Notes under the pieces: generated by a model
Told to the model about the DNA's origin: nothing
What the model saw: the letters and a program-made list of their open reading frames with translations, nothing else
Database searches by the model: none
NCBI GenBank assembly: GCA_016214995.1
Contig: JACRML010000009.1
Span: 15,155 to 79,154, forward strand
Length of the DNA stretch: 64,000 nucleotides
Direction of reading: 5' to 3'
Source: Deltaproteobacteria bacterium
Lineage (GTDB): Bacteria; Desulfobacterota; GWC2-55-46; UBA9637
Made by a program: the position numbers and the translations under genes
Part shown: positions 1 to 64,000 of the stretch, piece by piece
How positions within the stretch are numbered: the first letter of the stretch is position 1
Layout of the letters: each line of letters opens with the position of its first letter

Positions 1-1092
1 TTTGATATAAGAGGTTACAGGAGTAAAACAGGCGGAGAAATACAGGGGTTTAATTTTTCAAGAAAGCTCAGAAAACTAAAATCTTCACGACTTGACAGGG
101 CGACAAAGCTTTTATTAACCGCAATTGACGAGGCGCTTCTTGAGGCAGGGCTTGAAAATGCTTTGCCTGCAGATACCGGTATTTTTTTTGGCACAACACT
201 TGGGGGTATGCTGTCAGGAGAGCTATACCACCGAAATATAGTTTTGGGCAAAAAGGCACGGCCTTCTCTCCTCCTTGATTACCTTGCCCATTATCAGGGC
301 ATTCACATTTCCAAAGAGTACGGTCTGAATCATACAGCATTCACTATATCCAATGCCTGCGCCTCCGGCACAAATGCAATAGGGTTTGCATATAACGAGA
401 TTCGTACAGGCGTTGTGAATACTGCGCTTGCGGGTGGATATGACACAATGTGTGAGTTTACATTTGCAGGTTTTAATTCGCTTCAGGCTGTTACTCAGAC
501 TCTTTGCAGGCCGTTTGATAAAAAGCGTGATGGCCTTGTGTTAGGAGAAGGTGTGGGCATTGTGGTGCTTGAAGAGATGTCCAGCGCTGTTTTAAGAAAT
601 GCAAATATCCTTGCAGAGGTTATTGGATACGGTGAATCAAGCGATGCATTCCATATAACCAGACCAGAACCAGAAGGAAGCGGCGCTGCGCTTGCCATAT
701 CCCGTGCATTGACATCTGCAGGTATTGATGCATTGGATATTGACTATATAAATGCCCATGGCACAGGCACACCGTATAATGATGTGATGGAGGCAAAGGC
801 TATTCAAAAGATCTTTGGCGCAGCAGGCAAAAATATACCCGTAAGTTCTGTAAAGTCTATGATTGGTCATCTCCTTGGCGGTGCAGGTGCTGTGGAGGCT
901 GTTATTACCGTAATGGCAATTAATAATGGGATATTACCGCCGAACATCAACTATGAAACCCCTGATCCAGAATGCCATCTCAATATTGTCCATAAGCCAG
1001 GACAGAAAACAAGCATAAAAAGGGCAATTTCAAATTCATTCGGTTTTGGCGGGGCAAATGCTGCAATAGTATTTCAGAGCGTCAATTCATGA
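1..1092 (+). CDS. beta-ketoacyl-ACP synthase, FabF/FabB-like (5' partial; frame open from window start)
   Basis: Open frame from nt 1 with no stop. Catalytic motifs are present: TISNACASGTNAIG (active Cys), NAHGTGTPYND, SMIGHLLGGAG. 4-nt ATGA overlap with the next gene. Confidence 0.85.
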   Translation, partial: FDIRGYRSKTGGEIQGFNFSRKLRKLKSSRLDRATKLLLTAIDEALLEAGLENALPADTGIFFGTTLGGMLSGELYHRNIVLGKKARPSLLLDYLAHYQGIHISKEYGLNHTAFTISNACASGTNAIGFAYNEIRTGVVNTALAGGYDTMCEFTFAGFNSLQAVTQTLCRPFDKKRDGLVLGEGVGIVVLEEMSSAVLRNANILAEVIGYGESSDAFHITRPEPEGSGAALAISRALTSAGIDALDIDYINAHGTGTPYNDVMEAKAIQKIFGAAGKNIPVSSVKSMIGHLLGGAGAVEAVITVMAINNGILPPNINYETPDPECHLNIVHKPGQKTSIKRAISNSFGFGGANAAIVFQSVNS

Positions 1093-2264
1093 CAAAGGAA
1101 TTTGTTATAACCGGCATAGGCATTGTAAGCGCGGCTGGTATAGGAAAAGATGAATTCTGGGATGCAGCAATAAACGGCAAATCAGGGATTAAGGAGATAA
1201 GCCATTTTGACACAAGCAGATACAAAAGCCATCTTGGCGGAGAGATAAGGGATTTTGACCTTGACGCAATCTTTTCTGACAGGAGATTCAGAAGGGTTGC
1301 AAATATATCAAAATACTCCCTTGCATCAAGCAAGCTTGCAGTAGATGATGCGGGTCTTGATTCAAACAAATGGGATGGTATAAAGGTCGGTCTTGTTGTC
1401 GGTGTTACGCATGGTGCCATTAATTATACCAGAGAATTCCATGCCGCGATGGTAAAGGATGGGCCGGCAGCCGTGAGCCCCATGCTTTTTTCTGACTCTG
1501 TGTTAAATGCCCCTGCGGGAAATGTTTCTATTGCATTTAACATAAAAGGTGCAGCCCATACGATTATAGGCGGTATGCCAACGGGCCTTGATGCCATTGC
1601 TTATGCGATAAAGATTATGCAGAGTAATAATCTTGATATGTGCATAGCAGGCGGGACAGAAGAGATTGACAGTATTGTCTTTGATAGCTATGCAAGACTC
1701 AGACTGCTTTCACCAAACAGTGGAAAACCAGAAGGGATTAAACCTTTTGGTATTGACAGAAACGGTTTTGTGGTTGGCGAGGGTGCCTGTATGCTTGTGC
1801 TTGAGGAAAAAAAGGCAGCAATTGAGCGCATGGCAAGAATTTACGCCGGCATTCATTCTGTTGATACAGCACTGCACATAAACCCAGCCCAATCTAACAA
1901 AACTTTTAGAGATATTGACACTGAAGCGACATATATAGCTGCCGGAGCAAATGGAACTTCAAAAGACAATATTGAAGCAAAAGTGCTTCAAGCTGTTTCT
2001 GCAAAAAGGCCTTTTATAGGAAATATAAAACCTATTACAGGAGAATGCTTCGCAGCAGGCAGTGCTATGCAGACCGCTTTAGCGGCTATGGTCATTCATA
2101 AAGGCATTATACCGCCTTCAAGGGTCGGCTATGATTTAATACCTGAAATAGATTGGGCCAGATTTAATCCTTATGCAGAAAATGCAGAGGTTGAGACAGC
2201 TATGGTAAGCTCAATAGGTTTGGAAGGAGAAGGTTCTTTTCTTGTATTGAAAAAAGTAAATTGA
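1089..2264 (+). CDS. KS-like protein lacking active-site Cys (chain-length-factor / KS-beta-like)
   Basis: KS N-terminal signature (VITGIGIVSAAG...) but the active-site position reads NAPAGNVSIAF with no Cys. Translationally coupled to the upstream KS, as in KS/CLF pairs. Confidence 0.7.
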   Translation: MTKEFVITGIGIVSAAGIGKDEFWDAAINGKSGIKEISHFDTSRYKSHLGGEIRDFDLDAIFSDRRFRRVANISKYSLASSKLAVDDAGLDSNKWDGIKVGLVVGVTHGAINYTREFHAAMVKDGPAAVSPMLFSDSVLNAPAGNVSIAFNIKGAAHTIIGGMPTGLDAIAYAIKIMQSNNLDMCIAGGTEEIDSIVFDSYARLRLLSPNSGKPEGIKPFGIDRNGFVVGEGACMLVLEEKKAAIERMARIYAGIHSVDTALHINPAQSNKTFRDIDTEATYIAAGANGTSKDNIEAKVLQAVSAKRPFIGNIKPITGECFAAGSAMQTALAAMVIHKGIIPPSRVGYDLIPEIDWARFNPYAENAEVETAMVSSIGLEGEGSFLVLKKVN

Positions 2265-2337
2265 AAATTGAAAAATGCAAATTGTAAAACGGAAAAACAG
2301 TTAAAATTTACAATTTAAAATTTGCAATCTTCATTTT

Positions 2338-2646
2338 ACACCCAAAAATAGACATTGATTTTTGGGGAAACCTGTAAGTTGGCTGTTAGACAACACACCC
2401 CTAAATCCCCTCTCGAGAGGGGACTAAAGGGGTGTGTTATTTGCTACGAGCCGTAACCCACCCCTTCCCCTCCTTGGAGGGGATAAAGGGGTGGGTTGTG
2501 AGGAACAAAAATTGGCCGATAACGAAGTATGCCTGTCCCCGAGTGTCTCTATCGGGGAGCAGCCAAATCGGCTGGCTCCACTTGCTGCGAAGCGATTGCA
2601 AGTGGAAGATGTAAAATAGCGAGGTTTTTAATCGCTATTTTACGGT
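2338..2646 (-). repeat. ~300-bp structured intergenic repeat, copy A (reverse orientation relative to copies B and C)
   Basis: Ends with the ccaaaaat-N8-atttttgg hairpin and the gtaaaatagcga..tcgctattttac hairpin. Shares the core cttccacttgcaatcgcttcgcagcaagtggag / gccgatttg with 12909-13254 and 25081-25373. Confidence 0.8.
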
Positions 2647-2650
2647 TACA

Positions 2651-3805
2651 ATGGAGCGGAGCGACATGGCTGTAGCCTTTGAAAATATAAAAACAGGTAT
2701 TGATATATTAAGACAATTCTTGGTTCCAAAGATGTTTACGGTCAAACTTCTTGAGTTTGCAGAAAGTGAGGGAATACTTTCTGTTATGCGAGAGACAGGC
2801 AATTCTCCGGTAAGGACATTCGGGGGTGGGTCTGACAATTTGTGGACACGAGAAGAGTTTTATAGCGCTGTTCATAGGAGGCTGGGGTATGAGACAGGGA
2901 ATGCTGTAAGGAAAAGAATGTTGGCAATTCTGCTGGATTTTCTTGAAGAGTGTGGTCATATTTCTCAGAAAAAACCTGGCATTTATACATATAATGCAGA
3001 TGCCAAGACAACGTCGCCCCTTTCCAGCGAAGACATGGAGGTAATGAGAGAAATATTTGGTGATCAGTCTATGTTTTTTGATAAGTGTATAGAATATGCA
3101 GGTGATTTTCTAAAAGGAAAGAATTATCTTTTTGGCTTTAATAAGGGTATGGAAGATGTATGGAATAGGTTTCTTGGCAATTATGAATTTAGTTTCGCAA
3201 GGGATGTGCTTCTTAAGCTGATGACTGTCGATACAATACCGGATTGCAATATATTGGACCTTTGCTACGGGACAGGACATGGTCTGGAGCGTATATGCAG
3301 GGATTTCCCTGACGCGGATATCACAGCAATAGATTTTACAGATGATATGAGACCGTTTGCAATGTCAAGGCTTGGCAAAGTTGCTTCAAAGGTCAAATGG
3401 ATTGACGCCGGCAGATGGAATGGCTTTGGAAGTAATCTTCCTTTTGAGGTCATGGTTTTTGATATGATATTCTTCTCGTGTGGTGACCCATATATACCAG
3501 AGCATTTGCGTGAGGGTGTATACAGGGATATATTCAGGGTTTTGAAACCAGGTGGAATCTTAGGTGTGATTGCGTGGGGTTATCCTGACAGGTCCAAAAG
3601 ACATATACAGAATGAATGGGTAAGAAGGGGTATATATATTCATGACTTCGCCGAAAGTGTGTGCAATGGATGGCATGGCTTCCGTGATATCGACAGCACC
3701 ATAAAAATGACCAGAAAAATAGGTTTTGTGGGCGCCAATGCCGTTTTTAATAATTTTTATATGCTTGATTCAGCTGTGTGGATGTTTAAAAGACCTGAGG
3801 TATGA
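2651..3805 (+). CDS. class I SAM-dependent methyltransferase with an N-terminal domain of unknown function (alternative start ATG 2666, with GGAG RBS)
   Basis: Motif I ILDLCYGTGHGL; Rossmann-like MT core; 4-nt overlap with the downstream KS. Confidence 0.7.
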   Translation: MERSDMAVAFENIKTGIDILRQFLVPKMFTVKLLEFAESEGILSVMRETGNSPVRTFGGGSDNLWTREEFYSAVHRRLGYETGNAVRKRMLAILLDFLEECGHISQKKPGIYTYNADAKTTSPLSSEDMEVMREIFGDQSMFFDKCIEYAGDFLKGKNYLFGFNKGMEDVWNRFLGNYEFSFARDVLLKLMTVDTIPDCNILDLCYGTGHGLERICRDFPDADITAIDFTDDMRPFAMSRLGKVASKVKWIDAGRWNGFGSNLPFEVMVFDMIFFSCGDPYIPEHLREGVYRDIFRVLKPGGILGVIAWGYPDRSKRHIQNEWVRRGIYIHDFAESVCNGWHGFRDIDSTIKMTRKIGFVGANAVFNNFYMLDSAVWMFKRPEV

Positions 3806-5043
3806 ACAGAGAGGTTGTTGTAACAGGCATGGGTATTCTATCTCCGCTTGAATCAGGGTGTGGGCTTGAAATATTCTGGCAAGAGTTATTGAAAGGAAAA
3901 AATGCGATAAAAGAGGTTAAATCTTTTGATGCAAAAAAATACGGATGCAATGTTGCCGGCGAGGTAGAAGGATTTGCGGATGCGATCAGCGATAAATGGA
4001 TTCGTTTTCTTGATTTGGCATTTAAACAGGCAATAGAAGATGCAAAACTTGTCCCCGAAATCTTTAATCGGGGAATTGATGCAAATGCTGTTCCTTTTGG
4101 TTTATCCGTTGGCACAGTGCTTGGAGGCATACTTGCCGGTCAGGAGGCATGGTTGCGTTCCCACGCGGAGCATGGGAACGAGGGAAATAGAGAGCAGGAG
4201 CTGCCTGAAAAATACCACCTCTTTTCAGGTGTGGATTATCTGGTCAAAAAATACGGTATTAATGGCCCGAATATGAGCATATCCACAGCCTGTGCTTCCG
4301 GCACAGATGCCATTGGAATAGCATACAGAAATATATTATGGGGAAAGGCCGATGTAATGATAGCAGGCGGAGCAGACACATTGAGCGAATTTGCCTTTGC
4401 CGGCTTTAACAGCCTTAAGGCCTTGACAAAAGATAAAGTAAGACCGTTTGATAAAAATAGAGACGGCCTTGCCCTTGGTGAAGGCGCCGCATTTTTAGTG
4501 TTGGAAGAGGCAAACCATGCTAAAAAAAGAAATGTAAAAATTTACGGCAAAATCATAGGCTATGCATCAAGATCAGACGCACATCATCTTACAGGGCCTG
4601 ATAAAGAGGGGAGGGGGCTGGCAGCGGCCATTAAAGCGGTGTTAAAAGAGGCAGACATATCAAAGCCTGTCTCCGAATGCTTTTATCGGGGAGTGGATTA
4701 TATAAATGCCCACGGCACAGGCACTGTGTATAACGATGCAATGGAGACTAAGGCGATAAAGCTCGCTTTTGGCAAATCCGCATACGAAATACCGATAAGT
4801 TCCATAAAGTCAATGATAGGTCACAGCTTCGGCGCAGGAGGCGCAATAGAGGCGGCGGCATGCCTTCTTGCCATCAAGAACGGCGCAATTCCTCCCACCA
4901 TAAACTATCAGGAAAAAGGCCCTGAATGCGACCTTGATTATGTGCCTAATATAGCGAGAAAGGCCGATGTCCAAACAGCCATTTCGCTCTCTGCCGGTTT
5001 CGGGGGGCAGAATGCGGCCATCCTTTTCAGCGCAGTGGAGTAG
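3802..5043 (+). CDS. beta-ketoacyl-ACP synthase (FabF/FabB-like, catalytic)
   Basis: ISTACASGTDAIG, NAHGTGTVYND, SMIGHSFGAGG; full-length 413 aa. Confidence 0.85.
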   Translation: MNREVVVTGMGILSPLESGCGLEIFWQELLKGKNAIKEVKSFDAKKYGCNVAGEVEGFADAISDKWIRFLDLAFKQAIEDAKLVPEIFNRGIDANAVPFGLSVGTVLGGILAGQEAWLRSHAEHGNEGNREQELPEKYHLFSGVDYLVKKYGINGPNMSISTACASGTDAIGIAYRNILWGKADVMIAGGADTLSEFAFAGFNSLKALTKDKVRPFDKNRDGLALGEGAAFLVLEEANHAKKRNVKIYGKIIGYASRSDAHHLTGPDKEGRGLAAAIKAVLKEADISKPVSECFYRGVDYINAHGTGTVYNDAMETKAIKLAFGKSAYEIPISSIKSMIGHSFGAGGAIEAAACLLAIKNGAIPPTINYQEKGPECDLDYVPNIARKADVQTAISLSAGFGGQNAAILFSAVE

Positions 5044-5114
5044 CTGATAATAAAATGTCAAAAATAGTTTTATTTTAAAGATAGCTGGAAGGGTAAGTAA
5101 GGCCGTTTAACGCT

Positions 5115-5801
5115 ATGTTTATGGATACAAAGATTTACATAACAGGCATGGGTATATGCAATGAAGTCCCAGCCAAGATAGAGACGCCAAAGGCAGTGAA
5201 GACCGTCATAAAGGCAGAGGAACTGGCTCTGGCCGCAGTGTCTGCGGCGTTCAAGCAAATTAGAACTTGGGAATTAGACACTGGCATTGTCTTCGGCATA
5301 GATAATGCCATAGATAGATGCAAGGCAGAGTTCTTTAAAGGCCTTCTCGCAGAGGGGCCTATCGGCGCAAGCCCGCTGCTGTTCCCTTACACAAGCCATA
5401 ATGTCATAACAGCCCAGGCGACCATTGCCTTTGGCATAAAGGGCGAAGACATCACGATTACCAGCGGGGCATCGTCTTTTATGAAGGCCATTGGATATGG
5501 CTTTGAGTTGCTGTATAGATGTGTAATGAAGTCGGTTATTGCAGGCGGTGTCTCCGAGAATGGGGCAATGGTTATTGTAATGGAGAGCCTTGCCCCTGAT
5601 GAATTAGGAATTAGGAATTGGGAATTAGAAATTAGTAATAACGGGATTATCCTAAAAGAGATTACAGGTTTTAAGAACCCTCTACAACAGGATGAGGCTA
5701 ATGTAAAATCAATAGAGGACTCTTTTCTTTTAGTGGAAGATTTTATTAAGGGGAAAAGTAAACTTGTTACAGAAGACTGGGTATTTCAAATTAAGGCTTG
5801 A
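5115..5801 (+). CDS. truncated KS-like (thiolase-fold N-terminal-like) protein without catalytic Cys; carries an in-frame heptamer-repeat insertion
   Basis: MFMDTKIYITGMGIC... resembles a KS N-terminus. The GSG-like motif has no Cys. (gaattag)n at 5601-5635 encodes LGIRNWELEISNN. Confidence 0.5.
   Translation: MFMDTKIYITGMGICNEVPAKIETPKAVKTVIKAEELALAAVSAAFKQIRTWELDTGIVFGIDNAIDRCKAEFFKGLLAEGPIGASPLLFPYTSHNVITAQATIAFGIKGEDITITSGASSFMKAIGYGFELLYRCVMKSVIAGGVSENGAMVIVMESLAPDELGIRNWELEISNNGIILKEITGFKNPLQQDEANVKSIEDSFLLVEDFIKGKSKLVTEDWVFQIKA
5601..5635. repeat. heptanucleotide tandem repeat (gaattag)n inside a CDS; a second short run lies at 5825-5842
   Basis: Direct reading: gaattaggaattaggaattgggaattagaaattag. 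Confidence 0.9.
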
Positions 5802-5841
5802 ATCTTGCGGCATAAATCCTTATAGTATTAGGAATTAGGAA

Positions 5842-7149
5842 ATGGACTTCATATCAGATATAGACAGAAAAGACATAAAGGACATATCAGTCATTCAGGC
5901 CGAACTCCTCAAAGAAACAGTTTTCTATCTTTACAAAAACTCTCCGTTTTACAGAAAGAAAATCGCCCGCATCCCATCTATCAAGTGCATAGAGGATATT
6001 AGCGGTCTGTCCATAACAACAAAGGAAGACCTTCAGATAGACAACTGGGGTTTCCTCTGTGTGCCTAAGAACAATCTTTCAGAGATCGTTGCAACTACAG
6101 GCACAACCGGCGCGCATGTGTTCATAGGGCTTGCCAAAAAAGACATGGATAGGCTTGCGGAGAATGAAAAGAGATGCTTTTCCTATACAGGCGCCACACC
6201 GGACGACCTTTTTCTGTTATCCATTACCATGGATAATCTCTTCATCGCTGGAATGGCATACTATTCAGGGCTTCAGAGGCTTGGCGCAGGGGTTATCCGT
6301 ATGGGGCCGCATACCCCCAAAAGGCAGCTTGAGCTTATACACAGCCTTAAGCCTACCGGCATCGTGGCAGTGCCGTCTTTCATAATCGCCATTTACAAGC
6401 AGGCAGAAAAGGACAGGATAGACCTTAAAAAATCAAGCCTCAAAAAGATTGTCCTCATAGGCGAGGCCATAAGGAATGCGGATTTTTCTTCCAATACTCT
6501 TGGAAAAATGGTAGAAAAATTAAGCACGGCAGAGAGCTACTCCACCTACGGCATTACTGAGGCGCAGGTTGCATTTTGCGAATGTCAGTGTCATAAAGGG
6601 CTGCACTCTCACCCCGACCTTGTTTACGCCGAGATATTGGATGATGCAGGCAATACAGTTAAGGATGGTGAAATAGGAGAGCTTGTTGTAACCACATTCC
6701 AGATAGAGGGCATGCCGCTTTTAAGATACAGGACAGGCGACATGACCTTTAAGATAAGCGACAGATGTGATTGCGGAAGGACATCTGCCCGCATAGGGCC
6801 AATCATCGGCCGTAAGGCACAGAAGCTTAAGATAAAGGGAACGACAGTCTATCCTAAGGCCATAGAGAACATCTTGCTGGAGATAGATGGTGTTGAGAAT
6901 TATGTGATTGAGGCATATACAGGGGATGACCAGGCAGACCATGTTATCGTAAAGGTGGGCTCGCTTAAGACTCAAGACTCAAGACTCAAGACACAAGACT
7001 TAAAAGATGCTGTTTGTGAAAATATTAAGGCAAAGATAAGGGTTACGCCGCAGATTGAGATTATGCTGCCGCAGGAAGTGGAAAAGATTTTATATGAGGG
7101 CGGCAGGAGGAAGCCAATGACATTTGTGGACAGAAGGGGAAAGAGTTAG
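5842..7149 (+). CDS. phenylacetate-CoA ligase-like (PaaK / coenzyme F390 synthetase family) adenylate-forming enzyme
   Basis: ATTGTTGAHVF (P-loop-like SSGTTG motif), LRYRTGD (YRTGD). In-frame (actcaag)n at 6967-7001 encodes SLKTQDSRLKTQDLKD. Confidence 0.75.
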   Translation: MDFISDIDRKDIKDISVIQAELLKETVFYLYKNSPFYRKKIARIPSIKCIEDISGLSITTKEDLQIDNWGFLCVPKNNLSEIVATTGTTGAHVFIGLAKKDMDRLAENEKRCFSYTGATPDDLFLLSITMDNLFIAGMAYYSGLQRLGAGVIRMGPHTPKRQLELIHSLKPTGIVAVPSFIIAIYKQAEKDRIDLKKSSLKKIVLIGEAIRNADFSSNTLGKMVEKLSTAESYSTYGITEAQVAFCECQCHKGLHSHPDLVYAEILDDAGNTVKDGEIGELVVTTFQIEGMPLLRYRTGDMTFKISDRCDCGRTSARIGPIIGRKAQKLKIKGTTVYPKAIENILLEIDGVENYVIEAYTGDDQADHVIVKVGSLKTQDSRLKTQDLKDAVCENIKAKIRVTPQIEIMLPQEVEKILYEGGRRKPMTFVDRRGKS

Positions 7150-7222
7150 CGGATAGCGGATAGGAAAAGCGCATAGCGGATAGAAAAAACTAAACTCTAA
7201 ACGCTCTACGCTAAACGCTAAT
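7149..7222. repeat. intergenic heptamer tandem repeats (tagcgga)n followed by (ctaaacg)n
   Basis: agcggatagcggatagg...catagcggatag...aaactctaaacgctctacgctaaacgctaa. Confidence 0.85.
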
Positions 7223-7238
7223 AAAAAAGGGGAAAATA

Positions 7239-8375
7239 ATGACGCTTAATTATGAAACCATCCACGGCCTGGATTTTACAAATGAGGAGATAACAGCCTG
7301 TCTTAAAAGAGGAGGACTTTTAACCCTTGAGCTGGAGTTTAGCAAGGTATGCAATCTTAAGTGCATATACTGTTATGCAAGCGCAGGCAATGCCATGTCT
7401 GATGAAATGACCCTTGCTGAAATAAAGAACGTTATAGACCAGGCAGCAGAACTTGGGGCAGAAAAGATAATTCTCCTTGGCGGCGGCGAGCCTCTTATGT
7501 ATGAGGACATCCCATTGGTTGTAGAATATATTCATAAAAAGGGGCTTAAACAAAGTATTTTCACAAATGGCATGCTTCTCACAAAAGAGCTTAGCGGTTT
7601 TTTGTTTGAACGAAATGTTTCGGTAGTTGTCAAACACAATAGCAATATCCCGGAGGTTCAGGATAAGCTGGGAGGCGTCAAAGGCGCTTACGACAAGATT
7701 CGGCATGGTTTTGAATATCTGCTGGAGGCAGGCTATCCCAATGGCGCAGCTCAGCTTGGCATACAGACTGTTATATGCCGGCAGAATTTAAAAGAGATTC
7801 CTGATATGTGGATATGGGCGCGGGAGAGAGGCATCATACCTTACTTTGAGATAATTACAAATCAGGGAAGGGCAAAAGAGCATAAAGAACTTCATGTCTC
7901 AAATGAAGAGATACGAAAGGTATTTGAGGAGCTTGAATATATAGATGAGACAAGATTTGGGCACAAATGGAGTCCGCATCCAACCATTGCATCATTTACA
8001 TGCAAGAGGCATCTATATTCATGTCTGGTAAACTCACAGGGTTATATTCAACCGTGCACAGGTATTGATATGCCTGTTGGAAATGTTAAACATGAGAAAT
8101 TAAAAGATATATTAAAGAAAAGCCCTGTAATCCAGAAACTAAGAAATATCTATGCCAATATTCAGGGCGAATGCAAGGCCTGCGAATTTGCCTTTGACTG
8201 TTACGGCTGCAGAGGGAATGCGTATCAGACCACCGGCAATTACCTTGCCCCTGACCCTGCATGCTGGCTGAACAAGAAAGCCAAACGACAAGCAGGCGCA
8301 AAAAAGCAAGCCGTTTCTGAGGTCCCGCTTGGCGGGGAGGGCAGCGTTGCAGTAGATACTACAATAAATTTCTAA
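7239..8375 (+). CDS. radical SAM enzyme with C-terminal SPASM-like Cys-rich domain
   Basis: CNLKCIYCYA (CxxxCxxC) at the N-terminus; C-terminal CKACEFAFDCYGCRGNAY and other Cys clusters. Confidence 0.8.
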   Translation: MTLNYETIHGLDFTNEEITACLKRGGLLTLELEFSKVCNLKCIYCYASAGNAMSDEMTLAEIKNVIDQAAELGAEKIILLGGGEPLMYEDIPLVVEYIHKKGLKQSIFTNGMLLTKELSGFLFERNVSVVVKHNSNIPEVQDKLGGVKGAYDKIRHGFEYLLEAGYPNGAAQLGIQTVICRQNLKEIPDMWIWARERGIIPYFEIITNQGRAKEHKELHVSNEEIRKVFEELEYIDETRFGHKWSPHPTIASFTCKRHLYSCLVNSQGYIQPCTGIDMPVGNVKHEKLKDILKKSPVIQKLRNIYANIQGECKACEFAFDCYGCRGNAYQTTGNYLAPDPACWLNKKAKRQAGAKKQAVSEVPLGGEGSVAVDTTINF

Positions 8376-8380
8376 TTTCT

Positions 8381-8415
8381 AAACCCCCACACCAAAGATT
8401 TTGGTGTGGGGGTTT
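8381..8415 (+). terminator. perfect 15-bp-stem hairpin after the SPASM radical-SAM gene (terminator or attenuator candidate)
   Basis: aaacccccacaccaaa-gatt-ttggtgtgggggttt followed by a weak T-rich tract. Confidence 0.45.
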
Positions 8416-8464
8416 AGGATTTCTTAATACCATGTCAACTTATTTAAGTCGTTCACTATAATTC

Positions 8465-9922
8465 ATGCAAATCCTCCTCATATCTGCCAACAGAGAAAAA
8501 ACCCCATACCCTGTATCTCCCATCGGGCTTGCATATATTGCGTCAGCCCTTATTAAGGACAACCACGATGTTGAGATACTTGACCTCTGTTTTGCAGAAG
8601 ATGTTATTTCAAGTCTGAAACAAACCATCGCAAGATTCAAGCCGGACATCATCGGCCTTTCCATCAGAAATATAGACAATCTTACATATCCAAAGAGCGT
8701 TTTTTACCTCCCTTATATTAAGTCTGTAGTTGATGAAATCAAACAAACCTGCCTGTCCCGTCGGGACGGCAGACAGGTGGATATTCCTCTTGTGATGGGC
8801 GGCTCTGGTTTTTCTCTCTTCCCTGAGGGTGTTTTAAGATACACAGGGCTTGAATTCGGCATAGTCGGAGAAGGGGAAAACGGCTTTTGCGAGTTTGTAA
8901 AAAGACAGGAAAGAAACAAGTGGGTTTATGATATTCCTAACCTGGCATATCTAAAAGGCGACAGATTTATTCAGAACCCGATAGCCTTCACAAGTGGTTT
9001 TTCAAAGCCTGATAGACTGTTTCTGGATAATGAAAGATATTTTCAATTTGGCGGAATGGCCAATATCCAGACTAAGAGGGGATGTCCCTTCAAGTGCATA
9101 TACTGCACATATCCATATCTTGACGGCAGCCGCATAAGATGCAGGGATGTGGATGATATAGTGGATGAAGTGGAGGAACTGGTTAATAAATACGGCATTG
9201 ACTATATATTTTTTGTTGACGACATATTTAACCAGCCTGTTGGCCATGCGATGGACATTTGCAGGGGCATCATAAAAAGGGGATTAAAAATAAACTGGAC
9301 ATGCTTTGCCACTCCAAAGGGCATGACACCGGAACTCTTAAGCCTTATGAAAGACGCAGGATGCATGGGCGTTGAATTCGGCACAGATGCTGCAAGCGCA
9401 GAGACGCTTCGCAGCATGGGTAAGTCATTTACCCCTGATGATGTGAGAAGGGTTTCCATCATGTGCGATGATGCAGGGCTTGAGGCTGCGCATTATCTTA
9501 TATTTGGCGGCCCAGGCGAAACAGAAAAGACGCTGGAGGAGTCCTTTGCGTTCATGGACGAGAATAACCCCAGGGCTGTAATTGCCATGACAGGCCTGAG
9601 GATTTATCCCAATACAGGGCTTGAAAAGATGAGCCTTGCACAAGGGGTTATAAAAAATGGCGAGGATATACTCCACCCCCATTTTTATATCTCTCCTGCA
9701 ATAGGTGAGGAAAGGCTTTTATCTATGGTCAAAGACCATGCCATCAGCCAGCCAAACTGGATAGTCCCTGGTTTGGATATAAGAAATTCAGAGGAGACAA
9801 TGACTGTCTTAAGAAAGTTCGGCAACAGAGGGCCTTTGTGGAATATGCTTAAAAAAAATGTCAAATACCAAAGTTCAAATGTCAAAACTTCAAAGTCAAA
9901 AGACTATGATGTATCTAAGTAA
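8465..9922 (+). CDS. B12-binding (class B) radical SAM enzyme
   Basis: N-terminal cobalamin-binding-like fold (MQILLISAN...VSPIGLAYIASAL..DVEILDL), then a radical SAM core RGCPFKCIYCTYP. The C-terminal tail is encoded by a heptamer-like repeat (9868-9905). Confidence 0.8.
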   Translation: MQILLISANREKTPYPVSPIGLAYIASALIKDNHDVEILDLCFAEDVISSLKQTIARFKPDIIGLSIRNIDNLTYPKSVFYLPYIKSVVDEIKQTCLSRRDGRQVDIPLVMGGSGFSLFPEGVLRYTGLEFGIVGEGENGFCEFVKRQERNKWVYDIPNLAYLKGDRFIQNPIAFTSGFSKPDRLFLDNERYFQFGGMANIQTKRGCPFKCIYCTYPYLDGSRIRCRDVDDIVDEVEELVNKYGIDYIFFVDDIFNQPVGHAMDICRGIIKRGLKINWTCFATPKGMTPELLSLMKDAGCMGVEFGTDAASAETLRSMGKSFTPDDVRRVSIMCDDAGLEAAHYLIFGGPGETEKTLEESFAFMDENNPRAVIAMTGLRIYPNTGLEKMSLAQGVIKNGEDILHPHFYISPAIGEERLLSMVKDHAISQPNWIVPGLDIRNSEETMTVLRKFGNRGPLWNMLKKNVKYQSSNVKTSKSKDYDVSK

Positions 9923-12902
9923 GAGGCTAAAGGCAAAAGGCTTTAGGTTTGTAATTTTTCTTTTCAACCTATTTTTCTTCAGCCTACAGCATGATATTTC
10001 CCACACAGCCAATCTTGACACCTCTTTTCAGTTTTCCACTATAGAAACAGAACATTTCTCCATCCACTTTCATCAGGGGCTTGAGGGTGCGGCTCACAAA
10101 GCTGCAGCTATTGCAGAGGAAGCGTACTATACGCTTGCCACAGGATTTAATTGGGAGCCAATGGAAAAGACGCAGATGGTCCTGATAGATAACTCCGACT
10201 TTACCAATGGCTGGGCAAAGGTGCTTCCCTATAATACGATTTACATACAGGTTGTGCCGCCGTTAGTAGACATGACAATAGGCGAATATGAAGACTGGCT
10301 CAAGATACTCATAATTCACGAATACAGTTATATACTCACAACTGACCCTGCAATGGGATATTCAAAAATAATGAGGCGCATATTCGGCAAGCCTCTTCCA
10401 GGAGGAGACCCCTTTTCCTTTCTTATGTTTATTGCTGCCGGGCCGCCGAATGTGTTTTTACCGAGATGGTGGCACGAGGGTATTGCAACATGGTCCGAGA
10501 CAGAGCATACAAAAGTAGGCAGAGGTAAAAGCACATATTATGAAATGATAATCAGAATGGCAGTTGCGGATGATAATATTCCGACAGTTGATAAGATAAA
10601 CGGTGAAGTCCCATACTGGCCTGATGGGCATATGCCCTATATATTTGGCCTAAGGCTTCAAAAATATATTGCAGATAAGTATGGTAGAGAGGCGCTGGGA
10701 AAGCTTAATTTAAAGCATGCCGGAAGATTCCCATATTTTTTAAACGGCGCACCCCAGAATTTGTTTGAAGGAGAAAGCTATATCTCCTTATATCGCGAGA
10801 TGGTGAAGGACTTAAAAACAGAAGAGAGGGAACAGATAGAGATATTAAAACAGGTGCCTTTTACACCATTTAAAATATTAAATATAAATGGTGAAATGCT
10901 TACCAATCCAAGATATTCTCCTGATGGCAGTATGATTGCATTCAATATGCGGGACCCACATGGGCATGAGGCAATTATGATAATGAACAAGGACGGTACA
11001 GATGTAGCAGGGTCTGTCAGAAGGCTTTATTCAGACCACATCATTGCATGGTCGCCGGACAGCGAATCTATATATTTCAGCCAGGCAGAGGTTAACAGAG
11101 GGTTTAATATCTATCAGGATTTATATTCGTATGACATAAAGAAGGCAAAGCTTAAAAGACTAACCCAGGGCCTTCGCATAAAAGAGCCTGATATATCGCC
11201 GGATGGGAAAAAAATTGCTGTTATTTTAAGCGACAGAGGCAATCAAAACCTTGCCCTCCTTACTTTTGAAAGATACAAACCCAAATTGGAAATAATCCTT
11301 CCTTCACCCCGCTTTGAAAAAGATAGGCTGCTGGGATTGCGGGTTTCTGGTCCAAGGTGGTCTCCGGATGGCAATTTTATTGCCTATTCTGTAACAACCA
11401 ATAATGGGAAGAGCAGCCTGTACATTTACGATACAATAGAAAAAACCCATAAACAACTCTTTGAAGATGCTGGGAACAATGCATATCTCACATGGTCAAG
11501 GGATAGTAAATATATTATCTATATGTCAGATAAGACGAGAGTATACAACCTTTTTGCATATTCAATGGAGCAAGACAGGCAGTATCAGATTACCCATATA
11601 CTTGGCGGCGCATTCCAGCCTGATGTTTCCACAGACGGCAAAGAGATTATTTTTTCCAGTTATAATTCCAGAGGTTTTAAGATTGCTAAAATTGAATATA
11701 ACCCTGAAAAGTGGATGACAATACCCAGTCCTACGATAAAGCCATATTGGAATGAGGAAAGTTCAGAGTTGAGAGTTGAGAGTTCGGAGTTGAAACCAAA
11801 AATCCAAAACCCGCAATCCGAAATTAAATCCGACTCTAATCCTTATTCGGCCCTTAATAGCCTCCTTCCCAGATTCTGGCTGCCTACACTTTCTAGTGAT
11901 CACGATGGCGCGGTAATTGGCGCTTTGACTTTTGGTCAGGATGTGCTTGGTTATAATACATATTATCTTAAATTGGATTATGGCGTTGAAAGCAGCGAGA
12001 TATACTACGATGCGGTATATATGAATGACTATATATATCCTACGCTGAGGCTGCGGACATACACAACACCTGTCTTATATTCGGATTTTCTTGAGAGAGG
12101 CGATTACTATGAATTAAACAGAAGTATTATTTTCAGCATGTCTCTGCCAATAAATTATTTAGAGTCGCACTACAGGTTTATTCTTGGCTATCATTTGCAA
12201 AAGCAGGAGGCATTAAGCGGCCTTACAAATAACAAGTTCAATGAGGTAGACGTATTTCATGGCCGTCGCGACAATGTATTCGCAGGCATTGAATTTTCCA
12301 ACAGTCTAAAATATCCATATTCCATAAGCCATGAAGAGGGTCGTAATATAAGTTTTTTATATAGATATTATAGCAAATACATAGGGAGTGATATTAATTC
12401 AAGGGAATACATTGCATCGTATTCGGAATATTTTCTCCTTCCCTTTTCAGGTTCAATGAGGCACAACGTAATTTATCTTAATCTTAAGGGTGCTGCATCG
12501 GATGGTGACAGGATAAACCAACAGGCATTTCAACTGGGCGGTTATTCTTCTCAATCAGAATTTCCCTTACGCGGTTATCCTTCAAGATTTGCAGCAGGGC
12601 AATATGTGGCTACAGGTACTTTGGAGTACCGTGCGCCTTTATGGTATATATTCCATGGTATAAATACAAAACCTTTTTTCTGGGACAGATTGCACGGCGC
12701 TGTTTTTACCGATGCAGGAGAGGTATGGGATGACACCAGAGATTTTTCATCTAGCAGATTAAAGGTAGGTGCTGGTATAGAGGTAAGACTTGATATGACC
12801 ATAGGTTACTTGCTGGAGATTACTCCTACCCTTGGTATTGCTCACGGCTTTAACCAGAACGGAGAGACACAGGTCTATTTTACCATATACACAAATCTTT
12901 AA
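9906..12902 (+). CDS. large secreted protein: signal peptide, TolB-like PD40 beta-propeller repeats, and a C-terminal Omp85/BamA-like beta-barrel-like region (start uncertain; the ORF is open from 9858)
   Basis: Multiple SPDG/SRDS...I.F/Y PD40-like repeats. C-terminus: RGYPSRF...GAVFTDAGEVW...GAGIEVRL...QVYFTIYTNL (Omp85-like). In-frame (agagttg)n at 11764-11794. Confidence 0.5.
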   Translation: MMYLSKRLKAKGFRFVIFLFNLFFFSLQHDISHTANLDTSFQFSTIETEHFSIHFHQGLEGAAHKAAAIAEEAYYTLATGFNWEPMEKTQMVLIDNSDFTNGWAKVLPYNTIYIQVVPPLVDMTIGEYEDWLKILIIHEYSYILTTDPAMGYSKIMRRIFGKPLPGGDPFSFLMFIAAGPPNVFLPRWWHEGIATWSETEHTKVGRGKSTYYEMIIRMAVADDNIPTVDKINGEVPYWPDGHMPYIFGLRLQKYIADKYGREALGKLNLKHAGRFPYFLNGAPQNLFEGESYISLYREMVKDLKTEEREQIEILKQVPFTPFKILNINGEMLTNPRYSPDGSMIAFNMRDPHGHEAIMIMNKDGTDVAGSVRRLYSDHIIAWSPDSESIYFSQAEVNRGFNIYQDLYSYDIKKAKLKRLTQGLRIKEPDISPDGKKIAVILSDRGNQNLALLTFERYKPKLEIILPSPRFEKDRLLGLRVSGPRWSPDGNFIAYSVTTNNGKSSLYIYDTIEKTHKQLFEDAGNNAYLTWSRDSKYIIYMSDKTRVYNLFAYSMEQDRQYQITHILGGAFQPDVSTDGKEIIFSSYNSRGFKIAKIEYNPEKWMTIPSPTIKPYWNEESSELRVESSELKPKIQNPQSEIKSDSNPYSALNSLLPRFWLPTLSSDHDGAVIGALTFGQDVLGYNTYYLKLDYGVESSEIYYDAVYMNDYIYPTLRLRTYTTPVLYSDFLERGDYYELNRSIIFSMSLPINYLESHYRFILGYHLQKQEALSGLTNNKFNEVDVFHGRRDNVFAGIEFSNSLKYPYSISHEEGRNISFLYRYYSKYIGSDINSREYIASYSEYFLLPFSGSMRHNVIYLNLKGAASDGDRINQQAFQLGGYSSQSEFPLRGYPSRFAAGQYVATGTLEYRAPLWYIFHGINTKPFFWDRLHGAVFTDAGEVWDDTRDFSSSRLKVGAGIEVRLDMTIGYLLEITPTLGIAHGFNQNGETQVYFTIYTNL

Positions 12903-12908
12903 GCATCA

Positions 12909-13254
12909 GTAAAATAGCGAAAACCTCTCTATTTTAATCACTTCGGGTCTAATTCCCCGAAGCTTGCTTCGTAATTTTTTTTGTATCAACAACAATTGTA
13001 GCTTCTGTGAGGTGTTTTCAGATACCCCGCAGCTTGCTGCGGGGTAGTTCATTCTTCCACTTGTAATTGCTTCGCAGCAAGTGGAGGCAGCCGATTTGCC
13101 CGACCCAAGCTTTGCTTGGGTGCCCCGAGTGCGTTATCGGCGCATTTTTGCTCCTCACCGTATCGGTGAACATACGGCTCGTCGCAAAAATTGTCCGCTG
13201 CCTAGTCTGGCAGCCAACTTGCAGGTTTCCCCAAAAATCAATGTCTATTTTTGG
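12909..13254 (+). repeat. ~300-bp structured intergenic repeat, copy B
   Basis: Same core and terminal ccaaaaatcaatgtctatttttgg hairpin as copies A and C; extra hairpins inserted near the 5' end. Confidence 0.8.
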
Positions 13255-13297
13255 AAGCATAATTGCCTTTTTGCCGAGGATATGGTATCAATAAAAT

Positions 13298-14032
13298 ATG
13301 GATAAGAGAGTTGTTCTTGTTACCGGAGGAAGCCGTGGTATTGGTGAGGCTATATCACTTGCGTTCGGTGAAAAGAGTAATATTATTATTGTAAATTACC
13401 TTTCAAACAGGGAAAGGGCAGAGTCAGTTGTATCAAAGATTAAAGTTTCCGGAGGTGACGCTGTTGCAATAAAGAGTGATGTTTCAAAGCAGGCTGAGGC
13501 TTTCAGGATGGTGGATGAAGTGGTGGAGAGATACGGCAGGCTTGATGTTCTGGTTAATAATGCAGGAATGGCAAAAGGTGGTTTATTGATGCTTTTGGAT
13601 GAAAAGGATTGGGATAGTGTTATTGATGCAAACCTCAAGAGTGTTTTTAACTGCTGCAAGGCTGCAAGCAGGCAGATGATATCGCAAAAGAAGGGCATCA
13701 TAATTAATGTATCTTCCCTTAGCGGAATTACAGGCCTTTCAGGACAGAGCGATTATTCTGCTGCAAAAGGCGGGGTAATAGCATTCACAAAGGCCATTGC
13801 AAAAGAGCTTGCGCAATTCGGCATACTGGTAAATGCAGTTGCGCCTGGTGTAATAAATACAGATATGATTGGCGATATTCCGAATATCGTCAAAAAATTT
13901 TTTTTAGAAGCAATACCTTTAAAGAGATTCGGCAAACCTGAAGAGGTAGCTGGTATCGTAAAATTTCTTGCCTCTCCTGATGCGAGCTATATAACCGGAG
14001 AGACTATTGTTGTAAGCGGCGGATTGCCGTAA
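13298..14032 (+). CDS. fabG: 3-oxoacyl-ACP reductase (short-chain dehydrogenase)
   Basis: [16 protein letters not shown], the S...YSAAK catalytic triad region, and the C-terminal GETIVVSGG typical of FabG. Confidence 0.85.
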
Positions 14033-14206
14033 AAAAACCGTGAATCGTGATCTTGTTCCGTGACCATGAAGAAAGAAGTTGAGAAGATGGGAAGTTAAGA
14101 AGTTGAAATGGTAAGTTTTTTCTCAACTTCTCAATTTCTTAATTTCTGCATTTTCACGGTTATAGACAACGGACATGGACAACGGTATTTTATAAGGGAG
14201 ATAACC

Positions 14207-14455
14207 GTGTCGGACATTAAAGAAAAACTTAAAGAGATGCTGGTCAAAAGGCTGAAACTCAAAATGACAGCGCAGGATATTAAGGATGATGTCCCGCTCT
14301 TTGGAGAGGGTGGGTTGGGCCTTGATTCTATAGATGCGTTGGAACTTGTTGTTGGATTGCAGAAGGAGTTTAATGTTGTCATCAATGATAAGTCTGTAGC
14401 AGAAAAGGTTCTGGTATCTGTGAATAGCATTGTAGGGTTTATTGAAGAAAAGTAG
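14207..14455 (+). CDS. acyl carrier protein (GTG start with GGGAG RBS; the ORF-track ATG at 14108 is unlikely)
   Basis: LGLDSIDALELV phosphopantetheine-attachment motif (DSL/DSI); ~82 aa. Confidence 0.8.
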   Translation: MSDIKEKLKEMLVKRLKLKMTAQDIKDDVPLFGEGGLGLDSIDALELVVGLQKEFNVVINDKSVAEKVLVSVNSIVGFIEEK

Positions 14456-14523
14456 CAGGTTTACAATCGGTATGTTTATTGGTGTGCTTAAAAGACGTCC
14501 ACAAATGGGCAATCGCAAGAATT

Positions 14524-14943
14524 ATGAAAAATAATCCTCTGGACAGCTTGCCTCACAGCTACCCATTCAGGTTTTTAGATAAAATCATTGAATTAAGCGA
14601 TAAAAGAGGTGTTGCAATAAAAAATGTGACTATGAATGAAGAATTTTTTCAAGGTCATTTTAAAGAAAACCCAATAATGCCTGGTGTTTTGATAATAGAG
14701 ACAATGGCACAACTGGCAGGGCTTATAATGAATTGCGGTAAGGAAGAAAATAAGATTGCCTACCTTGCCCAGGTAAAGAATATTAAATTTAAAAGGCCTG
14801 TTATCCCAGGCGACCAATTGAAAATTTCGGCTGAAATAGGGCAGGATTTTGGTTCACTGGCAAGTTTTTCAGTAGCAGTGCATATAGATAATAATGTTGC
14901 GGCAGAAGGTGAACTGGTGATGGCTGTCAGTAAGGGTACTTAA
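14524..14943 (+). CDS. fabZ: 3-hydroxyacyl-ACP dehydratase, FabZ/FabA-like hotdog fold (start uncertain; ORF opens at 14479)
   Basis: LPHSYPFRFLDKI...FFQGHF..NPIMPGVLIIE (FabZ signature H and E region). Confidence 0.75.
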   Translation: MKNNPLDSLPHSYPFRFLDKIIELSDKRGVAIKNVTMNEEFFQGHFKENPIMPGVLIIETMAQLAGLIMNCGKEENKIAYLAQVKNIKFKRPVIPGDQLKISAEIGQDFGSLASFSVAVHIDNNVAAEGELVMAVSKGT

Positions 14944-14964
14944 AAAACCAAAAGGAGGGCTAAA

Positions 14965-15321
14965 ATGGCAAGGAAAATATTCATGATGATATTTGCTGCA
15001 TCACTTTTATTTTCTCATATAGCTAATTCTCAGGATGCCTCATTTGATATCAAGGCTGCCAAAGATAGATGGGAGCCTTCATCTATCACAATAAAAAAAG
15101 GGGAGAAGGTCAGTATTAAGTTTATATCAGTTGATGTTGACCATGCTGTTGAGCTTGGCGAGTTTGGCTTGAAAAAAGTTCTCATACCCGAAAAGGATTC
15201 TGTTACTCTCGAGTTTACAGCAACTAAAACAGGCACATTTTCTTTTCCATGCATAAAATATTGCAGTTGGAGGCATCTGGTTGGCGCAAGGCCGAGATTG
15301 GAAATTAAGGTGGTAGAATGA
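14965..15321 (+). CDS. small secreted protein, possibly a cupredoxin-like fold (tentative)
   Basis: N-terminal signal peptide; beta-rich region with DHAVELG ... PCIKYCSWRH; no firm family assignment. Confidence 0.3.
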   Translation: MARKIFMMIFAASLLFSHIANSQDASFDIKAAKDRWEPSSITIKKGEKVSIKFISVDVDHAVELGEFGLKKVLIPEKDSVTLEFTATKTGTFSFPCIKYCSWRHLVGARPRLEIKVVE

Positions 15322-15677
15322 TTTTTTCCGTTGGCGTAGATATCGCGAGCATCGAGCGGTTAAAAAAATCTGTGTATAATAATGCCTTTCTTGACAGACT
15401 GCTTACTGATAACGAAAGGCAATATGTCTTTACAAAAAGGCATTCATACAGGCACATTGCAGGCAGATTTGCTGCAAAAGAGGCTGTTATGAAGGCATTA
15501 GGCACAGGTTGGAGTAAAGAGATTGGGTGGAGGGATATCGAAATTATAAATACGTCTTCTGGCAGACCTGTAGTACGGTTGCATTCAAACGTCGCCGTTG
15601 TTGCACATGGGAAAAAGGTTTTTTTAAGTCTTGCATATGCAAAGGATATTGCTTTGGCAGTTGCCATTGTAGAATGA
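15318..15677 (+). CDS. acpS: holo-ACP synthase (4'-phosphopantetheinyl transferase AcpS)
   Basis: MIFSVGVDIASIERL...RFAAKEAVMKALGTG, ~119 aa, typical AcpS. Confidence 0.8.
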   Translation: MIFSVGVDIASIERLKKSVYNNAFLDRLLTDNERQYVFTKRHSYRHIAGRFAAKEAVMKALGTGWSKEIGWRDIEIINTSSGRPVVRLHSNVAVVAHGKKVFLSLAYAKDIALAVAIVE

Positions 15678-15681
15678 TGTA

Positions 15682-16335
15682 ATGAAATATCTGATAGTAA
15701 TTCCTGCCTATAATGAAGAAAGATACATTGCTTCCCTCTTAAATAACCTTCCCGTTGTTACAAGAGACATCATAGTTGTTGATGATGGTTCAAAAGATGC
15801 CACATACCAGATTGTGCAGAAAATAGGCATTCCTGTAATCCGTCAGCCTCATCAGGGCAAAGGAGCTGCACTTAAGACCGGTTTTAAATATGCTATTGAA
15901 AACGGATATGACTGGGTAATTACAATAGATGGGGATGGTCAGCATGATTGGAAGGATATTCCTAGGTTTATTGAAACAATATCCAAAGGGGGCGCTGATG
16001 TGATTATCGGTTCAAGGATGGCTGATGTTGCAGCGATGCCGATAGTAAGAAGAGTTACAAACAAATTTATGTCCAGCCTATTGTCAAAATTGATAGGCCA
16101 TTATATAGCAGATACCCAGTGTGGTTTCAGAGCAATAAATTCAAAAGTTTTAAGGGATATTGTTCTTGAAACTTCGCATTATGACACAGAGTCTGAACTT
16201 CTTATAAAGGCGGGCAGGGCAAAGTATAATATCTCATCAATCCCTATCAGAACTATTTATAATGGTTCACAGAGTAATATAAATAAATTTGTAGATACTA
16301 TGCGTTTTGTAAAACTTTTATGGAAGGCATTGTGA
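15682..16335 (+). CDS. family 2 glycosyltransferase (dolichol-phosphate mannosyltransferase-like)
   Basis: IVVDDGSKDAT, DGDGQHD motifs of GT2/DPM1-like enzymes. Confidence 0.75.
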   Translation: MKYLIVIPAYNEERYIASLLNNLPVVTRDIIVVDDGSKDATYQIVQKIGIPVIRQPHQGKGAALKTGFKYAIENGYDWVITIDGDGQHDWKDIPRFIETISKGGADVIIGSRMADVAAMPIVRRVTNKFMSSLLSKLIGHYIADTQCGFRAINSKVLRDIVLETSHYDTESELLIKAGRAKYNISSIPIRTIYNGSQSNINKFVDTMRFVKLLWKAL

Positions 16336-17186
16336 CATCTATCAACCATCAACAAATTTATGTTTCCTGCAATATATGCGGTTCTTCCAACGAAAAACTT
16401 ATTACAACCCAAAATGGCTACAAGGTTGTTAAATGCATAGGTTGTGGTTTTGTATATGTGAATCCAAGGCCAACCAGTGAAACCCTTAAACAACTTTATC
16501 TGACATACCTGCCGGAAAAGATTGAAGACCCATTGCTGTGGGATACGTACATGAAAGATGTATTTGCAAAGGCTGCTAATATCTTGGTGAAACAGTTTCC
16601 TGATGGAGGAAAGATACTTGATATTGGCTGCGGCTACGGTTTTTTTCTTTCACGGATGAAAGCGAAAGGATGGCAGGTATATGGCATTGATGTGTCAGAA
16701 ACTGCTGTTTCTTATGCATCAGGCCATGGTCTGGATGTAGCATTAGGGACATTGGATAATGTCAAATATGAAGATAAATCATTTGATGTTGTAACATTAT
16801 TCTATGTGCTTGAGCATCTTCCTGACCCATTAAAGGCCATCCAGGAGATAAGAAGGATTTTAAATCCAAATGGGTTGTTATTACTGCGAGTGCCGCATAC
16901 AACACCAATAGTAAGGATATTATCTTTACTGGGCATAAAAAATAATCTGTATGACCCACCATTTCATTTAAACGATTTTTCTAATGTTGCTATTAAGGGT
17001 ATTTTGAAAATGGCCGGCTTCCATAATATACACACATTTATTGGGGGTGTTACAAGCCCTCCTGGCGCCGCAGTACGACTGACAACATTATTTTTCGGGC
17101 TGCTTGCAGAGGCGGTCTATCGCTTAAGCCTTGGGAAATTTCTTTTACCCGGGGTAGCAAAGACTACTATTGCAAAAAAAATATAA
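16320..17186 (+). CDS. class I SAM-dependent methyltransferase with N-terminal Zn-ribbon
   Basis: CNICGSS...CIGCG zinc ribbon; ILDIGCGYGFF motif I. Confidence 0.75.
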   Translation: MEGIVTSINHQQIYVSCNICGSSNEKLITTQNGYKVVKCIGCGFVYVNPRPTSETLKQLYLTYLPEKIEDPLLWDTYMKDVFAKAANILVKQFPDGGKILDIGCGYGFFLSRMKAKGWQVYGIDVSETAVSYASGHGLDVALGTLDNVKYEDKSFDVVTLFYVLEHLPDPLKAIQEIRRILNPNGLLLLRVPHTTPIVRILSLLGIKNNLYDPPFHLNDFSNVAIKGILKMAGFHNIHTFIGGVTSPPGAAVRLTTLFFGLLAEAVYRLSLGKFLLPGVAKTTIAKKI

Positions 17187-17210
17187 GAATAAGGCTGCTT
17201 ATCTTATTTT

Positions 17211-18662
17211 CTATGATACCTGTTTTAAAATCTCTCTTGCGGCCTTGAATCCGGAATATATTGCAGCTATTATACCGCCTCCAAGCCCGCTCCAATGTCC
17301 TGCAAGATAAAGGTTGTCAATTCCTGTCTTTATTGGCCTTAGCCATGGGACAGGCTGCCAGCCGTAGGCAGCGCCTCTGAAATTAGCGGTATATCTCTCA
17401 AGAGTTGCAGGGGTTGCAGCCTCTATGTGGATTGCGTTATCTTTAATGGTTGGAATAATCTTTTCAGCTCGCCTTATAATAATTTCAGAAAGCCTTTTCT
17501 TTTCTTCTTTCCATTTTTTGGTATATGTATAATCAGTCAGTTGATGTATGACAATGGAGTGGCTGTTTTGAGGCGCCATTGAATGATCGGTTATGCTCGG
17601 TATTGTAAGCCCGATTGGCGCGGCATCTGTGAATGAGTTTTTGAAGTCAAAGGCCTTTTCCATATCAAATGATGAAAAATATCCTATACTGGAAGAACTG
17701 CCAAGAAAACTCAAATCAGCCGCTGTGCCAATATATAATATAAAGAATGAAGGAGAGATTCCGTATTCATTGAATCTGTCTTGTGCCTCAGAAGAATGTC
17801 TGCCTCCGTTCAATAGGGAGAATGTTTCTGTATAATCAATATTAGATACAATAAAATGTGATGTATACTGAGTCCCGTCGGCTGTCGCTACACCAATAAC
17901 TTTGTTATCTTCCATAATAATCTCTGTTATCTCTTTTTTAAACAAAATATGTCCGCCTTTTTCCTTTATGCCTGTAGTCAATGTGTCCGGAAGTTTCTGA
18001 CATCCGCCCACAACCCTGTATGCACCTGATGTAAAATAACTCATCAAGGCTGCTGCCGTATTTATGACTGATATTTTAGATGGCGGAAGGCCGAGGAAGG
18101 AGCATCTGTCTGACAGGATGGACTTCAGCCTTTCATCATACAGATAGCTGTCCATCAGGCTTTTATATGTAAGCCCGCCATAATTTAGAAAGACAGATGG
18201 GAGAGCTGGTTTGTTTTTTTCATATTGTGCAATTCCAGTTAACCATCTGTTGATACCACTGTAGATGTTTCCCATTTCTTTAAAGAAGCTGTCTATGTTT
18301 TTTTCCGACGGAAATAATTCCTTAAGGTTTTCTATGTATGCATTTACATTGTTCCATGTCTTTATTCTCATTCCGGGGAAAACACTTTCTCTTATGGGGT
18401 CAATTTTAATGAAATCTATTTTATCCCCTATATCCAACTGCTGCAGCAGATATCTGACAGCCCCATTTTTATCCATGCCGCTGAAACAGTCAACTGCGCT
18501 GTCAAAGATAAAGCCCTTTCTCTTAAAAGAGGTAAGGTAGCCGCCCGGGTTTGCGTTTTTTTCAAGCACTAACACTTTGAGGCCTTTGCTTGCCAGAATT
18601 CCAGCGCAGGCTAGTCCACCTATACCGCTTCCGATTACTATGACATCGTAGTCTTTTTTCAT
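17211..18662 (-). CDS. FAD-dependent oxidoreductase, phytoene desaturase (CrtI)/amine-oxidase-like
   Basis: N-terminal YDVIVIGSGIGGLACAGILASKG...EKN..GG dinucleotide-binding motif; ~480 aa. Confidence 0.75.
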   Translation of the reverse strand: MKKDYDVIVIGSGIGGLACAGILASKGLKVLVLEKNANPGGYLTSFKRKGFIFDSAVDCFSGMDKNGAVRYLLQQLDIGDKIDFIKIDPIRESVFPGMRIKTWNNVNAYIENLKELFPSEKNIDSFFKEMGNIYSGINRWLTGIAQYEKNKPALPSVFLNYGGLTYKSLMDSYLYDERLKSILSDRCSFLGLPPSKISVINTAAALMSYFTSGAYRVVGGCQKLPDTLTTGIKEKGGHILFKKEITEIIMEDNKVIGVATADGTQYTSHFIVSNIDYTETFSLLNGGRHSSEAQDRFNEYGISPSFFILYIGTAADLSFLGSSSSIGYFSSFDMEKAFDFKNSFTDAAPIGLTIPSITDHSMAPQNSHSIVIHQLTDYTYTKKWKEEKKRLSEIIIRRAEKIIPTIKDNAIHIEAATPATLERYTANFRGAAYGWQPVPWLRPIKTGIDNLYLAGHWSGLGGGIIAAIYSGFKAAREILKQVS

Positions 18663-18816
18663 TATCCCAGAAAATGCAATAACATTTTCTTATAAACGCA
18701 ATCTTTGGCCAAATACTGCGTCAAAGCTGGCTGTCCAAATACTCACATACTTAAAACAGTATGCTCCGTTTTGTCCAGCCAGCTTTTCCTTGTCTTTGGC
18801 TCAAATCTTGCGTTTG

Positions 18817-18850
18817 CCCCGAAAAATAAAAACTAAATGCATTTTTCGGG
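18817..18850 (-). terminator. 10-bp-stem hairpin immediately 3' of the MMPL gene
   Basis: ccccgaaaaat...atttttcggg, abutting the stop of 18851..21334 on the minus strand. Confidence 0.35.
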
Positions 18851-21334
18851 TTATTCTTCAATATAATGCATAAGGGCTGGCAGGAGGAACAAGGCGCATA
18901 AGAGGCAGGCAATTACGCCTATTGTTATTATTGCCCCCAACGTTGCTATTCCACGAAACCCTGTTGTTACCAGAGACCCAAACCCTGCTATTGTTGTCAT
19001 GGCGCACATGACAACAGTTTTACCAGCATGTTTAACAGAGTCCTCAGCATTTTTGCGTTCCTCTTCAATATAGTCCTGCAGTATATAAATGCCATAATCC
19101 ACACCAATGCCAAACAGCAACGTTATTGCCCCTATGTTTATATAATTGAATTGTATTCCTGTGAATCCCATAAATCCAAGGGTCAGGATAAAGCCTGTGG
19201 CCAGCGGTATCTTGACAAGAAAGACCCTTTTTATGCTCTTAAACTGAAAATAGATAATAAAAAATATTATTATAAATGCAATTGTGGATGCAGCTACGCT
19301 TTCTCTTATAATAGAGGTCTTAAGATTTGCAAACATAATGGATGTGCCTGTAATATTAAATCCCTTGCCTAGCCCTTCAAGCTCTTTTTCTATAAGTGTT
19401 GTTTTTGCCTCACTCCACTGCTCGCTGTCCTGGTAAAGATAGGCAGCAATCTTCAACCTATCTTTGTTGTAAAAATATCTTATCTTTTTATCATTGCTGT
19501 CTTCAAGCGTCTTTAAGCCGAGCGGTTGTTTAATATCAATGGCATTTCCGATGCCCTTGATATAAGCTGCATATTGTTCGGCAACAACAAAACCATTTTC
19601 TTGTAATGCCTGTATAAATATCTTTTCCATTCTATCCGGGTCAATAGAATCTCTTATCTCTTTTAAAACAAAGATGGCTTCCATCTGCTTTGACAGAGGC
19701 GGCAGAAACATATTAAGGCCGCTGTGGCTGGATATAATCCCGGCCGATTGCCATTTGCCTATAAGGGTTTCAAGCTTATCATACCGGTCCATTAATCCTT
19801 CTTTATTTTCAGCCTCAATAATAATCATTAACGGATTTTTTTGCCTTCCAAAATGTTCGGCAATCTCTTTCTCAAGAAGCATAGCATGGCTTGTTTTTGG
19901 GCCCACGGCCTCAGGTCTGTTGTCAAATTTTATGCCTGACAATCCAATCAAGGATATTGCCAGCAGGGCTATGCTTACAAGAATAACTGCCCTTGGATAA
20001 TCTTTTACTATTTTGCCTATACCTTCCATGCCAATCCTTTGTTCTTTACTGCTGAACAATAGCCCTTTTTTGCGGGATTCTATAGCTATTATCAGCGATG
20101 TCATGATTATGAGTGAAGAAAAGAGACAGGCAAGTACGCCGATACCTGCTATAATTCCAAGCTGATAGAGGCCTTTAAAACTTGTAACCACTATGCTGAA
20201 AAATGCGGCAGATGTTGTTACAGCGCCTGCAACAACGCCAGGAGCGGTTTTTGTAAGGGCAGTGTAAAGCGAACATCTTAAATCTCCGGTTTTTATATAT
20301 TCTTCTTCGCACCTGTTGAAGATGTGGATTATATAATCTATGCCCAGGCCCATAAGCATGGCAGTAACAATGCTGCTTGCCATATTGAGATTTCCAAATA
20401 TAAGATATGCAATGCCAAGCGTCCATGAGAGGGCTGTTAAAAGTGTTAGCGCAGCTATTATCAGAACAAAAACCCTTTTCCTATACACAAATTGAAATAA
20501 AAAAAAGACCAGCAGTGTAGATGTAATTGCATTGATAATCACATCCTTCTGTATAGTGGCATGCGCCTCTATGGCAAAAGCATAAGGGCCGGCAAGCCCA
20601 AGCTGCAAATCATGGTTTTTCCCCATTTGTTTTTTTGTGTCTTCAAGTATATGGTCAATCTCGTTCTTAAACCTTTTCACAAATCCTATATCTCTGCTTG
20701 AGCCGGCTGGTTTTACAAAGATGATGAGCATTGAGTTGTTGTTGCTTATATAATAACCATGTTTGATATTGATTTTATCCATCCCTTGTCTAAACAGAGA
20801 GGAAAGCATAATGGAGCGGATATTGAGCGGGTCACGTACAATAAGTTCAGAATCAAGCGGCGTGCTGACTGGCGAGAGGAGCTGATTTTTGTTTTGTTTT
20901 ATCTGTCTTTCTATTCCTTGTTTTGTGAGCCTTGTCTTTAACTCTTCAAGTGCGTGCTTGTCCATATAGAGGGAGAAGTTTTTTATCATCATTTCTTTGT
21001 CTAACTGAACGATATTATAATCTACATATTCTATAAGAGGAGAGTCTTTAAGTCTCCTGCTAAGAGACTCTGTCAATTCAAAATATTCATCCACCTTTTT
21101 ATCTTTTGACTTAAGCACTACAATAAGATTATCCATGCTGCCAAAATCATTAAGGAAATTTACAAAGGTATCTATGGCAGGATTTTTTGCTGGCAGCGCA
21201 TCCAGAATATCGGTTTTTATATCTATCCTGAATATCAGAGCAGTGGTTAAAATTGTCAGGATGATTGAGGATACAAGTATAGCTTGGTGAAATCTAAAAA
21301 CGAATGAACTTATTTTTTTCAGGAGGTTTGTCAT
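18851..21334 (-). CDS. MMPL/RND-family lipid exporter (HpnN-like)
   Basis: 827 aa, two blocks of TM helices with large periplasmic loops, typical MMPL architecture. Confidence 0.75.
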   Translation of the reverse strand: MTNLLKKISSFVFRFHQAILVSSIILTILTTALIFRIDIKTDILDALPAKNPAIDTFVNFLNDFGSMDNLIVVLKSKDKKVDEYFELTESLSRRLKDSPLIEYVDYNIVQLDKEMMIKNFSLYMDKHALEELKTRLTKQGIERQIKQNKNQLLSPVSTPLDSELIVRDPLNIRSIMLSSLFRQGMDKINIKHGYYISNNNSMLIIFVKPAGSSRDIGFVKRFKNEIDHILEDTKKQMGKNHDLQLGLAGPYAFAIEAHATIQKDVIINAITSTLLVFFLFQFVYRKRVFVLIIAALTLLTALSWTLGIAYLIFGNLNMASSIVTAMLMGLGIDYIIHIFNRCEEEYIKTGDLRCSLYTALTKTAPGVVAGAVTTSAAFFSIVVTSFKGLYQLGIIAGIGVLACLFSSLIIMTSLIIAIESRKKGLLFSSKEQRIGMEGIGKIVKDYPRAVILVSIALLAISLIGLSGIKFDNRPEAVGPKTSHAMLLEKEIAEHFGRQKNPLMIIIEAENKEGLMDRYDKLETLIGKWQSAGIISSHSGLNMFLPPLSKQMEAIFVLKEIRDSIDPDRMEKIFIQALQENGFVVAEQYAAYIKGIGNAIDIKQPLGLKTLEDSNDKKIRYFYNKDRLKIAAYLYQDSEQWSEAKTTLIEKELEGLGKGFNITGTSIMFANLKTSIIRESVAASTIAFIIIFFIIYFQFKSIKRVFLVKIPLATGFILTLGFMGFTGIQFNYINIGAITLLFGIGVDYGIYILQDYIEEERKNAEDSVKHAGKTVVMCAMTTIAGFGSLVTTGFRGIATLGAIITIGVIACLLCALFLLPALMHYIEE

Positions 21335-21488
21335 AGGAATGGATTAAAGGAAGAAAAATAGAGCAGCCTCTTAAGGCCTGTAGCTACCTATTTGCTCGCT
21401 TGTGATGATACGCCATGAAGGATCTAAAATATAAAAAATCAATCATTGATAAATCTGTCCTTGGCAAAGGCCGCAGATTTCTCAAGGG

Positions 21489-22343
21489 TCAAATTGCTTC
21501 TCTTAAATATCTTATATCGCTTAGTCTGAATACCGGCCCTTCCTGACAAACATATACACTATTTATCTGGCAGTGGCCGCATTTGCCAAGCCCGCATTTC
21601 ATTCTTCTTTCCAACGATAAATAGATATCGTGGCCTGCAATCCTTTTATCTCCAAGGCTCATGATCACATATTTATACATAACCGGCGGCCCTACCACTA
21701 TTGCAACTGTCCTTGTTTCATCAATCTTTAATGGCGGAAGAAGCGTTGTTACAACGCCTGTGTGACCCTTCCATGCTGGGTGGGGTTTATCAATTGTTAT
21801 GATAGTATTGATATTGCTGCCTTGCTGCCATTGTGACAGTTCATCTTTAAAAAGTATCTCTTCAGGGTTTTTTACGCCGTAGAGCAGGTTTATTCTGCCG
21901 TAAGATGGACGCTCGGCAAGAACAGCCTTTATCAAAGACCTCATAGGTACAAGGCCTATACCGCCTGCAATAAAGAGCAAGTCTTTGTGCTTTAGGTTTT
22001 CAATAGGAAAGGTTTTTCCATAAGGCCCTCTGATCCACAACCTGTCTCCTTTCATCAGGTTGTGCAGGGCGTTTGTAAGATTTCCAACTGCCCTGACGCA
22101 TATTTCGAACATATTGTTTCTGTCAGGCGGAGATGATATGGATATGGGCGCCTCGCCATAGCCAGGAATGCAGAGCATGACAAACTGTCCCGGTGCATGA
22201 CCAAGTGGTTTTTTATCTTCAAGAGCTATTTTAAACAGCCTTTCCTTTTCAGTGAGTCTTGAAACCCGCTCTATCTTTGCAAGTCTTGATAGATATGGCG
22301 ATGGTATATCAGGAACGTTTATTTGATTCTTCGATAAGCTCAT
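21489..22343 (-). CDS. FAD/NAD(P)-binding oxidoreductase with C-terminal 2Fe-2S cluster (AsrB / sulfhydrogenase gamma HydG-like)
   Basis: Ferredoxin-reductase-like fold (RLFKIAL...GQFVML, LLFIAGGIGLVPMRS), C-terminal CGLGKCGHCQI. Confidence 0.65.
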   Translation of the reverse strand: MSLSKNQINVPDIPSPYLSRLAKIERVSRLTEKERLFKIALEDKKPLGHAPGQFVMLCIPGYGEAPISISSPPDRNNMFEICVRAVGNLTNALHNLMKGDRLWIRGPYGKTFPIENLKHKDLLFIAGGIGLVPMRSLIKAVLAERPSYGRINLLYGVKNPEEILFKDELSQWQQGSNINTIITIDKPHPAWKGHTGVVTTLLPPLKIDETRTVAIVVGPPVMYKYVIMSLGDKRIAGHDIYLSLERRMKCGLGKCGHCQINSVYVCQEGPVFRLSDIRYLREAI

Positions 22344-23427
22344 TCGTTACCTCAACGATATTGATATTGACCAGACATGTCCTGTTGCACCTGCCGCAGC
22401 CGACGCAAAACAACCCTCCAAATTTATCTACCTGATACTGAAACTTTCTATTAAATCTGTGCCTGAGTCTTTCTGCTCTTGTTTTTCTGAAATTATGGCC
22501 TCCTGCAACCTTTGCAAAGTCCTCCAAGAGGCATGCATCCCACACCCGGTACCTTTCTCCCTCTGTTAGATTGGCTTGGATATTATCTCTTACGTCAAAG
22601 CAGTAGCATGTTGGGCACACATTGTTGCATGAGCCGCATCCATAACAAATCTTGCCGACCTTTTCCCATACAGGGCTGTTATAGCTGCCTGAATAGATAA
22701 GAGGCAGACTGGATGCCTCTACGTTTATTGATGCAGCAAATAACTCGGCCTTTTTGTCTTTGAATTCAGCAATTTTTTTAATTTCTTTAGCCGTTGCCTT
22801 TCTGGTTTTTGTGTATTTGTGAAGCAGGTCTTTACCTCTTTGTGTTCCGATCTCCACTAAAAACCCAGCGTTCATATCGTGACCCCAGTTAAACGTCTGC
22901 CTATCTAAGTTGTCTAATTGGTTAGTTGTTCTGTTATTTTTTCTGTTTAGACCTCTAAGGGGGTGAAGAAAAATGTCAAAACCTGAGTCAACGTTCATTG
23001 TATTTACACTCTTGCAAAAGCAGTATTTATCTGGGATACAATCTATGCCTGCAATAAGAGTCTTTTCTCTTCTTTTGATATAATTTACATCAGATGGTCC
23101 ATAAGAAAAGACCCTGTCAAGAAGCCGTATCGCATGAATATCGCATGGATGCACGCCGAAAAGAACCTGATTATTTGCCTCTACAACTGGTTCCATGGCT
23201 GGATTCTCTCCATTCTTGAATGTTAAAAGAGTTTCTTTTGGCGGGAATAAATACTGTTTTGGCGATAAGTGGGTAGGGGTGTGGAGAAGGTTTAAGTCCT
23301 TGGGCGAAGCAATCTCAGCATACAGTGAGAAACCATCTTTTTTTACAGGGCCGTAAACCTTGAAATCTTTTAACAGGCCTGTTACAAAAGAGGCGATTTC
23401 TTTTTTAGAGAGGAATCTATATTCCAT
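22309..23427 (-). CDS. 4Fe-4S cluster protein (AsrA / sulfhydrogenase beta HydB-like)
   Basis: CYGCGSCNNVCPTCYC and CVGCGRCNRTCLVN ferredoxin-type motifs; overlaps the downstream AsrB-like gene by 35 nt. Confidence 0.6.
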   Translation of the reverse strand: MEYRFLSKKEIASFVTGLLKDFKVYGPVKKDGFSLYAEIASPKDLNLLHTPTHLSPKQYLFPPKETLLTFKNGENPAMEPVVEANNQVLFGVHPCDIHAIRLLDRVFSYGPSDVNYIKRREKTLIAGIDCIPDKYCFCKSVNTMNVDSGFDIFLHPLRGLNRKNNRTTNQLDNLDRQTFNWGHDMNAGFLVEIGTQRGKDLLHKYTKTRKATAKEIKKIAEFKDKKAELFAASINVEASSLPLIYSGSYNSPVWEKVGKICYGCGSCNNVCPTCYCFDVRDNIQANLTEGERYRVWDACLLEDFAKVAGGHNFRKTRAERLRHRFNRKFQYQVDKFGGLFCVGCGRCNRTCLVNINIVEVTNELIEESNKRS

Positions 23428-23463
23428 ATAAGATAAAAGTTTCAGGTTTCAAGATACAAGTTG

Positions 23464-23489
23464 CCAGAAAATGCAAATGCATTTTCTGG
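23464..23489. promoter_or_regulatory. perfect 26-bp palindrome 37-62 nt upstream of the AsrA-like gene (operator candidate), flanked by heptamer-type inverted repeats
   Basis: ccagaaaatgcaaatgcattttctgg is its own reverse complement. Confidence 0.4.
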
Positions 23490-23553
23490 GCTTAAACCTT
23501 TCAACGTTTGTCTTATAACTTGCGACCTGAAACTTGCAACTTGGAACTTCCTA

Positions 23554-23910
23554 TTATTCTTCATGTTTTTTGAAATTATATAACAAAACCAAACCATCTT
23601 TAATTGTGATTTCAAGAGTTATTGTTGTAACACGGCTTTGCCTTTCATTTACTATAAATTCTCCAAAATATGTAGGTGTCCTCTTTTCAATATAGGTATA
23701 AATTAATATTTCGGTACCATCTGCTTTTGAATCTGTCTTTGTGGGGTTTCCAAAGGTGTCAGTAATGACATTTTTTGTTGTTATCCCGGGTTTTATCTCT
23801 TCAGCCTGCTCCTTTGTTATTTTACTGCCCTCTGATCGAATCTTTGTGGATGATATTGATGCGCAGGCTGTAATTGCGATTGATATGAGTATAATTGTGA
23901 TAATCCTTTT
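23554..23910 (-). CDS. small lipoprotein (signal peptide with lipobox-like ITAC)
   Basis: MKRIITIILISIAITACAS...; no recognisable domain. Confidence 0.5.
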   Translation of the reverse strand, partial: KRIITIILISIAITACASISSTKIRSEGSKITKEQAEEIKPGITTKNVITDTFGNPTKTDSKADGTEILIYTYIEKRTPTYFGEFIVNERQSRVTTITLEITIKDGLVLLYNFKKHEE

Positions 23911-23951
23911 CATCACTCCTCCTACGATAATATATAACATAGCTGTTTTCC

Positions 23952-25028
23952 TTATGCCATTTCAACAGCATTCCGCAGCTTGTTTTTTACCCTATACATG
24001 GCCTGGTCGGCCATTTGAATAAGTTGTGATCCTTCATGTGCATCATCTGGTATGGAAGCGACGCCAAAACTGGCAGTCAAATGGAGATTTAATCCGTCAT
24101 CCTGTAAAAAGATGTGTTTAGCAATTCTTATCCTTAATTTTTCTGCAATCTGATATGCTTGCTGTTTAGATGTTTGCGGCATTACTATCACAAACTCATC
24201 GCCGCCGTATCTGCACGCAATATTAACCTTCCGCAGGCCATTGGAAATTAGTTTTGATATTTCGGTCAGGAGTTTGCTGCCCATCAGGTGTCCATGGGCA
24301 TCGTTTACCTCCTTAAATTTATCAAGGTCAATAAAAATCATGGCAAGATTGCTATTATACCGCTTTGCCCTTTCCACCTCATAATCCAGGAATCGGTATA
24401 GGTGTCTTGCATTATACAGCTTTGTCAGGTCATCTGTTATTGTTAATTCCTGAATCTTTTGGAAAAATTTAGCATTTTCTATTGCAATTGCGGTATAGTC
24501 AGCAAGGGTGGTAAGAACAAGGAGGTCTTCCTCTTTGAAACCGCCCGGCTCAGACATCTTATTTATAAGCTCTATTACGCCAAGACATTTTTCTCTGCTT
24601 TTTAAAGGCACAGCTATTATTGATTTTGTAGTAAATTTACTGGATTCATCTACCTTCTTACAGAATCTGGGGTCTTTATTAACATCCGGCACAAGGAGGG
24701 GCGTCCTTTCTTTGGCCACCCAGCCGGCTATTCCTTCTCCCACCTTTACTCTTAGATTTTTTATCTTGTCCGCGCCTTCTCCCACAGCTATCTCAAAAGA
24801 AAGTTCATTTTTTTCATCATCCACAAGGAGGAGAGACCAATTTTTAGGCTGAAGCAGTTCGCTTACCTTTTCCATTACAATATTCAAAATTTCCTTTAAA
24901 TCCAGGGTTGAGGTAATTGCCTTGCCTAATTCACTAAATGTGGTGAGCTGTTTAAGTCTCTGGCTGTGCTCTGAAGCAAAGGTAGATTCGGGCATTGTTT
25001 CTACGATCTCTTTTTCAATATGGGCCAT
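23952..25028 (-). CDS. GAF domain-containing diguanylate cyclase (GGDEF)
   Basis: RYGGDEFVIVMP GGDEF motif; N-terminal GAF-like region. Confidence 0.8.
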   Translation of the reverse strand: MAHIEKEIVETMPESTFASEHSQRLKQLTTFSELGKAITSTLDLKEILNIVMEKVSELLQPKNWSLLLVDDEKNELSFEIAVGEGADKIKNLRVKVGEGIAGWVAKERTPLLVPDVNKDPRFCKKVDESSKFTTKSIIAVPLKSREKCLGVIELINKMSEPGGFKEEDLLVLTTLADYTAIAIENAKFFQKIQELTITDDLTKLYNARHLYRFLDYEVERAKRYNSNLAMIFIDLDKFKEVNDAHGHLMGSKLLTEISKLISNGLRKVNIACRYGGDEFVIVMPQTSKQQAYQIAEKLRIRIAKHIFLQDDGLNLHLTASFGVASIPDDAHEGSQLIQMADQAMYRVKNKLRNAVEMA

Positions 25029-25080
25029 ATTTCTTAAAAGTTATCGTATTTAATGGGGAAAATCAAGGAATAATCTGTCT

Positions 25081-25373
25081 GTAAAATAGCGATTGAACCG
25101 GTGCTATTTTACATCTTCCACTTGCAATCGCTTCGCAGCAAGTGGAGCCAGCCGATTTGCTCGCCCCAATCTTTGCTTGGGTGCCCCGATTTAGTTATCG
25201 GCTATTTTTGCTCCTCACCGTATCCTTCCCCTGTTCCTCTCCATGAGGGGGATAAAGGGGGAGGGCTGGTCGTAAATAACACACCCCTTTAGTCCCCTCT
25301 CGAGAGGGGATTTAGGGGTGTGTTGTCTGGCAGTCAACTTGCAGGTTTTCCCAAAAATCAAGGTCTATTTTGT
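25081..25373 (+). repeat. ~300-bp structured intergenic repeat, copy C
   Basis: gtaaaatagcgattgaaccggtgctattttac hairpin, core cttccacttgcaatcgcttcgcagcaagtggag, G-rich palindromes, terminal ccaaaaatcaaggtctattttgtgg. Confidence 0.8.
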
Positions 25374-26227
25374 GGTTGTTTTAACACCATCTGTTTGTAG
25401 GCTTGCTGCAACCTCATGGTTAATGCACCAACCTTTCCACTACCGATCAATTTATCTCCTATCTTTACAAGGGGAATAATTTCCATTATGGAATTGGTAA
25501 GAAATGCCTCCTGGCTGTTTTTAAAATCTGTTTTAGTTAAAGAAATTTCACCGATTTTTATGCCTTGTTTTTTTGCCAGTTCAATCACAAGCCTTCGTGT
25601 AATTCCAGCGAGAATACCATCTTTTACTGGAGGAGTTTTAATGCCTTTTCCATCAAAAAGAAATATATTTGTGATAGCCCCCTCCAGTACTTTGCCACTG
25701 TTGGTAAATATTCCCTCTTGCATTCTGCTTTTATTAGCCTCAATCAACCCCATAATATTTGCCAGAAGGTTTAAAGATTTTACGTGGGGGAGGGGTCTTG
25801 TTTTATTGCTTAAAAAAACAGCGCCCATACCTTTGTACTGATAATGCTCAATCTTTTTTATATCCAACTGTTTTGCTATGATTACTATGCTAGGTTTCAA
25901 CGATTTGGAAGGCATTAATCTGCCATAATCCATGCCCCTTGTTATGATTACTTTTATATAGGCATCACCAATTGTTAGTTTATTTAGTTCAAGTAATTTC
26001 TGAAGAGAGTCTGACAAATATTTTTTGTTTTGTCTGAAGAGTATCTCAATTGTTCTGGCGCCCTCTATTAAACGTTCCAAATGAAGGTCTAGAGCAAATA
26101 TCGTTCCATTGTATGAACGTATTGTTTCAAAAAGCCCGTCTCCATAAGTAAACCCTCTATCAAATATGGATACCGATGCCTTATCAGATGCCAAAAATCG
26201 GCCGTTCAGGAAAACGATGTTGTTCAT
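25358..26227 (-). CDS. pabC: class IV aminotransferase fold: aminodeoxychorismate lyase (PabC)-like
   Basis: Fold-type IV PLP-enzyme signature (GDGLFETIR...; E..TN.F). Sits directly after pabB-like. Confidence 0.6.
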   Translation of the reverse strand: MNNIVFLNGRFLASDKASVSIFDRGFTYGDGLFETIRSYNGTIFALDLHLERLIEGARTIEILFRQNKKYLSDSLQKLLELNKLTIGDAYIKVIITRGMDYGRLMPSKSLKPSIVIIAKQLDIKKIEHYQYKGMGAVFLSNKTRPLPHVKSLNLLANIMGLIEANKSRMQEGIFTNSGKVLEGAITNIFLFDGKGIKTPPVKDGILAGITRRLVIELAKKQGIKIGEISLTKTDFKNSQEAFLTNSIMEIIPLVKIGDKLIGSGKVGALTMRLQQAYKQMVLKQPQNRP

Positions 26228-26310
26228 AAGAATCTGGGATGCGGGAGATGGGGTGTGGGACGTGGTAAAAGATTTTCCTGCTTCCTAGCTCCTACTTCCT
26301 ACCTCCTGTC

Positions 26311-27726
26311 TTAAATGATTGCCTTAAAAAATGCATTGGCCTTCAGCATGGTTTCTTCATACTCTTCCTCTGGATTAGAATCAGCGACAATACCGCCTCC
26401 GACATTTAGATACAATCGATTGTCTTTTAAGACAGCGGTTCTTATGGCCATTGACAAATCCATATTGCCGCAAAAATCCATATATCCAATTGCCCCTGTG
26501 TATATGCCGCGTGGTACTGGTTCCAGTTCTTCTATTATTTCCATTGCCCTTATCTTGGGGGCGCCTGTTACCGAGCCGCCAGGAAATACAGATTTTATAC
26601 AATCTACAGGTGTTATTCCGTTTTTTATCTTTCCTTTAACCGTGGACATCATGTGATGAAGTGTAGCATAAGTATCTATTTTTTGCAGAGGCCGTACCTC
26701 TATTGACCCATATTCGCAAATTTTCCCCAAATCATTTCTCTCTAAATCTACAATCATTATATGTTCTGCCAGTTCCTTGCGGCTTTGCTTAAGCTCTTTA
26801 ATAAAAATTTTATCCTCTTTTGTGTTTTTACCTCTCGGCCTTGTGCCTTTTATCGGACATGTTTCTGCAATGCCGTTATTGAGTTTAAACAATCTTTCCG
26901 GCGAGTTGGATATTACCTGAAACTCCCCGTAATTAAGGAATGCCCCAAATTGAGCAGGGTTTATTTTTCTCAACTTTGAATAGAAAAGAAGATGGTCTCC
27001 ATGGAAATCCATGGTAAGTCTTTGAGACAAATTTGCCTGATATATATCGCCAGAGGCAATATAGCTTTGCGCTTGTTTAATTGCATTCATATAATCATCT
27101 TTGGTAAAATTTGATTTAATACAAGTTATGGGGTTAGGGTGTTCCAGCTGCTGCTCCCTGTTCGCTGTTCCCATGTCCCGGCTACAGGCCCCCAGCCCCC
27201 TAAAAAACTGGTTTATCTTTTCTTTGGCCAGCAACTTTTTTATACTGCTGCCTTTTTCCGGAAGGGCGGATGCAATAACATAGCCCTTATTTATCTTGTG
27301 GTCGTATGCAAAAATGGTATCATATAGGCCTAAAATACAATCAGGAATATTTGGCTCCGCAGTGCGTTTTTCCGGAAGCCGCTCTAATTGGTTTTTTAAT
27401 TCATATCCAAAATAACCAACAGCGCCGCACTGAAAGGGAAACCCGAATTCCTCCTTGTTCCATCCTTTACTAAATGGGGGAGGGAAAGGATTAAATTCAT
27501 TGAGTAAAGAGGTTAAGGCAGAGAATATGCTGCCTGCTAAGATTCTACATGTAGAATCTTTATTAATCTCTACCTTATTATCATATGCTTTGAGTAAAAC
27601 AAATGGGTTTGCGCCTGCAAAGGAATACCTGCTTAAACCGCAGCTATCCAGGAAAAAGGAGTACGGCTGAGAATATAACTTACGAAATACATCTATTGGA
27701 TTCATATTACACAGCTCCATCAGCAT
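26311..27726 (-). CDS. pabB: aminodeoxychorismate synthase / anthranilate synthase component I (chorismate-binding)
   Basis: C-terminal chorismate-binding motifs (PGGSVTGAPK.RAMEII..LE...RGIYTGAIGY). Alternative start at 27705. Confidence 0.7.
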   Translation of the reverse strand: MLMELCNMNPIDVFRKLYSQPYSFFLDSCGLSRYSFAGANPFVLLKAYDNKVEINKDSTCRILAGSIFSALTSLLNEFNPFPPPFSKGWNKEEFGFPFQCGAVGYFGYELKNQLERLPEKRTAEPNIPDCILGLYDTIFAYDHKINKGYVIASALPEKGSSIKKLLAKEKINQFFRGLGACSRDMGTANREQQLEHPNPITCIKSNFTKDDYMNAIKQAQSYIASGDIYQANLSQRLTMDFHGDHLLFYSKLRKINPAQFGAFLNYGEFQVISNSPERLFKLNNGIAETCPIKGTRPRGKNTKEDKIFIKELKQSRKELAEHIMIVDLERNDLGKICEYGSIEVRPLQKIDTYATLHHMMSTVKGKIKNGITPVDCIKSVFPGGSVTGAPKIRAMEIIEELEPVPRGIYTGAIGYMDFCGNMDLSMAIRTAVLKDNRLYLNVGGGIVADSNPEEEYEETMLKANAFFKAII

Positions 27727-27785
27727 AAGAAACAGGTTATAATTTTTTTATAGACAGGTCAAGGATTGGATTTAGGATTTTATTT

Positions 27786-29249
27786 ATGGCTCTTGACTTT
27801 ATTTATAGGGTAGGGATTAAATTGATTAAATTTTTAAACAATCTTGGGCTAAAAACGAAACTCTTACTCATGATGCTAACCCTTTGCATTATATCTATCG
27901 GCCTGTTATTCATCTTGTATAATATAGCAGAAAAGAAGCTGATAGTATCTGTAAAAAGATATACAGAGGAGCTTTCATCTGCTATTCAAGTAAGCGTAGA
28001 GCACATGACAGCGGAGGATATAGAAGGAAATGAGGAGATGCTCAAAGAATATGTAAGCCAGTTTAAAAAAAGAGGGATAAGAGAAATTTCAATTCTTAAC
28101 AACGAAATGAAGGTAATTGCCAGTTCTAATCCCCAAAAAATAGGACAGGCAATTGATATGAAAGGGAAAAAAGCGGGAAATACGGAAATTGGCCACAATT
28201 ACCTTTCAGCAGCAGAAAGCCAGCGAAGCTACGATATTATGCTGCCGGTAATAATAGGCTATGAACAACTTGGGTTTGTTCATGTAGCCGTGAGATTTGA
28301 CGATTTTGCAGATATTTTAAGGTCTAATAACTATAAAAGACTTATAGGTACCAGCCTTGTATTTGCAATAGGTATAGCCATATCTATCTTTCTATCAATG
28401 AAATATGTTAGGCCGATAAACAATCTGGCAAAGGCAACGCAAAGGATTACAGCTGGCGATCTGCAGGAAATTCCTGAGGTTAGTGGAAGTGGTGATATCG
28501 GCAACCTGACGAAAAATTTTAATGAGATGGTTAAGGGCTTGAGAGAAAATAAAAAGCTGGAAGAAAAGCTTAATGCGGCTGAGCATCTTTCCAAAATAGG
28601 GCAGCTTGCATCCGGCATAGCCCACGAAATAAGAAATCCGTTGAACTTTATAAATTTAAGCATTGACTATTTAAAAAATGAATATCAGCCTGAGGATTCT
28701 AAAAAAGGAGAAGAGTTTCATGGTTTGGTATCAGGTATCAAGGCGGAGATCAGCAGGCTTAACAACATGATTGATAATTTTCTGGATTACGGCAAACCTC
28801 TTACATTAAGACTGGAAAGATTTTTTGTTGAAGATATAATTCAAGAAGTGCTTGCCATTGCTGATTGCAGAATCAGGGAGCAGCAATTGGAGTTAAAAAC
28901 AAACTTTTCAAAAGATATTCCAGCCGTAAACCTTGACAGACAGCAAATAAAGGCATGTTTCGTGAATATAACATTGAACGCAATCCAGGCAATGTCTTGC
29001 GGCGGCAAACTGTCAGTTACAACTGCCTTAAACAATGGGTTTATTACGGTAGAACTGGAAGATACGGGAGAGGGGATTGCGGAGGATCACTTGACAAAAA
29101 TATTTGAACCATACTTCACAACCAAAACAGCCGGGATTGGATTGGGGCTTGCTATTACCAAAAGAATTATAGAAGAACACAAAGGAAGGATTGACATAAA
29201 GAGCAAGCAGGGAAATGGCACTACTGTGTCAGTAGAATTTCCAATTTAA
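27786..29249 (+). CDS. sensor histidine kinase (TM sensor, HAMP, HisKA, HATPase_c)
   Basis: SGIAHEIRNPLNFI H-box; DTGEGI/GLGL G-boxes. Confidence 0.8.
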   Translation: MALDFIYRVGIKLIKFLNNLGLKTKLLLMMLTLCIISIGLLFILYNIAEKKLIVSVKRYTEELSSAIQVSVEHMTAEDIEGNEEMLKEYVSQFKKRGIREISILNNEMKVIASSNPQKIGQAIDMKGKKAGNTEIGHNYLSAAESQRSYDIMLPVIIGYEQLGFVHVAVRFDDFADILRSNNYKRLIGTSLVFAIGIAISIFLSMKYVRPINNLAKATQRITAGDLQEIPEVSGSGDIGNLTKNFNEMVKGLRENKKLEEKLNAAEHLSKIGQLASGIAHEIRNPLNFINLSIDYLKNEYQPEDSKKGEEFHGLVSGIKAEISRLNNMIDNFLDYGKPLTLRLERFFVEDIIQEVLAIADCRIREQQLELKTNFSKDIPAVNLDRQQIKACFVNITLNAIQAMSCGGKLSVTTALNNGFITVELEDTGEGIAEDHLTKIFEPYFTTKTAGIGLGLAITKRIIEEHKGRIDIKSKQGNGTTVSVEFPI

Positions 29250-29449
29250 TACAAACGTACAAAAAATTGTTACATTAGTGGATAGCCGCGGGCTTTGGCC
29301 TGCGCTATTTATGCACCCATAAATGGTGCGGCTACCAAACGATGTCATTTTATTTATTTTATTGCGTTTGTGTTAATAGCACTGCCTTTTACAGGCAACG
29401 ACTTAGTTGGAAATAGACCACAATGCTACATTTAAATAAAGGAGAACAG

Positions 29450-30868
29450 ATGAAGGAAGGCAATATACTGGTAGTTGATGATGAAAAGGGGCAAAGGGAC
29501 ATTTTAAAAACAATCCTTGCCAATCAGGGTTATGAGGTCTTAACCAGTACCAACGGCATAGAGGCATTAAGGCTTTTTAAAGAGGCTCCCTTTGATGTAG
29601 TCTTAACTGATTTGAAGATGCCTGGATTGAATGGAGTTGAACTTCTGCAGAATATTCTTAAAGAGAAAACCACTGCAAGCGTTGTAATAATGACTGCTCA
29701 CGGCACCATTAATTCTGCTGTAGAGGCAATGAAACTTGGGGCATTTGATTATCTGGTCAAACCCTTTGATATAGACGAACTGCTGGTTGTTGTAAAAAAG
29801 GCAGCTGAGAAAACAAATCTCTTAAAAGAAAATACTATTTTAAGAGAACAATTGGAAGAGAGATTTGCTTTAGACAGCATAGTCGGCAAAAGCGGGGTTA
29901 TGCAGGATGTATTCAGAATCTTAAAAAAGGTCTGCGCAAGCAATTCTACAGTCATCATATATGGAGAGAGTGGAACAGGCAAGGAACTTATAGCGAAGGC
30001 CGTTCATTACAACAGCCAAAGAAGGAATAACCCATTTATGGCAGTAAACTGTGCCGCTATTCCAGAAACATTATTAGAAAGCGAACTCTTTGGATATGAA
30101 AAAGGCGCATTTACAGGGGCAAATGCAAGAAAGATAGGGCTCTTTGAAACAGCTAATGGAGGCACGCTTTTTTTAGATGAGATAGGAGAACTACCTTTTA
30201 CCTTACAGGCAAAGCTCCTCAGGGTGCTTCAGGAAAGAGAGATAAGAAGGCTTGGCGGGAAAGATAATATTAAAATATATGCAAGGATAATTGCAGCTAC
30301 CAATAAGAAATTAGAGGATGAGATAAAAAGGGGGAGGTTTAGAGAAGACCTTTTCTACAGATTAAATGTCATTGCCGTTAAACTGCCTGCACTCAGAGAC
30401 AGGTCAGAAGATATTCCTGAACTTGCCGACCATTTTATAAAAAAACACACCAAAACCCTCAATAAGAAGATGACAAGAATCTCAAAAGATGCAATGGCTC
30501 TGCTTATAAATTATCACTGGCCCGGCAATGTGAGACAGCTGGAATCCGCAATAGAGAGTGCGATACTGCTTGCTGACGATGGTGCCGAGATAGATGCAAA
30601 TCTTCTTCCGCATGAGGTTGCCAATCAGGTTTATCAAACTAACAGAGTTTATCAAACTAACAGAATAGATTTTGGAATACCAGATATTCCACATGGGGGG
30701 ATATCATTTAAGGAATTGGAAAAAGAATTGATAATAAAGGCTATGGAAAAAACAGGCTGGGTTATTGCAAAGGCAGCTCAACTCCTTGGTATGAGTTACA
30801 AAACGTTTCAGTACAGGCTAAACAAATTTGGCATCAAAAGAGAATCAGAAACTATACAGAAAAACTAA
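29450..30868 (+). CDS. sigma-54-dependent response regulator (NtrC family: REC, AAA+ sigma-54 activator, Fis-type HTH)
   Basis: VVDDE...D (receiver), GESGTGKE Walker A, GAFTGA motif, C-terminal HTH. AAGGAG RBS before ATG 29450. Contains an 18-bp in-frame tandem duplication at 30629-30664. Confidence 0.85.
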   Translation: MKEGNILVVDDEKGQRDILKTILANQGYEVLTSTNGIEALRLFKEAPFDVVLTDLKMPGLNGVELLQNILKEKTTASVVIMTAHGTINSAVEAMKLGAFDYLVKPFDIDELLVVVKKAAEKTNLLKENTILREQLEERFALDSIVGKSGVMQDVFRILKKVCASNSTVIIYGESGTGKELIAKAVHYNSQRRNNPFMAVNCAAIPETLLESELFGYEKGAFTGANARKIGLFETANGGTLFLDEIGELPFTLQAKLLRVLQEREIRRLGGKDNIKIYARIIAATNKKLEDEIKRGRFREDLFYRLNVIAVKLPALRDRSEDIPELADHFIKKHTKTLNKKMTRISKDAMALLINYHWPGNVRQLESAIESAILLADDGAEIDANLLPHEVANQVYQTNRVYQTNRIDFGIPDIPHGGISFKELEKELIIKAMEKTGWVIAKAAQLLGMSYKTFQYRLNKFGIKRESETIQKN

Positions 30869-30975
30869 CCGGATACCTTAAATAAGGCAGCGGATATTCC
30901 AAATAAGGTAGTAAGAAGGAGAATATAATTCTGTTACACCAACCAACTTCTTGATTTTACTTATATAATTTATAT

Positions 30976-30991
30976 TGGCATAATTAATGCA
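30976..30991 (+). promoter_or_regulatory. candidate sigma-54 (-24/-12) promoter upstream of the small secreted NPC-repeat protein
   Basis: TGGCATAATTAATGCA: GG and GC are spaced exactly as in the TGGCAC-N5-TTGC consensus. Lies ~45 nt upstream of ATG 31036 and just downstream of the NtrC-type activator. Confidence 0.45.
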
Positions 30992-31035
30992 TAAATCTTC
31001 ATGAAAACTTACTCAATGAAAGGGGGTGAAAATTC

Positions 31036-31416
31036 ATGAAGAAAGTATTGACATTATTAGTAGCATTAACAATTGCTGTAGCAGTGAGCGGTATGGCCTT
31101 TGCAGGAGAGAAAAAGGCAGCAGAGCCAGCAGCCAAAGCAGAGGCAAAAAATCCTTGCGCAGCAAAGAATCCCTGCGGTATGAAAAATCCGTGTGCCGCT
31201 AAGGCAGTTACAAAGGGAGAGGGTGAAGTAACAGCAATTGATGCCAAGGCAAAGACAGTAACTGTTAAGACAAAAAAGGGTGAAGTTATAATATCCATCA
31301 GCGATGCTTCCAACATTACTGTTGGCAAGGAGGCCAAGGATATCAAAGATGTAAAGGTTGGCGATAAGATAAAGGTAACTGTTATAAAGCCAGCAAAGAA
31401 AGAAGAAAAGAAGTAA
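31036..31416 (+). CDS. small secreted Lys/Ala-rich protein with triple NPC(A/G)xK repeat and a beta-rich C-terminal domain
   Basis: Signal peptide MKKVLTLLVALTIAVAVSGMAFA; NPCAAKNPCGMKNPCAAK; strong RBS aaggggg. Confidence 0.6.
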   Translation: MKKVLTLLVALTIAVAVSGMAFAGEKKAAEPAAKAEAKNPCAAKNPCGMKNPCAAKAVTKGEGEVTAIDAKAKTVTVKTKKGEVIISISDASNITVGKEAKDIKDVKVGDKIKVTVIKPAKKEEKK

Positions 31417-31484
31417 TATTGATTTAGCATGGCGGTTATTCCGTCTGTTTCTATCTTTAAAAAATGGAAAGGTGGTGAAAATTC

Positions 31485-31706
31485 ATGAAGAAATTTTTGG
31501 TACTCTTGGTAGCATTAACAGTTACTGTAGTATTTAGCGGCATGACCTTTGCGGCAGAAGAGAAGAAGGCAGCAGAGCCAGCTAAAGCAGCAGAGCCAAC
31601 TAAAGCAGCAGAGCCAGCTAAGAAAAAAGAAGGAAAGAAAGTAAAGAAGGCAAAGAAAGCAAAGAAAGAAGAGAAGAAAGAAGAGAAAAAAGAAGAAAAG
31701 AAATAA
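31485..31706 (+). CDS. paralogous small secreted lysine-rich protein (KKEEKK tail)
   Basis: Near-identical RBS/start context and signal peptide to 31036; AEPAK repeats; (KKEEKK)n C-terminus. Confidence 0.5.
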   Translation: MKKFLVLLVALTVTVVFSGMTFAAEEKKAAEPAKAAEPTKAAEPAKKKEGKKVKKAKKAKKEEKKEEKKEEKK

Positions 31707-31749
31707 GGACACAAATAAACTCAAGGATTAGAAGCCTTGGGTTATGTTT

Positions 31750-31932
31750 TTAAAAGGCTGAAAGGCATTGTCGCGCAATGGCAATGCCTTTTAATATGTA
31801 GGTTTTAACATTTTCAAAAATAAATTCCAAAGATTTGCTTAACCCATTGAATTTAGCAAGGCAACGTTTTGTAAAACCCCAGAAAGTTTCAATGCCGTTT
31901 ATATAAAGTATTTTTATTAACAAAATACACAC
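31750..31932 (-). pseudogene. C-terminal remnant of a DDE transposase (IS1595/ISXO2-like 'NxIE.FW..KR' E-region)
   Basis: Peptide NGIETFWGFTKRCLAKFNG matches the conserved glutamate region of DDE transposases. Only ~60 aa, with no upstream ORF. Confidence 0.35.
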
Positions 31933-33426
31933 TCACTCCTTATCAATCTGTGCCTTCTGTAATCTGCCGCTAAAGTCCCTGTAAATTACCTTCCACTTGG
32001 TGAACATGTCAATTGCCCCGCCTCTTCCACCGGCTTCTCTGTGGCCAAGCCCGCTCTTTTTTGTGCCGCCAAAAGGCAGTTGAATCTCAGCGCCGATAGT
32101 AGATGCGTTTATATAAACAAGCCCTGTATCTAAATCCCTTTCTGCAACGGCAGAGTTGTTCACATCTTGCGTGTATATTGCAGATGAAAGGCCGTATTTC
32201 ACATCGTTTACAATTCTTATGGCATCTTCCAACCCATGTGCCTTTATTACAGATACAACAGGGCCGAATATCTCTTCCTGTGCAATTCGCATCTTTTGTT
32301 TTACATTGGCAAATATGGTTGGTTCTATGAAATAACCGTTGGCACACACCCCTTTTTTATATGTCGTGCCTCCGATAACTAGCTTTGCACCTTCTTTCTT
32401 GCCAATTTCAATATAGTTTAATATTTTCTGCATCTGCGATTTATTTATTACAGGCCCCACATCAGTTATTTTTAAAAGGCCATTACCGAGCCTTAACTTT
32501 GAAACAGCTTTTGTGAACATGTTAAGAAACTTATTGTAAACTGCCTCATGTACTACCACCCGGCTTGCCGCCGTGCACCTCTGACCTGTTGTGCCGAAGC
32601 CTCCCCAGATTGCACCTTCAACAGCTAGGTCAAGCATTGCATCATCCATAACAATAATGGCGTTTTTGCCGCCCATCTCACAAGAGATCTCTTTATCCAA
32701 GGTACTGCACATCTTTGCAAGTTTCTCTCCAATAGCAGTTGACCCTGTGAAAGAAACGCCGTCAACCTTTGGATGTGTTGCAAGATATTCACCGATTTCT
32801 TCCCCTGTTCCGTGGACAAGGTTTAAAACGCCGTCTGGAATACCTGCCTCAACAAGTATTTCTACCAATTTTGTAGCGCATACAGGCGTATAGCTTGATG
32901 GTTTAAATACAACCGTATTGCCGCTGACAAGCGCAGGAAATATCTTCCATGCAGGTATGGCTGTAGGAAAGTTCCACGGCGTAATCATGGCAAAAACGCC
33001 GATTGGAACACGGATGGATTTGCAGTCTTTATTGGGCAATTCAGATGGCACGGTTTCACCTGAAAGTCTTCGCCCCTCGCTACCCATGTAGTATGCCATA
33101 TCTATTGCCTCCTGCACATCCCCGAGGCCTTCTGCCAATACCTTGCCCATTTCACGCGTAACAAGCGTGCCTAATTCCTGCTTTCTTTTGTTAAGCATTT
33201 CTGCGGCCCTTAGGATAATTTCACCCCTCTTGGGAGCGGGGATAAGTCGCCATTTATTGTATAGATTGCTGGCCGCAGAGATGGCTGCATCTATATCACT
33301 TTGACCGGAACGAGGAATAATGCCTATTGTGTCCGATGTATCTGCGGGGTTGATGCTTTTAAGGGTCTTTCCATCAGCTGAATCTATCCATTTACCGTTA
33401 ATAAAATTTTTTATCTTTTCAGTCAT
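31933..33426 (-). CDS. NAD(P)-dependent aldehyde dehydrogenase
   Basis: ALDH motifs [14 protein letters not shown], catalytic GQRCTAASR. Confidence 0.85.
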
Positions 33427-33856
33427 GTTAGTTCCTCTTTTTTTAGATAAGACTGCCTCCGATAAATTCGGCCAAAGGCAAAGTCTTTTTTTGTTGTGGG
33501 TAAACCCTAATATTGTTTACTTTTATACCATCTTTTTTTCATGTTTGCAGTTTACTAAATATAGCAGATGGAATATGTACTGGCAAGTAAAAGTAGAATT
33601 TAAAGACTGAGATTTATATGGTTGGTAGTGTAAAACTTATTGATTTCTTTTATCAGATGATATATATAACAATACTAAATCTATCGCAATGATCATAAAA
33701 TAATGATAAGGCCCTTAACTATTTTACCTCGTTAGAAAGAAAGCCCCGCTTTTTGGACTGGGTAAAATATGATAGCGATGATGGGATCTAAAGCGCCACC
33801 CTGATTTTTAACCGGTTTTACAAAAAAACAAAATCTATTTTTAAGAAGGAGCATCT

Positions 33857-34471
33857 ATGTTTCAGAGACATCAAGATATTGTTAGCAGATTGCTGGTGGT
33901 AATTCTCATGATACCATCTCTTATTTTTACATATTATGCTATATGTCTTTCAGCAGAAAAAACCAAAGGAGACAGTAAAATGGAAAAATTAAAGAACGTC
34001 CATGCGGTGCTTCAAACAAAATTCGGCAGCATTGAGATAAAATTTTATCCGGATGTTGCTCCAAATCATGTGAAAAACTTTATAAAACTTGGTAAGGAAG
34101 GCTTTTATGATGGCACCATATTCCACAGGGTTATACCCGGCTTTATGATTCAGGGAGGTGATCCTAATACAAAGGGGCCGGATAAGAATATTTATGGCAC
34201 CGGCGGGCCGGGTTACAATGTAAAGGCTGAATTTAATACGATAAGCCATAAGAGGGGTATAGTATCAATGGCGAGGGCAAAACATCCTGATAGTGCCGGG
34301 TCTCAGTTTTTTATAGTTGTTAAAGATTCTCCGTTTCTTGACAACCAGTATACTGTCTTTGGCGAGGTTGTGAAAGGAATGGAGGCAGTGGATAAGATTG
34401 TCAATCTTCCCAGAGATTCAAGAGATCTTCCGGATGAAAGGGTTGATATGACGGTCAAGATAACAGAGTGA
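33857..34471 (+). CDS. ppiB: cyclophilin-type peptidyl-prolyl cis-trans isomerase (secreted)
   Basis: FHRVIPGFMIQGGDP...SMAR...SQFFI cyclophilin signature; N-terminal signal/TM. Confidence 0.85.
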   Translation: MFQRHQDIVSRLLVVILMIPSLIFTYYAICLSAEKTKGDSKMEKLKNVHAVLQTKFGSIEIKFYPDVAPNHVKNFIKLGKEGFYDGTIFHRVIPGFMIQGGDPNTKGPDKNIYGTGGPGYNVKAEFNTISHKRGIVSMARAKHPDSAGSQFFIVVKDSPFLDNQYTVFGEVVKGMEAVDKIVNLPRDSRDLPDERVDMTVKITE

Positions 34472-34598
34472 TGACAGGTTTACTCAAAATCCTAAATCGG
34501 ATTTTGGAGTTTCCTTTAATCTTGACATGCTTCACCCCTTCTCTTATATTTATCATCAAAAAGAGCGCATAGTATTTGTGATTTACTGATACAGAGCC

Positions 34599-35459
34599 AT
34601 GCCATCCATAAAAAATAATAATCAGAAGCTAGATAAATCATTAGAACAAATTATAAAGGAAAGATTTGTTCATAGTCTGTCTAATATCGTCTATGACAAG
34701 GTTGCAACTCTATGGCATATTGATAAAGAATCTGAAAAGTTCATGGCACGAATGGCTGTGAATGTTGTTGTAGGGATTTTTTGTTTGGAATATCTTTCGC
34801 ATATTAATTCATTGATAAGGGAAAAAGCCAAGATAAAAGAAAATATTACAGCAATAGATCTATCAGACGAAGATTTAATGGCTAAAGTAAAGACTATTAT
34901 TTCTCATAACGAAGAGGCGGAGTCCATTTTTAAGAATGCAGCCAGCCGGTTAAAAGAAATTATAGATTCAGTAGATATAAAAACCCTGGAAGATTTAACA
35001 AAAATAGCTCATACAGGCGATTACCTTTTATCTTCCTTACAGGATATGAAAGATTCCAGTCATAGTGAATATGCAATATGGCTATCTTCAATTCCCCATT
35101 ATTATGAAAAGGATTTAAAACATCTCGGCCTTATTAAAACGGCGAGAGGTGAATGGAATAACTATACTGAACCTTTTTGGAGTGAACAATCTCTTTCAGA
35201 ACTTTTTCACTTTGAAAAGATACATTCTGACCACCGTATTAATCTTAATGCACAACTAGTGCCGGAAACAGCAAAAGAAGGCTATTTCCCTTGTACCAGA
35301 GCAAATCCAACAGAAGGCAACCGACTTTTAAAAGGCAAAAACAAAAGGATTTATTCAGACCCAGTTAGAAAACTTACTTCAAAAAAGCCAAACTCTTCTG
35401 ATGATAAAGCAGTGGCTTTATCATCGCGGCCTTCTGACAGGGCAAGGATAAGGAGCTAA
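34599..35459 (+). CDS. hypothetical protein (AT-rich, no recognisable domain), first of three tightly linked unknown genes
   Basis: 286-aa ORF with upstream RBS-like sequence; K/E/N-rich; basic low-complexity C-terminus. Confidence 0.5.
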   Translation: MPSIKNNNQKLDKSLEQIIKERFVHSLSNIVYDKVATLWHIDKESEKFMARMAVNVVVGIFCLEYLSHINSLIREKAKIKENITAIDLSDEDLMAKVKTIISHNEEAESIFKNAASRLKEIIDSVDIKTLEDLTKIAHTGDYLLSSLQDMKDSSHSEYAIWLSSIPHYYEKDLKHLGLIKTARGEWNNYTEPFWSEQSLSELFHFEKIHSDHRINLNAQLVPETAKEGYFPCTRANPTEGNRLLKGKNKRIYSDPVRKLTSKKPNSSDDKAVALSSRPSDRARIRS

Positions 35460-35462
35460 TGT

Positions 35463-35885
35463 TTGCACATTAAAGAGAAAATCCAAGGTATTGATTTCCT
35501 ATTGAAGAAAATATGTGCAAACAGGAACCCTGCTTTTGTATCGAATGCAAAGTCAAGGAATGTAGAGATGAAAAGGAAGGTACGGTATTCCTTTGATATC
35601 CCACGTGAAGCCAACAAGAGATTTTCTGTGGTTGTCAAAGACAAGGTTTCGTTTGGTAGTGGCAAGGGACCGTTTGATATAGAGATAGTGGTAATTGGTT
35701 TTGTCTTCCTTAAAGATGAAATGAGGGCATCGCAAATAAAGACCCCGCTACGAGATAACGGCAACGCGAATTTTCTTGTAAATCAATGTTTACCGCACAC
35801 ATCGGCTGCTGTTGCTTATCTTACTGACAGAATGGGGTTTAACCCGATCATTCTTGCCCCCAAATATCCAGCCTCGTCAATCTAA
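35463..35885 (+). CDS. hypothetical protein (140 aa), second gene of the unknown triad
   Basis: Starts 4 nt after the upstream stop; no recognisable motifs. Confidence 0.4.
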   Translation: MHIKEKIQGIDFLLKKICANRNPAFVSNAKSRNVEMKRKVRYSFDIPREANKRFSVVVKDKVSFGSGKGPFDIEIVVIGFVFLKDEMRASQIKTPLRDNGNANFLVNQCLPHTSAAVAYLTDRMGFNPIILAPKYPASSI

Positions 35886-35901
35886 AAGGAGGGATAAAGA
35901 T

Positions 35902-36636
35902 TTGCATGTAGACTTTCCGGTTGATGAAAGATCTCTTAGGTATATAGAAGCCATGGAGAACGATCCGGATATAAAAGCAATTATTTCAATTCTTTTGGAT
36001 AAACGAAAACAAGATTTTCATAATTATGCATCTATAATATGTTTTTGCTATAAAGAAGAAGACCTCATAAACCTGCCTGATGTCAAATACCTTCCTGATA
36101 AGGTCAAAGCATGGATCAAGCGAAAAAGTTTTGACCACGATACTAATTATCTTACATTTTTTAAACACTTGTTTTCACTTTACTCTGGTTTTGTCCAGAC
36201 ATACGAAGGGTGGGATAAGCTTGGTAAACATAGGAGTGTAATTCCAGAATCATATGTCTATCATAGGATAAAGGAGAGGTATGCCTCAAAGCCGGAAGTT
36301 AAAGTTGGAAAAGAATGTTTTGTCGTTATAGACGGCTGGAGCAGCCATATAGACAGAACCAAAGATGAGGGACAAAAGGTTGACATAGGTGTGTGGGACT
36401 ACATAGCGCAGCATGGAGAGGCGTATGAGGTAAAGGTCAAGGTTTATATCAAAGAAAAGGAGCATCAGCTTGAATTTCTTGAAACAATAAGGAAACTATC
36501 AAATAAGAGGATAGATGTCTTTCTTGCAAGTTTTGCCCCGAAGCATGTTATACTACAACATCTCAAGTCTTTTTTCCCTGGCAGGGATTTGAGCCAGATA
36601 AATATTTTGGGAGTAGATGAACTGCAGAATATTTAG
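35902..36636 (+). CDS. hypothetical protein (244 aa; TTG start with AAAGGAGGG RBS), third gene of the unknown triad
   Basis: In-frame TTG 7 nt after a strong SD. The longer ORF from 35812 overlaps the upstream gene. No recognisable domain. Confidence 0.45.
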
Positions 36637-36712
36637 GTGGAAATGTAGAATTCAATTTTTCTATTTTGACCTTCGACTTTCGCATTTTGTATTGCATATT
36701 TCTAGAGATTTT

Positions 36713-37099
36713 ATGAAAAAAGAGGTGATAAATACTAATGATGCTCCTAAGGCAATAGGGCCATATTCACAGGCTGTAAAGGCAAATGGTTTTATATTTG
36801 TTTCAGGCCAAATACCAATAGATCCTGCTACAAGTGAAATTGTAAAAGGAGATATCGTAGAGCAGACCAGACAGGTTCTAAAAAACATAAACAGTATCCT
36901 TGAGGGTGCCGGCGCTGGTCTTAGCGATGTTGTAAAAACAACTGTTTACCTAAAGGATTTAAAAGATTTTGGTGATATGAATCGGATATATGGTGAGTTT
37001 TTTACAGCCACTTTTCCTGCAAGGGCAACTATAGAGGCAAGCAATCTGCCAAAAGGTGTTGATGTTGAGATAGATGCAATAGCTGTGGCTAAGTGTTGA
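36713..37099 (+). CDS. ridA: RidA/YjgF-family reactive-intermediate deaminase
   Basis: [12 protein letters not shown]...[10 protein letters not shown]....TTVYL...ARA..E.. typical RidA, 128 aa. Confidence 0.85.
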
Positions 37100-37166
37100 G
37101 TGTTGAGCGATCAGTAGCGAGTTGTTTTTTTACTAATCACTGAACACTGACCACTTTTCACTGTTG

Positions 37167-37358
37167 TTATGCTGCCTTTGTTACAGCACCAGACCTCATA
37201 CATCTAGTGCAGATACGTATCCTTTTTGTTTGCCCCTTGTAAATAACCCTTGCTGTCTGAAGATTAGGGTTTCTGCGTCTTCTAGTCTTATTATTTGCAT
37301 GGCTTACATTGTTGCCAAAATCAGGGCCTTTACCACATATTGCACAAACCATAGACAT
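37167..37358 (-). CDS. rpmB: 50S ribosomal protein L28
   Basis: [34 protein letters not shown] matches the L28 N-terminus. Confidence 0.8.
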
Positions 37359-37670
37359 GTCTACAACCTCCGTAGAATAATAATCTAAAATGTTTACCAT
37401 ATCTTGTAGCCGATTGCAAGTGTTTTTATAAAATGCTTCTAATCAGGATGTTAAAAAACTCTCTCTATGTCATTCCCGAAGTTTTTATCGGGAATCTAGT
37501 TGTTGTAAAATAAACACCTTATGGATTCCAGTTCTCCGTCTTCACGAGGACAAGTTTCGTGGAAATGACAACTTTCGGTGCAAATATATATCTTTTCAAC
37601 AACCTTTTCTTTTGGCAGAATATTCTTAAGGCCCAGAAATAGGCATTGATTTTTATGGTTAAGGGATAAA

Positions 37671-38255
37671 ATGACAGGGAAAAGGATCGTCCTTCTTATC
37701 ATATGCTTTGTGGTTTTGTCGCTGCTATTATTAGTGTATCTGGACTTTGCAAAAGATACTGCTGAATACAAAGAGGATGGCAACAAGGCAGATGCAATAG
37801 TTGTACTTACTGGAGGCCGTGGTAGGCTTGACAATGGTCTTGAGCTTTTTCAAGAAGGAATGGCAGCCTATCTTATAATTGCTGGCGTGGATAAAGATGC
37901 AAGTTTTGAATCCATATTTTTTAAAAGGGCTGGGCATCCATCTAAAAGGCAGATTTGGTTAGACACAAAAAGAGTTATCTTAGAAAAAAATTCTACAAGC
38001 ACATACGAGAATGCCGAAGAGATAAAAAAGATTATTGAAATCATGAATATAAAATCAATAATCCTTATAACCTCGTTTTATCACATGAAAAGGGCATCCT
38101 ATATTTTCCGCCGTATATTGCCTGCAGAGGTAGATATACATCTTTATCCTATTTCAACCCCGAATTTTGATGAAAGGAGATGGTGGAGGGGTAGAGGACC
38201 CATTCTGTTAGCTGTAGAGTTTTTAAAGTTCTATTGGTATAGATTCTGGATATAA
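37671..38255 (+). CDS. DUF218 (YdcF/SanA/ElyC-like) membrane-anchored protein
   Basis: N-terminal TM; AIVVLTGGRGRLDNGLELFQEG...YLIIAG motif of DUF218. Confidence 0.7.
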   Translation: MTGKRIVLLIICFVVLSLLLLVYLDFAKDTAEYKEDGNKADAIVVLTGGRGRLDNGLELFQEGMAAYLIIAGVDKDASFESIFFKRAGHPSKRQIWLDTKRVILEKNSTSTYENAEEIKKIIEIMNIKSIILITSFYHMKRASYIFRRILPAEVDIHLYPISTPNFDERRWWRGRGPILLAVEFLKFYWYRFWI

Positions 38256-38261
38256 AAGAAC

Positions 38262-38335
38262 AGTCATTAGTCAAGAGTCAGAAGCAGTAGGTTTTTAGCT
38301 TCTGACTTTTGACTTTTTATGACTTCTGACTGTTA
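38262..38335. repeat. inverted heptamer-repeat hairpin (agtcaag/agtcaga ... cttctgac/tttgact)
   Basis: agtcaagagtcagaagcagtaggtttttagcttctgacttttgactt. Confidence 0.8.
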
Positions 38336-38614
38336 TTCCGGCAGTTTATACCCTTTGCCTGCAAACTGGATATTTGCAGGGTCTTCACATCGTGGCGGAG
38401 ATACAGCATGTACACCGCCGCATTTCGGACATTTAGCCACAAAGGTTTTCATAACAAACTTTTCGCCACAGCCCTGGCATTTAGCATCTAATCCCCCACC
38501 TGGGATAGGGGCATTTCTTACACCGCCTCCATGTGCGTTATAGACAAACTCAACCAATTCCAAGCCTTCTGAAAAAGGTCCTGCACCAGTAGAGCAGCTT
38601 CCGCAATCACCCAT
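38333..38614 (-). CDS. Cys-rich zinc-ribbon protein (FmdB-like, tentative)
   Basis: CQGCGEKF...CPKCGG paired CxxC motifs; Gly-rich segment. Confidence 0.4.
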   Translation of the reverse strand: MGDCGSCSTGAGPFSEGLELVEFVYNAHGGGVRNAPIPGGGLDAKCQGCGEKFVMKTFVAKCPKCGGVHAVSPPRCEDPANIQFAGKGYKLPE

Positions 38615-38797
38615 TTGAAACCTCCTGTTATTTTATTCTCTTTTCCACGCATTTCGGTGGAATGGTGGATATTTTAACGTATCTCTTTCTAAAAATCAAA
38701 ACATTTTAAGCGGGGGGTATGCTGTAAAAGGGCAGGTTGCTATATGTTTATACTTATGGTATGTTAAATATATTCATAACTCTGGAGGTCAGGACTC

Positions 38798-39274
38798 ATG
38801 AGCAAGAAAGCAATGACAGATATAGATAAGGCTATATGCACAGCGATTCAGGATGACATACCATTGGAACCTAGCCCGTTTGAAATCCTTGCTAAAAAGG
38901 TTGGCATATCCGAGGATGAGTTTATAAAAAAGGCCAATGAATTTCTTGATAAGGGATATATCAGAAGATTTGGCGCCGCAATCCGCCACAGAAAAGCAGG
39001 AATAACCGCTAATGGCATGGGTGTATGGATTGTGCCGGATGCTGACAGAGAAAGGGCCGGTAAAATCATGGCGACTTTTAAAGAGGTGAGCCACTGTTAC
39101 GAAAGACCGATTTTTGAGGGCTGGCCATATAATCTTTTTACCATGATACACGGCAGGACAAAAGAAGACTGTTATGAAGTAGCCAAAAAGATTTCAGAGG
39201 CAACAGGGATAAAAGAGTATAAACTTCTTTTTAGCTCGCAGGAGTTTAAGAAAGAAAGCATGGTATATTTTTGA
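38798..39274 (+). CDS. Lrp/AsnC-type protein, siroheme decarboxylase (AhbA/AhbB, NirDL)-like
   Basis: N-terminal HTH_AsnC-like (DIDKAICTAIQDDIPLEPSPFEILAKKVGISE) plus a C-terminal AsnC-type domain of the same size as AhbA/B. Confidence 0.5.
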   Translation: MSKKAMTDIDKAICTAIQDDIPLEPSPFEILAKKVGISEDEFIKKANEFLDKGYIRRFGAAIRHRKAGITANGMGVWIVPDADRERAGKIMATFKEVSHCYERPIFEGWPYNLFTMIHGRTKEDCYEVAKKISEATGIKEYKLLFSSQEFKKESMVYF

Positions 39275-39284
39275 AAAACAGGTT

Positions 39285-39360
39285 GAGACTGAGATTAAGG
39301 TTGAGAAAAACTGGTTTTAACCTTGACCTTAACCTTAGCCTTGACCTTAACCTTTACTCA
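39285..39360. repeat. inverted tandem hexamer/heptamer hairpin (aaggttgag)n ... (aaccttRR)n
   Basis: ggttgagactgagattaaggttgag...aaccttgaccttaaccttagccttgaccttaacctt. Confidence 0.8.
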
Positions 39361-40256
39361 TGGAAGAATCAGACAGACTGCTTGATGAGTTCCTCAACCA
39401 CTTAACCGTTGAAAAAGGCCTTTCAAAAAACACTATTGAGGCATACAGCCGAGATATTATTAAATACATATCGTTTCTGGAATCTGGCAACATATCGCCG
39501 TTTAAGGCAAATCCTTCCCATATAGTTTCTTTCCTCTCTAAGCTCAAACAAAATAATATTTCAACAAGATCTTATGCCAGAAATCTGGTTGCCGTCAGGA
39601 TGTTCTATAAATTTCTCATGCGGAACAATCAAATATTAACCATGCCCACCGCCGGGGTGGATATGCCAAAACTTGCCTCAAGACTTCCGGAGGTGTTAAG
39701 TATTGAAGAAGTTGGCAGGCTGTTGGAAATGCCAAAAACGGAAGATTGTCTGGGTTTGAGAGACAAGGCAATGCTTGAAACCCTTTATGCAACTGGAGTG
39801 AGGGTTACTGAACTGATTTCTATAAAACTAAACGACTTAAACCTTCAGACAGGATACATTGTTACGTATGGCAAAGCTTCTAAAGAAAGGATTGTGCCTC
39901 TTGGCGAAACCGCAATGGCATATATAAGAAAATATATTGACTCATCAAGGTCAATGCTTTTAAAAAATAGAATGAGCGAATATCTTTTTGTAACCTCAAG
40001 GAGCAAAAGGCTTACAAGGCAGGCATTCTGGGCGCTTATAAAAAGATATGCCTTGCTTGCAGGGATTTCAAAAAACAAGGTAAAGCCCCACGCGCTGCGC
40101 CACTCTTTTGCAACGCACCTATTGGAAAGAGGAGCGGATTTACGGTCTATCCAGACAATGCTCGGTCATTCAGATATTTCCACTACACAGATATATACCC
40201 ATGTAAAGACAGAACAACTCAAATCAATTCATAAGAAAAGTCATCCGAGAGGGTAA
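39360..40256 (+). CDS. xerD: tyrosine site-specific recombinase XerC/XerD
   Basis: HALRHSFATHLLERGADLRSIQTMLGHSDISTTQIYTHV (R-H-R-Y catalytic region). Confidence 0.8.
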   Translation: MEESDRLLDEFLNHLTVEKGLSKNTIEAYSRDIIKYISFLESGNISPFKANPSHIVSFLSKLKQNNISTRSYARNLVAVRMFYKFLMRNNQILTMPTAGVDMPKLASRLPEVLSIEEVGRLLEMPKTEDCLGLRDKAMLETLYATGVRVTELISIKLNDLNLQTGYIVTYGKASKERIVPLGETAMAYIRKYIDSSRSMLLKNRMSEYLFVTSRSKRLTRQAFWALIKRYALLAGISKNKVKPHALRHSFATHLLERGADLRSIQTMLGHSDISTTQIYTHVKTEQLKSIHKKSHPRG

Positions 40257-40331
40257 TGAGCCTTGCTCCATATGCAAATTTTGAATTGAAAAATAGTAAT
40301 ATACTTAAATTCACCATTTACAATATTAATT

Positions 40332-41225
40332 ATGGAACTTAAGTTTCTTGAAATATTCTGCAAGGTTGTTGAGCTAAAGAGTTTTTCAAAAGCCGCCTCA
40401 GAGCTTTTTTTGACTCAGCCTACAATAAGCAATCACATAAAGACACTTGAGTATGCGGCCGGAATACAATTCCTTGACCGCCTCGGCAGGAATGTCCTGC
40501 CAACAAAGGCAGGTGAGATTTTATACAGGTATGCAAAGGAGATTGTAAAGCTTAAAAGCAATGCAATTCAGGAACTCAATGAATTTATGGGAAATGTAAA
40601 GGGCAGCCTGATTATCGGCGGCAGCACAATACCCGGAGAATATATTTTGCCGGAATATATTGCTAAATTCAAAATGGCGCATCCTGATGTTGCAGTAACC
40701 CTGAAACTTGGTGATACTCAGGATATAATTGATATGATAATGGATGGCACTGTAGAAATTGGTGTTATTGGCTCAAAGCCAGTCAATGAAAGAATAGATA
40801 GCAGAGAATTTATAGAAGATGAACTTGTGCTTGTTGCCCCTACTAAACATTTTAAAGGAATAAGAAACCAGGTAGGTATAAGAGATTTAGAAAAATTGCC
40901 TCTTATCATGAGAGAAAAGGGTTCTGGCTCAAGAAAGGCATTGGAACAAACCTTAAAAAAGAACGGCATCAACATAGAAGAGCTAAATATAGCAGCGGAG
41001 GTGGGCTCTACCGAGGCAGTCAAGCAGTCTGTCAGGGCTGGCATTGGTATCTCATTTGTTTCCCGATTTGCCGTAAAAGATGAAATACCGCGCAAAACAT
41101 TGAGAAAAATATCCGTTGTTAATGGTTTTAATATCTCACGGCATTTCTATATAGCTACAGATAAGGCAAGGGCCATATCCCCAATTTGCCAGGCATTCAT
41201 AAACAATCTTTTAAATTTGCACTGA
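40332..41225 (+). CDS. LysR-family transcriptional regulator
   Basis: N-terminal HTH LKFLEIFCKVVELKSFSKAASELFLTQPTISNHIKTLE; LysR substrate-binding domain. Confidence 0.8.
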   Translation: MELKFLEIFCKVVELKSFSKAASELFLTQPTISNHIKTLEYAAGIQFLDRLGRNVLPTKAGEILYRYAKEIVKLKSNAIQELNEFMGNVKGSLIIGGSTIPGEYILPEYIAKFKMAHPDVAVTLKLGDTQDIIDMIMDGTVEIGVIGSKPVNERIDSREFIEDELVLVAPTKHFKGIRNQVGIRDLEKLPLIMREKGSGSRKALEQTLKKNGINIEELNIAAEVGSTEAVKQSVRAGIGISFVSRFAVKDEIPRKTLRKISVVNGFNISRHFYIATDKARAISPICQAFINNLLNLH

Positions 41226-41345
41226 AAAATACCCAGCTACTCTACTAACCTCCGATCAATAGAAAACCCATTTTATATTCAAAAAATCAATTTGACATAT
41301 TTGCTATTTCTATATTAATTTAAATGATATGATAAGTAACATAAA

Positions 41346-41425
41346 TTTGTAGTCTGCCGATTTATCGGCGATTTTAAAATACGCCCACGGGGTACCCAAC
41401 CGAAGGTTGGGTCGGGCAAACTACA
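41346..41425 (+). ncRNA. structured element with outer 10-bp stem and two internal hairpins, upstream of the transglutaminase-like gene; shares words in reverse orientation with the 300-bp repeat family
   Basis: gtagtctgcc...ggcaaactac outer stem; gccgatttatcggc and cccaaccgaaggttggg hairpins; ttgggtcgggcaaa is the reverse complement of tttgcccgacccaa in the repeat core. Confidence 0.3.
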
Positions 41426-41466
41426 TCTACTTATTTTTATAGTCCACTATAACATGGGAGGTAGTT

Positions 41467-42513
41467 ATGCTTAAAAAGATTATTCTTGCATTAACGATAA
41501 TGCCCTTTATTTTGGGCATTGCATATGCAAAGGAAAGGCAGGGGGAGGTTATATTTGAAATAAATATTGATGCACCTGAAGACTCTCAGGATGTGAGACT
41601 ATGGCTGCCGTATCCTATATCGGATAATGAACAAACCATAGAGGATGTAAAGATTGACGGCAATTTTTCCAAAAGCGGCATATATGGTCAGAAGCAGGAG
41701 GGCGATATGGCCCTTTATGCAGAATGGACTCAATCTGTAAAAGAGAGGACTCTCAAATTATCTTTCAAGGCATCAGCCGTAGAAAGGGTTAAAAAGGATT
41801 TTCCTGCAAAAGTTCCTTCACAGGAATCCGGCATGCCTGTTGAGATTAAAGAATATGTCAAAGGCTCCCAGTTCATACCAACAGATGGTAAAATTAAAGA
41901 AATAGCAATGAAAATTACCAAAGGGAGGAAAACCATAAAGGCCAGGGCAGAGGCTATCTATGATTGGGTTATTGAGAATACCTTCAGAGACCCCGATATC
42001 AAGGGGTGTGGCACAGGAGATGTGGAAAGAATCATTGCGGAAAAGAGCGGTAAATGTGCTGATATAAGCGGCGTATACGTAGCCCTTGCAAGGGCAGCGG
42101 GCGTGCCTGCAAGGGAGGTCTGGGGTTTGAGGCTTGGGAAAAAGCCTGAGGAGGATATGACAGGTGGACACCACTGCTGGGCCGAGTTTTATATGCCGAG
42201 CTACGGCTGGGTTCCTGTTGACCCTGCTGATGTGAGAAAGGCTATGCTTACAGGAAAACTGGAATTAAAGGACGCAAAAACAAAAGAGTATCGGGATTAC
42301 TACATTGGCGCAGTTGACGAATACAGGATTGTTCTGAGCAGAGGGACAAAGGGTTATTACCTGAGCCCTGCACAGAAAGAAGCGCCGCTATCTTATGGCT
42401 TTATGTATCCCTATGCAGAGATTGATGGCAAGGGAGTAGAGTGGCTTGCTGGTCAAAAGGAGTTAAAATATAAAATTACATTTAAAGAGATAGCCTCTGT
42501 GAGTTCTCGGTGA
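41467..42513 (+). CDS. secreted transglutaminase-like cysteine protease domain protein
   Basis: Signal peptide; GKCADISGVYVALARAAGVPAR...GGHHCWAEFY...WVPVDPAD (Cys-His-Asp core). Confidence 0.75.
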   Translation: MLKKIILALTIMPFILGIAYAKERQGEVIFEINIDAPEDSQDVRLWLPYPISDNEQTIEDVKIDGNFSKSGIYGQKQEGDMALYAEWTQSVKERTLKLSFKASAVERVKKDFPAKVPSQESGMPVEIKEYVKGSQFIPTDGKIKEIAMKITKGRKTIKARAEAIYDWVIENTFRDPDIKGCGTGDVERIIAEKSGKCADISGVYVALARAAGVPAREVWGLRLGKKPEEDMTGGHHCWAEFYMPSYGWVPVDPADVRKAMLTGKLELKDAKTKEYRDYYIGAVDEYRIVLSRGTKGYYLSPAQKEAPLSYGFMYPYAEIDGKGVEWLAGQKELKYKITFKEIASVSSR

Positions 42514-43025
42514 AGTCATCTATAATAAGATCAATTAAATTCTTATTTTTTTATAGTCTTGCTATAGGGCCTCATTATTTCTGTCATTCCATACCCCCGA
42601 TCAAGTCGAGGGCATGCTTGATGCGGAATCCGGTTTTTTTGTTTTCCTGGATCCCTGCTTTCGCAGGAATGACGGCATACGACTAAAGTTGTTTTGATTT
42701 AGATACCATGCGGTTTTGCCCAGGGCAGTTCATTTTCTTCTATATATCTTTTTTACCCGCAGTTGAAAGTAGACAGGGTTGCGGCTAGCATTCTGTTCAA
42801 GCCAAGATATTCCGAACCTAAAAGTGCAGCTATTGCCTATTATAATCTATAAGAGGATGAAAAGTTGTTTTTTCATCCTACCGATTTGTTATATTCCATC
42901 AAAATCAGAAGGTTTTATGCCTTACAGTGTGCTGTAGATGATATTTGAAATTGTGCGAGCTCGTACAAAATCAAAGTCTATTTTTGGGTGACCTTAAATT
43001 CTTGCATATCAAATAATTTTATGTT

Positions 43026-43058
43026 AGTTAGATAGCTCAATCCTATCATAAAATGAGC
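43026..43058. promoter_or_regulatory. 7-bp inverted repeat TAGCTCA-N14-TGAGCTA immediately upstream of the ZIP transporter start (metalloregulator operator candidate)
   Basis: gatagctcaatcctatcataaaatgagcta abutting ATG 43066. Confidence 0.35.
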
Positions 43059-43065
43059 TATAAAA

Positions 43066-43761
43066 ATGATTGAAAATTATGTTTTATACGGATTATTTGC
43101 CGGCTTTGTTACGCTTATAGCAGGTTTGCTTCCGCTTTTTATTGATTTCAAAGGTATTCGCTACATCATTGCTGTTTCTGCAGGGGTCGTTATCGCCACA
43201 GTTTTTTTGGACCTCCTTCCTGAGACAAACCTTAAAAATAATACATGGACACTTGTCCTCGGTTTTCTTTCATTCTATGTAATTGGAAAACTTACAGTGC
43301 TTCATTCATGTGGAGAGATGGAATGCGAGCAGCACAGTATGAATATGGTTTCCATATTTGGAATGGCTCTGGATAATATCATTGATGGTGTTGCTATAAC
43401 AGTTGGATACCTTACCGACCCCCATCTGGGGCTTGTAATAACCGTTGCGGTAATCATCCACGAGATACCGCAGGATATTACATCAACCATTATTATGAAG
43501 GGTCTTGGTTACAGTACCAGGAAGATGCTTTTGCCCATCCTATTTGCGGCAGTCTCTTATCCTGTCGGCGCATACATAGCAGTCTTTATCCCAAAGACAT
43601 TTCACGAACCTGTTATTGCATTTATTGCAGGGGCATTCATTTATATAGGTGTGGGCGACTTATTGCTTGAGGCGCACAAAAAGTTTAATATAAATGTGAT
43701 ACTATCTGTTTTATCCGGTTTTGCGTTAGTATTTATGGTTGAAGCAGTTATGGGACATTGA
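43066..43761 (+). CDS. ZIP-family divalent metal transporter (ZupT-like)
   Basis: Eight TM segments with the HEIPQD signature of ZIP transporters. Confidence 0.75.
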   Translation: MIENYVLYGLFAGFVTLIAGLLPLFIDFKGIRYIIAVSAGVVIATVFLDLLPETNLKNNTWTLVLGFLSFYVIGKLTVLHSCGEMECEQHSMNMVSIFGMALDNIIDGVAITVGYLTDPHLGLVITVAVIIHEIPQDITSTIIMKGLGYSTRKMLLPILFAAVSYPVGAYIAVFIPKTFHEPVIAFIAGAFIYIGVGDLLLEAHKKFNINVILSVLSGFALVFMVEAVMGH

Positions 43762-43849
43762 AAGTTGTAATTCCGCATTGCGTCTATCATCCTGGGATGG
43801 TAAGTATCGCAATGCTGAAGTGTAGGAGTTGGCGTCAACCCTTTAGACA

Positions 43850-44731
43850 ATGAAATTTGAACTTAAGCCATATAACCTTAATGCTACTGATAAGGAATTA
43901 TTATATGATCTTATAAAAATAGCCAAAGAGCTAAAAACAGAAAAGCTTAAAATGAGGGATTATGATAGAAAGGGAAGATTTTCTGGAGGGACTATTGCAA
44001 GAAGATTTGGAAGTTGGAATAATGCTTTAGGAAAAGCAGGATTAGAAATAACTCGGAAATCTAATCTTACAGATGAAGAATTGCTTGAAGACATGAAAAG
44101 AGTTGCCAAAGAAATAGCCCCTCAGAGGTTGACTCAAAGTAGTTATAGTAATAAAGGGAAATTCACTACTCAAACGATTGGTGAACGATTAGGTTGGAAC
44201 AATGCCTTAATCAAAATAGGATTAGAAGTGACTGTTCAGCAAAATATTACAGAGGAAGAATTATATAAAAATCTTGAAGAAACTTGGATTAAACTTGGAA
44301 GGCAGCCCGGCAGAAGAGACATGATAAAACCTTTTTCAAAATATTCCGAAAGACCTTATATTAATAAATTTCGAACATGGCGAAAGGCTTTGGAATCATT
44401 CGTTGAATTCATAAATGCAGAAAAACATATTCAAGAAAATGAAGACAATGAAATTTTAAAAGAGGTTAAAGAAATCGAAACGAAAAATCAACCTTACATT
44501 CATAAAACTAAACGAGACATTAATTTAAGACTTCGTTTTCTCGTAATGAGACGTGATAATTTTAAATGTGTCAATGATGGTCGCTCTCCAGCTACGCATA
44601 TTGGAATTACTCTGCATGTTGATCATATTATACCGTGGTCTAAAAATGGCGAGACAGTTTTAGAAAACTTACAGACACTTTGCTCTGATTGTAATTTAGG
44701 GAAAAGCAACATGGATATGTATGAGAATTAA
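43850..44731 (+). CDS. HNH endonuclease with two tandem N-terminal ~60-aa repeat modules
   Basis: C-terminal HVDHIIPWSKNGETVLENLQTLCSDCNLGK (HNH); N-terminal repeats GGTIARRFGSWNNALGKAGLEITRKSNLTDEEL / TQTIGERLGWNNALIKIGLEVTVQQNITEEEL. Confidence 0.7.
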   Translation: MKFELKPYNLNATDKELLYDLIKIAKELKTEKLKMRDYDRKGRFSGGTIARRFGSWNNALGKAGLEITRKSNLTDEELLEDMKRVAKEIAPQRLTQSSYSNKGKFTTQTIGERLGWNNALIKIGLEVTVQQNITEEELYKNLEETWIKLGRQPGRRDMIKPFSKYSERPYINKFRTWRKALESFVEFINAEKHIQENEDNEILKEVKEIETKNQPYIHKTKRDINLRLRFLVMRRDNFKCVNDGRSPATHIGITLHVDHIIPWSKNGETVLENLQTLCSDCNLGKSNMDMYEN

Positions 44732-44865
44732 TATGACAAGTTGGTAATTAGTAGTTGAGTTGGCCTTTTCAAGCAAACGGTTTGCTGTAAAAATTTCCCT
44801 TAATAAAAAAATCCCCCTTAATAAAGGGGCATAAAGGGGGTTGTAACAGGCCATGCAGCAAAGTA

Positions 44866-45330
44866 ATGGCAACCCCCTGGCCCCCTTCTCTAAGGGGGAA
44901 TAAACTACAGGATGGCCAGGGGGTTGTTGTGAAAATCCGCTATAACCCTAAATTGAAATCCTTTTCAAGGCAGCTCAGAAACAACAGCACATTATCTGAA
45001 GCGCTGCTGTGGAATCAGTTAAAAGCCCGAAAGATAAAGGGCTATCAATTCATGAGGCAGAAACCGATAGATGAGTATATTGTTGATTTTTATTGCAGCA
45101 AACTAAAACTTGTAATAGAAATAGATGGTGAGAGCCATAGTGAAAAAGCAGATGCTGACTTGAAAAGGCAGAAACGGCTTGAGGCAACAGGTTTGAGTGT
45201 TTTGAGATTTTTTGATCGAGATGTTAAGAAGAATATAGAAGGTGTGGTAAGTGTCATTGGGAAATGGATTGAGGACAACTCGTTAAAAGGGGAATACCCC
45301 CCCCCTACCCCCTTTATTAAGGGGGAATAA
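44866..45330 (+). CDS. DUF559 endonuclease-domain protein (Vsr/restriction-endonuclease-like fold); possible GTG start at 44929
   Basis: LSEALLWNQLKARKIKGYQFMRQKPIDEYIVDFYC...VIEIDGESHS....D..R...L...G..VLRF matches the DUF559 pattern. Flanked by inverted repeats at 44812-44830 and 45306-45324. Confidence 0.7.
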   Translation: MATPWPPSLRGNKLQDGQGVVVKIRYNPKLKSFSRQLRNNSTLSEALLWNQLKARKIKGYQFMRQKPIDEYIVDFYCSKLKLVIEIDGESHSEKADADLKRQKRLEATGLSVLRFFDRDVKKNIEGVVSVIGKWIEDNSLKGEYPPPTPFIKGE

Positions 45331-45390
45331 AGGCCAAAATATCGGAAACGCAAAAAAAGGTGTATTGCCACGCAGAGAAAGGACTATAGG

Positions 45391-46713
45391 ATGATTGAAA
45401 GATATTCCAGAAAAGAGATGGCAAAAATATGGGAGCCGGAGAACAGATTTAAAAAATGGCTCGATGTGGAGATTGCAGCATGTGAGGCATGGGCAAAACT
45501 AGGTGAGATTCCAAAGAAGGCTCTCAATAACATCAAGACGAGGGCTGATTTTAACATCCAAAGAATAGACGAGATTGAAAAAACGGTAAAGCACGATGTT
45601 ATCTCGTTTCTGACCTCTGTTGCGGAATTTGTCGGGCCTGATTCAAGATATATCCACCGGGGGCTTACCTCATCCGATATCCTTGACACATCCCTTGCCC
45701 TTCTTTTGAGAGAGGCTGCGGATTTGATTATTGCAGATATAAAGAAATTGATGGAGGCAATAAAAAAGCGGGCGTTTGAACATAAACATACGGTGATGAT
45801 AGGTCGTTCTCACGGAATCCATGCGGAGCCTATAACCTTCGGGCTCAAGATGGCGCTCTGGTATGGGGAGATGAAGAGAAATCTTGTAAGGATGCAGAGG
45901 GCGAAAGAGATTGTTTCCTATGGTAAACTTTCCGGTGCAGTAGGTACATTTGCAAATATTCCGCCGTTTGTTGAGGAGTATGCGTGTAAAAAACTTGGAC
46001 TCAAGCCCGCGCCTATTTCAACTCAAATTATCCAGCGTGACAGGCACGCAGAATATTTTACAACACTGGCCATCATTGCGTCGTCTATTGAAAAATTTGC
46101 TGTAGAGATAAGACATCTCCAGAGAACAGAGGTTCTGGAGACTGAAGAACCGTTTACTGTGGGGCAGAAAGGCTCGTCAGCCATGCCGCACAAGAGAAAC
46201 CCTGTTTTGTCTGAAAACCTGACAGGCCTTGCAAGGCTTGTAAGAGGCTATGCAAGCGCGGCAATGGAGAATATTCCGCTCTGGCATGAGAGGGATATAA
46301 GCCATTCATCAGTTGAAAGGGTGATTGCACCTGACGCAACAATCCTTGTTGACTTTATGCTGTCAAGGGCAACAGGGCTTATCAAAGATTTGGTTGTCTA
46401 TCCTGAAAATATGAAAGAGAACCTGAATAAACTTAAAGGCCTCCTCTTTTCCCAAACAGTCCTCATCGCCCTTACGGAAAAGGGCGTGAGCAGGGAAGAT
46501 GCGTATCAACTGGTTCAGAGAAATGCCATGAAGGTATGGGGAGAAATACAGGGGGCAAGGAGGAGTCAAGGGGTCAAGGGATTGAAAGATGCTTTGCTCA
46601 AAGACAGGGATGTTACAGCGCGGCTTTCAAAAAAAGAGATTGATGCATGTTTTGATATTTCAAGGCATGTGAAGAATGTTGATTATATATTTAAGAGGGT
46701 GTTTAAGGATTAG
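45391..46713 (+). CDS. purB: adenylosuccinate lyase
   Basis: MIERYSRKEM..IW....R...WL.VE.A N-terminus; SSAMPHKRNP lyase signature. Confidence 0.9.
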   Translation: MIERYSRKEMAKIWEPENRFKKWLDVEIAACEAWAKLGEIPKKALNNIKTRADFNIQRIDEIEKTVKHDVISFLTSVAEFVGPDSRYIHRGLTSSDILDTSLALLLREAADLIIADIKKLMEAIKKRAFEHKHTVMIGRSHGIHAEPITFGLKMALWYGEMKRNLVRMQRAKEIVSYGKLSGAVGTFANIPPFVEEYACKKLGLKPAPISTQIIQRDRHAEYFTTLAIIASSIEKFAVEIRHLQRTEVLETEEPFTVGQKGSSAMPHKRNPVLSENLTGLARLVRGYASAAMENIPLWHERDISHSSVERVIAPDATILVDFMLSRATGLIKDLVVYPENMKENLNKLKGLLFSQTVLIALTEKGVSREDAYQLVQRNAMKVWGEIQGARRSQGVKGLKDALLKDRDVTARLSKKEIDACFDISRHVKNVDYIFKRVFKD

Positions 46714-46721
46714 TAAAAAAA

Positions 46722-46792
46722 AGTCAAAAGTGATAAGTCAGAAGTCAGAAGAAAACCAAGAACTCCTTTTGACTCTTGACTCCTGACTTGTA
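46722..46792. repeat. inverted heptamer-repeat hairpin between purB and purC
   Basis: gtcaaaagtgataagtcagaagtcagaag...cttttgactcttgactcctgacttg. Confidence 0.8.
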
Positions 46793-46808
46793 TCTATGGA
46801 GGTTTTAA

Positions 46809-47513
46809 ATGAAGCGGCTTGAAAAACTTTACGAGGGCAAGGCAAAGGTTCTTTATGCTACAGATAATCCTGATTTGTTGATACAATATTTCAAGGATGA
46901 GGCTACTGCCTTTGACGGTAAAAAGAAAGGGATTATTCAGGAAAAGGGGATATTGAACAATAAAATATCCTCCAGGATTTTTCAATATCTTGAAGATAAG
47001 GGCATCCCGACTCATTTTGTAGAGAGGCCGTCTGATAGAGAAATGCTTGTGAAAAGGCTGGAGATTATCCCCATAGAGGTTGTTGTAAGAAACATAGCCG
47101 CAGGAAGTCTTGCCAAGAGGATGGGCGTTGAAGAGGGGACGCCGCTCAAAAAGACGATTCTGGAATTTTATTACAAAAGCGATCCGCTCGGCGACCCCAT
47201 GATAAACGATTTTCATATCGAGGCATTCGGTCTGGCGCAGAAATTTGAGGTGGATGTATTAAAGGAAATGGGGCTGGAGATAAACGGCTATCTCTCAAAG
47301 TTTTTTGATGAGCGGGGTATAACCCTCGTGGATTTTAAACTTGAATTCGGACGGCACAAAGGGCAGATACTGCTCGGCGATGAAATAACTCCGGACGGAT
47401 GCAGGCTATGGGATAAACAGACCAAAGAGAAGATGGACAAGGACAGATTCAGGCGCGATCTGGGCAAGATAGAGGAGGCGTATCAGGAAGTGTGCCAAAA
47501 GGTGCTGGGATAA
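46809..47513 (+). CDS. purC: phosphoribosylaminoimidazole-succinocarboxamide synthase
   Basis: LYEGKAKVLY, GKKKG, RLEIIPIEVVVRN, LVDFKLEFG SAICAR synthetase motifs. Confidence 0.9.
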   Translation: MKRLEKLYEGKAKVLYATDNPDLLIQYFKDEATAFDGKKKGIIQEKGILNNKISSRIFQYLEDKGIPTHFVERPSDREMLVKRLEIIPIEVVVRNIAAGSLAKRMGVEEGTPLKKTILEFYYKSDPLGDPMINDFHIEAFGLAQKFEVDVLKEMGLEINGYLSKFFDERGITLVDFKLEFGRHKGQILLGDEITPDGCRLWDKQTKEKMDKDRFRRDLGKIEEAYQEVCQKVLG

Positions 47514-47575
47514 AGAGTGGCCAGTATGTTGAAAATTGACCAGCAAATTACCAGTTTAAAGGAATGATTAGTTAT

Positions 47576-48733
47576 ATGTCATTATCAAAAAATAAAAGAG
47601 CAATTCTTGCCCTTGCAGACGGCACGGTATTTGAAGGTTTTTCATTCGGTGGAGAAGGTGAAGCAATGGGCGAAGTGGTTTTCAATACCTCTATGTGCGG
47701 GTATCAGGAAGTTCTTACCGACCCATCCTATAAAGGTCAAATTGTTTCCATGACCTATACCCAGATAGGAAATTATGGCGTGGCTGAAGAGGATATAGAA
47801 TCAAATAAGCTATGGCTTGAGGGTTTTATAGTAAAGGAGTATTGCCCTTATCCGAGCAACTGGAGGGTGAAAGAGACGCTGGATAGTTATTTAAAGAAAA
47901 ATAAGATTGTTGGTATTCAGGGTGTAGATACAAGGGCGCTTACGAGGCATTTAAGGGACAGCGGTGCCATGAATGGGGTTATATCAACCGTAGATTTAAA
48001 CCCGGCAAATCTTGTTAAAAAGGCAAATAAATTTCCCTCAATGGCAGGGCTTGACCTTGCAAAAGAGGTTACCTGCAAGGAGCCTTATAAATGGAATCAA
48101 GGACTCTGGGATTTGGACAAAGGTTATCCCACCTCCCACCTCCCACCCCGCACCTCCTACAAAGTGGTTGCCTATGATTTTGGTATGAAATTAAACATAT
48201 TACGAAATCTTATTAATGTTGAGTGTGATGTTACAGTTGTGCCGGCTTCAACATCTGCCGAAGATGTTTTAAAGATGAATCCTGACGGTATATTCCTTTC
48301 TAACGGCCCCGGCGATCCGGATGCTGTTACCTACGCCATAGAAAATGTGCGGAAGCTGATTGGAAAAAAACCAATATTTGGTATTTGTCTAGGCCATCAG
48401 ATACTTGGTTTAGCGCTTGGCGGAAAGACATATAAACTTAAATTTGGCCATCACGGCGGGAATCAGCCTGTTATGGATTTGACCACCAACAAGGTTGAAA
48501 TCACTGCCCAGAATCATGGTTTTGCAGTAAATGTGGATTCCTTGAAAGGTATTGCTGAACTTACACATATCAATCTTAATGATAAAACTGTGGAGGGTCT
48601 GGCGCATACAAAACTGCCACTCTTCTCTGTGCAGTATCATCCCGAGGCATCTCCTGGGCCGCACGATTCTTCGTATCTATTCAGGCGCTTTGTTGACATG
48701 ATGGAGGGTAGGTGGAATTTCAAGGGTATATAG
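47576..48733 (+). CDS. carA: carbamoyl-phosphate synthase small (glutamine amidotransferase) subunit, with in-frame heptamer insertion
   Basis: N-terminal CPSase_sm domain; GATase catalytic GICLGHQ; (cccacct)n at 48127-48160 encodes [10 protein letters not shown]. Confidence 0.9.
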
Positions 48734-49347
48734 AAAGACTGAAGACAGCTTTTATATCCGATATGTATGCGGATGAGATAAAAAAGGCAAAGCAGGAATT
48801 TATTGCTCACGGAGGCGAACTGGGCAGCGAGATAGACGGATATGAAGAAGCCTTGGACATCTTCTTTGACTGGTATCTCTTTGAAAGACCTCAACTGCGT
48901 GAAGGCCTTACCCCGTTGATATTGTTCTCAAGGAGCAATGACCTTTCAGATGAAGATAGAAAGATATATTCAGACTTTTTAGGTTATACCTACTCCATAT
49001 TCATTATAAGAAAGAGCGCTTCTAATGTTAAGGTGATGGATATATTCAGCAAGAAAAAATATCTGGTGGCCGGCGTTCCTGCGGCAGTGCTGGAGAAGGG
49101 GGATATGGCGGAGGCCAGGCTTTTGTTGTTCCGAGGGGAATACAGGTTTTCAGGCGCTTTCTGCTTTTATCCGGAAAGCATCCATTCAATTATCAAGACA
49201 GAGGCAGCGCAAGCAAGAAAGACAGGGGCGGAAAACTTTCTTCCTTTAATCAGGAAGTTCAGAAGGCTGAAAACCGTGTGGAGTAGATGCTCAAGAATGG
49301 ATGTGAAAAAGATTTATACGCTCATGGAGGAAGGACGGCTTGCGTAA
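48712..49347 (+). CDS. hypothetical protein (211 aa) at the start of an island inserted between carA and carB
   Basis: RBS-like aggtgg 4 nt upstream; overlaps the carA end by 22 nt; no recognisable domain. Confidence 0.45.
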
Positions 49348-49454
49348 GGGGGGTATGAATTCAGGAACAGCCTCTGTTTCGCCGGAATATTCGAGAGCAG
49401 GTTGAAACCTGTTCTATACGTAAGAGATTCGTATACGATAAGGAGGAAGCCTTT

Positions 49455-49643
49455 ATGGAAACGGTAAAACAGGAAGTAAGCAACCTTCTCGCCAGATTGC
49501 CCGACAATTGCTCATTGGAGGATGTTCAGTATCATCTTTATGTTCTTCAGAAGATTGAACGAGGGTTGAAGGATGTTGCGGAAGGAAAAGTTTACACGCA
49601 AGAAGAGGTTGAGAAGAGGATGGCGAAATGGCTCGGAAAGTAA
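49455..49643 (+). CDS. type II antitoxin (ParD/RelB-like, partner of a ParE/RelE toxin)
   Basis: 62 aa; GGAGG RBS; 16-nt overlap with the downstream ParE-like gene. Confidence 0.6.
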   Translation: METVKQEVSNLLARLPDNCSLEDVQYHLYVLQKIERGLKDVAEGKVYTQEEVEKRMAKWLGK

Positions 49644-49945
49644 TCTGGTCTTATGAAGCTACAAAAGACCTTGATGCTCTTGCCGAATACATAGCGCGGG
49701 ATTCTTCGTTTTACGCCGCTGCATTTACCCAAGAAATTTTGGATGCCAGCCGCACACTCAATGAACTTTCTGAACGAGGACGTGTCGTTCCGGAACTTGA
49801 CGAAGACAACATTAGAGAACTTTTTATCCGAGAATATCGTCTCATTTACAGCATAGAACGACCACATGTTGTAATTCTGGCTCTTGTGCATGGAGCGAGA
49901 GATTTGAAAGTGTTATGGGAAAAGGAGAACAGGGACCTATCGTGA
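49628..49945 (+). CDS. ParE/RelE-family type II toxin
   Basis: ...IREYRLIYSIERPHVVILALVHGARD, characteristic of the ParE/RelE fold; 105 aa. Confidence 0.7.
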   Translation: MARKVIWSYEATKDLDALAEYIARDSSFYAAAFTQEILDASRTLNELSERGRVVPELDEDNIRELFIREYRLIYSIERPHVVILALVHGARDLKVLWEKENRDLS

Positions 49946-50002
49946 ACCATGTCCCCCTCTGGAGGGGGCAGGGGGAGGATGTTTTTGCAATGATGACAGG
50001 CA

Positions 50003-50617
50003 ATGAAAACTATTGGACATATGCAAATTAATAGCAACCTATCTATTGAAACTACACGGAAGAAAGCTCTTGAGAGAATGCAAAAAGGCATAATTGCCTA
50101 TAAATTGTCCAATCTTGGATGGGATGTTTCGGAACATTATGGAGACGGATTTGATTTATTATGTTTGCGAAATCAAGATGGGACTCAGGAGATTGCAAGA
50201 AAGATAGAATTAAAGGCTGTTGACCTTAAATCTTATTCAAGAGAAGCAAAAAATAAATCTCATTCAAGAAAAGCAAAAAGTTTTTCCCAAGCCATATCAC
50301 CCAATGAAATTGTTGCATCTACCCACATAATAATCTCTATTTTTAATGAGATTGAACTCAAAGGACACTTTGTTATGTCTATTCGACAAGTCTTCAATGC
50401 AGTAAAAAAGAAGAAGACATCAAAATTTAAAAAGTACAAATCTTTTTCAGAATTTCAAAAGGCTGCATGGAAGGTTTCTCAAAAAAAGGTATTGCGTCGG
50501 AAAGGTAACAAGAAAAAATTACCCAGATTGAGCTTGGATATAGGATGTACCTTTAAGAAGTTTAATAAAGGTGACTGGGAGTTGGACACTTTCAAGGACA
50601 AATGGGATAATTTATAA
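50003..50617 (+). CDS. PD-(D/E)xK nuclease-like protein (YraN/Hjc-like core) with lysine-rich C-terminal extension
   Basis: LSNLGWDV...GDGFDLLCL...IARKIELKAV matches the E..D..ExK arrangement of YraN/Hjc-type nucleases; AT-rich gene. Confidence 0.45.
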   Translation: MKTIGHMQINSNLSIETTRKKALERMQKGIIAYKLSNLGWDVSEHYGDGFDLLCLRNQDGTQEIARKIELKAVDLKSYSREAKNKSHSRKAKSFSQAISPNEIVASTHIIISIFNEIELKGHFVMSIRQVFNAVKKKKTSKFKKYKSFSEFQKAAWKVSQKKVLRRKGNKKKLPRLSLDIGCTFKKFNKGDWELDTFKDKWDNL

Positions 50618-50688
50618 AATAATCATTTGTTGGAATTGCTATGCAGGGTGGCATAGCCCACCATCCTAAATAAATCAAGGAGTTCGCT

Positions 50689-52485
50689 TTGCCAAAACGG
50701 ACAGACATAAAAAAGATCTTAATAATCGGCGCGGGGCCGATTATCATCGGCCAGGCGTGCGAATTCGATTATTCCGGCACTCAGGCGTGCAAGGCTTTGA
50801 AGGAGGAGGGGTATGAGGTTGTGCTCATCAACTCAAATCCGGCAACCATTATGACCGACCCCGGTTTTGCGGACAAAACCTACATTGAGCCGATTACGCC
50901 GGAGATTGTTGAGAAGATAATTGAAAAGGAAAGACCGGATGCGTTGCTGCCGACTATGGGTGGACAGACCGCGCTCAATACTGCGGTGGCTTTGGCGGAG
51001 TCAGGTGTTCTGGAAAAATATAAGGTTGAACTTATCGGCGCAAAACTTCCGGCAATAAAAAAGGCGGAGGACAGGGAACTCTTTAAAGAGGCGATGAAAC
51101 GGATCGGTCTTGAAGTTCCAGCCAGCGGTTATGCCAAGACGCTTACTGATGCGCAGAGCATCATGGAGGAGATGAGCTATCCTGCAATCATCCGGCCATC
51201 CTTTACCCTTGGCGGAACAGGCGGCGGCATTGCCTACAACAGCGAGGAATTCAAGGACATGGTGCAATACGGTCTTGACGCAAGCCCTTACAGCGAACTG
51301 CTGATTGAAGAATCTGTTATAGGCTGGAAGGAATATGAGCTTGAGGTGATGAGGGATACTAAAGACAATGTGGTAATTATCTGCTCTATTGAAAATTTTG
51401 ACCCGATGGGCGTTCACACCGGCGATTCCATAACCGTTGCACCCGCGCAGACGCTCACGGATAAAGAATATCAGATTATGCGTGATGCAGCGTTAAAGAT
51501 TATCCGGGAGATTGGCGTTGATACCGGCGGCTCCAATATCCAGTTTTCCCTGAATCCCGACAACGGCAAGATGTATGTGATAGAGATGAATCCCCGCGTC
51601 TCCCGTTCATCCGCGCTTGCGAGCAAGGCAACCGGCTTTCCCATTGCAAAGATTGCGGCAAAATTGGCAGTGGGTTATACCCTTGATGAGATACCGAATG
51701 ACATAACAAAAAAGACGCCGGCATGTTTTGAGCCTACCATTGATTATGTTGTCACAAAGATTCCGAGATTCACCTTTGAAAAATTTCCGCAGGCTGACTC
51801 AACCCTTACAACACAGATGAAGTCTGTGGGTGAAGTAATGGCAATAGGCAGAACATTTAAAGAATCTCTGCAAAAGGCGCTCAGGTCTCTTGAGATAGGA
51901 AGCTATGGCTTTGAGATAAAGAAATCGGTAAGATATGAGAAACCCGGTGATTATATAGAAGTAATTAAGGAAAAACTCAGAGTGCCTAATTGGGAAAGGC
52001 TTTGGTATATAGGGGATGCATTCAGATGCGGCGTGACTGTTGATGAGATATTTGAGTTGTCAAAAATAGATAGATGGTTTTTGCATAATATAAGGGAGAT
52101 TGTGGAGTTTGAGGAGGATATCAGAAGTCAGAAGTCAGAAGTCAGAAGTCAGAAGCAAGAAAAAAATCTTGCCTCTTGCCCCTTGCCTCTTGCCTCCGAT
52201 TTATTACGGCAGGCAAAGGAACTTGGGTTTTCTGACAGGCGAATAGCCCGGCTTCTATCAACAGGAAAGAAGTTAGGCGGCAAAAGGTGCGATGTTCCTT
52301 CTGGCAAAGATTTAGAAGTAAAAGAACATGAAATCAGAAAAAAAAGAATTGATGCCGGTATCCTGCCTGCCTATAAAACAGTTGATACCTGCGGCGCAGA
52401 ATTTGAGGCGTTTACGCCGTATCTGTATTCAACTTATGAAAAACCATACTATAAGATTCAAAATTCAAAATTCAAAATTCCTTGA
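50689..52485 (+). CDS. carB: carbamoyl-phosphate synthase large subunit, N-terminal half (split carB), with heptamer insertions
   Basis: [28 protein letters not shown]...; ATP-grasp 1 and oligomerisation domain; (agaagtc)n and (cttgcct)n at 52121-52198; C-terminal tail encoded by (aaaattc)n. Confidence 0.9.
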
Positions 52486-54224
52486 ATATTGAATCTGGAA
52501 TCTTGAATTCTGCTGAAAGCAGATATGACTGCGAAGCAAATCCTACCAACCGCAAGAAGGTGATAATCCTCGGCAGCGGGCCGAACAGAATAGGTCAGGG
52601 CATTGAGTTTGACTATTGCTGTGTGCATGCATCATTTGCTTTAAAAGAAGAAGGGATTGAAACAATCATGGTTAACTGTAATCCTGAGACTGTTTCAACA
52701 GATTATGACACATCGGACAGGCTTTATTTTGAGCCCCTTACATTTGAAGATGTTATGAATATAATTGAAAAGGAAAAACCGTATGGCATTATTGTCCAAT
52801 TTGGCGGGCAAACTCCCCTGAAACTTGCAGTGCCTCTTGAAAAGGCAGGGGTGAAAATACTTGGCACATCCCCTGATTCAATTGATATTGCAGAAGACAG
52901 GGAGAGATTTGATAAACTCCTTACAAAACTAAATTTAAAAAGACCTGAAAGCGGTGTGGCCCGCTCAATTGATGAAGCAATTAATATTGCATTGGAAATT
53001 GGCTATCCTGTAATGGTCAGGCCGTCGTATGTTCTCGGCGGCAGGGCAATGGAAATAGTTTACACAGAGGATAGCTTGAAAGGTTATATGACAAGGGCAG
53101 TGGAGGCATCTCCCGAACATCCTGTGCTTATTGATAAGTTCTTGAATAATGCGACAGAGGTTGATGTTGACTGTATAAGTGATGGAAAGGATGTTGTTAT
53201 TGGCGGGATTATGGAGCATATTGAAGAGGCAGGCATTCATTCGGGCGATTCAGCTTGCTCCATACCGCCACACTCTCTTAACCCGAAGGTAATTGGCAAC
53301 ATAAGAAAGCAAACAATAGCCATGGCAAAAGAGTTGAATGTTGTCGGTTTGATGAATGTTCAGTTTGCAGTGAAAAAAAATCCCCCCATACCCCCCTTTG
53401 AAAAAGGGGGGATTGAGGAGGGATTAAACAAGGGTCAAGGGTCAGAAAAATACGAAATATATGTGCTTGAGGTCAATCCCAGGGCGTCAAGGACTGTGCC
53501 GTTTGTAAGCAAGGCCATAGGCAAGCCTTTGGCAAAAATTGCGGCAAAGGTAATGATAGGCAAGACACTCAAAGAACTTGGATTTACAAAAGAGGTTGTG
53601 CCGCAGCACACATCGGTCAAGGAATCGGTATTCCCATTTATAAAATTCCCTGGTGTTGATACTATACTCGGCCCTGAGATGAAATCAACAGGCGAGGTTA
53701 TGGGCATAGATGCGGATTTCGGCAAGGCCTTTGCCAAGGCGCAGATTGCGGCAGGGACTAAACTCCCTTTAAAAGGCACAGTATTTATCAGCGTTAAAGA
53801 TGATGATAAAGATGAGGTTATACCGGCTGCAAAGAAATTAGAGGGCATGGGCTTTAAAATCATTGCAACAAGCGGGACTGCGCAGCATCTGAAAGCAAAA
53901 GGGGTTAATGCAGAATTTGTGTATAAGGTTGGCGAGGGCAGGCCGCATATAGTGGACAAAATAAAGAGCGGCGAGATAGCAATGGTGATAAACACATCTT
54001 TTGGGGCAAAGTCTGTGGCAGATTCATATTCAATAAGACGTTCAGCCCTCGTGTATAATGTTCCATATTTTACAACCGTTGCCGGCGCAAAGGCCGCGGC
54101 ACAGGGTATAACATCGTTAATCAGAGAGGGGCTTAAGGTAAAACCGATACAGGAATATCATAAGGCGAGTCAAGAGTCAAAAGTCAAGAGTCAAAGAAAT
54201 CTTTTACTTATAACTTCTGACTAA
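52482..54224 (+). CDS. carB: carbamoyl-phosphate synthase large subunit, C-terminal half (split carB; TTG start overlapping the upstream stop as TTGA)
   Basis: [25 protein letters not shown]...; ATP-grasp 2 and MGS-like domain; C-terminus encoded by (agtcaag)n at 54167-54196. Confidence 0.85.
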
Positions 54225-54228
54225 CGAA

Positions 54229-54300
54229 GCTGTTGACAAAGTCATCAACAGCCTTGATTACACAGATTAGAAAAAATGATTACACAGATATTTCAAGGAG
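54229..54300 (+). promoter_or_regulatory. ~60-bp element with repeated TGTGTAATC/GATTACACA motifs upstream of recG; reverse-complement copy at 63160-63230
   Basis: gctgttgacaaagtcatcaacagccttgattacacagattagaaaaaatgattacacagat; additional ggtgtaatc and tctgtgtaatc copies at 54303-54335. Confidence 0.6.
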
Positions 54301-54393
54301 TTTTAATCGGTGTAATCTAATCTTTAATCTGTGTAATCAGAGATTGTTGAGTTTGTCAACAATCTCTAATGACCTATCACTTGTTATTCTCAT

Positions 54394-56952
54394 ATGGATT
54401 CAACCGCACACGATCCATTTTTTCAAATCATTTCAAACCTTCTCAAGCCGTTATTGTTTGCATCAAAAGATAATTTTGCCCATCTGTCTGCAGTAAAGGA
54501 TATTGAACCCCTTGTGCAAAATCTTTGCCGTCAGGCCCTGGCTTTTCCCATATCAGAGAATAATGTCAAAGAACTTCAAAATGTGTTTGAAGGTTTTGAT
54601 TCATTGGCACTGGAGGGAAAGAAAGATAAGATAAGAAAAGCGCTGGAAATTATTAAAGTAATCAGCAATCAGTGGTCAGTGGTCAGTATATTTGCTGAAA
54701 GCCGAAAGCTGAATGTTGAATGCTACTCTTTAGATGAGATAAAAACCAGATTATCCAAAATTTCAACTCCTCTCAAGGCAGTTAAAGGCATCGGGCCGAA
54801 ACTGGGTGAGGTGTTCAGAAAAAAAGGATTAGAGACCGTGGAAGATATTTTATACTGGCTGCCCATCAGATACGAAGACAGGCGGCAGATAAAAAAGATT
54901 GCCCAATTGAGATTCGGGGTAAGAGAGGTTGCCTCCGGTGAGATAATGGCTATGAGGGAGGTTTTTTACGGCAGGCGCAAAGTCTTTGAGATTAGTATGG
55001 GTGACGGGAGCGGGTTTTTAAGACTGAAATGGTTTAATTACAGGCTTCCGCTTATAAAAAAGAGATATAAGATTGCCCAGAGATTGGTGGTCTATGGAGA
55101 GATTGGAAGCTTTGGCGGACAGAAAGAGATAATCCACCCTGATGTGGATATTTTCGAAAAGGATGAGGAACTGGATGCTATTAACTTTAATGCCATTGTA
55201 CCGGTCTATTCACAAATCGGGAATTTGCATCAGAAGACTTTGCGGAAGATAATGAGAAAGATAGTTGAAGAATATGTGTGTTGCGCAACCGGCGCTGTGC
55301 CTTCGTATATGCTGAAACGTTACGGGCTCATGGAATTGCCAAATGCTTTGGCTGAGGCCCATAAACCCAACTCCAAATTCCCAACTCCTAACCCAGAACT
55401 GTCCAAAGGCTGGCTGCCGAAAAAGAGCCTTGTATTTGATGAATTGTTTTGTCTTGAGATTGGGCTTGCGTTAAAAAAAGGCAATACGGAGAGAGAAAGC
55501 GGTATTGCGTTCACTGTGGGGACAGATTTGAAATCTCTCCCCATGGTTGAAAATTTTAAAAATATGCTGCCATTTGAATTAACCACGGCGCAGGAGAGGG
55601 TTGTCTCTGAGATAAAAAGGGATATGGCGGCACCTCATCCCATGAATCGCCTGATACAGGGCGATGTTGGCTCAGGCAAGACAGTTGTTGCATTCATTGC
55701 CAGCCTCATTGCCATTGAAAATAATTATCAATCTGCAATCATGGCTCCGACAGAGATACTTGCTGAGCAGCATTATCTTAATATCCATAGATACGCAGAT
55801 GGCATTGGCATAAGGATTGCATTTTTAAGCGGCAGCCTTACAAAATCTGAGAAGACAGGAATTCTGGATGGTATAAAAACAGGGAGGATAGACCTTGCCA
55901 TAGGCACTCATGCGCTTATTCAGGAGGATGTGGAATTTAAAAAGCTTGGCCTTGTAATTGTGGATGAGCAGCACAGATTTGGCGTTATGCAGAGGGCAAT
56001 GCTGAAAAAAAAGGGGCAAGGGGTAAGCCTGTCCCCGCAGGCATTAAGCAGGGAGGGCAAGGGGCAAGAAAGAAGTGGACTTGACTCCGGCTGCTTGACC
56101 CTGACCCCTGATGTATTAGTTATGACCGCCACACCGATACCGAGGACATTGGCCATGACCGTTTTTGGCGACCTTGATGTTTCGGTTATTGATGAATTGC
56201 CGCCAGGGAGAAGGCCGATTAAAACAAAGGCTCTCAGAGGAAATGGAAGAGATCAGGTTTATAAGATTATAAGAGGAGAACTTGCAAAAGGGAGGCAGAG
56301 CTATATTGTCTATCCGCTTATAGAGGAGTCGGAGGAGCTTGATTTAAGAGATGCTACGAAGATGGCAGAGCATTTGCAGAAGGATATATTCCATGAGTAT
56401 AAGATTGGTCTTTTGCATGGACGGATAAAGGCAGAGGAAAAGGAAAATATTATGAAGGCCTTTAAGTCAAAAGAAATAAATATACTCGTATCTACAACGG
56501 TTATAGAAGTTGGAATAGATGTGCCGAATGCAACAGTTATGGTAATTGAACATGCGGAACGGTTCGGCCTTTCACAGCTTCATCAACTCCGGGGCAGAGT
56601 GGGAAGGGGAGATCACAACTCGTATTGTATTCTCCTTGCTGATAAAATTGGCTCCGACGATTCCTACAAAAGATTAAAGGTTATGGAAGAGACTAATGAC
56701 GGTTTCAGAATAGCAGAAGAGGATTTGAATATCCGAGGGCCAGGAGATTTTCTCGGCACAAGGCAGTCCGGGCTCCCTGATTTCAGGGTTGCCAACCTTT
56801 TAATAGATGCTTCAATACTTCAGAAGGCTAGGGATGAGGCATTCAATATAATAAAAATAGACCCAGCCCTTGTAATGCCGGAGCATGCGGCTTTAAAGGA
56901 GATTGTAAAGATGCGCTGGAAGGGAAGGATGGAACTGGCACAAATTGGGTAG
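54394..56952 (+). CDS. recG: ATP-dependent DNA helicase RecG (with N-terminal extension and an in-frame G-rich repeat insertion)
   Basis: Wedge region LKAVKGIGPKLGEVF..LPIRYED; helicase motifs GDVGSGKT, VDEQHRFGV, TATPIPRTL; insertion at ~56010-56110 (ggcaagg repeats). Confidence 0.9.
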   Translation: MDSTAHDPFFQIISNLLKPLLFASKDNFAHLSAVKDIEPLVQNLCRQALAFPISENNVKELQNVFEGFDSLALEGKKDKIRKALEIIKVISNQWSVVSIFAESRKLNVECYSLDEIKTRLSKISTPLKAVKGIGPKLGEVFRKKGLETVEDILYWLPIRYEDRRQIKKIAQLRFGVREVASGEIMAMREVFYGRRKVFEISMGDGSGFLRLKWFNYRLPLIKKRYKIAQRLVVYGEIGSFGGQKEIIHPDVDIFEKDEELDAINFNAIVPVYSQIGNLHQKTLRKIMRKIVEEYVCCATGAVPSYMLKRYGLMELPNALAEAHKPNSKFPTPNPELSKGWLPKKSLVFDELFCLEIGLALKKGNTERESGIAFTVGTDLKSLPMVENFKNMLPFELTTAQERVVSEIKRDMAAPHPMNRLIQGDVGSGKTVVAFIASLIAIENNYQSAIMAPTEILAEQHYLNIHRYADGIGIRIAFLSGSLTKSEKTGILDGIKTGRIDLAIGTHALIQEDVEFKKLGLVIVDEQHRFGVMQRAMLKKKGQGVSLSPQALSREGKGQERSGLDSGCLTLTPDVLVMTATPIPRTLAMTVFGDLDVSVIDELPPGRRPIKTKALRGNGRDQVYKIIRGELAKGRQSYIVYPLIEESEELDLRDATKMAEHLQKDIFHEYKIGLLHGRIKAEEKENIMKAFKSKEINILVSTTVIEVGIDVPNATVMVIEHAERFGLSQLHQLRGRVGRGDHNSYCILLADKIGSDDSYKRLKVMEETNDGFRIAEEDLNIRGPGDFLGTRQSGLPDFRVANLLIDASILQKARDEAFNIIKIDPALVMPEHAALKEIVKMRWKGRMELAQIG

Positions 56953-58069
56953 ATTAGCAAAAAGACTAAATCAAATTTATAACAAATTAAGCCAGGGAGA
57001 TGAGAAAGGTTTTTTATACTATTCTGCCTTTCTGCCATTATACTTTTTCTCTCTTCTTTACGGTATAGGAGTTAGAGTTAGATTTTTCCTCTACCTCATC
57101 GGTTTGTTTAAGACCAGAAAACTTGATTGTAAGGTCATCTCTATTGGTAATATAACCGTAGGTGGGAGCGGCAAAACGCCTATGGCAATATTTCTTGCTG
57201 AGAAGTTCAGAGAAAAAGGCAAAAAAGTCGTTATCCTGAGCAGGGGTTACAATGGAAAGATAAAAGATATTGGTGTTGTCTCTGATGGAGAGAATATACT
57301 ATTAGGTCCTGAGGATGCAGGAGATGAGCCGTATTTGATGGCTGCAAAGTTGAAAACCATTCCTGTGATAGTCGGCAGAGACCGTTACACGACTGGTCTT
57401 TATGCCATTGAAAGATTCAAGCCCGATGTTATTATCCTTGATGACGGTTTTCAGCATATAAGGCTATATAGGGATGTGGATATTGTTCTTATTGATTTGA
57501 GAAAGGGATTTGGCAATGGACATCTTTTCCCATTGGGTACGTTAAGGGAACCATTTAGCGGACTTAAACGGGGAACATTTTTTTTGATGAAAGGGATAAG
57601 ACCACTCTTTGAGAAAAATGCCAGCCAACTATTTATCTCGCTTATAAAAGGGTTGGCTAAAGCCAGACCAAATGGCGCAATAGAACATTGCCTTGGTTAT
57701 TTCACTTATGAATCAAAAAACATTTGCAATCTTTTTGATAACGACAGATTGGATGTAAGTATTCTAAAAAACAAAAGAGTTATTGCGCTCTCCGGAATAG
57801 CGGATCCAAAATCTTTTAAGCATACATTAGAAGGGCTGGGAGCCTCAGTAATAAAAGAAATTGCCTTGCCTGACCATTATGCATACACCCATAAAGATAT
57901 ACAAATAATTGCCAGAGAGGCGGAGGGTGTGGATATGGTGATTACTACTATGAAGGATGCTGTAAAATTGAAAAGCTTTTCAATAGAACATCTGCCAATC
58001 TATGCCCTTGATATAGAGGTGGAGATAGAAGGTGTAGAAATATTTGAGAAAGTTGCAGGACTCCATTGA
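56945..58069 (+). CDS. lpxK: tetraacyldisaccharide 4'-kinase
   Basis: VISIGNITVGGSGKTP P-loop typical of LpxK; overlaps recG by 8 nt. Confidence 0.8.
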   Translation: MGRLAKRLNQIYNKLSQGDEKGFLYYSAFLPLYFFSLLYGIGVRVRFFLYLIGLFKTRKLDCKVISIGNITVGGSGKTPMAIFLAEKFREKGKKVVILSRGYNGKIKDIGVVSDGENILLGPEDAGDEPYLMAAKLKTIPVIVGRDRYTTGLYAIERFKPDVIILDDGFQHIRLYRDVDIVLIDLRKGFGNGHLFPLGTLREPFSGLKRGTFFLMKGIRPLFEKNASQLFISLIKGLAKARPNGAIEHCLGYFTYESKNICNLFDNDRLDVSILKNKRVIALSGIADPKSFKHTLEGLGASVIKEIALPDHYAYTHKDIQIIAREAEGVDMVITTMKDAVKLKSFSIEHLPIYALDIEVEIEGVEIFEKVAGLH

Positions 58070-58998
58070 CGGTGCTTCAAAGATTTATAGTGCAATGTTT
58101 AAAGGTTTTATGCTGGTTTATCGGCCACATACCTCTGGGATTTGCCCTATGGTCTGGCAGAGTTCTGGGGAGGCTTGGTTTTTATCTGGATAAAAAACAC
58201 AGCATGATTACAATCAATAACCTTGCCGCTTCCTTTAAAGATGAGAAAACATCCAACCATATAAATAGCATAGCAAAAAAAGTTTTTGAAAATCTTGGTA
58301 TGAACCTTATGGAGTTTTTCAGGCTTCCCTGGCTTAAAAAAGAAGATTTGACAGGATATGTTGAGACAGAAGGATTTGGAAATTTTGAGAGGGCATGCAA
58401 TAAAGGAAAGGGAGTTATATTTCTTACAGGCCATTTTGGAAACTGGGAGTTAATGGCCATGTTCTATGCATTAAAAGGTTATCCGGTGGATATAGTGGTA
58501 AGAGATTTAGACAGCCCTATTGTAGATGAATTTGTGAGATGGGTAAGGGCAATGGCCGGAAACAGGATAATTTCAAAAGGACGTTCCATGAGAGAACTGA
58601 TTAGAACATTGTCAAGAGGAGGCATTGCAGGGGTTTTGCTGGATCAGAATGTTACATGGAGCGAAGGTGTGTTTGTATATTTTTTTGACAGGCTTGCCTG
58701 CACCAACAAGGGGACTGCCCTCTTGGCTGCGGCAAGCGGTGCGGCGGTTGTTCCGACCTTTATTGTGAGGCATGAGAATAGACACAAGGTTATTATAGGG
58801 GAAGAAATTGTAATTAAAACCACGGCAAATAGGGCAGCAGACCAGTTGGAGAATACGGCATTATTTACAAAGGTTATAGAAGATTTTATCAGGCAATATC
58901 CTGACCAATGGTTCTGGCTGCATCAGAGATGGAAGAGTAGGCCTGAAAATGACCCAAACAAGGGCACAGAAAAGGCGGCAATGATACAATCAAAATAA
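58066..58998 (+). CDS. lipid A biosynthesis acyltransferase (LpxL/HtrB-family lysophospholipid acyltransferase)
   Basis: LTGHFGNWEL (H-x4-E/D acyltransferase motif); ~310 aa; located after lpxK. Confidence 0.7.
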   Translation: MTVLQRFIVQCLKVLCWFIGHIPLGFALWSGRVLGRLGFYLDKKHSMITINNLAASFKDEKTSNHINSIAKKVFENLGMNLMEFFRLPWLKKEDLTGYVETEGFGNFERACNKGKGVIFLTGHFGNWELMAMFYALKGYPVDIVVRDLDSPIVDEFVRWVRAMAGNRIISKGRSMRELIRTLSRGGIAGVLLDQNVTWSEGVFVYFFDRLACTNKGTALLAAASGAAVVPTFIVRHENRHKVIIGEEIVIKTTANRAADQLENTALFTKVIEDFIRQYPDQWFWLHQRWKSRPENDPNKGTEKAAMIQSK

Positions 58999-59148
58999 CA
59001 GCAAGGGGTAGTAGGTTGAAGAAAGAGCTTACTGCTGCGGGTGCAAATGAGTGATGCAAATGAGTTGCATAAATATCTTTATTTGCTATACTATAGAAAC
59101 ATTTATAATTTCCACAAAAATCAATGTCTATTTTTGGGAGAGGATACC

Positions 59149-59823
59149 TTGTTGCTATTTATAAAAATTACGACAACGTTTTTAATGTTTTTAATTGCTG
59201 TTCTGTTTGTAGAAGGTGTTTGTTTGCAGCAGGCAATTGCTGATATTTACACCTATACAGATGAAAAAGGTGTTATGCATTTTTCCAATGTCCCTACCTC
59301 TCCCAAATACCGCCTGAAATGGAGAGAGATTCATTTTGATTACAAAAGGTTGTCATCGGGTATGTACGATGGGCTTATAACCGAAGTATGCATGAAGCAT
59401 GACCTCGACCCGTTACTGGTAAAGGCCGTTATAAAGGCAGAATCAGATTTTGATCCAACGGCTGTATCTGCAAAGGGGGCAAAAGGTTTAATGCAGCTTA
59501 TGCCGACAACTGCCGGCGATATGGGGATTAATGATATATACGACCCGGAGAATAATATAGAGGGCGGTGTAAAATATCTTAAACGTCTTATGGGAATATT
59601 CAAATCTGATTTAAGATTGGTAGTTGCCGCCTATAATGCAGGTGAAAATACGGTTATAAAATATAAAAACATTCCGCCATTTAAAGAGACCCGGGAATAT
59701 GTTGAAAAGGTATTTAAACATCTCAATAGTTATGAGCGGATGAGCCGCGGTAGAAGGTTTTCTCCTCAGAAAGCAAACTCTTCTGATACGACAATAACTG
59801 CTGAATCAACGAATCCTTACTGA
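59149..59823 (+). CDS. lytic transglycosylase (SLT domain) with DUF4124-like N-terminus; likely TTG/ATG start ~59149-59185 (ORF opens at 59041 but covers a repeat fragment)
   Basis: AESDFDPTAVSAKGAKGLMQLMPTTA (SLT E-S motif region); signal peptide LLLFIKITTTFLMFLIAVLF. Confidence 0.7.
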   Translation: MLLFIKITTTFLMFLIAVLFVEGVCLQQAIADIYTYTDEKGVMHFSNVPTSPKYRLKWREIHFDYKRLSSGMYDGLITEVCMKHDLDPLLVKAVIKAESDFDPTAVSAKGAKGLMQLMPTTAGDMGINDIYDPENNIEGGVKYLKRLMGIFKSDLRLVVAAYNAGENTVIKYKNIPPFKETREYVEKVFKHLNSYERMSRGRRFSPQKANSSDTTITAESTNPY

Positions 59824-59843
59824 CCGAATGAAGGGAAGCAATC

Positions 59844-60446
59844 TTGAGCTTGCCAAAAAGTGAGCTTTTAAAATCTGTCCAGAAATACAAGACATGGAAT
59901 ATCCCGAATATGATTTCTATATTTAGGATACTTACAGCCCCTGTCCTTATAGTGATTCTCTCATCTCCTGATACTGATGAAAAAAACAGCATCATTGCAG
60001 CCATTGTGTTTGCCGTTGCCGCTCTGACTGATTGGTTAGATGGCTATCTTGCAAGAAAGATGGGGGTAGAAACTACCTTCGGCAAGTTTTTAGACCCACT
60101 GGCGGATAAGCTTCTGATTGTTTCATGTCTTGTTATGCTTATACCACTTGGAAGGGCCCCTGCATGGATGGTAGCTCTTATTATAGGAAGAGAGATAGCA
60201 GTTACCGGATTAAGGGGCATAGCATCAGTTGAAGGGGTTATAATCGCCGCTGGCAGGCTTGGGAAATACAAGACAATATTTCAGATAGCATCTGTTACAA
60301 CGCTTTTAGTGCACTACAAATTTTTAGAAATAGATTTTCAAACCTTAGGAATGGTTTTTCTCTGGGTTGCCCTTATTTTTACCATTTGGTCCGGTGTGGA
60401 TTACTTTGTAAAATTTTTACGAAAGGCAATGATAGGAGAGCCATAG
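59844..60446 (+). CDS. pgsA: CDP-diacylglycerol--glycerol-3-phosphate 3-phosphatidyltransferase
   Basis: DWLDGYLARKMGVETTFGKFLDPLADK CDP-alcohol phosphatidyltransferase signature. Confidence 0.85.
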   Translation: MSLPKSELLKSVQKYKTWNIPNMISIFRILTAPVLIVILSSPDTDEKNSIIAAIVFAVAALTDWLDGYLARKMGVETTFGKFLDPLADKLLIVSCLVMLIPLGRAPAWMVALIIGREIAVTGLRGIASVEGVIIAAGRLGKYKTIFQIASVTTLLVHYKFLEIDFQTLGMVFLWVALIFTIWSGVDYFVKFLRKAMIGEP

Positions 60447-60526
60447 TGCAAAATTTTCTAGTCTGATGTATTGAAGCTTTAACCCAAAAAATGCAGTTGA
60501 ATTTTTTGACCCTTTGATGCTGGATT

Positions 60527-62266
60527 CTATCGCAGTCTGATACCGGTTTCCAATTCTATATTTTCCTTTCCATATCTTATCGTTAAATGTCCTTTTTCAT
60601 TAACGCAAAATGTTATATAAACATCTTCATTTACAGGTTCTTTGAATGACAAGGTTACAATGTTAAAGCCCTTTAATTCTATATCTTTAGTCTGTTTTAT
60701 TTCTTGTTTTATAAATTCTACACCTGATTCCATTACCCATCTTCTCGTAACCATACTTTCAGGGACTTCAAATAATTCCAGATATATTTCATTTTGTATG
60801 CCTAATGTCCTTGCAGGTGCGAGCTTGAAGGTTTTTTCTAACGGTAAAGATTCGCCGCTTTCAAATATAAGTTTATAAGAATGTGGGACATCCTTATTTT
60901 TTGTTGTGTAACGGACGGCATATGCCATTCCTATATGTCTATCTATGATGACATTCCTTGTACCGTATAGTGCTGCTCCTCGTACAACAGCAGACAGAGG
61001 GCTGTGGTCATAGACAGCATTTTGTTCACGAAGTTTAGGGAAGATGTGGTCTATTTTTTCTTTGAATGAAGGTATCTGAGAGGAACCTCCTGTCAATAGA
61101 ACGGTTTCTATCATATCCTTTCTTATGCCTATCTTTTCTGCCTTCCGTATAGTATACGATATTGCACGGTCGATAATCTTATAAAAATCATGTTTGGCCA
61201 GTATATCCTCAAGGTCATCTCTTGATACCTTACATACCTCGAGCCCATTCCATTCAAACGGTGCTATCTTATATTCCGAGAGCGCTATCTTTATCTCTTC
61301 TGCTTTAAGTATGAGTTTGTCATAGAGGGTAGATTCTTTATCGGATATCCCTATCTTTTTTGATAGATACTCTGCAAGCCAGATATCTATGTCATGGCCG
61401 CCAAGCGTCTTTGCTCTGTCAGGTTTAGCTATTACATGAATTTCGTCGATATTTAATCTCAGTATCATTGTATTGTGGGTGCAGCCTCCGAAATCTATAA
61501 GCACGACAATCTTATCCCTTTCTTCAGCTACCTGATAACCAATGGCTGCTGCAAGCGGCTCTTCGATAAATTCTATCTTTACGCCTTTAAAAATATTTTC
61601 CGCAATCTCTTTCATTGTTTTTCTGTAGTTTTGAAAACCAACCGGCACTGTAAGATAGAGCATATCTGCTATACTGCTTGAGAAAAATAAAAACCGTCCA
61701 GCAGTAATTGCCTTTTTAAGATGCCGATAAAGCATACGGATATAACTCTCCATATACTCCTTGCTCTTTGGATTGCCGTCCATCAGCATCTTTTTTATAT
61801 CGGTTATAGGAGATTTTCCCATGGCCTCCATGCCGATAGAATTTGCATTAGCACTTAAGAGAGTTGGTATACTATATGTATCACCAAAACGTTTTGATAT
61901 GGAGTCTAATAAGATGAAATCAGGCTGTGCTGTTTGGCTTCGCCTCATAATAACCGTATTGGTTGCTCCGAGGTCTATAGCAATGCAATCTTTTGGCGTA
62001 ATCTTTTCATTAATTGATGGATAGTGGCCGTAAGAAACAGGGTGGTGTTCGCTTACAAATGCAGGCCGTTCTATCTCTTTTCCGTGATATGCGGTGCGGA
62101 GGCCTTCCATGTGGCCGACTATCTTCCTGGCAGCCAGCCTTAATTCTAATGGTTGAATCCAGATATGGGTGTAAGGCTGGAGGGTTTCTACCAGCCGTAT
62201 ATCATTTAACTGCAATCCTGATCGTTCTATTTCTTTAGCAAGAGCCATGGCAGTCAAACCTGCCAA
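60527..62266 (-). CDS. non-canonical Hsp70-like (actin/ASKHA-fold) ATPase with ~100-aa N-terminal extension
   Basis: Phosphate-1 IAIDLGATNT, phosphate-2 VLIDFGGCTHNT, adenosine motif VLLTGGSSQIP (Hsp70 pattern); 579 aa; no canonical DnaK substrate-binding/lid. Confidence 0.6.
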   Translation of the reverse strand: MAGLTAMALAKEIERSGLQLNDIRLVETLQPYTHIWIQPLELRLAARKIVGHMEGLRTAYHGKEIERPAFVSEHHPVSYGHYPSINEKITPKDCIAIDLGATNTVIMRRSQTAQPDFILLDSISKRFGDTYSIPTLLSANANSIGMEAMGKSPITDIKKMLMDGNPKSKEYMESYIRMLYRHLKKAITAGRFLFFSSSIADMLYLTVPVGFQNYRKTMKEIAENIFKGVKIEFIEEPLAAAIGYQVAEERDKIVVLIDFGGCTHNTMILRLNIDEIHVIAKPDRAKTLGGHDIDIWLAEYLSKKIGISDKESTLYDKLILKAEEIKIALSEYKIAPFEWNGLEVCKVSRDDLEDILAKHDFYKIIDRAISYTIRKAEKIGIRKDMIETVLLTGGSSQIPSFKEKIDHIFPKLREQNAVYDHSPLSAVVRGAALYGTRNVIIDRHIGMAYAVRYTTKNKDVPHSYKLIFESGESLPLEKTFKLAPARTLGIQNEIYLELFEVPESMVTRRWVMESGVEFIKQEIKQTKDIELKGFNIVTLSFKEPVNEDVYITFCVNEKGHLTIRYGKENIELETGIRLR

Positions 62267-63125
62267 TTATTTCAATATATTCAAATCTCTTTTTGACGGT
62301 GTAAAACTCCAGGGCCTGTTTTATTATCTGTTGGAGCAAAGGAAAGAATTCCGCCGTTTTTGGAATCTCCTGCAAAATATCAATTAATGCATGCTCTCTT
62401 GCAAACTGGTCATGTATGATGCTTGCTGCCTTGAAGGCCTCTGCCATTGCCTGCTTATATAAAGACAGATATTCTTCTGTTTTAGGGAGCTCTTTGGCTA
62501 TATAGAGAAGCGCATATTCCCTATAGTATGGTTCCTTTATGACACCTACGGCATCTATGGCCAGTTGAATTGCCTCTTTATAAAGATTTATAAATTCGCC
62601 TGTTTTGGGAAGCTCGCTGGCAATGCCAAGAAGTGTATATCTTCTATAAAAAGCGATATCACTTGACTTTGGAAGCTCCCATGCAATCTGATCCAGCGAG
62701 GCCTTTTTGCGATGAGGTGTCTCCGCAAGGTCAAGAAGCAGCCTCATTGCATAGATGCGCAGTTTTGTAAATTCTTCTGTTTGAGGAAGCTCCTTTGAAA
62801 TACGGAGAAGTTTGGTTTTTCTGTTTATCGGCTCTGTAATACCGTCTGCTGCCTCAATGGCCGATTCCGCTGCTTTTGAATATAAGGGCAGAAAATCCTT
62901 TACTGCCGGAATTTCTTTTAAGAAATCAAAAAGGACGTTTCTCTTCTCTTCAGGGTTCTCTAGTTTATTTATGACATCAAAGGTAAGCTGAAATAGAGGA
63001 ATAGCCTCAGACGTTTTTGGCAATTCTTTAATAACACGAAAAAGAATATCCATTTTCTCTTTAGAGTCTGAAGAATTGTGTAGGGCGTCTATTGTGTGTT
63101 TTATATGATTTTCCAGTTCTAGCAT
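62235..63125 (-). CDS. alpha-helical repeat protein with ~7 copies of a ~37-aa 'L..I.KELPKT.EF..LYK.A...A' repeat; translationally overlaps the Hsp70-like gene
   Basis: Repeats ISKELPQTEEF, IASELPKTGEF, IAKELPKTEEY, LQEIPKTAEF, etc.; 32-nt overlap with the downstream gene. Confidence 0.5.
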   Translation of the reverse strand: MLELENHIKHTIDALHNSSDSKEKMDILFRVIKELPKTSEAIPLFQLTFDVINKLENPEEKRNVLFDFLKEIPAVKDFLPLYSKAAESAIEAADGITEPINRKTKLLRISKELPQTEEFTKLRIYAMRLLLDLAETPHRKKASLDQIAWELPKSSDIAFYRRYTLLGIASELPKTGEFINLYKEAIQLAIDAVGVIKEPYYREYALLYIAKELPKTEEYLSLYKQAMAEAFKAASIIHDQFAREHALIDILQEIPKTAEFFPLLQQIIKQALEFYTVKKRFEYIEIIGRFDCHGSC

Positions 63126-63159
63126 CTTTCATTCATCCTAAACTCTAAGAGCTTGTTGA

Positions 63160-63230
63160 AAAACTTAACAATCTCTGTGTAATCATTTTTTATAATCTGT
63201 GTAATCAAGGCTGTTGATGACTTTTTCAGC
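63160..63230 (-). promoter_or_regulatory. second copy (reverse complement) of the TGTGTAATC-rich element, 35-100 nt upstream of the helical-repeat/Hsp70-like operon
   Basis: aacaatctctgtgtaatcattttttataatctgtgtaatcaaggctgttgatgactttttcagcagc; ~92% identical to the reverse complement of 54229-54300. Confidence 0.6.
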
Positions 63231-63801
63231 AGCCTGCTAATTTACTGAAACCTGTTTTGGTAATAACACCGTCCTTTCCAATGATAACCTCTACCTTTCC
63301 CGGCATACAAAAATCTATCTTACTGTAACGGCTGCTAAGGAAGTAAAATCTTTGGTTTGTTGAACCCCTTGCCAGAAGCGTAGTTTCTTTTTTTGATGCT
63401 ACATATCTGCCGTCTATCAGGACATCAATAAATCCGAGGCATAATCGGCACTCTGGTTTTTTTTCCAACTCTTTATAGGTAAACCCTGTATATACAACCG
63501 TGGAAAGCCCGTAGGTCTTTCTCGCTATTTTTAAAAGCTCATACAGACCATACGGCTGCATGAACGGTTCACCGCCACTTATTGTTATACCTTCTATACC
63601 ATTTAAAGGATATTTCTTTAATAGCTCGTCAGGCGAGTAAGGGTTGATTGTTTGAAATGAGTGAGTATCAGGATTAAAGCAGCCATGGCAATTTTTGTCG
63701 CAGCCCTGGAAAAAGAGCACCATTCTATTCCCTGGCCCGTTTACCTTTGAGATTGGTATTATAGAGTGTATGTTTATGTTGATGGGTATCGCATTAGGCA
63801 T
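63226..63801 (-). CDS. glycyl-radical-enzyme activating radical SAM protein, NrdG-like (anaerobic RNR activase; QueE-like not excluded)
   Basis: FFQGCDKNCHGCFNPDT (CxxxCxxC in the NrdG/PflA-type context); 191 aa. Confidence 0.5.
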   Translation of the reverse strand: MPNAIPININIHSIIPISKVNGPGNRMVLFFQGCDKNCHGCFNPDTHSFQTINPYSPDELLKKYPLNGIEGITISGGEPFMQPYGLYELLKIARKTYGLSTVVYTGFTYKELEKKPECRLCLGFIDVLIDGRYVASKKETTLLARGSTNQRFYFLSSRYSKIDFCMPGKVEVIIGKDGVITKTGFSKLAGC

Positions 63802-63817
63802 CTTAAAATTAGTGTGG

Positions 63818-64000
63818 CTATCTCTCTGTGTCTACCTTAACCCGCACCTCTCTATCAAGTTCGCCTTTTTCAGTGAAGCTTTCCATTTTACCGAGCACCT
63901 TTGTTAAATGCTCTGCCACCTCCTTACAGTCTTTAAATACGCTTGAGTCTATCTCTATTTTGCCATCAGGAGTTATTCTTATTCTTATCTCTTTATCCAC
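63818..64000 (-). CDS. hypothetical protein, probably 5'-truncated by the window edge
   Basis: Open frame running to the window end; no recognisable motif. Confidence 0.25.
   Translation of the reverse strand: MDKEIRIRITPDGKIEIDSSVFKDCKEVAEHLTKVLGKMESFTEKGELDREVRVKVDTER

Follow-up and report, generated by a model that had tools for sequence, protein, structure and literature searches.

The window analysed here, 64,000 nucleotides from a Deltaproteobacteria bacterium (GCA_016214995.1, JACRML010000009.1:15155-79154), carries on its plus strand a sensor histidine kinase gene, the gene of an NtrC-type sigma-54 activator, a sigma-54-type promoter with putative activator sites, and two small genes (ORF-A and ORF-B) that encode proteins with predicted signal peptides. 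Apart from the activator sites, all these elements had been described in a first-pass annotation of the sequence, and all are present as described there. An Rfam search over positions 27000-32500 returned no RNA family.

The kinase gene (27786..29249) encodes 487 aa, in which a periplasmic sensor of ~137 aa lies between two transmembrane segments and is followed by HAMP, HisKA and HATPase_c domains (Pfam E-values of 6e-11, 1.5e-12 and 7e-23, respectively); the H-box in HisKA reads SGIAHEIRNPLN. Full-length orthologs with 38-65% identity are found in ~30 related loci. The sensor appears to be PDC/sCache-like, with a match to Pfam sCache_3_2 at 23.8 bits (under the cut-off of 28.4). A PDB sequence search with this domain found no relative, its homolog search yielded three proteins only (too few for structure prediction), and conserved residues and net charge gave no clue to the ligand. 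Since the domain is only mildly acidic across orthologs (net charge averaging -2.5 and spanning -9 to +3), electrostatic feedback on the kinase is not indicated.

The activator gene (29423..30868), whose true start is probably the ATG at 29450 (MKEGNILVVDD), encodes a receiver, an AAA+ domain with GAFTGA and a Fis-type HTH (Pfam Response_reg 5.5e-32, Sigma54_activat 3e-73, HTH_8 3.6e-15), the domain set of a sigma-54-dependent NtrB/NtrC-type two-component response regulator. GAFTGA is intact in the translation and the functional motifs are complete in both regulators. Orthologs in related loci are 51-76% identical, while the protein stays under every NCBIfam equivalog cut-off (AtoC 501 against 714 bits, NtrC 459 against 559, ZraR 403 against 760). 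The kinase likewise scores too low for ZraS (188.5 against 479 bits) and for the heavy-metal-kinase families.

These scores bear on the parallel with ZraS-ZraR-ZraP, the zinc-responsive envelope-stress system of E. coli, drawn by the first-pass annotation. Its regulatory logic stands: a periplasm-sensing kinase and an NtrC-type activator have one small exported protein as main target. Family membership does not extend to any component, as the equivalog scores are far too low and the regulators are not orthologs of ZraS and ZraR. The effectors are indeed unrelated to ZraP, CpxP and Spy: no such Pfam or NCBIfam family and no LTxxQ sequence is found in ORF-A or ORF-B, apart from a Spy match confined to the signal peptide (E 0.014). 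Moreover, the effector genes in the window are co-directional with the regulator genes, whereas zraP of E. coli is divergent from zraSR, and no conserved metal ligands were found. The CpxAR-CpxP and BaeSR-Spy systems are comparable in that a two-component system for envelope stress induces a small basic periplasmic protein, but they differ in using sigma-70 promoters, OmpR-type regulators and alpha-helical effectors.

The sigma-54 promoter TGGCATAATTAATGCA (30976..30991; -24 TGGCAT and -12 ATGCA in the arrangement TGGCAT-N5-ATGCA) has the correct GG-N10-GC spacing and lies ~45 nt upstream of the start codon of ORF-A. The -24/-12-like element was rightly recognized in the first pass, though its implied position was off by one base. 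In the 64 kb a loose promoter pattern has two matches against 1.02 expected; the second, at 55806, sits within a recG-like ORF and is put down to chance. Counting within the window is thus a weak argument for the promoter, and its conservation across genomes decides the matter. In our comparison set of ~60 related loci the -24/-12 element is found upstream of 27 of the 33 genes linked to the two-component system, mostly 36-93 nt and up to 143 nt (L010) from the start. Among unlinked paralogs, 2 of 17 have it, and the background is 0.018 per region. The strict element is missing from six linked genes, including L001, where this is a start-codon artefact, and L044, L045 and L049, where it is carried by a preceding gene that lacks the barrel of ORF-A (see below).

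Two putative upstream activator sites were identified by motif match between the activator gene and the promoter: the dyads TACCTTAAATAAGGCA (30874..30889) and TATTCCAAATAAGGTA (30895..30910), which form a 21-nt direct repeat and are 21 bp, or two helical turns, apart. Site 2 precedes the -24 element by ~65 bp (~65-100 bp for the pair), and these are the only two matches of the dyad motif within 64 kb. Tandem dyads occur at the equivalent position in related loci and co-vary by lineage, with TACCTTAAATAAGGCA in the window and TCCCCAAAAAAGGA or TTCCCTAAAAGAGGAA in Nitrospirota. Together, the -24 GG/-12 GC promoter and its upstream dyads are conserved as expected of a sigma-54 target, and control of the promoter by the kinase and activator, as proposed in the first pass, is supported by conserved synteny, element and dyads alike.

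In most related loci the small gene is flanked by orthologs of the kinase and of the NtrC-type activator, an arrangement seen in Thermodesulfovibrionia/Nitrospirota, 'Deltaproteobacteria' and Nitrospinota MAGs, and the genes flanking the module vary. The small gene is located directly upstream of the regulators in four loci (L014, L026, L038 and L037) and ~3 kb upstream in L020; dyads and promoter are kept in these cases except L037. The members of the regulon measure 70-190 aa and are single-domain or domain-less. The family as a whole is rich in K (21.7%), A (17%) and E (8.5%), with 0.4% Cys, 0.4% His and 2.7% Met. Some of the unlinked paralogs adjoin SurA_N-type chaperone genes.

ORF-A (31036..31416; 126 aa) starts with a predicted Sec signal peptide (residues 1-23, cleavage AFA|GE, without lipobox), continues with a disordered A/E/P/K arm (residues 24-56) that holds three KNPC motifs (31147-31194) and ends, after a truncated small beta-barrel of probable DUF5666 type (residues 57-118; 31204-31389), in a KKEEKK tail. 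The protein, which contains KNPCAAKNPCGMKNPC, has an identical database counterpart that comes from a 'Deltaproteobacteria bacterium' MAG; homologs are present in more than 45 species-level genomes. AF2 predicts the barrel with a pLDDT of ~90 and the arm with ~42 (87.8 for a domain-only model). Against Pfam DUF5666 (PF18914, cut-off 27 bits) ORF-A has no hit of its own, but 8 of 17 family members match weakly, the ortholog P0161 reaches 27.5 bits and hits of the family profile score 52-162 bits; ORF-A is counted as DUF5666 by transitivity, because these relatives match. Its barrel is shortened at the C-terminus, the window's clade being without the last strand.

The wider DUF5666 family raises the question of a structural role. 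Among the 3106 cluster representatives found with the DUF5666 profile, the best are proteins of 250-1100 aa with 3-12 tandem copies, as is typical of surface and repeat proteins. Typical members have no polybasic arms, and ORF-A differs from them as a single shortened copy. The top Foldseek hits include an S-layer self-assembly domain, though not significantly. Sigma-54 regulons are frequently linked with the cell exterior (PMC4641369), and in Dissulfuribacter thermophilus a DUF5666 protein ranks among the top 20 by abundance during thiosulfate disproportionation (PMC13490349). The many tandem-copy relatives could thus point to DUF5666 and polybasic proteins as matrix, surface-layer or adhesion parts under sigma-54 control. 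We nevertheless regard this as quite unlikely for the present regulon: its members are tiny and have one domain or none, and no lipobox, sortase motif or PEP-CTERM anchor was found in them. A sensor kinase dedicated to one tiny gene is also seen more typically in inducible stress responses.

ORF-B (31485..31706; 73 aa) combines a signal peptide with AEPAK repeats and a polybasic tail (KKVKKAKKAKK/KKEEKK), and has no folded domain. A 20-nt stretch, GGTGAAAATTCATGAAGAAA, is the same in both small genes, in line with the identical RBS/start context reported earlier, and their 5' ends have ~80% DNA identity. ORF-B is preceded by a strong RBS of its own (31470-31479) and is predicted to be read from the ORF-A promoter, because it has no separate one; a weak 5-bp hairpin between the genes (31431-31445) could attenuate this read-through. 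An intrinsic-terminator-like hairpin with T-run (31718..31743) closes the predicted transcript, and comparable hairpins end orthologous loci with a single gene.

Barrel-less homologs of ORF-B are found elsewhere, each behind a sigma-54-type promoter. In L044, L045 and L049 such a gene directly follows the activator gene and is the first sigma-54 target, whereas in L025 it comes after the ORF-A-type gene; overall, barrel-less genes belong to the same regulon at four further loci, with both gene orders represented, and a gene under like control is also found in L060. Given this recurrence, ORF-B as a decaying duplicate is ruled out. The first-pass annotation had made its reading depend on conservation of the small ORFs, which is what we observe for both types. 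One might still suppose that the small ORFs and the GG/GC element arose by chance in AT-rich intergenic DNA full of lysine codons, given that the sequence is of low complexity and the loose promoter pattern is not significant in the window alone. With a confidently predicted barrel, homologs in dozens of genomes, promoters and dyads that co-vary between lineages, and ORF-B-type genes with promoters of their own, such an origin is refuted by conservation and hardly conceivable. Overall, it is strongly supported by these comparisons that the sole local targets of the promoter are ORF-A and ORF-B, both small, predicted to be Sec-exported and strongly polycationic.

The KNPC motif of ORF-A behaves differently from the rest of the module. 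In the window, a KNPC-x2-KNPC coding pattern occurs twice against 0.01 expected, but only the small clade to which the window belongs has the motif. There it stands on the N-side of the barrel in some proteins and in the C-terminal tail in others, and the close relatives P0004, P0007 and P0009 lack it. Many co-regulated orthologs have neither Cys nor His (for example L015 and L043), and L048 (Thermodesulfovibrio yellowstonii) and L049 also have no Met despite a like promoter and dyads. The idea that the repeated motif forms a soft-metal ligand site was consequently not upheld as a conserved function, though the KNPC-bearing members may bind metal. Judged from the sequences, the KNPC cysteines are a lineage-specific, optional module that would add reactive thiols and stands outside the core function.

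NPCAAK arrays form a widespread, separate periplasmic module, present chiefly on SoxA/TsdA-like cytochromes: of 142 ORFs with such arrays, 58 contain CxxCH (SoxA/TsdA-type monohaem cytochromes). Arrays also occur on a thioredoxin-like protein, and others adjoin pentahaem cytochrome genes. A precomputed 'defensin-like' hit (PF25052) on the array-bearing cytochromes was discarded as an artefact of cysteine composition. Together with the sulfur-cycling anaerobes that make up the host lineages, this distribution might suggest that the KNPC thiols of the window's clade carry persulfide or polysulfide, or take part in periplasmic thiol-redox chemistry, instead of binding metal. As the argument is one of association only, we consider it improbable; it cannot describe the conserved function of the regulon in any case, because it is restricted to the KNPC-bearing minority.

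Apart from the KNPC motif, the barrel itself invites a metal-responsive reading of the ZraPSR or CusF kind, in which the kinase would respond to a soft metal (Cu, Zn or Cd) and the exported proteins would be metallochaperones or buffers that bind it, through KNPC thiolates here and Met or His in other lineages. ORF-A resembles the Cu(I)/Ag(I) chaperones CusF/SilF as a small periplasmic OB-like barrel with the pattern GxVxxVD...TI(T/V)...VKxGDKV. It reaches 21.8 bits against CusF (PF11604, cut-off 27), the best family member has E 5.9e-6, and CusF_Ec matches 14 of 17 members below threshold; CusF is also the best PDB profile hit (E 0.021; hhalign E 3e-4). In a Nitrospinota MAG (L029) two Cys-bearing paralogs lie between multicopper oxidase and thioredoxin-like genes, the orthologs L009 and L028 are Met-rich (9 and 12 Met), and P0013, P0018 and L025 have Cys inside the barrel. 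However, the His, Met and Trp ligand positions of CusF are not conserved: in the alignment its ligand region 'HHDPIAAVNWPEMTM' faces 'KTKKGEVVISITDDS', so that the Met2His(Trp) site is absent, next to the missing last strand and the scores that all stay under their thresholds. The hhalign probability is just 39.7%, and Foldseek searches of the PDB with full-length and domain-only models gave no significant hit but returned generic OB folds (TM ~0.56), with CusF no better (TM 0.56, E 1.6). The family as a whole shows no enrichment of Cys, His or Met, Cys is absent from the kinase sensor of every ortholog examined, and both regulators score below the metal-related families, as given above. A metal-responsive system is therefore unlikely.

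On balance we think it probable that the locus is a self-contained module in which exported polycations serve as protective or buffering factors of the envelope under a sigma-54 switch. Its conserved payload would be an exported, disordered polypeptide rich in Lys, Ala, Glu and Pro, with or without one DUF5666 barrel. A periplasmic signal would lead the kinase to phosphorylate the activator, which would bind the dyads and open the sigma-54 promoter by ATP hydrolysis; the cell would then fill its envelope with the polycations ORF-A and ORF-B. These may protect or buffer in the way of the disordered chaperone Asr or of CpxP, ZraP and Spy, and may also feed back on the kinase; CpxP, too, modulates its kinase.

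The protective role is suggested by composition and by analogy, in which the acid-shock protein Asr is a prominent case. Like ORF-B, Asr has a signal peptide followed by a disordered polycation rich in Lys, Ala and Pro, and it is induced by two-component systems, namely PhoBR/RstBA. Unlike ORF-B, it is rich in His and Gln, sigma-70-dependent and further processed. Asr is the best NCBIfam match of ORF-B (NF033636), but at 28.7 bits against a cut-off of 50 the match is compositional and no evidence of homology. As a disordered periplasmic chaperone under two-component control, Asr can become extremely abundant (PMC10746267).

The module looks like an undescribed envelope-stress response in many anaerobic bacteria; literature searches on KNPC/NPCAAK repeats, on DUF5666, and on sigma-54 together with lysine-rich periplasmic proteins turned up no account of it. 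More tentatively, anaerobes of the Nitrospirota, Desulfobacterota-like and Nitrospinota lineages may share an unrecognised sigma-54 response with a new class of periplasmic effectors and its own sensor, the whole output being small, lysine-rich, disordered proteins that fill the periplasm, with or without a DUF5666 barrel; separately, NPCAAK cysteine arrays may serve periplasmic redox proteins, SoxA/TsdA-like cytochromes among them, as a new kind of modular thiol 'arm'. An orphan kinase/activator pair that is common in poorly studied anaerobes of groundwater and sediment is hereby given a precise, testable regulon of dyads, a promoter and one or two targets, and single-domain DUF5666 proteins and barrel-less polycationic exported peptides obtain their first regulatory context. 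The cysteine repeat, for its part, is a module of the periplasm in its own right, widespread and still uncharacterised, and may offer the more interesting lead. Should the polycations indeed be protective, they would represent a new type of effector in the biology of bacterial envelope stress.

All features named in the first-pass annotation (sensor kinase, activator, promoter element, and the genes for the exported Lys-rich protein ORF-A and its barrel-less paralog ORF-B) were found in the window. The kinase (27786-29249, + strand) has HAMP, HisKA and HATPase_c domains (Pfam) and an intact H-box; the NtrC-type activator (29423-30868, + strand, true start likely at 29450) combines a receiver, a Sigma54_activat domain (3e-73) and HTH_8 (Pfam) with an intact GAFTGA motif. 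Both proteins score below all NCBIfam equivalog cut-offs, including those of AtoSC, NtrBC and ZraSR, and by this measure of sequence the pair is not orthologous to any of these three systems. The parallel drawn earlier with ZraSR-ZraP holds as an analogy, but not as membership. For the sensor domain of the kinase, Pfam gives an sCache_3_2 match below threshold and a search for PDB relatives found none; Cys is absent in every ortholog and the net charge is mildly acidic. Taken together, the analyses of domain family, PDB, residue conservation, Cys and charge gave no pointer to the signal.

We gathered about 60 related loci for comparison. Of the 45 species-level genome loci, about 30 carry full-length orthologs of both the kinase (38-65% identity) and the activator (51-76%) directly 5' of an ORF-A homolog and in the same orientation. 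Four loci have the small gene directly 5' of the regulators, and L020 has it about 3 kb 5' of them. Since the flanking genes vary from locus to locus (as between L001 and L005), kinase, activator and small gene travel as a unit. The opposite strand upstream of the window's copy (23952-27726, -) encodes a GAF-GGDEF diguanylate cyclase, a class IV aminotransferase and a chorismate-binding (PabB/TrpE-like) enzyme, each of them syntenic in L001; the convergent aldehyde dehydrogenase gene downstream (31933-33426) is not kept there. The spacer between kinase and activator measures about 175-200 nt in the window against 19-30 nt in orthologous loci, and holds a long, nested hairpin (29244-29380, +; -45.6 kcal/mol, z = -4.8) with no Rfam match and no second copy within the window. 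Candidate readings are an inserted palindromic element and an intra-operon RNA structure.

The -24/-12 element TGGCATAATTAATGCA was found at 30976-30991. A loose promoter pattern is not significant within the window alone (2 matches against 1.02 expected); the evidence for the promoter comes from comparison across loci. The second match, TGGCATAAGGATTGCA (55806-55821, +), is inside a recG-like helicase ORF (54394-56952) and is most likely due to chance. Across loci the element takes the form TGGCA(C/T/A)-N5-NTG(C/T/A)N, in most cases 36-93 nt 5' of the start codon, and is present for 27 of the 33 distinct genes linked to kinase and activator orthologs, against 2 of 17 unlinked paralogs (background 0.018 per region). 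The strict element is missing in six linked genes: the case of L001 is a start-codon artefact, and in L044, L045 and L049 it is found on the preceding gene instead.

When upstream regions are aligned on the -24 element, two tandem dyads emerge, which are putative binding sites of the activator. In the window these are TACCTTAAATAAGGCA (30874) and TATTCCAAATAAGGTA (30895), spaced by 21 bp and about 65-100 bp 5' of the promoter. No other place in the 64 kb matches the motif, and a search for repeats lists the pair as a direct repeat of 21 nt. Dyads upstream of the promoter are the standard anatomy of enhancer-dependent promoters served by NtrC-type activators. The motif co-varies with lineage (TACCCCAAATGAGGCA / TGCCTCAAATAGGTTA in L001, TATACCAAATGGTATA in L005, TCCCCAAAAAAGGA / TTCCCTAAAAGAGGAA in Nitrospirota). 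Dyads are kept in loci with the small gene ahead of the regulators (L014, L020, L026, L038) and also occur at L031 and L060, which have no regulator gene nearby. In four Nitrospirota regions (L009 4660-4995, L040 4680-4995, L039 2300-2625, L048 4480-5000) dyads and promoter are 200-400 bp apart, which fits activation from a distance (L048 is from Thermodesulfovibrio yellowstonii); in the first three, palindromic repeats occupy the interval (for example TTGTCCGG..CCGGACAA and ATTCCCCGA..TCGGGGAAT). Conserved synteny, the distribution of the element and the dyads together make it well supported, at the level of sequence, that the regulators act on the sigma-54 promoter of the small genes, as had been proposed. 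In the close relative L053 (1980-2110), the activator ORF terminates early, the promoter follows about 12 nt past the stop codon and the dyads are absent; L054 encodes the same small protein behind a full-length activator, and a deletion or a variant of the assembly would account for the short form in L053.

ORF-A (126 aa, 31036-31416) consists of a Sec signal peptide (predicted by inspection; cleavage AFA|GE, without lipobox), a disordered arm (pLDDT of the predicted model about 42), a small barrel (about 90) and a Lys/Glu tail, and is identical to a hypothetical protein of a 'Deltaproteobacteria bacterium' MAG. A profile search with the barrel matched 3106 cluster representatives, the best being proteins with 3-12 tandem copies, which reach 52-162 bits on Pfam DUF5666 (cut-off 27); one Nitrospirota ortholog barely exceeds this threshold. 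The final barrel strand is absent in the window's clade and present in other members. By every method the resemblance to CusF stays weak: Pfam gives 21.8 bits (cut-off 27), the PDB profile search E 0.021, hhalign a probability of 39.7%, and Foldseek, which finds CusF no closer than other OB folds, a TM of 0.56 with E 1.6. In the alignment, the ligand residues of CusF are not conserved. Across the family, K makes up 21.7%, A 17.1% and E 8.5%, with 0.4% C, 0.4% H and 2.7% M.

ORF-B (73 aa, 31485-31706) starts behind a strong RBS of its own and lacks a separate promoter. At their 5' ends the genes of ORF-A and ORF-B are about 80% identical in DNA sequence, and a 20-nt stretch around RBS and start is the same in both; only a weak hairpin (31431-31445) is located between them and a terminator (31718-31743) follows ORF-B, so that co-transcription is the likeliest arrangement. 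The close relatives L001 and L053, with one small gene and then a terminator, at first suggested a local duplication, but barrel-less homologs recur elsewhere. These have 73-77 aa, with a signal peptide, AEPAK-like repeats and a KKxKKAKKAKK core. Sigma-54-type promoters precede them in L056 (TGGCACGCTGCCTGCT), L057 (TGGCATGGTCTCTGCT) and L060 (TGGCATAATTGATGCT, with dyads TACCTCAAATGAGGTA / TATCTCAGTTGAGGTA). In the Nitrospirota loci L044, L045 and L049 the barrel-less gene, with dyads and promoter, comes right after the activator gene and before a DUF5666 gene, and in L025 (Nitrospinota) it comes after the DUF5666 gene, the same order as in the window. On this comparative evidence ORF-B is a real partner, and the recurrence of barrel-less genes behind such promoters points to an exported disordered polycation as the conserved output of the regulon, with the barrel optional.

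The first-pass annotation suggested a soft-metal ligand site in the KNPC motif; as a core function this finds no support. Within the ORF-A family only members of the window's own small clade carry the motif: P0001-P0003 have it on the N-side of the barrel, whereas P0005, P0006, P0008, P0010 and P0014 have it in their C-terminal tail. P0004, P0007, P0009 and P0012 lack it in the family alignment. Many orthologs behind the same promoter contain no Cys or His at all, so KNPC cannot be the conserved functional site.

NPCAAK/KNPC arrays are nevertheless widespread in metagenomes (L061-L180; for example L075 220-462 -, L070 559-852 -, L087 1801-2472 -, L128 7131-7718 -, L158 433-1161 -). A DNA-level scan covering at least 120 loci gave at least 142 distinct ORFs with two or more NPC motifs. 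Carriers include SoxA/TsdA-like monohaem cytochromes with an array at each end (CxxCH in 58 of 142 ORFs among the matches listed), tiny proteins of only a signal peptide and (NPCAAK)n, a thioredoxin-like protein, a DUF5666-like barrel with arrays on either side, and TPR proteins. The repeat is covered by no Pfam or NCBIfam model, and a literature search found no paper on it. Genes for array-bearing cytochromes often come after a DUF3379 gene and close to genes whose products are pentahaem cytochromes of about 430 aa (L073 2441-3655, L115 1749-2975, L119 8683-9432, L163 9017-10003; L102 7727-9022, L113 2454-3776, L140 2781-4082), which suggests a separate conserved periplasmic redox module.

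Unlinked paralogs occur in mixed gene contexts. In L029 (3140-7272) a multicopper oxidase gene and a thioredoxin-like gene flank two Cys-bearing copies; in L019 (2252-5327) a paralog follows a P2-type cation ATPase gene, and the upstream ORF of L036 (1744-5219) has the same length as that gene; and in L031 (3374-4628), L034 (4081-5258) and L004 (4815-6279) paralogs adjoin genes for SurA_N-type chaperones. In L004 a sigma-70-like promoter takes the place of the sigma-54 element. Our best inference, by analogy, is that ORF-A and ORF-B would serve as an inducible, envelope-protective polycation acting like Asr, a disordered periplasmic chaperone induced by a two-component system (PMC10746267); ORF-B itself matches Asr below the NCBIfam threshold. 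Such a system would resemble CpxP, ZraP and Spy in the logic of its circuit. Reading the small proteins as metal-binding, as sulfur carriers or as structural components is less probable than this protective role. A literature search for a description of this regulon found none. The type of circuit is standard, and its effectors are outside every characterised family; the finding would gain in interest should a new mechanism emerge from either the polycation response or the NPCAAK module.

Follow-up and report, generated by a model that had tools for sequence, protein, structure and literature searches.

What do three adjacent genes of undescribed families encode, which lie between ppiB and ridA in the genome of a Deltaproteobacteria bacterium, and could their products act as one system? 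The window in which they were found is the whole stretch of DNA analysed here (64,000 nucleotides), and all features described below are located on its + strand.

Organization and conservation of the three-gene cassette

ORF1 (34599-35459, ATG start, 286 aa), ORF2 (35463-35885, TTG start, 140 aa) and ORF3 (35902-36636, TTG start, 244 aa) are separated by 3 nt (ORF1/ORF2) and 16 nt (ORF2/ORF3), as given in a preliminary description of the locus and as we re-read from the sequence. The TTG start given there for ORF3 also held: it stands 8 nt behind the Shine-Dalgarno sequence AAAGGAGGG (35885-35893), and the homologs, with N-termini of the form M-x-V-x-F-P-V-D-E, start at the same codon. The Shine-Dalgarno sequence of ORF2, AAGGAG (35450-35455), lies in the 3'-terminal part of ORF1, and 7 nt separate it from the TTG codon. 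This start is backed by conservation of the N-terminal 35 residues, and homologs of 141-142 aa span 99% of ORF2; the NCBI gene call comprises 105 aa only. Since ORF1 and ORF2 share a reading frame, are separated by the TAA plus one codon, and the Shine-Dalgarno sequence lies inside ORF1, the sequence suggests translational coupling of the two genes. Stop-codon readthrough to an ORF1-ORF2 fusion was considered and rejected as not systematic, the same frame being found here and in locus L004, and overlaps or other frames elsewhere.

A terminator-like hairpin after ppiB (34484-34507), detected in a terminator scan, forms the upstream boundary of the unit. It is followed by a putative sigma-70-type promoter, TTGACA-17 nt-TATATT (34522-34550; 11 of 12 matches), which is the top-scoring promoter-like site within 33700-37500. 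A corresponding element, cTTGACA-~17-TAtAtT, precedes ORF1 in most related loci (exceptions L014, L018/L032 and L055). An Rfam scan of 33400-37500 gave no match. The three ORFs are predicted to be co-transcribed as one compact transcription unit.

Scans of ORF1, ORF2 and ORF3 against Pfam, NCBIfam, PADLOC and PHROGs yielded nothing above noise, with no match of the cassette proteins below E 0.02 in PADLOC-DB v2, and PDB sequence profile searches with all three families returned nothing informative. Scanning every alignment member produced sporadic weak matches, among which SecB for ORF2 was the only coherent one. Homolog clusters numbered 58 for ORF3, 37 for ORF1 and 20 for ORF2. The order ORF1-(ORF2)-ORF3 was constant in about 80 related loci, with ORF1 directly upstream of ORF3 at every locus with room for it. 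The related loci bear out the view of a compact operon of three undescribed protein families found together: ORF1 and ORF3 are always paired, and ORF2 lies between them except in three clades. The cassette was detected in 19 of 185,579 species genomes, a count that is bounded by the search patterns. Its carriers are metagenome-assembled genomes (MAGs) labelled Nitrospirae and Deltaproteobacteria, belonging to uncultivated groundwater and hydrothermal lineages, and from these NCBI labels we take them to lie outside Pseudomonadota. Among about 45 complete loci there were no decayed copies of the cassette, every complete copy being intact. The idea that the ORFs are spurious, or decaying and functionless, could draw on the lack of a family annotation in any library and on the TTG starts in two of the three genes, but it is refuted by the full-length conservation of each ORF across dozens of genomes, is further contradicted by the high AF2 confidence for ORF3 and the helical domain of ORF1 and by the Shine-Dalgarno sites and promoter in place, and has in our view a negligible probability.

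Predicted folds of the three proteins

Based on its structure model, we confidently assign ORF3 to the PD-(D/E)xK nucleases and predict that it performs metal-dependent cutting. The AF2 model (pLDDT 94, pTM 0.91) comprises an all-helical N-domain (residues 1-126; 35902-36279), delimited by the model and by invariant columns, and a PD-(D/E)xK core of beta-beta-beta-alpha-beta type (residues 133-244 plus stop; 36298-36636), recognized by Foldseek and secondary structure. With a helix at residues 101-126, strands at 133-139, 160-166 and 171-178, a helix at 187-199 and a strand at 204-210, the model contains the alpha-beta-beta-beta-alpha-beta core fold of the superfamily. The N-domain is very highly conserved (e.g. 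NYASIICFC and LGKxRSxxPE) and carries the invariant E116 on its last helix. The locus had been described as devoid of a catalytic motif, but ORF3 has the PD-(D/E)xK signature E116, D161, E176-x-K178, in which D161 (36382-36384), E176 (36427-36429) and K178 (36433-36435) are the catalytic candidates. All four residues are invariant in the 51 aligned (42 unique) ORF3 sequences, two-gene variants included, and they fit the superfamily pattern, with E116 in helix 1, D161 at the start of beta-2 and E176-V-K178 on beta-3.

The fold check by AlphaFold and Foldseek that had been suggested for this locus thus recovered a nuclease fold closest to the nuclease domain of Can2/Card1. The best Foldseek matches of ORF3 in the PDB were VC1899, Card1, Cdn1 and Can2 (E 3e-5 to 4e-3), at TM scores of 0.36-0.51 (normalised to the query) and sequence identities of 10-14%. 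These type III CRISPR CARF-nuclease effectors, with a DUF1887-type nuclease domain, have the PD-(D/E)xK core and the D...ExK residues in common with ORF3. According to the model, ORF3 is nevertheless placed outside this group, the likeness being confined to the nuclease domain: Can2 and Card1 carry a Rossmann-like CARF sensor, whereas the N-domain of ORF3 is all helical. No CARF or DUF1887 Pfam match was obtained for ORF3, even at E<=1, and the annotated cassette neighbourhoods contained no cas genes. Can2 and Card1 are regulated by cyclic oligoadenylate, while any regulation of ORF3 would lie in the separate ORF1 and ORF2. Lower-ranked matches were EndoMS/NucS and the type II restriction enzymes HindIII and Kpn2I (E 1e-2 to 1e-1), which share the PD-(D/E)xK core; ORF3 differs from them in its domain architecture, and it has neither a methyltransferase partner nor the N-terminal dimerisation domain of NucS.

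ORF1 is predicted to consist of a helical bundle (residues 1-176; 34599-35126), with an AF2 pLDDT of about 88-96 over residues 40-180, and a disordered C-terminal tail (residues 183-286 plus stop; 35145-35459), with a pLDDT below 50 nearly throughout. Residues conserved in the alignment include H25, H40, D42, E46, H138, D141, W161, Y169 and D172. An HD-domain or HEPN assignment, considered in view of the conserved His and Asp residues, was rejected: no adjacent HD or Rx4-6H was seen by eye, and there was no family match. The fold search with ORF1 gave nothing significant in the PDB (best E 0.5) or in the viral BFVD (best E 0.03), and no DNA-binding or antitoxin domain was detectable with the family libraries or the PDB fold search. 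The tail is aromatic and basic, with 3-11 aromatic and 10-20 basic residues across tails, and contains the clade-conserved motifs W..Q.P.E.F, HRINLN and GYFPC, after which it ends in a basic stretch. ORF1 is the faster-evolving of the two partners (38-66% identity, vs 57-89% for ORF3), as antitoxins often are in comparison with their toxins.

ORF2 probably has a SecB fold, as judged from sequence profiles. It is similar in size to SecB (PF02556, an export chaperone), and the profile alignment covers the beta-sheet and the long C-terminal helix. When the ORF2 alignment was compared with 12 true SecB sequences in hhalign, the register was correct, with P 6.4e-4 and a probability of 28%, and none of 200 column shuffles matched the real score. 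A SecB HMM run on 3262 ORFs returned members of the ORF2 family as its top nine matches, and two independent, weak and sub-threshold Pfam SecB matches were obtained for the family (E 0.007 and 0.04). The C-terminal motif NQCLPHTSAAVAYLTDRMGFNPIILAP of ORF2 is comparable to a segment of SecB, the motif common to both being L-P-[YH]-x5-[IV]-x5-R/K-x-G-F-x-P-[IL]-x-L-x-P. When hhalign was run on one E. coli SecB sequence alone, the register was right and the score not significant, and PDB sequence profile searches, even with a broadened ORF2 profile, found no SecB chains. The likeness lies below the Pfam and PDB detection thresholds. ORF2 further differs from SecB in forming a tiny family (nine representatives among 1.8 billion), in being encoded by MAGs labelled non-proteobacterial, and in sharing an operon with a presumed single client, whereas SecB is a general export chaperone.

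Joint loss of the ORF1 tail and ORF2, and likeness to toxin-antitoxin-chaperone systems

Across the surveyed loci, ORF1 has a long tail if and only if ORF2 is present. The tail measures 64-112 aa in loci with ORF2, and 30-37 aa in the ORF2-less loci, which fall into three separate clades of the ORF3 tree and represent three independent losses. One of these is very recent, with an ORF3 that shares 96% identity with the ORF3 of a relative still possessing ORF2; in this clade the ORF1 tail shows an internal deletion and a frameshift, and a REP-like scar is found in place of ORF2. Since the tail-coding DNA adjoins ORF2 and one deletion can remove both, their co-loss is weaker evidence than it would be for unlinked elements.

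The closest known analogues of the cassette are the toxin-antitoxin-chaperone (TAC) systems HigBAC, MqsRAC, HicABC and CmdTAC, some of which are anti-phage modules (bioRxiv 10.1101/2024.02.24.581848; PMC11618068). Both are tricistronic and combine a protein bearing a long disordered aromatic/basic C-terminal extension with an adjacent gene for a small protein, SecB-like in TAC and probably so in the case of ORF2, and a third component that is a potentially toxic enzyme, as predicted for ORF3. Published descriptions of the ChAD resemble the ORF1 tail (PMC5105189; bioRxiv 10.1101/2024.02.24.581848), and CmdA, like ORF1, is helical in its N-terminal part and has a long unstructured C-terminus (PMC11618068). 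The ORF1 tail is of the ChAD type in being variable, disordered by prediction, aromatic/basic and tied to the presence of ORF2. We propose that it is a ChAD-like client of ORF2, and consider it reasonably likely that ORF2 would bind it. In both systems, extension and chaperone are removable: deletion of the ChAD experimentally renders TAC chaperone-independent (PMC5105189), and here the two have been lost together at least three times in nature.

From what was seen here, namely the operon structure, its conservation, the nuclease fold with its invariant residues, the predicted disorder of the tail and its loss together with ORF2, we propose that the transcription unit may represent a chaperone-gated nuclease module following TAC logic, a reading to which we give an even chance. 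ORF3 would be an active PD-(D/E)xK nuclease with a Can2/Card1-like domain behind its helical N-domain, and ORF1 its obligate partner, the helical domain of which would bind and restrain or regulate the nuclease. The disordered aromatic/basic tail of about 100 residues would make ORF1 depend on ORF2, which would act on this tail as a small SecB-like holdase, as SecB(TA) chaperones act on the ChAD of TAC antitoxins. If the chaperone were lost or titrated, ORF1 would be destabilised and the nuclease set free. That ORF1 restrains ORF3, and that free ORF3 would be toxic, we propose tentatively and at slightly less than an even chance.

The cassette also departs from TAC in several respects. Its effector is a PD-(D/E)xK nuclease, whereas those of TAC are the RNases HigB, MqsR and HicA or an ADP-ribosyltransferase, and its partner protein is a 176-aa helical bundle without HTH or known antitoxin domain, whereas the antitoxins HigA, MqsA and HicB have DNA-binding domains. 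The gene order is A-C-T at all loci instead of T-A-C, ORF2 is only marginally SecB-like in sequence, and, unlike TAC, the cassette is apparently vertically inherited, highly conserved and located neither on prophages nor in defence islands. ORF1 and ORF3 had no Pfam, NCBIfam or PADLOC match, the known TA families (HigB, MqsR, HicA, CmdT) included, and our literature search found no paper in which a SecB-like chaperone is linked to a PD-(D/E)xK nuclease. The partner-chaperone-nuclease order, the lack of an antitoxin domain in ORF1, the absence of SecB from the PDB profile searches and the low hhalign probability count against a TAC-like reading.

Residence in the lineage and cellular role

The preliminary description took the cassette for a candidate defence or accessory system acquired by horizontal transfer, visibly AT-rich and foreign in composition, and wedged between ppiB and ridA. 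This would agree with a nuclease within a compact operon of unknown proteins, with the mild AT-richness of ORF1, with an upstream neighbour that varies among close relatives (ppiB in this genome, PilZ genes in L004 and a GGDEF gene in L035) and with the RES-Xre pair that adjoins the cassette in one locus. However, the composition proved native apart from ORF1: relative to 56 window genes (mean GC 0.406, sd 0.033), GC is 0.347 for ORF1 (z -1.8), 0.409 for ORF2 (z +0.1) and 0.371 for ORF3 (z -1.1), which places ORF2 and ORF3 within about 1 sd of the window. The GC3 of ridA is below that of all three ORFs, and three further window genes are more AT-rich. The proteins are K/I-rich as described (K about 10%, I about 9%), which is nothing remarkable at a genome GC of 40%. 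The truly AT-rich, foreign-looking gene of the window encodes an HNH homing endonuclease (43850-44731). The flanking genes do encode a cyclophilin-type PPIase and a RidA/L-PSP protein, but the cassette is not inserted between them, the arrangement on the ridA side being conserved and ORF3 and ridA overlapping in L035 and L038. Flanks and annotations, read by eye, show no integrase, repeat or tRNA boundary; the annotated neighbourhoods consist of housekeeping or regulatory genes, with no defence island; and a scan of 2.9 million viral contigs turned up nothing related to ORF1 or ORF3. With the negative PADLOC result and the deep synteny described below, the reading as a horizontally acquired island is largely refuted, and we consider it very improbable.

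A stronger alternative is that ORF1 and ORF3 form a housekeeping nuclease complex specific to the lineage and in constitutive use for DNA or RNA transactions of the cell (for instance repair, recombination or RNA processing), with ORF2 as a mere assembly chaperone of ORF1 and without a TA or defence role. The conservation data favour this. The cassette-ridA-rpmB-DUF218 arrangement is kept in at least seven related genomes or contigs, in which identity is 82-89% for ORF3, 75-82% for RidA, 77-88% for L28 and 59-62% for DUF218. Across the deepest split, ORF3 is 57-58% identical, compared with 47-50% for a syntenic GH57 enzyme, the gene of which lies directly upstream of the cassette in each of the two deep family branches. 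Cassette conservation exceeds that of the adjacent ribosomal protein gene in most comparisons. Given the conserved flanks, the strong conservation of ORF3 and the native composition, the cassette is long resident in the lineage and apparently vertically inherited, and not a recent import. Its genes resemble housekeeping genes in being conserved and long resident, which had been held to speak against an accessory system, but their homologs were never scattered singly.

These fixed positions, beside ridA-rpmB in one clade and beside GH57 in the two deep ones, agree with a housekeeping enzyme, as do the intact state of all complete copies with invariant catalytic residues, the native composition, the housekeeping neighbours, the absence from viral contigs and the consensus promoter, which suggests steady expression. 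The joint loss of tail and chaperone at least three times, with ORF1 and ORF3 kept, points instead to a regulatory add-on and not to an assembly need, and no known repair or processing genes are linked to the cassette in any neighbourhood. The very narrow distribution, within the bounds of the search patterns, also argues against a housekeeping enzyme, as does the finding that the closest structural relatives of the nuclease are the abortive-infection effectors Can2/Card1. Moreover, in the TAC literature SecB figures as the general housekeeping chaperone of Pseudomonadota, and the SecB-like proteins from operons that are described there are TAC chaperones (bioRxiv 10.1101/2024.02.24.581848). 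Overall, we regard the housekeeping explanation as a serious possibility, to which we give roughly one chance in three.

The conservation of ORF3, as high as or higher than that of RidA and L28 and higher than that of GH57, likewise counts against a TAC-like reading, together with the deep synteny and the absence of decayed copies, of viral or defence-island contexts and of a PADLOC match. The cassette could also be a domesticated TAC-type module or a new cellular nuclease machine, in which a SecB-like/ChAD switch controlling a Can2-like PD-(D/E)xK nuclease has become fixed throughout a group of uncultivated bacteria and is inherited vertically, being neither selfish nor mobile; this we consider conceivable but less likely than not.

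The analysis defines three previously unannotated protein families. The reach of the proposed chaperone-gated mechanism is limited by their narrow distribution, and its key interactions are those that we infer. If the mechanism is true, the TAC principle, in which a SecB-like holdase guards a disordered 'addiction' tail, and which has so far been known for RNase and ADP-ribosyltransferase toxins, would extend to a Can2/Card1-type DNA/RNA nuclease and to a new partner fold. That tail and chaperone disappeared together in at least three lineages would be a natural counterpart of the laboratory deletion of the ChAD, which makes TAC chaperone-independent, and the unusually deep vertical conservation of the cassette would prompt one to ask whether modules of this kind can turn into permanent parts of the cell's machinery.

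Gene organization and composition of the cassette

Between ppiB, which encodes a cyclophilin PPIase, and ridA lies a unit of three plus-strand genes: ORF1 (34599-35459, ATG start, 286 aa), ORF2 (35463-35885, TTG start, 140 aa) and ORF3 (35902-36636, TTG start, 244 aa), with intergenic gaps of 3 and 16 nt, respectively. Read from the sequence, the Shine-Dalgarno site 5' of the ORF3 start is AAAGGAGGG (35885-35893, plus strand), and that of ORF2 (AAGGAG; 35450-35455, plus strand) lies within the 3' end of ORF1. Downstream of ppiB lies a terminator-like hairpin (34484-34507, plus strand), and after it the highest-ranking promoter-like match of the region, TTGACA-17-TATATT (34522-34550, plus strand). 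A near-consensus promoter (cTTGACA-17-TAtAtT) also precedes ORF1 in most related loci from other genomes and contigs (designated by L-numbers); none was found in the stretch read upstream of ORF1 in L014, L018/L032 and L055. Because the terminator scan found no terminator-like site between ORF3 and ridA (36637-36703), and in two relatives the stop codon of ORF3 and the start codon of ridA overlap as ATGA (L035:6155-6158 and L038:1890-1893), ridA may be co-transcribed with the cassette in the window's clade. At 35457-35465, ORF1 and ORF2 share a reading frame and are separated by TAA plus one codon, as also in L004, L013 and L014. Such a junction would be compatible with translational coupling; the shared frame was rejected as a systematic trait, since overlaps or different frames occur in other loci.

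The homologs of ORF3 form 58 clusters with 56-94% identity to ORF3, and nearly all full-length ones measure 243-245 aa. Homologs of ORF1 and ORF2 form 37 and 20 clusters, and those of ORF2 cover the N-terminal 35 residues omitted in the 105-aa NCBI gene call. Homologs to all three genes exclude spurious ORFs; we conclude that the genes are real.

Against 56 window genes (mean GC 0.406, sd 0.033), the GC content is 0.347 for ORF1 (z -1.8), 0.409 for ORF2 (z +0.1) and 0.371 for ORF3 (z -1.1). The GC3 of ridA is below that of all three ORFs, and three other window genes are more AT-rich than the cassette ORFs. The foreign, AT-rich composition reported in the preliminary description is thus not borne out. 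Among the window's genes, AT content peaks at 43850-44731 (GC 0.325, z -2.5), in a gene whose product is an HNH homing endonuclease carrying HNH-associated repeats; a DUF559 (Vsr-like) endonuclease gene (44866-45330) comes next. Judged by composition, foreign DNA is more likely here than in the cassette. A 204-aa ORF without Pfam match at 50003-50617 (GC 0.332, z -2.3) is also a compositional outlier.

Synteny, conservation and inheritance

At least seven related loci (L004/22, L010-12, L028, L035 and L038) have ridA next after the cassette and, where the contig reaches, also the genes that come after it in the window, namely rpmB (ribosomal protein L28), the DUF218 gene and one for a 93-aa protein. 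Identities to the window in these ridA-linked loci are 82-89% for ORF3, 75-82% for RidA, 77-88% for L28, 59-62% for DUF218, 60-66% for ORF1 and 64-76% for ORF2. The 93-aa protein (38333-38614, minus strand) is Cys-rich (CxxC…CxxC…CxxC, zinc-ribbon-like) and without a Pfam match; its identity of 79-95% in relatives equals or exceeds the conservation of the neighbouring L28.

Directly 5' of the cassette, a gene for a glycoside hydrolase of about 740 aa (GH57) is present in the 'Deltaproteobacteria' MAG L029 and a clade of 'Nitrospirae' MAGs; this conserved neighbour occurs on either side of the family's deep split (L005-7, L021, L025-26 and L029-31). Across this split, ORF3 is 57-58% identical, compared with 47-50% for GH57. 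In the window's clade, other genes now stand where the GH57-cassette junction was. Other genes near the cassette encode HflX, sigma-54 regulators, nitrate reductase, ABC transporters and DksA, whose functions are housekeeping or regulatory; these neighbourhoods are not defence islands. One 'Nitrospirae' MAG carries a RES-Xre toxin-antitoxin pair between the cassette and a dksA-like gene (L006:6284-7225), which is missing from the otherwise identical neighbourhood of L005.

A pattern-limited search matched 19 of 185,579 GTDB species genomes, all MAGs labelled Deltaproteobacteria, Thermodesulfobacteriota or Nitrospirae with one exception. This 3.5-kb contig (L010, DASRUK010000033.1) bears the label 'Candidatus Nanoarchaeia archaeon' but is probably bacterial and mis-binned; its cassette is 88-89% identical and precedes the start of ridA. 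No relatives of ORF3 or ORF1 were found in 2.9 million viral contigs, and no decayed copies were seen among the loci scanned with family HMMs. From this synteny, conservation and distribution, and the absence of decay and viral relatives, we conclude that the cassette has the profile of a gene set that is old, passed on vertically and held under strong purifying selection, and does not look like a recent import.

Predicted folds of the three proteins

Pfam, NCBIfam, PADLOC and PHROGs gave no matches for ORF1, ORF2 or ORF3. The ORF3 model, built from a 51-sequence alignment (pLDDT 94, pTM 0.91), comprises an N-terminal helical domain (residues 1-126) followed by an alpha/beta core (residues 133-244). 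In a Foldseek search of the PDB, VC1899, Card1, Cdn1 and Can2 lead (E 3e-5 to 4e-3), followed by EndoMS/NucS, HindIII and Kpn2I, and the core is predicted to have a PD-(D/E)xK fold. In the model, D161 opens strand 160-166, E176-x-K178 lies on strand 171-178 and E116 in the preceding helix; none of these four residues varies, either in the 51-sequence alignment or among 42 unique sequences drawn from all loci. Because of this fold and these residues, the earlier statement that the cassette lacks a catalytic motif was wrong. Membership of ORF3 in the Can2/Card1 family was ruled out, since it has no CARF domain.

ORF2 probably has a SecB-like fold, judging from sequence comparison. Its family is very small, with 9 representatives among 1.8 billion at E<=1e-3, and its C-terminus (…NQCLPHTSAAVAYLTDRMGFNPIILAP; LPYACEIVAYLTGKMGLPPLILPP in distant members) resembles that of SecB. 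Against an MSA of SecB proteins (12 genuine ones, taken from annotated records), hhalign gave the ORF2 family a score of 29.0 (P 6.4e-4) in a register covering sheet and helix. None of 200 column-shuffled controls reached this score (mean 13.0, sd 2.8, maximum 24.2); scores of 10-16 came from the reversed alignment and from the alignments of ORF1 and ORF3. When the 3,262 ORFs of all loci were scanned with an unfiltered SecB HMM, the ORF2 family took ranks 1-9 and 20 of the top 27. Two different family members gave sub-threshold Pfam SecB matches (E 0.007 and 0.04); PDB sequence profile searches with ORF2 did not retrieve SecB.

The ORF1 model shows, with high confidence, a bundle of helices (residues ~5-176; pLDDT about 88-96 from residue 40), for which fold searches of PDB and BFVD returned nothing significant, followed by a predicted disordered tail (183-286; pLDDT <50). 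Aromatic residues number 3-11 and basic residues 10-20 in the long tails, which also bear motifs conserved by clade.

Loss of tail and ORF2, and comparison with TAC modules

About 80 loci, gathered by exact-protein look-ups and from GTDB species genomes and JGI metagenomes, were scanned with HMMs of the three families. The co-occurrence that the preliminary description proposed to check holds for the core pair: every locus with room has ORF1 immediately 5' of a co-oriented ORF3, and ORF2 lies between them except in three clades (L001-3/L019/L020, L035-38 and L058/L082). In the ORF3 tree these clades are separate, each nested within ORF2-bearing lineages, and the ORF3 proteins of L038 (ORF2-less) and L012 (ORF2-bearing) are 96% identical. 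Past the helical domain, the ORF1 tail measures 64-112 aa in all ORF2-bearing loci versus 30-37 aa in all ORF2-less loci, without exception. As a caveat to this covariation, tail-coding DNA and ORF2 adjoin, so that one deletion can remove both. The remains are legible in L035 and L038, where the tail is internally deleted and frameshifted and a REP-like palindrome, CCCGTTTAAAAACATAACGGG, stands in place of ORF2. This element, CCCGTTTAAAAACATAACGGG(ACAAG), occurs in close relatives (L038:472-492 and 1060-1140; L010:1185-1205; L035:~5375-5400) and is absent from the window. Translated in frame as 'PFKNITGQ', it is found at the ORF1 5' end (protein P0080), the ORF2 3' end (P0102) and the deletion scar (P0079, P0080). 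It may have mediated the deletion.

The nearest systems, by analogy, are the toxin-antitoxin-chaperone (TAC) modules HigBAC, MqsRAC, HicABC and CmdTAC. At their C-terminus, TAC antitoxins carry a variable and disordered chaperone-addiction extension (ChAD) with aromatic/basic motifs, to which a dedicated SecB-like chaperone binds; deleting the extension yields a chaperone-independent system (PMC5105189; bioRxiv 10.1101/2024.02.24.581848). The features of the ORF1 tail and ORF2 appear to match this extension. ORF1 also resembles CmdA of CmdTAC, in which helices precede a long unstructured C-terminus (PMC11618068), the one in ORF1 being predicted. The cassette shares with TAC modules the operon logic, the disordered tail, a putative SecB-like third component and a removable tail-plus-chaperone unit. 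It differs in its predicted PD-(D/E)xK effector, instead of an RNase or ADP-ribosyltransferase, in a partner without HTH or known antitoxin domain, in the gene order partner-chaperone-nuclease, and in being vertical, highly conserved and non-mobile.

The best-supported model, with about an even chance of being correct, is a TAC-like, chaperone-gated nuclease. ORF3 would be the effector nuclease and ORF1 its obligate partner, acting as restrainer or regulator; ORF2 would be a SecB-like holdase shielding the disordered tail, and tail and ORF2 together an optional regulatory layer over the ORF1-ORF3 core. Arguments for this model are the SecB/ChAD logic, a Can2-like effector and a chaperone layer that is dispensable. 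The conservation data favour its main rival, possible though somewhat doubtful, by which ORF1-3 form a lineage-specific housekeeping complex for nucleic-acid processing, with ORF2 only an assembly chaperone. The foreign defence island first proposed is very improbable and largely refuted by the native composition, the housekeeping or regulatory neighbours, the vertical-inheritance profile and the lack of viral relatives of ORF1 and ORF3.

The literature searched contained no link between a SecB-like chaperone and a PD-(D/E)xK nuclease, and PADLOC has no model for the cassette. For the chaperone-gated nuclease, the deep conservation is odd in a TA-like module; the distribution is narrow, and its key interactions are those we infer. 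The cassette comprises three unannotated protein families, and its architecture, together with the natural experiment in which tail and ORF2 are lost jointly, makes it informative.

What the first reader, a model, noticed from the sequence alone, without database searches (positions are those of the whole stretch)
60527..63125. Operon of a helical 'ELPKT'-repeat protein and a non-canonical Hsp70-like ATPase
A 296-aa protein built from ~7 tandem ~37-aa helical repeats (consensus L..IAKELPKT.EF..LYK.A...A) overlaps by 32 nt a 579-aa protein with unmistakable Hsp70/actin-fold nucleotide-binding motifs (DLGATNT, DFGGCTHNT, LLTGGSSQIP). The second protein also has a unique ~100-aa N-terminal extension and a short beta-rich C-terminus instead of a DnaK substrate-binding domain and lid. 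There is no DnaJ or GrpE partner. The pair sits convergent to pgsA and downstream of a NrdG-like activase, and its upstream region carries the TGTGTAATC-rich element shared with recG. A dedicated repeat-protein and Hsp70-like two-component module of this kind is not a textbook chaperone operon.
Basis: partly seen in the sequence, partly recalled or inferred. Interest (0 to 1): 0.6.

Follow-up and report, generated by a model that had tools for sequence, protein, structure and literature searches.

The report
Split gene for solenoid-fused Hsp70 protein
The two overlapping genes are one gene broken by a 68-base deletion; intact, it encodes an uncharacterised ~885-residue protein (helical-repeat arm fused to a lid-less Hsp70-type ATPase) that always sits in the same gene cluster in uncultured sediment and groundwater bacteria.

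Summary
The sequence features are real: a 296-aa ORF with seven ELPKT-type helical repeats, and a 579-aa ORF with Hsp70 nucleotide-binding motifs that overlaps it by 32 nt. The "two-gene operon" reading is wrong. A sister contig (92.9% nt identity) and 77 of 79 species-level relatives encode both parts as one ~885-aa protein. The window differs by a single 68-nt frameshifting deletion at 62251-62253, either a recent lesion or a MAG assembly error.

The intact protein has an N-terminal alpha-solenoid, a highly conserved helical connector, an Hsp70-type nucleotide-binding domain (NBD), and a beta-sandwich resembling the Hsp70 substrate-binding domain (SBDbeta) in fold only. There is no alpha-lid. 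It is far below the DnaK/HscA cutoffs, and no DnaJ or GrpE gene lies in the cluster.

The gene is the last core member of a conserved same-strand cluster: a soluble FtsH-like AAA+/M41 protease, a DUF1257-like protein, a DUF2997 protein, an NrdG-like radical-SAM activase, then this gene. All four upstream genes were present, in that order, in 50 of 50 loci with enough upstream sequence. I found no description of the family or cluster in three full-text searches. Its function is inferred only: probably a dedicated Hsp70-type remodelling or hand-over module with a built-in docking arm.

The parts
62280..63125 (-). 5' fragment of the split gene: N-terminal alpha-solenoid with seven ELPKT-type repeats, equivalent to residues 1-282 of the intact protein
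   Evidence: ORF; motif statistics; AF2 helix pairs, most blocks at pLDDT 81-94; collinear with P0009 residues 1-291
62235..62279 (-). End of the 5' fragment: start of the linker (to residue 291), then five out-of-frame codons (CHGSC) and a TAA stop created by the frameshift
   Evidence: Translation compared with P0009; DNA
62251..62253 (-). Deletion junction. 68 nt present in sister contig L001 are missing here. They encode residues 292-315 (YFIAGEARRLTESKKIRYTKEKYA). Only 1 nt of microhomology flanks the junction.
   Evidence: MAFFT alignment of the gene to L001: a single 68-column gap and 92.9% identity elsewhere; coordinates
62063..62248 (-). 3' fragment, first part: remainder of the conserved helical connector (full-length residues 316-377), beginning at ATG 62248
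   Evidence: connector helices 303-368; the most conserved segment of the family (mean column conservation 0.715)
60944..62062 (-). Hsp70/actin-fold nucleotide-binding domain (full-length residues 378-750) with phosphate-1, phosphate-2, connect and adenosine motifs
   Evidence: Pfam HSP70 73 bits; family profile aligns to DnaK NBD residues 9-360, E=2e-19; invariant motif residues; Foldseek E about 1e-18 to Hsp70 structures
60527..60943 (-). C-terminal all-beta domain (full-length residues 751-888) plus stop codon: Hsp70 SBDbeta-like sandwich without an alpha-lid
   Evidence: AF2 of the domain alone, pLDDT 78.5 and pTM 0.69; Foldseek top hits almost all Hsp70 SBDs, probability 0.97-1.0, TM 0.45-0.54, E 0.0075-0.06; no sequence-level hit
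63145..63236 (-). 92-nt repeat element inserted between the radical-SAM gene and the start of the split gene. It is absent in L001, rewrites the last codons of the radical-SAM gene, and replaces the usual overlapping stop/start with a 100-nt gap.
   Evidence: second copy near 54226-54300
63226..63801 (-). NrdG-like radical-SAM activase (191 aa; CX3CX2C and GGEP motifs), conserved immediate upstream partner
   Evidence: Pfam Fer4_12 and Radical_SAM; TIGR02491 118.8 bits against a cutoff of 126.1; present upstream on the same strand in 68 of 69 loci
63818..64000 (-). 60-aa DUF2997-type protein, a conserved cluster member. The DUF1257-like and FtsH-like genes lie beyond the window edge.
   Evidence: DUF2997 hit in 24 of 24 family members, best E=4.4e-6; present in 66 of 67 loci; cluster maps

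Best explanation
Window 60527-63125(-) is a single gene split into two ORFs by a 68-nt frameshifting deletion. The deletion is either a recent real lesion or a MAG assembly error.

Intact, the gene encodes an ~885-aa cytoplasmic protein of an uncharacterised family found in uncultured Deltaproteobacteria/Thermodesulfobacteriota and Nitrospirota. Its parts, in order, are a seven-repeat HEAT-like alpha-solenoid, a conserved helical connector, an Hsp70-type ATPase domain with its catalytic motifs intact, and a lid-less SBDbeta-like sandwich.

It is the last core gene of a conserved cluster, commonly with an overlapping stop/start: soluble FtsH-like AAA+/M41 protease, DUF1257-like protein, DUF2997 protein, NrdG-like radical-SAM activase, then the solenoid-Hsp70.

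Inferred mechanism (my estimate about 0.3): this is a self-contained Hsp70-type ATP-driven clamp. The fused solenoid serves as a fixed docking arm, and possibly as an in-cis regulator, taking over the targeting and nucleotide-exchange roles that DnaJ and GrpE normally supply in trans. The protein would hold or remodel one dedicated client from the cluster (the radical-SAM enzyme or the DUF1257/DUF2997 pair) and hand it to, or protect it from, the FtsH-like protease.

Shown: the split, the fusion, the domain anatomy and the cluster conservation. Inferred: ATPase activity, the identity of the client, and the roles of the solenoid and the protease.
For: The split:
- There is one 68-nt gap against L001 and 92.9% identity elsewhere.
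- P0009 (88% identical) reads straight through the junction.
- More than 100 homologs are about 885 aa.
- 77 of 79 genome loci are in a single frame, and the two exceptions break at other positions.
- Every other complete hit to the repeat domain is a fused 890-950-aa protein.
- dN/dS against L001 is 0.23 and 0.24 for the two halves.

Anatomy:
- The AF2 full-length model gives the domain layout.
- Foldseek matches Hsp70 NBD+SBD structures.
- The C-terminal domain alone retrieves SBDbeta structures.
- The family profile aligns across the whole DnaK NBD.
- D407, G409-T413, E545, D567, G569, G570, T572 and T701-S705 are invariant.

Cluster:
- The radical-SAM gene is present in 68 of 69 loci, DUF2997 in 66 of 67, the 112-aa gene in 62 of 63, and the FtsH-like gene in 50 of 50. 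All four are in order in 50 of 50 loci.
- The commonest radical-SAM/fusion junction is a 4-nt overlap, in 26 of 64 loci.
- No DnaJ or GrpE gene lies in the cluster.
Against: - No reads are available, so a real deletion cannot be told apart from an assembly artefact.
- pTM for the full-length model is 0.44, so the model says nothing about whether the solenoid contacts the NBD.
- The DUF1257 assignment is weak: 8 of 24 members, best E=0.0035.
- The functional model is built only from domain content and gene neighbourhood. No family member comes from a cultured organism, and I found no experimental literature.
- hrcA-grpE-dnaJ lies 7-9 kb away in two genomes, so help from trans co-chaperones is not excluded.
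Confidence: 0.8

Rival explanations
1. The split is genuine and functional. In this lineage the solenoid and the Hsp70-like ATPase are made as two polypeptides that associate non-covalently.
For: - Both ORFs are otherwise intact, with dN/dS of about 0.23.
- ATG 62248 is preceded by an AGGT Shine-Dalgarno-like sequence 9 nt upstream and overlaps the upstream stop by 14 nt, so coupled re-initiation is possible.
- The deletion begins in the low-confidence linker at residues 283-301.
Against: - The 93%-identical sister contig and 77 of 79 relatives are fused.
- The length difference is 68 nt, not a multiple of three.
- The deletion removes invariant E297 and the 90%-or-more conserved K305, K313 and Y314, and truncates the best-conserved segment of the family.
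- No other complete stand-alone repeat protein exists among 1.84 billion representatives.
- The low dN/dS mostly reflects divergence that built up before a recent lesion.
Confidence: 0.1
2. The cluster is a biological-conflict (anti-phage or abortive) system. It would be analogous to the MoxR-vWA-FtsH ternary systems, with the Hsp70 taking the place of the MoxR-vWA chaperone pair and the radical-SAM enzyme plus a small protein acting as effector.
For: - Kaur et al. 2020 (PMC7159879) describe FtsH-containing systems that have a large all-alpha domain fused to the peptide-binding component, together with a radical-SAM enzyme and a standalone peptide. They also describe HSP70 in GTPase-centred systems.
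- The ELPKT-like repeats weakly match the repeat arms of NACHT/KAP STAND NTPases.
- The AAA+ domain hits IetA models and the radical-SAM protein hits pVip models weakly.
Against: - No MoxR, vWA, GTPase or recognisable toxin gene is in the cluster.
- The PADLOC hits are generic AAA+ and radical-SAM similarity, and the fusion, p112 and p60 proteins have no meaningful defence-model hits.
- The components are unusually well conserved: the FtsH-like protein is about 77% identical across species. The cluster appears at one locus per matched contig among housekeeping genes, with no integrases or other mobile-element genes among the called flanking genes. That pattern is unlike variable defence islands.
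Confidence: 0.1
3. It is an ordinary chaperone paralog (DnaK, HscA or HscC type), or an actin-like (MreB/ParM-type) cytoskeletal ATPase, with no special partner.
For: - The best NCBIfam hits are HscA and DnaK, and Pfam MreB_Mbl scores 34 bits.
- Some JGI annotations call homologs 'actin-like ATPase involved in cell morphogenesis' or 'DnaK'.
Against: - Scores are 8-12 times below the equivalog cutoffs: 88 against 708 for HscA, 70 against 822 for DnaK, and 36 against 293 for MreB.
- Structure hits are to Hsp70, not MreB, and an SBDbeta-like domain is present.
- The fused solenoid, the connector and the cluster are all conserved.
Confidence: 0.03

Closest known systems
Canonical Hsp70 chaperones (DnaK, HscA, BiP)
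   Same: - ASKHA nucleotide-binding domain with conserved phosphate-1, phosphate-2, connect and adenosine motifs.
- The family profile aligns over the whole DnaK NBD.
- The NBD is followed by a beta-sandwich that retrieves Hsp70 SBDbeta structures.
   Different: - About 17% identity to Hsp70 structures, and far below the NCBIfam cutoffs.
- No alpha-helical lid.
- The consensus at the NBD-SBD junction (TRDIxDRHL) lacks the hydrophobic linker I recall from DnaK (from memory).
- About 375 extra N-terminal residues (solenoid plus connector).
- No DnaJ or GrpE gene in the operon. Instead it is co-encoded with a radical-SAM enzyme, DUF1257/DUF2997 proteins and an FtsH-like protease.
Truncated or atypical Hsp70s such as Ssz1 of the ribosome-associated complex, and lid-less DnaK constructs
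   Same: Top structural matches include Ssz1 (6sr6, 5mb9) and DnaK lacking SBDalpha (5obu), for both the full-length and the C-terminal models. Like these, the protein has an NBD plus a short or partial SBD and presumably works with a fixed partner.
   Different: Ssz1 is eukaryotic and pairs with a J-protein (zuotin). Here the partner-like helical domain is fused in cis, and no J-domain is present.
Armadillo/HEAT-repeat Hsp70 nucleotide-exchange factors (HspBP1, Fes1, Sil1); this comparison is from memory
   Same: In both cases an alpha-solenoid acts together with an Hsp70 NBD. A solenoid fused to an Hsp70 that has no GrpE gene in its cluster could play a similar role in cis.
   Different: Not tested. 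No Pfam repeat family matches the solenoid, the model's inter-domain geometry is unreliable (pTM 0.44), and no separate fold search of the solenoid was possible.
MoxR-vWA-FtsH ternary conflict systems (Kaur, Burroughs, Iyer, Aravind 2020, PMC7159879)
   Same: An FtsH-type AAA+ component, a peptide-binding chaperone component carrying a large N-terminal all-alpha domain, and a radical-SAM enzyme with a small standalone protein.
   Different: - MoxR and vWA, the defining pair, are absent.
- The FtsH-like protein here carries an M41 protease domain with an HEAGH motif.
- The cluster is highly conserved and sits among housekeeping genes.
Cyanobacterial DUF2997 - DUF1257 (Ycf35) - ferredoxin Fed7 cluster
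   Same: A DUF2997 and DUF1257 gene pair sits next to a small iron-sulfur protein gene (PMC4284462). Here a DUF1257-like and DUF2997 pair sits next to a [4Fe-4S] radical-SAM gene.
   Different: The gene order and the iron-sulfur partner differ, the cyanobacterial cluster has no Hsp70 or protease, and the DUF1257 assignment here is weak. The function of that cluster is also unknown.

Membership tests
Hsp70 superfamily (Pfam PF00012) | Score above the Pfam gathering threshold | tested here: met
   73 bits against a cutoff of 20.6, but only model positions 138-372 of 599 are matched. P0009 scores 74.5 bits.
Hsp70 superfamily (Pfam PF00012) | Actin-fold NBD with phosphate-1 (DxGxT), connect (EPxAAA), phosphate-2 (DxGGGT-like) and adenosine (GGxxxxP) motifs | tested here: met
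   IDLGATNT, EPLAAAIGY, IDFGG(S/C)T and LLTGGSSQIP are present, with the key residues invariant in 46 sequences. The family profile aligns to DnaK NBD residues 9-360.
Hsp70 superfamily (Pfam PF00012) | Substrate-binding beta-sandwich (SBDbeta) after the NBD | tested here: inconclusive
Hsp70 superfamily (Pfam PF00012) | Alpha-helical lid (SBDalpha) | tested here: not met
   The protein ends at the last beta-strand (E879-886 of 888). There is no helix after residue 742.
DnaK / HscA / HscC equivalogs (NCBIfam) | Whole-protein score at or above the curated cutoff | tested here: not met
   HscA 88.5 against 708.55; DnaK 70 against 822.55; PRK11678 41 against 331. The full-length P0009 gives the same picture.
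DnaK / HscA / HscC equivalogs (NCBIfam) | Dedicated J-protein and/or GrpE encoded alongside | tested here: not met
   None in the cluster in the window, L001, L081 or L082. hrcA-grpE-dnaJ lies 7-9 kb away in L081 and L082 and is presumably the housekeeping set.
MreB / actin-like cytoskeletal ATPases | Score at or above the NCBIfam MreB cutoffs; structural neighbours are MreB or ParM | tested here: not met
   35.7 against 293 and 34.1 against 365.75. All 50 top Foldseek hits are Hsp70s.
HEAT / ARM / TPR repeat families | Match to a curated repeat model | tested here: not met
   No Pfam family for the 296-aa ORF at E<=0.1, and no repeat family for P0009 at E<=1.
HEAT / ARM / TPR repeat families | Solenoid of antiparallel helix pairs with a period of about 37-47 residues | tested here: met
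   AF2 predicts seven helix pairs, most blocks at pLDDT 81-94, with a period of 37-41 residues.
MoxR-vWA-FtsH ternary systems (PMC7159879) | MoxR AAA+ and vWA co-chaperone pair | tested here: not met
   No such genes are in the cluster or within +/-10 kb in L081 and L082, or on the L001 contig.
MoxR-vWA-FtsH ternary systems (PMC7159879) | FtsH-type AAA+ component with an inactive N-terminal AAA copy | not tested
   An active FtsH-type AAA domain (Walker A GVPGSGKS) plus an M41 domain (HEAGH) are present. The nature of the first ~230 residues was not determined.
NrdG, anaerobic RNR activase (neighbouring gene) | TIGR02491 score at or above cutoff, and an NrdD partner gene | tested here: not met
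   118.8 against a cutoff of 126.1. No NrdD was found among the ten largest other ORFs (481-1014 aa) of the window, nor among called genes within +/-10 kb in L081 and L082. The rest of each genome was not searched.
DUF2997 (60-aa neighbour) | Pfam PF11211 match | tested here: inconclusive
   All 24 members hit it as the top family (best E=4.4e-6). The window copy scores 20.2 bits, below the 24.1 cutoff.

The most novel reading that the evidence does not exclude
The conserved cluster (soluble FtsH-like protease, DUF1257-like protein, DUF2997 protein, NrdG-like radical-SAM activase, solenoid-Hsp70, with or without a TPR protein) is an undescribed machine. In it a J-protein- and GrpE-independent Hsp70, carrying its own solenoid co-chaperone in cis, controls the maturation, repair or regulated destruction of a radical-SAM enzyme or small-protein client. 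That would be a new functional class of Hsp70 system linking chaperone action to radical or iron-sulfur chemistry in anaerobes.
Probability: 0.25. Interest if true: 0.75.

Novelty: new variant of a known kind. Interest (0 to 1): 0.5.

Why it matters
For this window the result is corrective. The two ORFs should be annotated as one disrupted gene, not as an operon, so no conclusions should be drawn from the pairing or the 32-nt overlap.

Beyond the window, the work defines a conserved and apparently undescribed Hsp70 architecture: a solenoid and connector fused to the NBD, a lid-less SBDbeta-like domain, and no J or GrpE gene in the operon. It is found in at least 79 species-level genomes. It always comes with a soluble FtsH-type protease, a DUF1257/DUF2997 pair and an NrdG-like radical-SAM activase.

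If the chaperone really works without trans co-chaperones on one dedicated client, it would be a compact model for how Hsp70 specificity and cycling can be hard-wired. It would also give a first functional handle on the widespread DUF1257 (Ycf35) and DUF2997 proteins.

Tried and rejected
- Programmed frameshifting or a conserved split. Rejected because the break is a 68-nt deletion relative to a 93%-identical sister contig, and 77 of 79 relatives are in a single frame.
- Rarity of the repeat protein. The word-indexed search returned only 7 hits and missed the fused full-length proteins. The exhaustive search and the ATPase search showed this was a search artefact.
- Sequence-level SBD homology. 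The C-terminal profile had no significant hit against PDB sequences.
- Retrieving the window's own contig beyond position 64000. P0001 and P0157 are not on record. That the FtsH-like gene lies on the same contig is inferred from the matching contig length (91,314 bp) and source label.
- Defence-system models. PADLOC gave only generic AAA+ (IetA) and radical-SAM (pVip) similarity.
- Glycyl-radical substrate in the cluster. The conserved GDxRVV motif of the 112-aa protein lacks the glycine of the RVxG motif, so it was not pursued (sequences; motif from memory).
- Similarity between the extra C-terminal tail of the radical-SAM protein and DUF2997. hhalign probability was 5.8%, so this was rejected.
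- NrdD in the window. None found.
- Literature. Searches on DUF2997/DUF1257, on Hsp70 + radical SAM + FtsH, and on atypical bacterial Hsp70 paralogs found no description of this family or cluster.
- The last homolog search, on the FtsH-like protein, was saturated by the same family at 76-97% identity and revealed no wider context.
Full report
**1. What is in the window**

ORF listing confirms a 296-aa ORF at 62235..63125(-) and a 579-aa ORF at 60527..62266(-), overlapping by 32 nt. They are flanked upstream by a 191-aa ORF (63226..63801) and a 60-aa ORF (63818..64000), and downstream by a convergent 200-aa ORF.

Pfam and NCBIfam identify the 579-aa ORF as a divergent Hsp70/actin-fold ATPase:
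- HSP70 scores 73 bits, covering only residues 205-435, and MreB_Mbl scores 34 bits.
- HscA scores 88 bits against a cutoff of 708, and DnaK 70 against 822.

The 296-aa ORF matches nothing. The upstream ORF is an NrdG-like radical-SAM protein (TIGR02491 118.8 against 126.1), and the downstream one is a CDP-alcohol phosphatidyltransferase.

The repeat claim holds. There are seven [EI][LI]P[KQA][TSV] motifs, spaced 37-41 residues apart with one 21-residue gap. Residue shuffles gave a mean of 0.018.

**2. The two ORFs are one gene**

Homologs of the 579-aa ORF are almost all 880-930 aa long and cover the query end to end. Their extra ~310 N-terminal residues are the ELPKT-repeat protein. P0009 (88% identical) begins MLELENHIK..., like the 296-aa ORF. 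It reads ...IIGRFD-YFIAGEARRLTESKKIRYTKEKYA-MALAKEIERSG... where the window has ...IIGRFDCHGSC* in one frame and MALAKEIERSG in another.

The contig encoding P0009 (L001) is syntenic with the window. Aligning the gene at DNA level gives 92.9% identity and exactly one gap: 68 nt are missing from the window between C62253 and G62251, with 1 nt of microhomology. Because 68 is not a multiple of three, the reading frame shifts. The upstream frame then runs five codons to a TAA, and the downstream frame is open from a TTG/ATG just before the junction. This explains the overlap.

The split is not a conserved feature:
- Of 79 species-level loci found in GTDB genomes, 77 carry the gene in one frame. 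The two exceptions (L049, L070) break elsewhere.
- An exhaustive phmmer search of 1.84 billion representatives with the repeat ORF found only 33 hits. Apart from the window's own 296-aa product, the hits are either fused 890-950-aa proteins or shorter chains that look like fragments.
- The first, word-indexed search (7 hits) had simply missed the fused proteins.

dN/dS against L001 is 0.23 for the repeat part, 0.24 for the ATPase part and 0.15 for the neighbouring radical-SAM gene. The gene was therefore under purifying selection for most of the divergence. The lesion is either recent or an assembly artefact, and without reads I cannot decide which.

The deleted 24 residues (292-315) include invariant E297 and the nearly invariant K305, K313 and Y314. 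Function is therefore probably impaired if the deletion is real.

**3. A second lineage-specific change**

Relative to L001, the window has a 92-nt insertion at 63145..63236, between the radical-SAM gene and the start of the split gene. It carries two GATTACACAG repeats and hairpin-forming ends. It rewrites the last residues of the radical-SAM protein and replaces a 7-nt overlap with a 100-nt gap. About 70 nt of the element recur just upstream of recG, near 54226-54300.

**4. Anatomy of the intact protein**

AlphaFold2 on a 46-sequence family alignment (mean pLDDT 77.5) gives the following layout:
- Residues 1-280 form a solenoid of seven helix pairs (most blocks at pLDDT 81-94), with the LPKT motifs as the four-residue inter-helix loops.
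- Residues 283-301 form a low-confidence linker.
- Residues 303-368 form a helical connector.
- Residues ~378-750 form an actin-fold NBD.
- Residues 757-886 form an all-beta domain.

The NBD keeps the Hsp70 catalytic signature. IDLGATNT, EPLAAAIGY, IDFGGST and LLTGGSSQIP are present, with the key residues invariant. The family profile aligns to Mycoplasma DnaK NBD residues 9-360 at E=2e-19.

Foldseek on the whole model returns only Hsp70s (E about 1e-18). The alignments are 535-580 columns long to targets containing NBD plus SBD, against 394 columns for an NBD-only target.

I modelled the C-terminal 144 residues alone (pLDDT 78.5, pTM 0.69, ten strands). They retrieve almost exclusively Hsp70 substrate-binding domains (DnaK, BiP, Ssz1, Kar2) at probability 0.97-1.0 and TM 0.45-0.54. 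The E-values are marginal (0.0075-0.06) and identity is about 10%. A sequence profile finds nothing. I therefore read it as an SBDbeta-like sandwich lacking the alpha-lid, at moderate confidence.

No Pfam repeat family matches the solenoid. Its weak distant matches are to the repeat arms of NACHT/KAP STAND NTPases. Neither the fusion protein nor the FtsH-like protein has a hydrophobic segment suggesting a membrane anchor.

**5. Genomic context: a conserved cluster**

ORFs from the 79 loci were compared with the window's and L001's neighbours. The results are below.

| Upstream gene, same strand | Loci with it / loci with enough upstream sequence |
|---|---|
| NrdG-like radical-SAM gene | 68 / 69 |
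| 60-aa gene | 66 / 67 |
| 112-aa gene | 62 / 63 |
| ~711-aa AAA+ plus Peptidase_M41 gene | 50 / 50 |
| All four, in the same order | 50 / 50 |

Further points on the cluster:
- The commonest radical-SAM/fusion junction is a 4-nt overlap, in 26 of 64 loci.
- Gene calls from three contigs, two of them from members only about 52-56% identical, show the same arrangement. L081 and L082 also have a 143-aa TPR protein downstream, which is present in 31 of 71 loci.
- pgsA and the lipid A genes downstream are conserved only in close relatives.
- All 24 tested members of the 60-aa family hit DUF2997 (best E=4.4e-6). The 112-aa family hits DUF1257 weakly (8 of 24, best E=0.0035).
- The FtsH-like protein has a Walker A motif (GVPGSGKS) and an HEAGH zinc site. 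It scores 190 bits against the FtsH cutoff of 600, so it is not the housekeeping FtsH.
- The FtsH-like protein is the most conserved cluster member, at about 77% identity.
- The window MAG's own copy (P0157, 97% identical to L001's) is reported from a contig of the same length as the window's source contig. It therefore most likely lies just beyond position 64000, which is an inference.
- No NrdD was found in the window, or within 10 kb in L081 and L082.

Every genome carrying the family is an uncultured MAG. By my count of the record titles they are roughly 41 'Deltaproteobacteria', 17 Thermodesulfobacteriota and 10 Nitrospirota-type, plus a few unclassified. Many come from groundwater or aquifer-sediment projects, judging by isolate names.

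**6. How it most likely works**

Shown so far:
- The protein is a single polypeptide.
- It has Hsp70-type ATPase motifs, an SBDbeta-like domain, no lid and a fused solenoid.
- It sits in a tight cluster, often with overlapping stop/start codons, alongside a radical-SAM activase, two small proteins and a soluble AAA+ protease.
- No J-protein or GrpE gene is in the cluster.

Inferred (about 0.3): the protein is a dedicated Hsp70-type clamp.
- Its solenoid provides the fixed docking surface, and possibly the nucleotide-exchange or regulatory function, that DnaJ, GrpE or armadillo-type exchange factors supply in trans. The comparison with HspBP1, Fes1 and Sil1 is from memory and untested.
- Its client would be one of the cluster proteins, either the iron-sulfur radical-SAM enzyme or the DUF1257/DUF2997 pair.
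- The FtsH-like protease would act downstream as an unfoldase or degrader.

Two observations hint at an iron-sulfur or redox theme but prove nothing. The best NCBIfam similarity is to the iron-sulfur chaperone HscA. Cyanobacteria have a DUF2997-DUF1257-ferredoxin cluster (PMC4284462).

**7. Rivals**

- **A functional two-polypeptide split** is possible. There is a Shine-Dalgarno-like AGGT 9 nt before ATG 62248, the stop and start overlap, and the deletion starts in the flexible linker. It is disfavoured by the 68-nt length, the loss of conserved residues and the absence of any natural stand-alone version.
- **A conflict-system reading** draws on the FtsH ternary systems of Kaur et al. 2020, which have an all-alpha domain fused to the peptide-binding component, a radical-SAM enzyme and a standalone peptide. 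The defining MoxR-vWA pair is absent, PADLOC gives only generic hits, and the cluster is unusually conserved and embedded among housekeeping genes.
- **A canonical DnaK, HscA, HscC or MreB identity** is excluded by the scores and the structure hits.

**8. Novelty and verdict**

Public annotation calls these proteins 'Hsp70 family protein', 'AAA family ATPase' or 'hypothetical'. Three full-text searches found no description of the family or the cluster, although those searches cover only open-access literature.

The window's feature is a disrupted copy of a new architectural variant of Hsp70 within an undescribed conserved cluster. Its central interpretation, an operon of two proteins, is an artefact of the frameshift. 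Its intuition that the repeat part and the ATPase belong together is correct, in the stronger sense that they are fused.

Interest is 0.5. The locus itself is a broken gene, but the family and its cluster are a real, conserved unknown that can be tested.

Noticed in passing
window 63145-63236; second copy near window 54226-54300, with an inverted GATTACACA at 54329-54339: A 92-nt repeat element carrying two GATTACACAG direct repeats and hairpin-forming ends (GCTG(C/T)TGA...TCAACAGC) is inserted here relative to sister contig L001. About 70 nt of it recur in the intergenic region upstream of recG. It looks like a small MITE- or REP-like mobile element.
   Followed up: partly
window 50689-52485 and 52482-54224 (+): The carbamoyl-phosphate synthase large subunit appears as two ORFs (598 and 580 aa) overlapping by 4 nt, each with a preATP-grasp and an ATP-grasp domain. 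This could be a natural split carB or another frameshift.
   Followed up: no
L049 (around 10300-10321) and L070 (around 2964-3006): Two other family members have frame changes at different positions, near residue 114-120 and residue 350-383. This is consistent with sporadic MAG errors or pseudogenisation rather than a conserved split.
   Followed up: partly
L008:1-2420: This is the only locus with ample upstream sequence that lacks the radical-SAM, DUF2997 and 112-aa genes upstream of the fusion gene, so it is an exception to the cluster rule.
   Followed up: no
L081:19850-22655; L082:18530-21374: An hrcA-grpE-dnaJ operon lies 7-9 kb downstream of the cluster in two distant members. It is probably housekeeping synteny, but it means trans co-chaperones are encoded nearby.
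   Followed up: no
P0140, P0141 (hits): ELPKT-like repeats weakly match (E from 1e-12 to 1e-4, multiple stretches) the repeat arms of 800-1700-aa proteins. The two examined, P0140 and P0141, are NACHT- and KAP-type STAND NTPases, so this repeat type is used elsewhere as a sensor or docking module.
   Followed up: partly
L081:12856-13287, L082:12864-13295; family C-terminus (P0009 residues 885-888): A 143-aa TPR protein follows the fusion gene on the same strand in 31 of 71 loci, and the fusion protein ends in a conserved ...RLQ tail (L887 invariant). This recalls TPR co-chaperones that bind Hsp70 C-terminal tails, a comparison made from memory. The window and L001 lack this TPR gene.
   Followed up: no
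window 54394-56952 (+) compared with L001 13210-15396: The longest recG ORF in the window is 852 aa, against 728 aa called in the sister contig. The extra N-terminal stretch starts right after the repeat element and may simply be an over-extended ORF.
   Followed up: no
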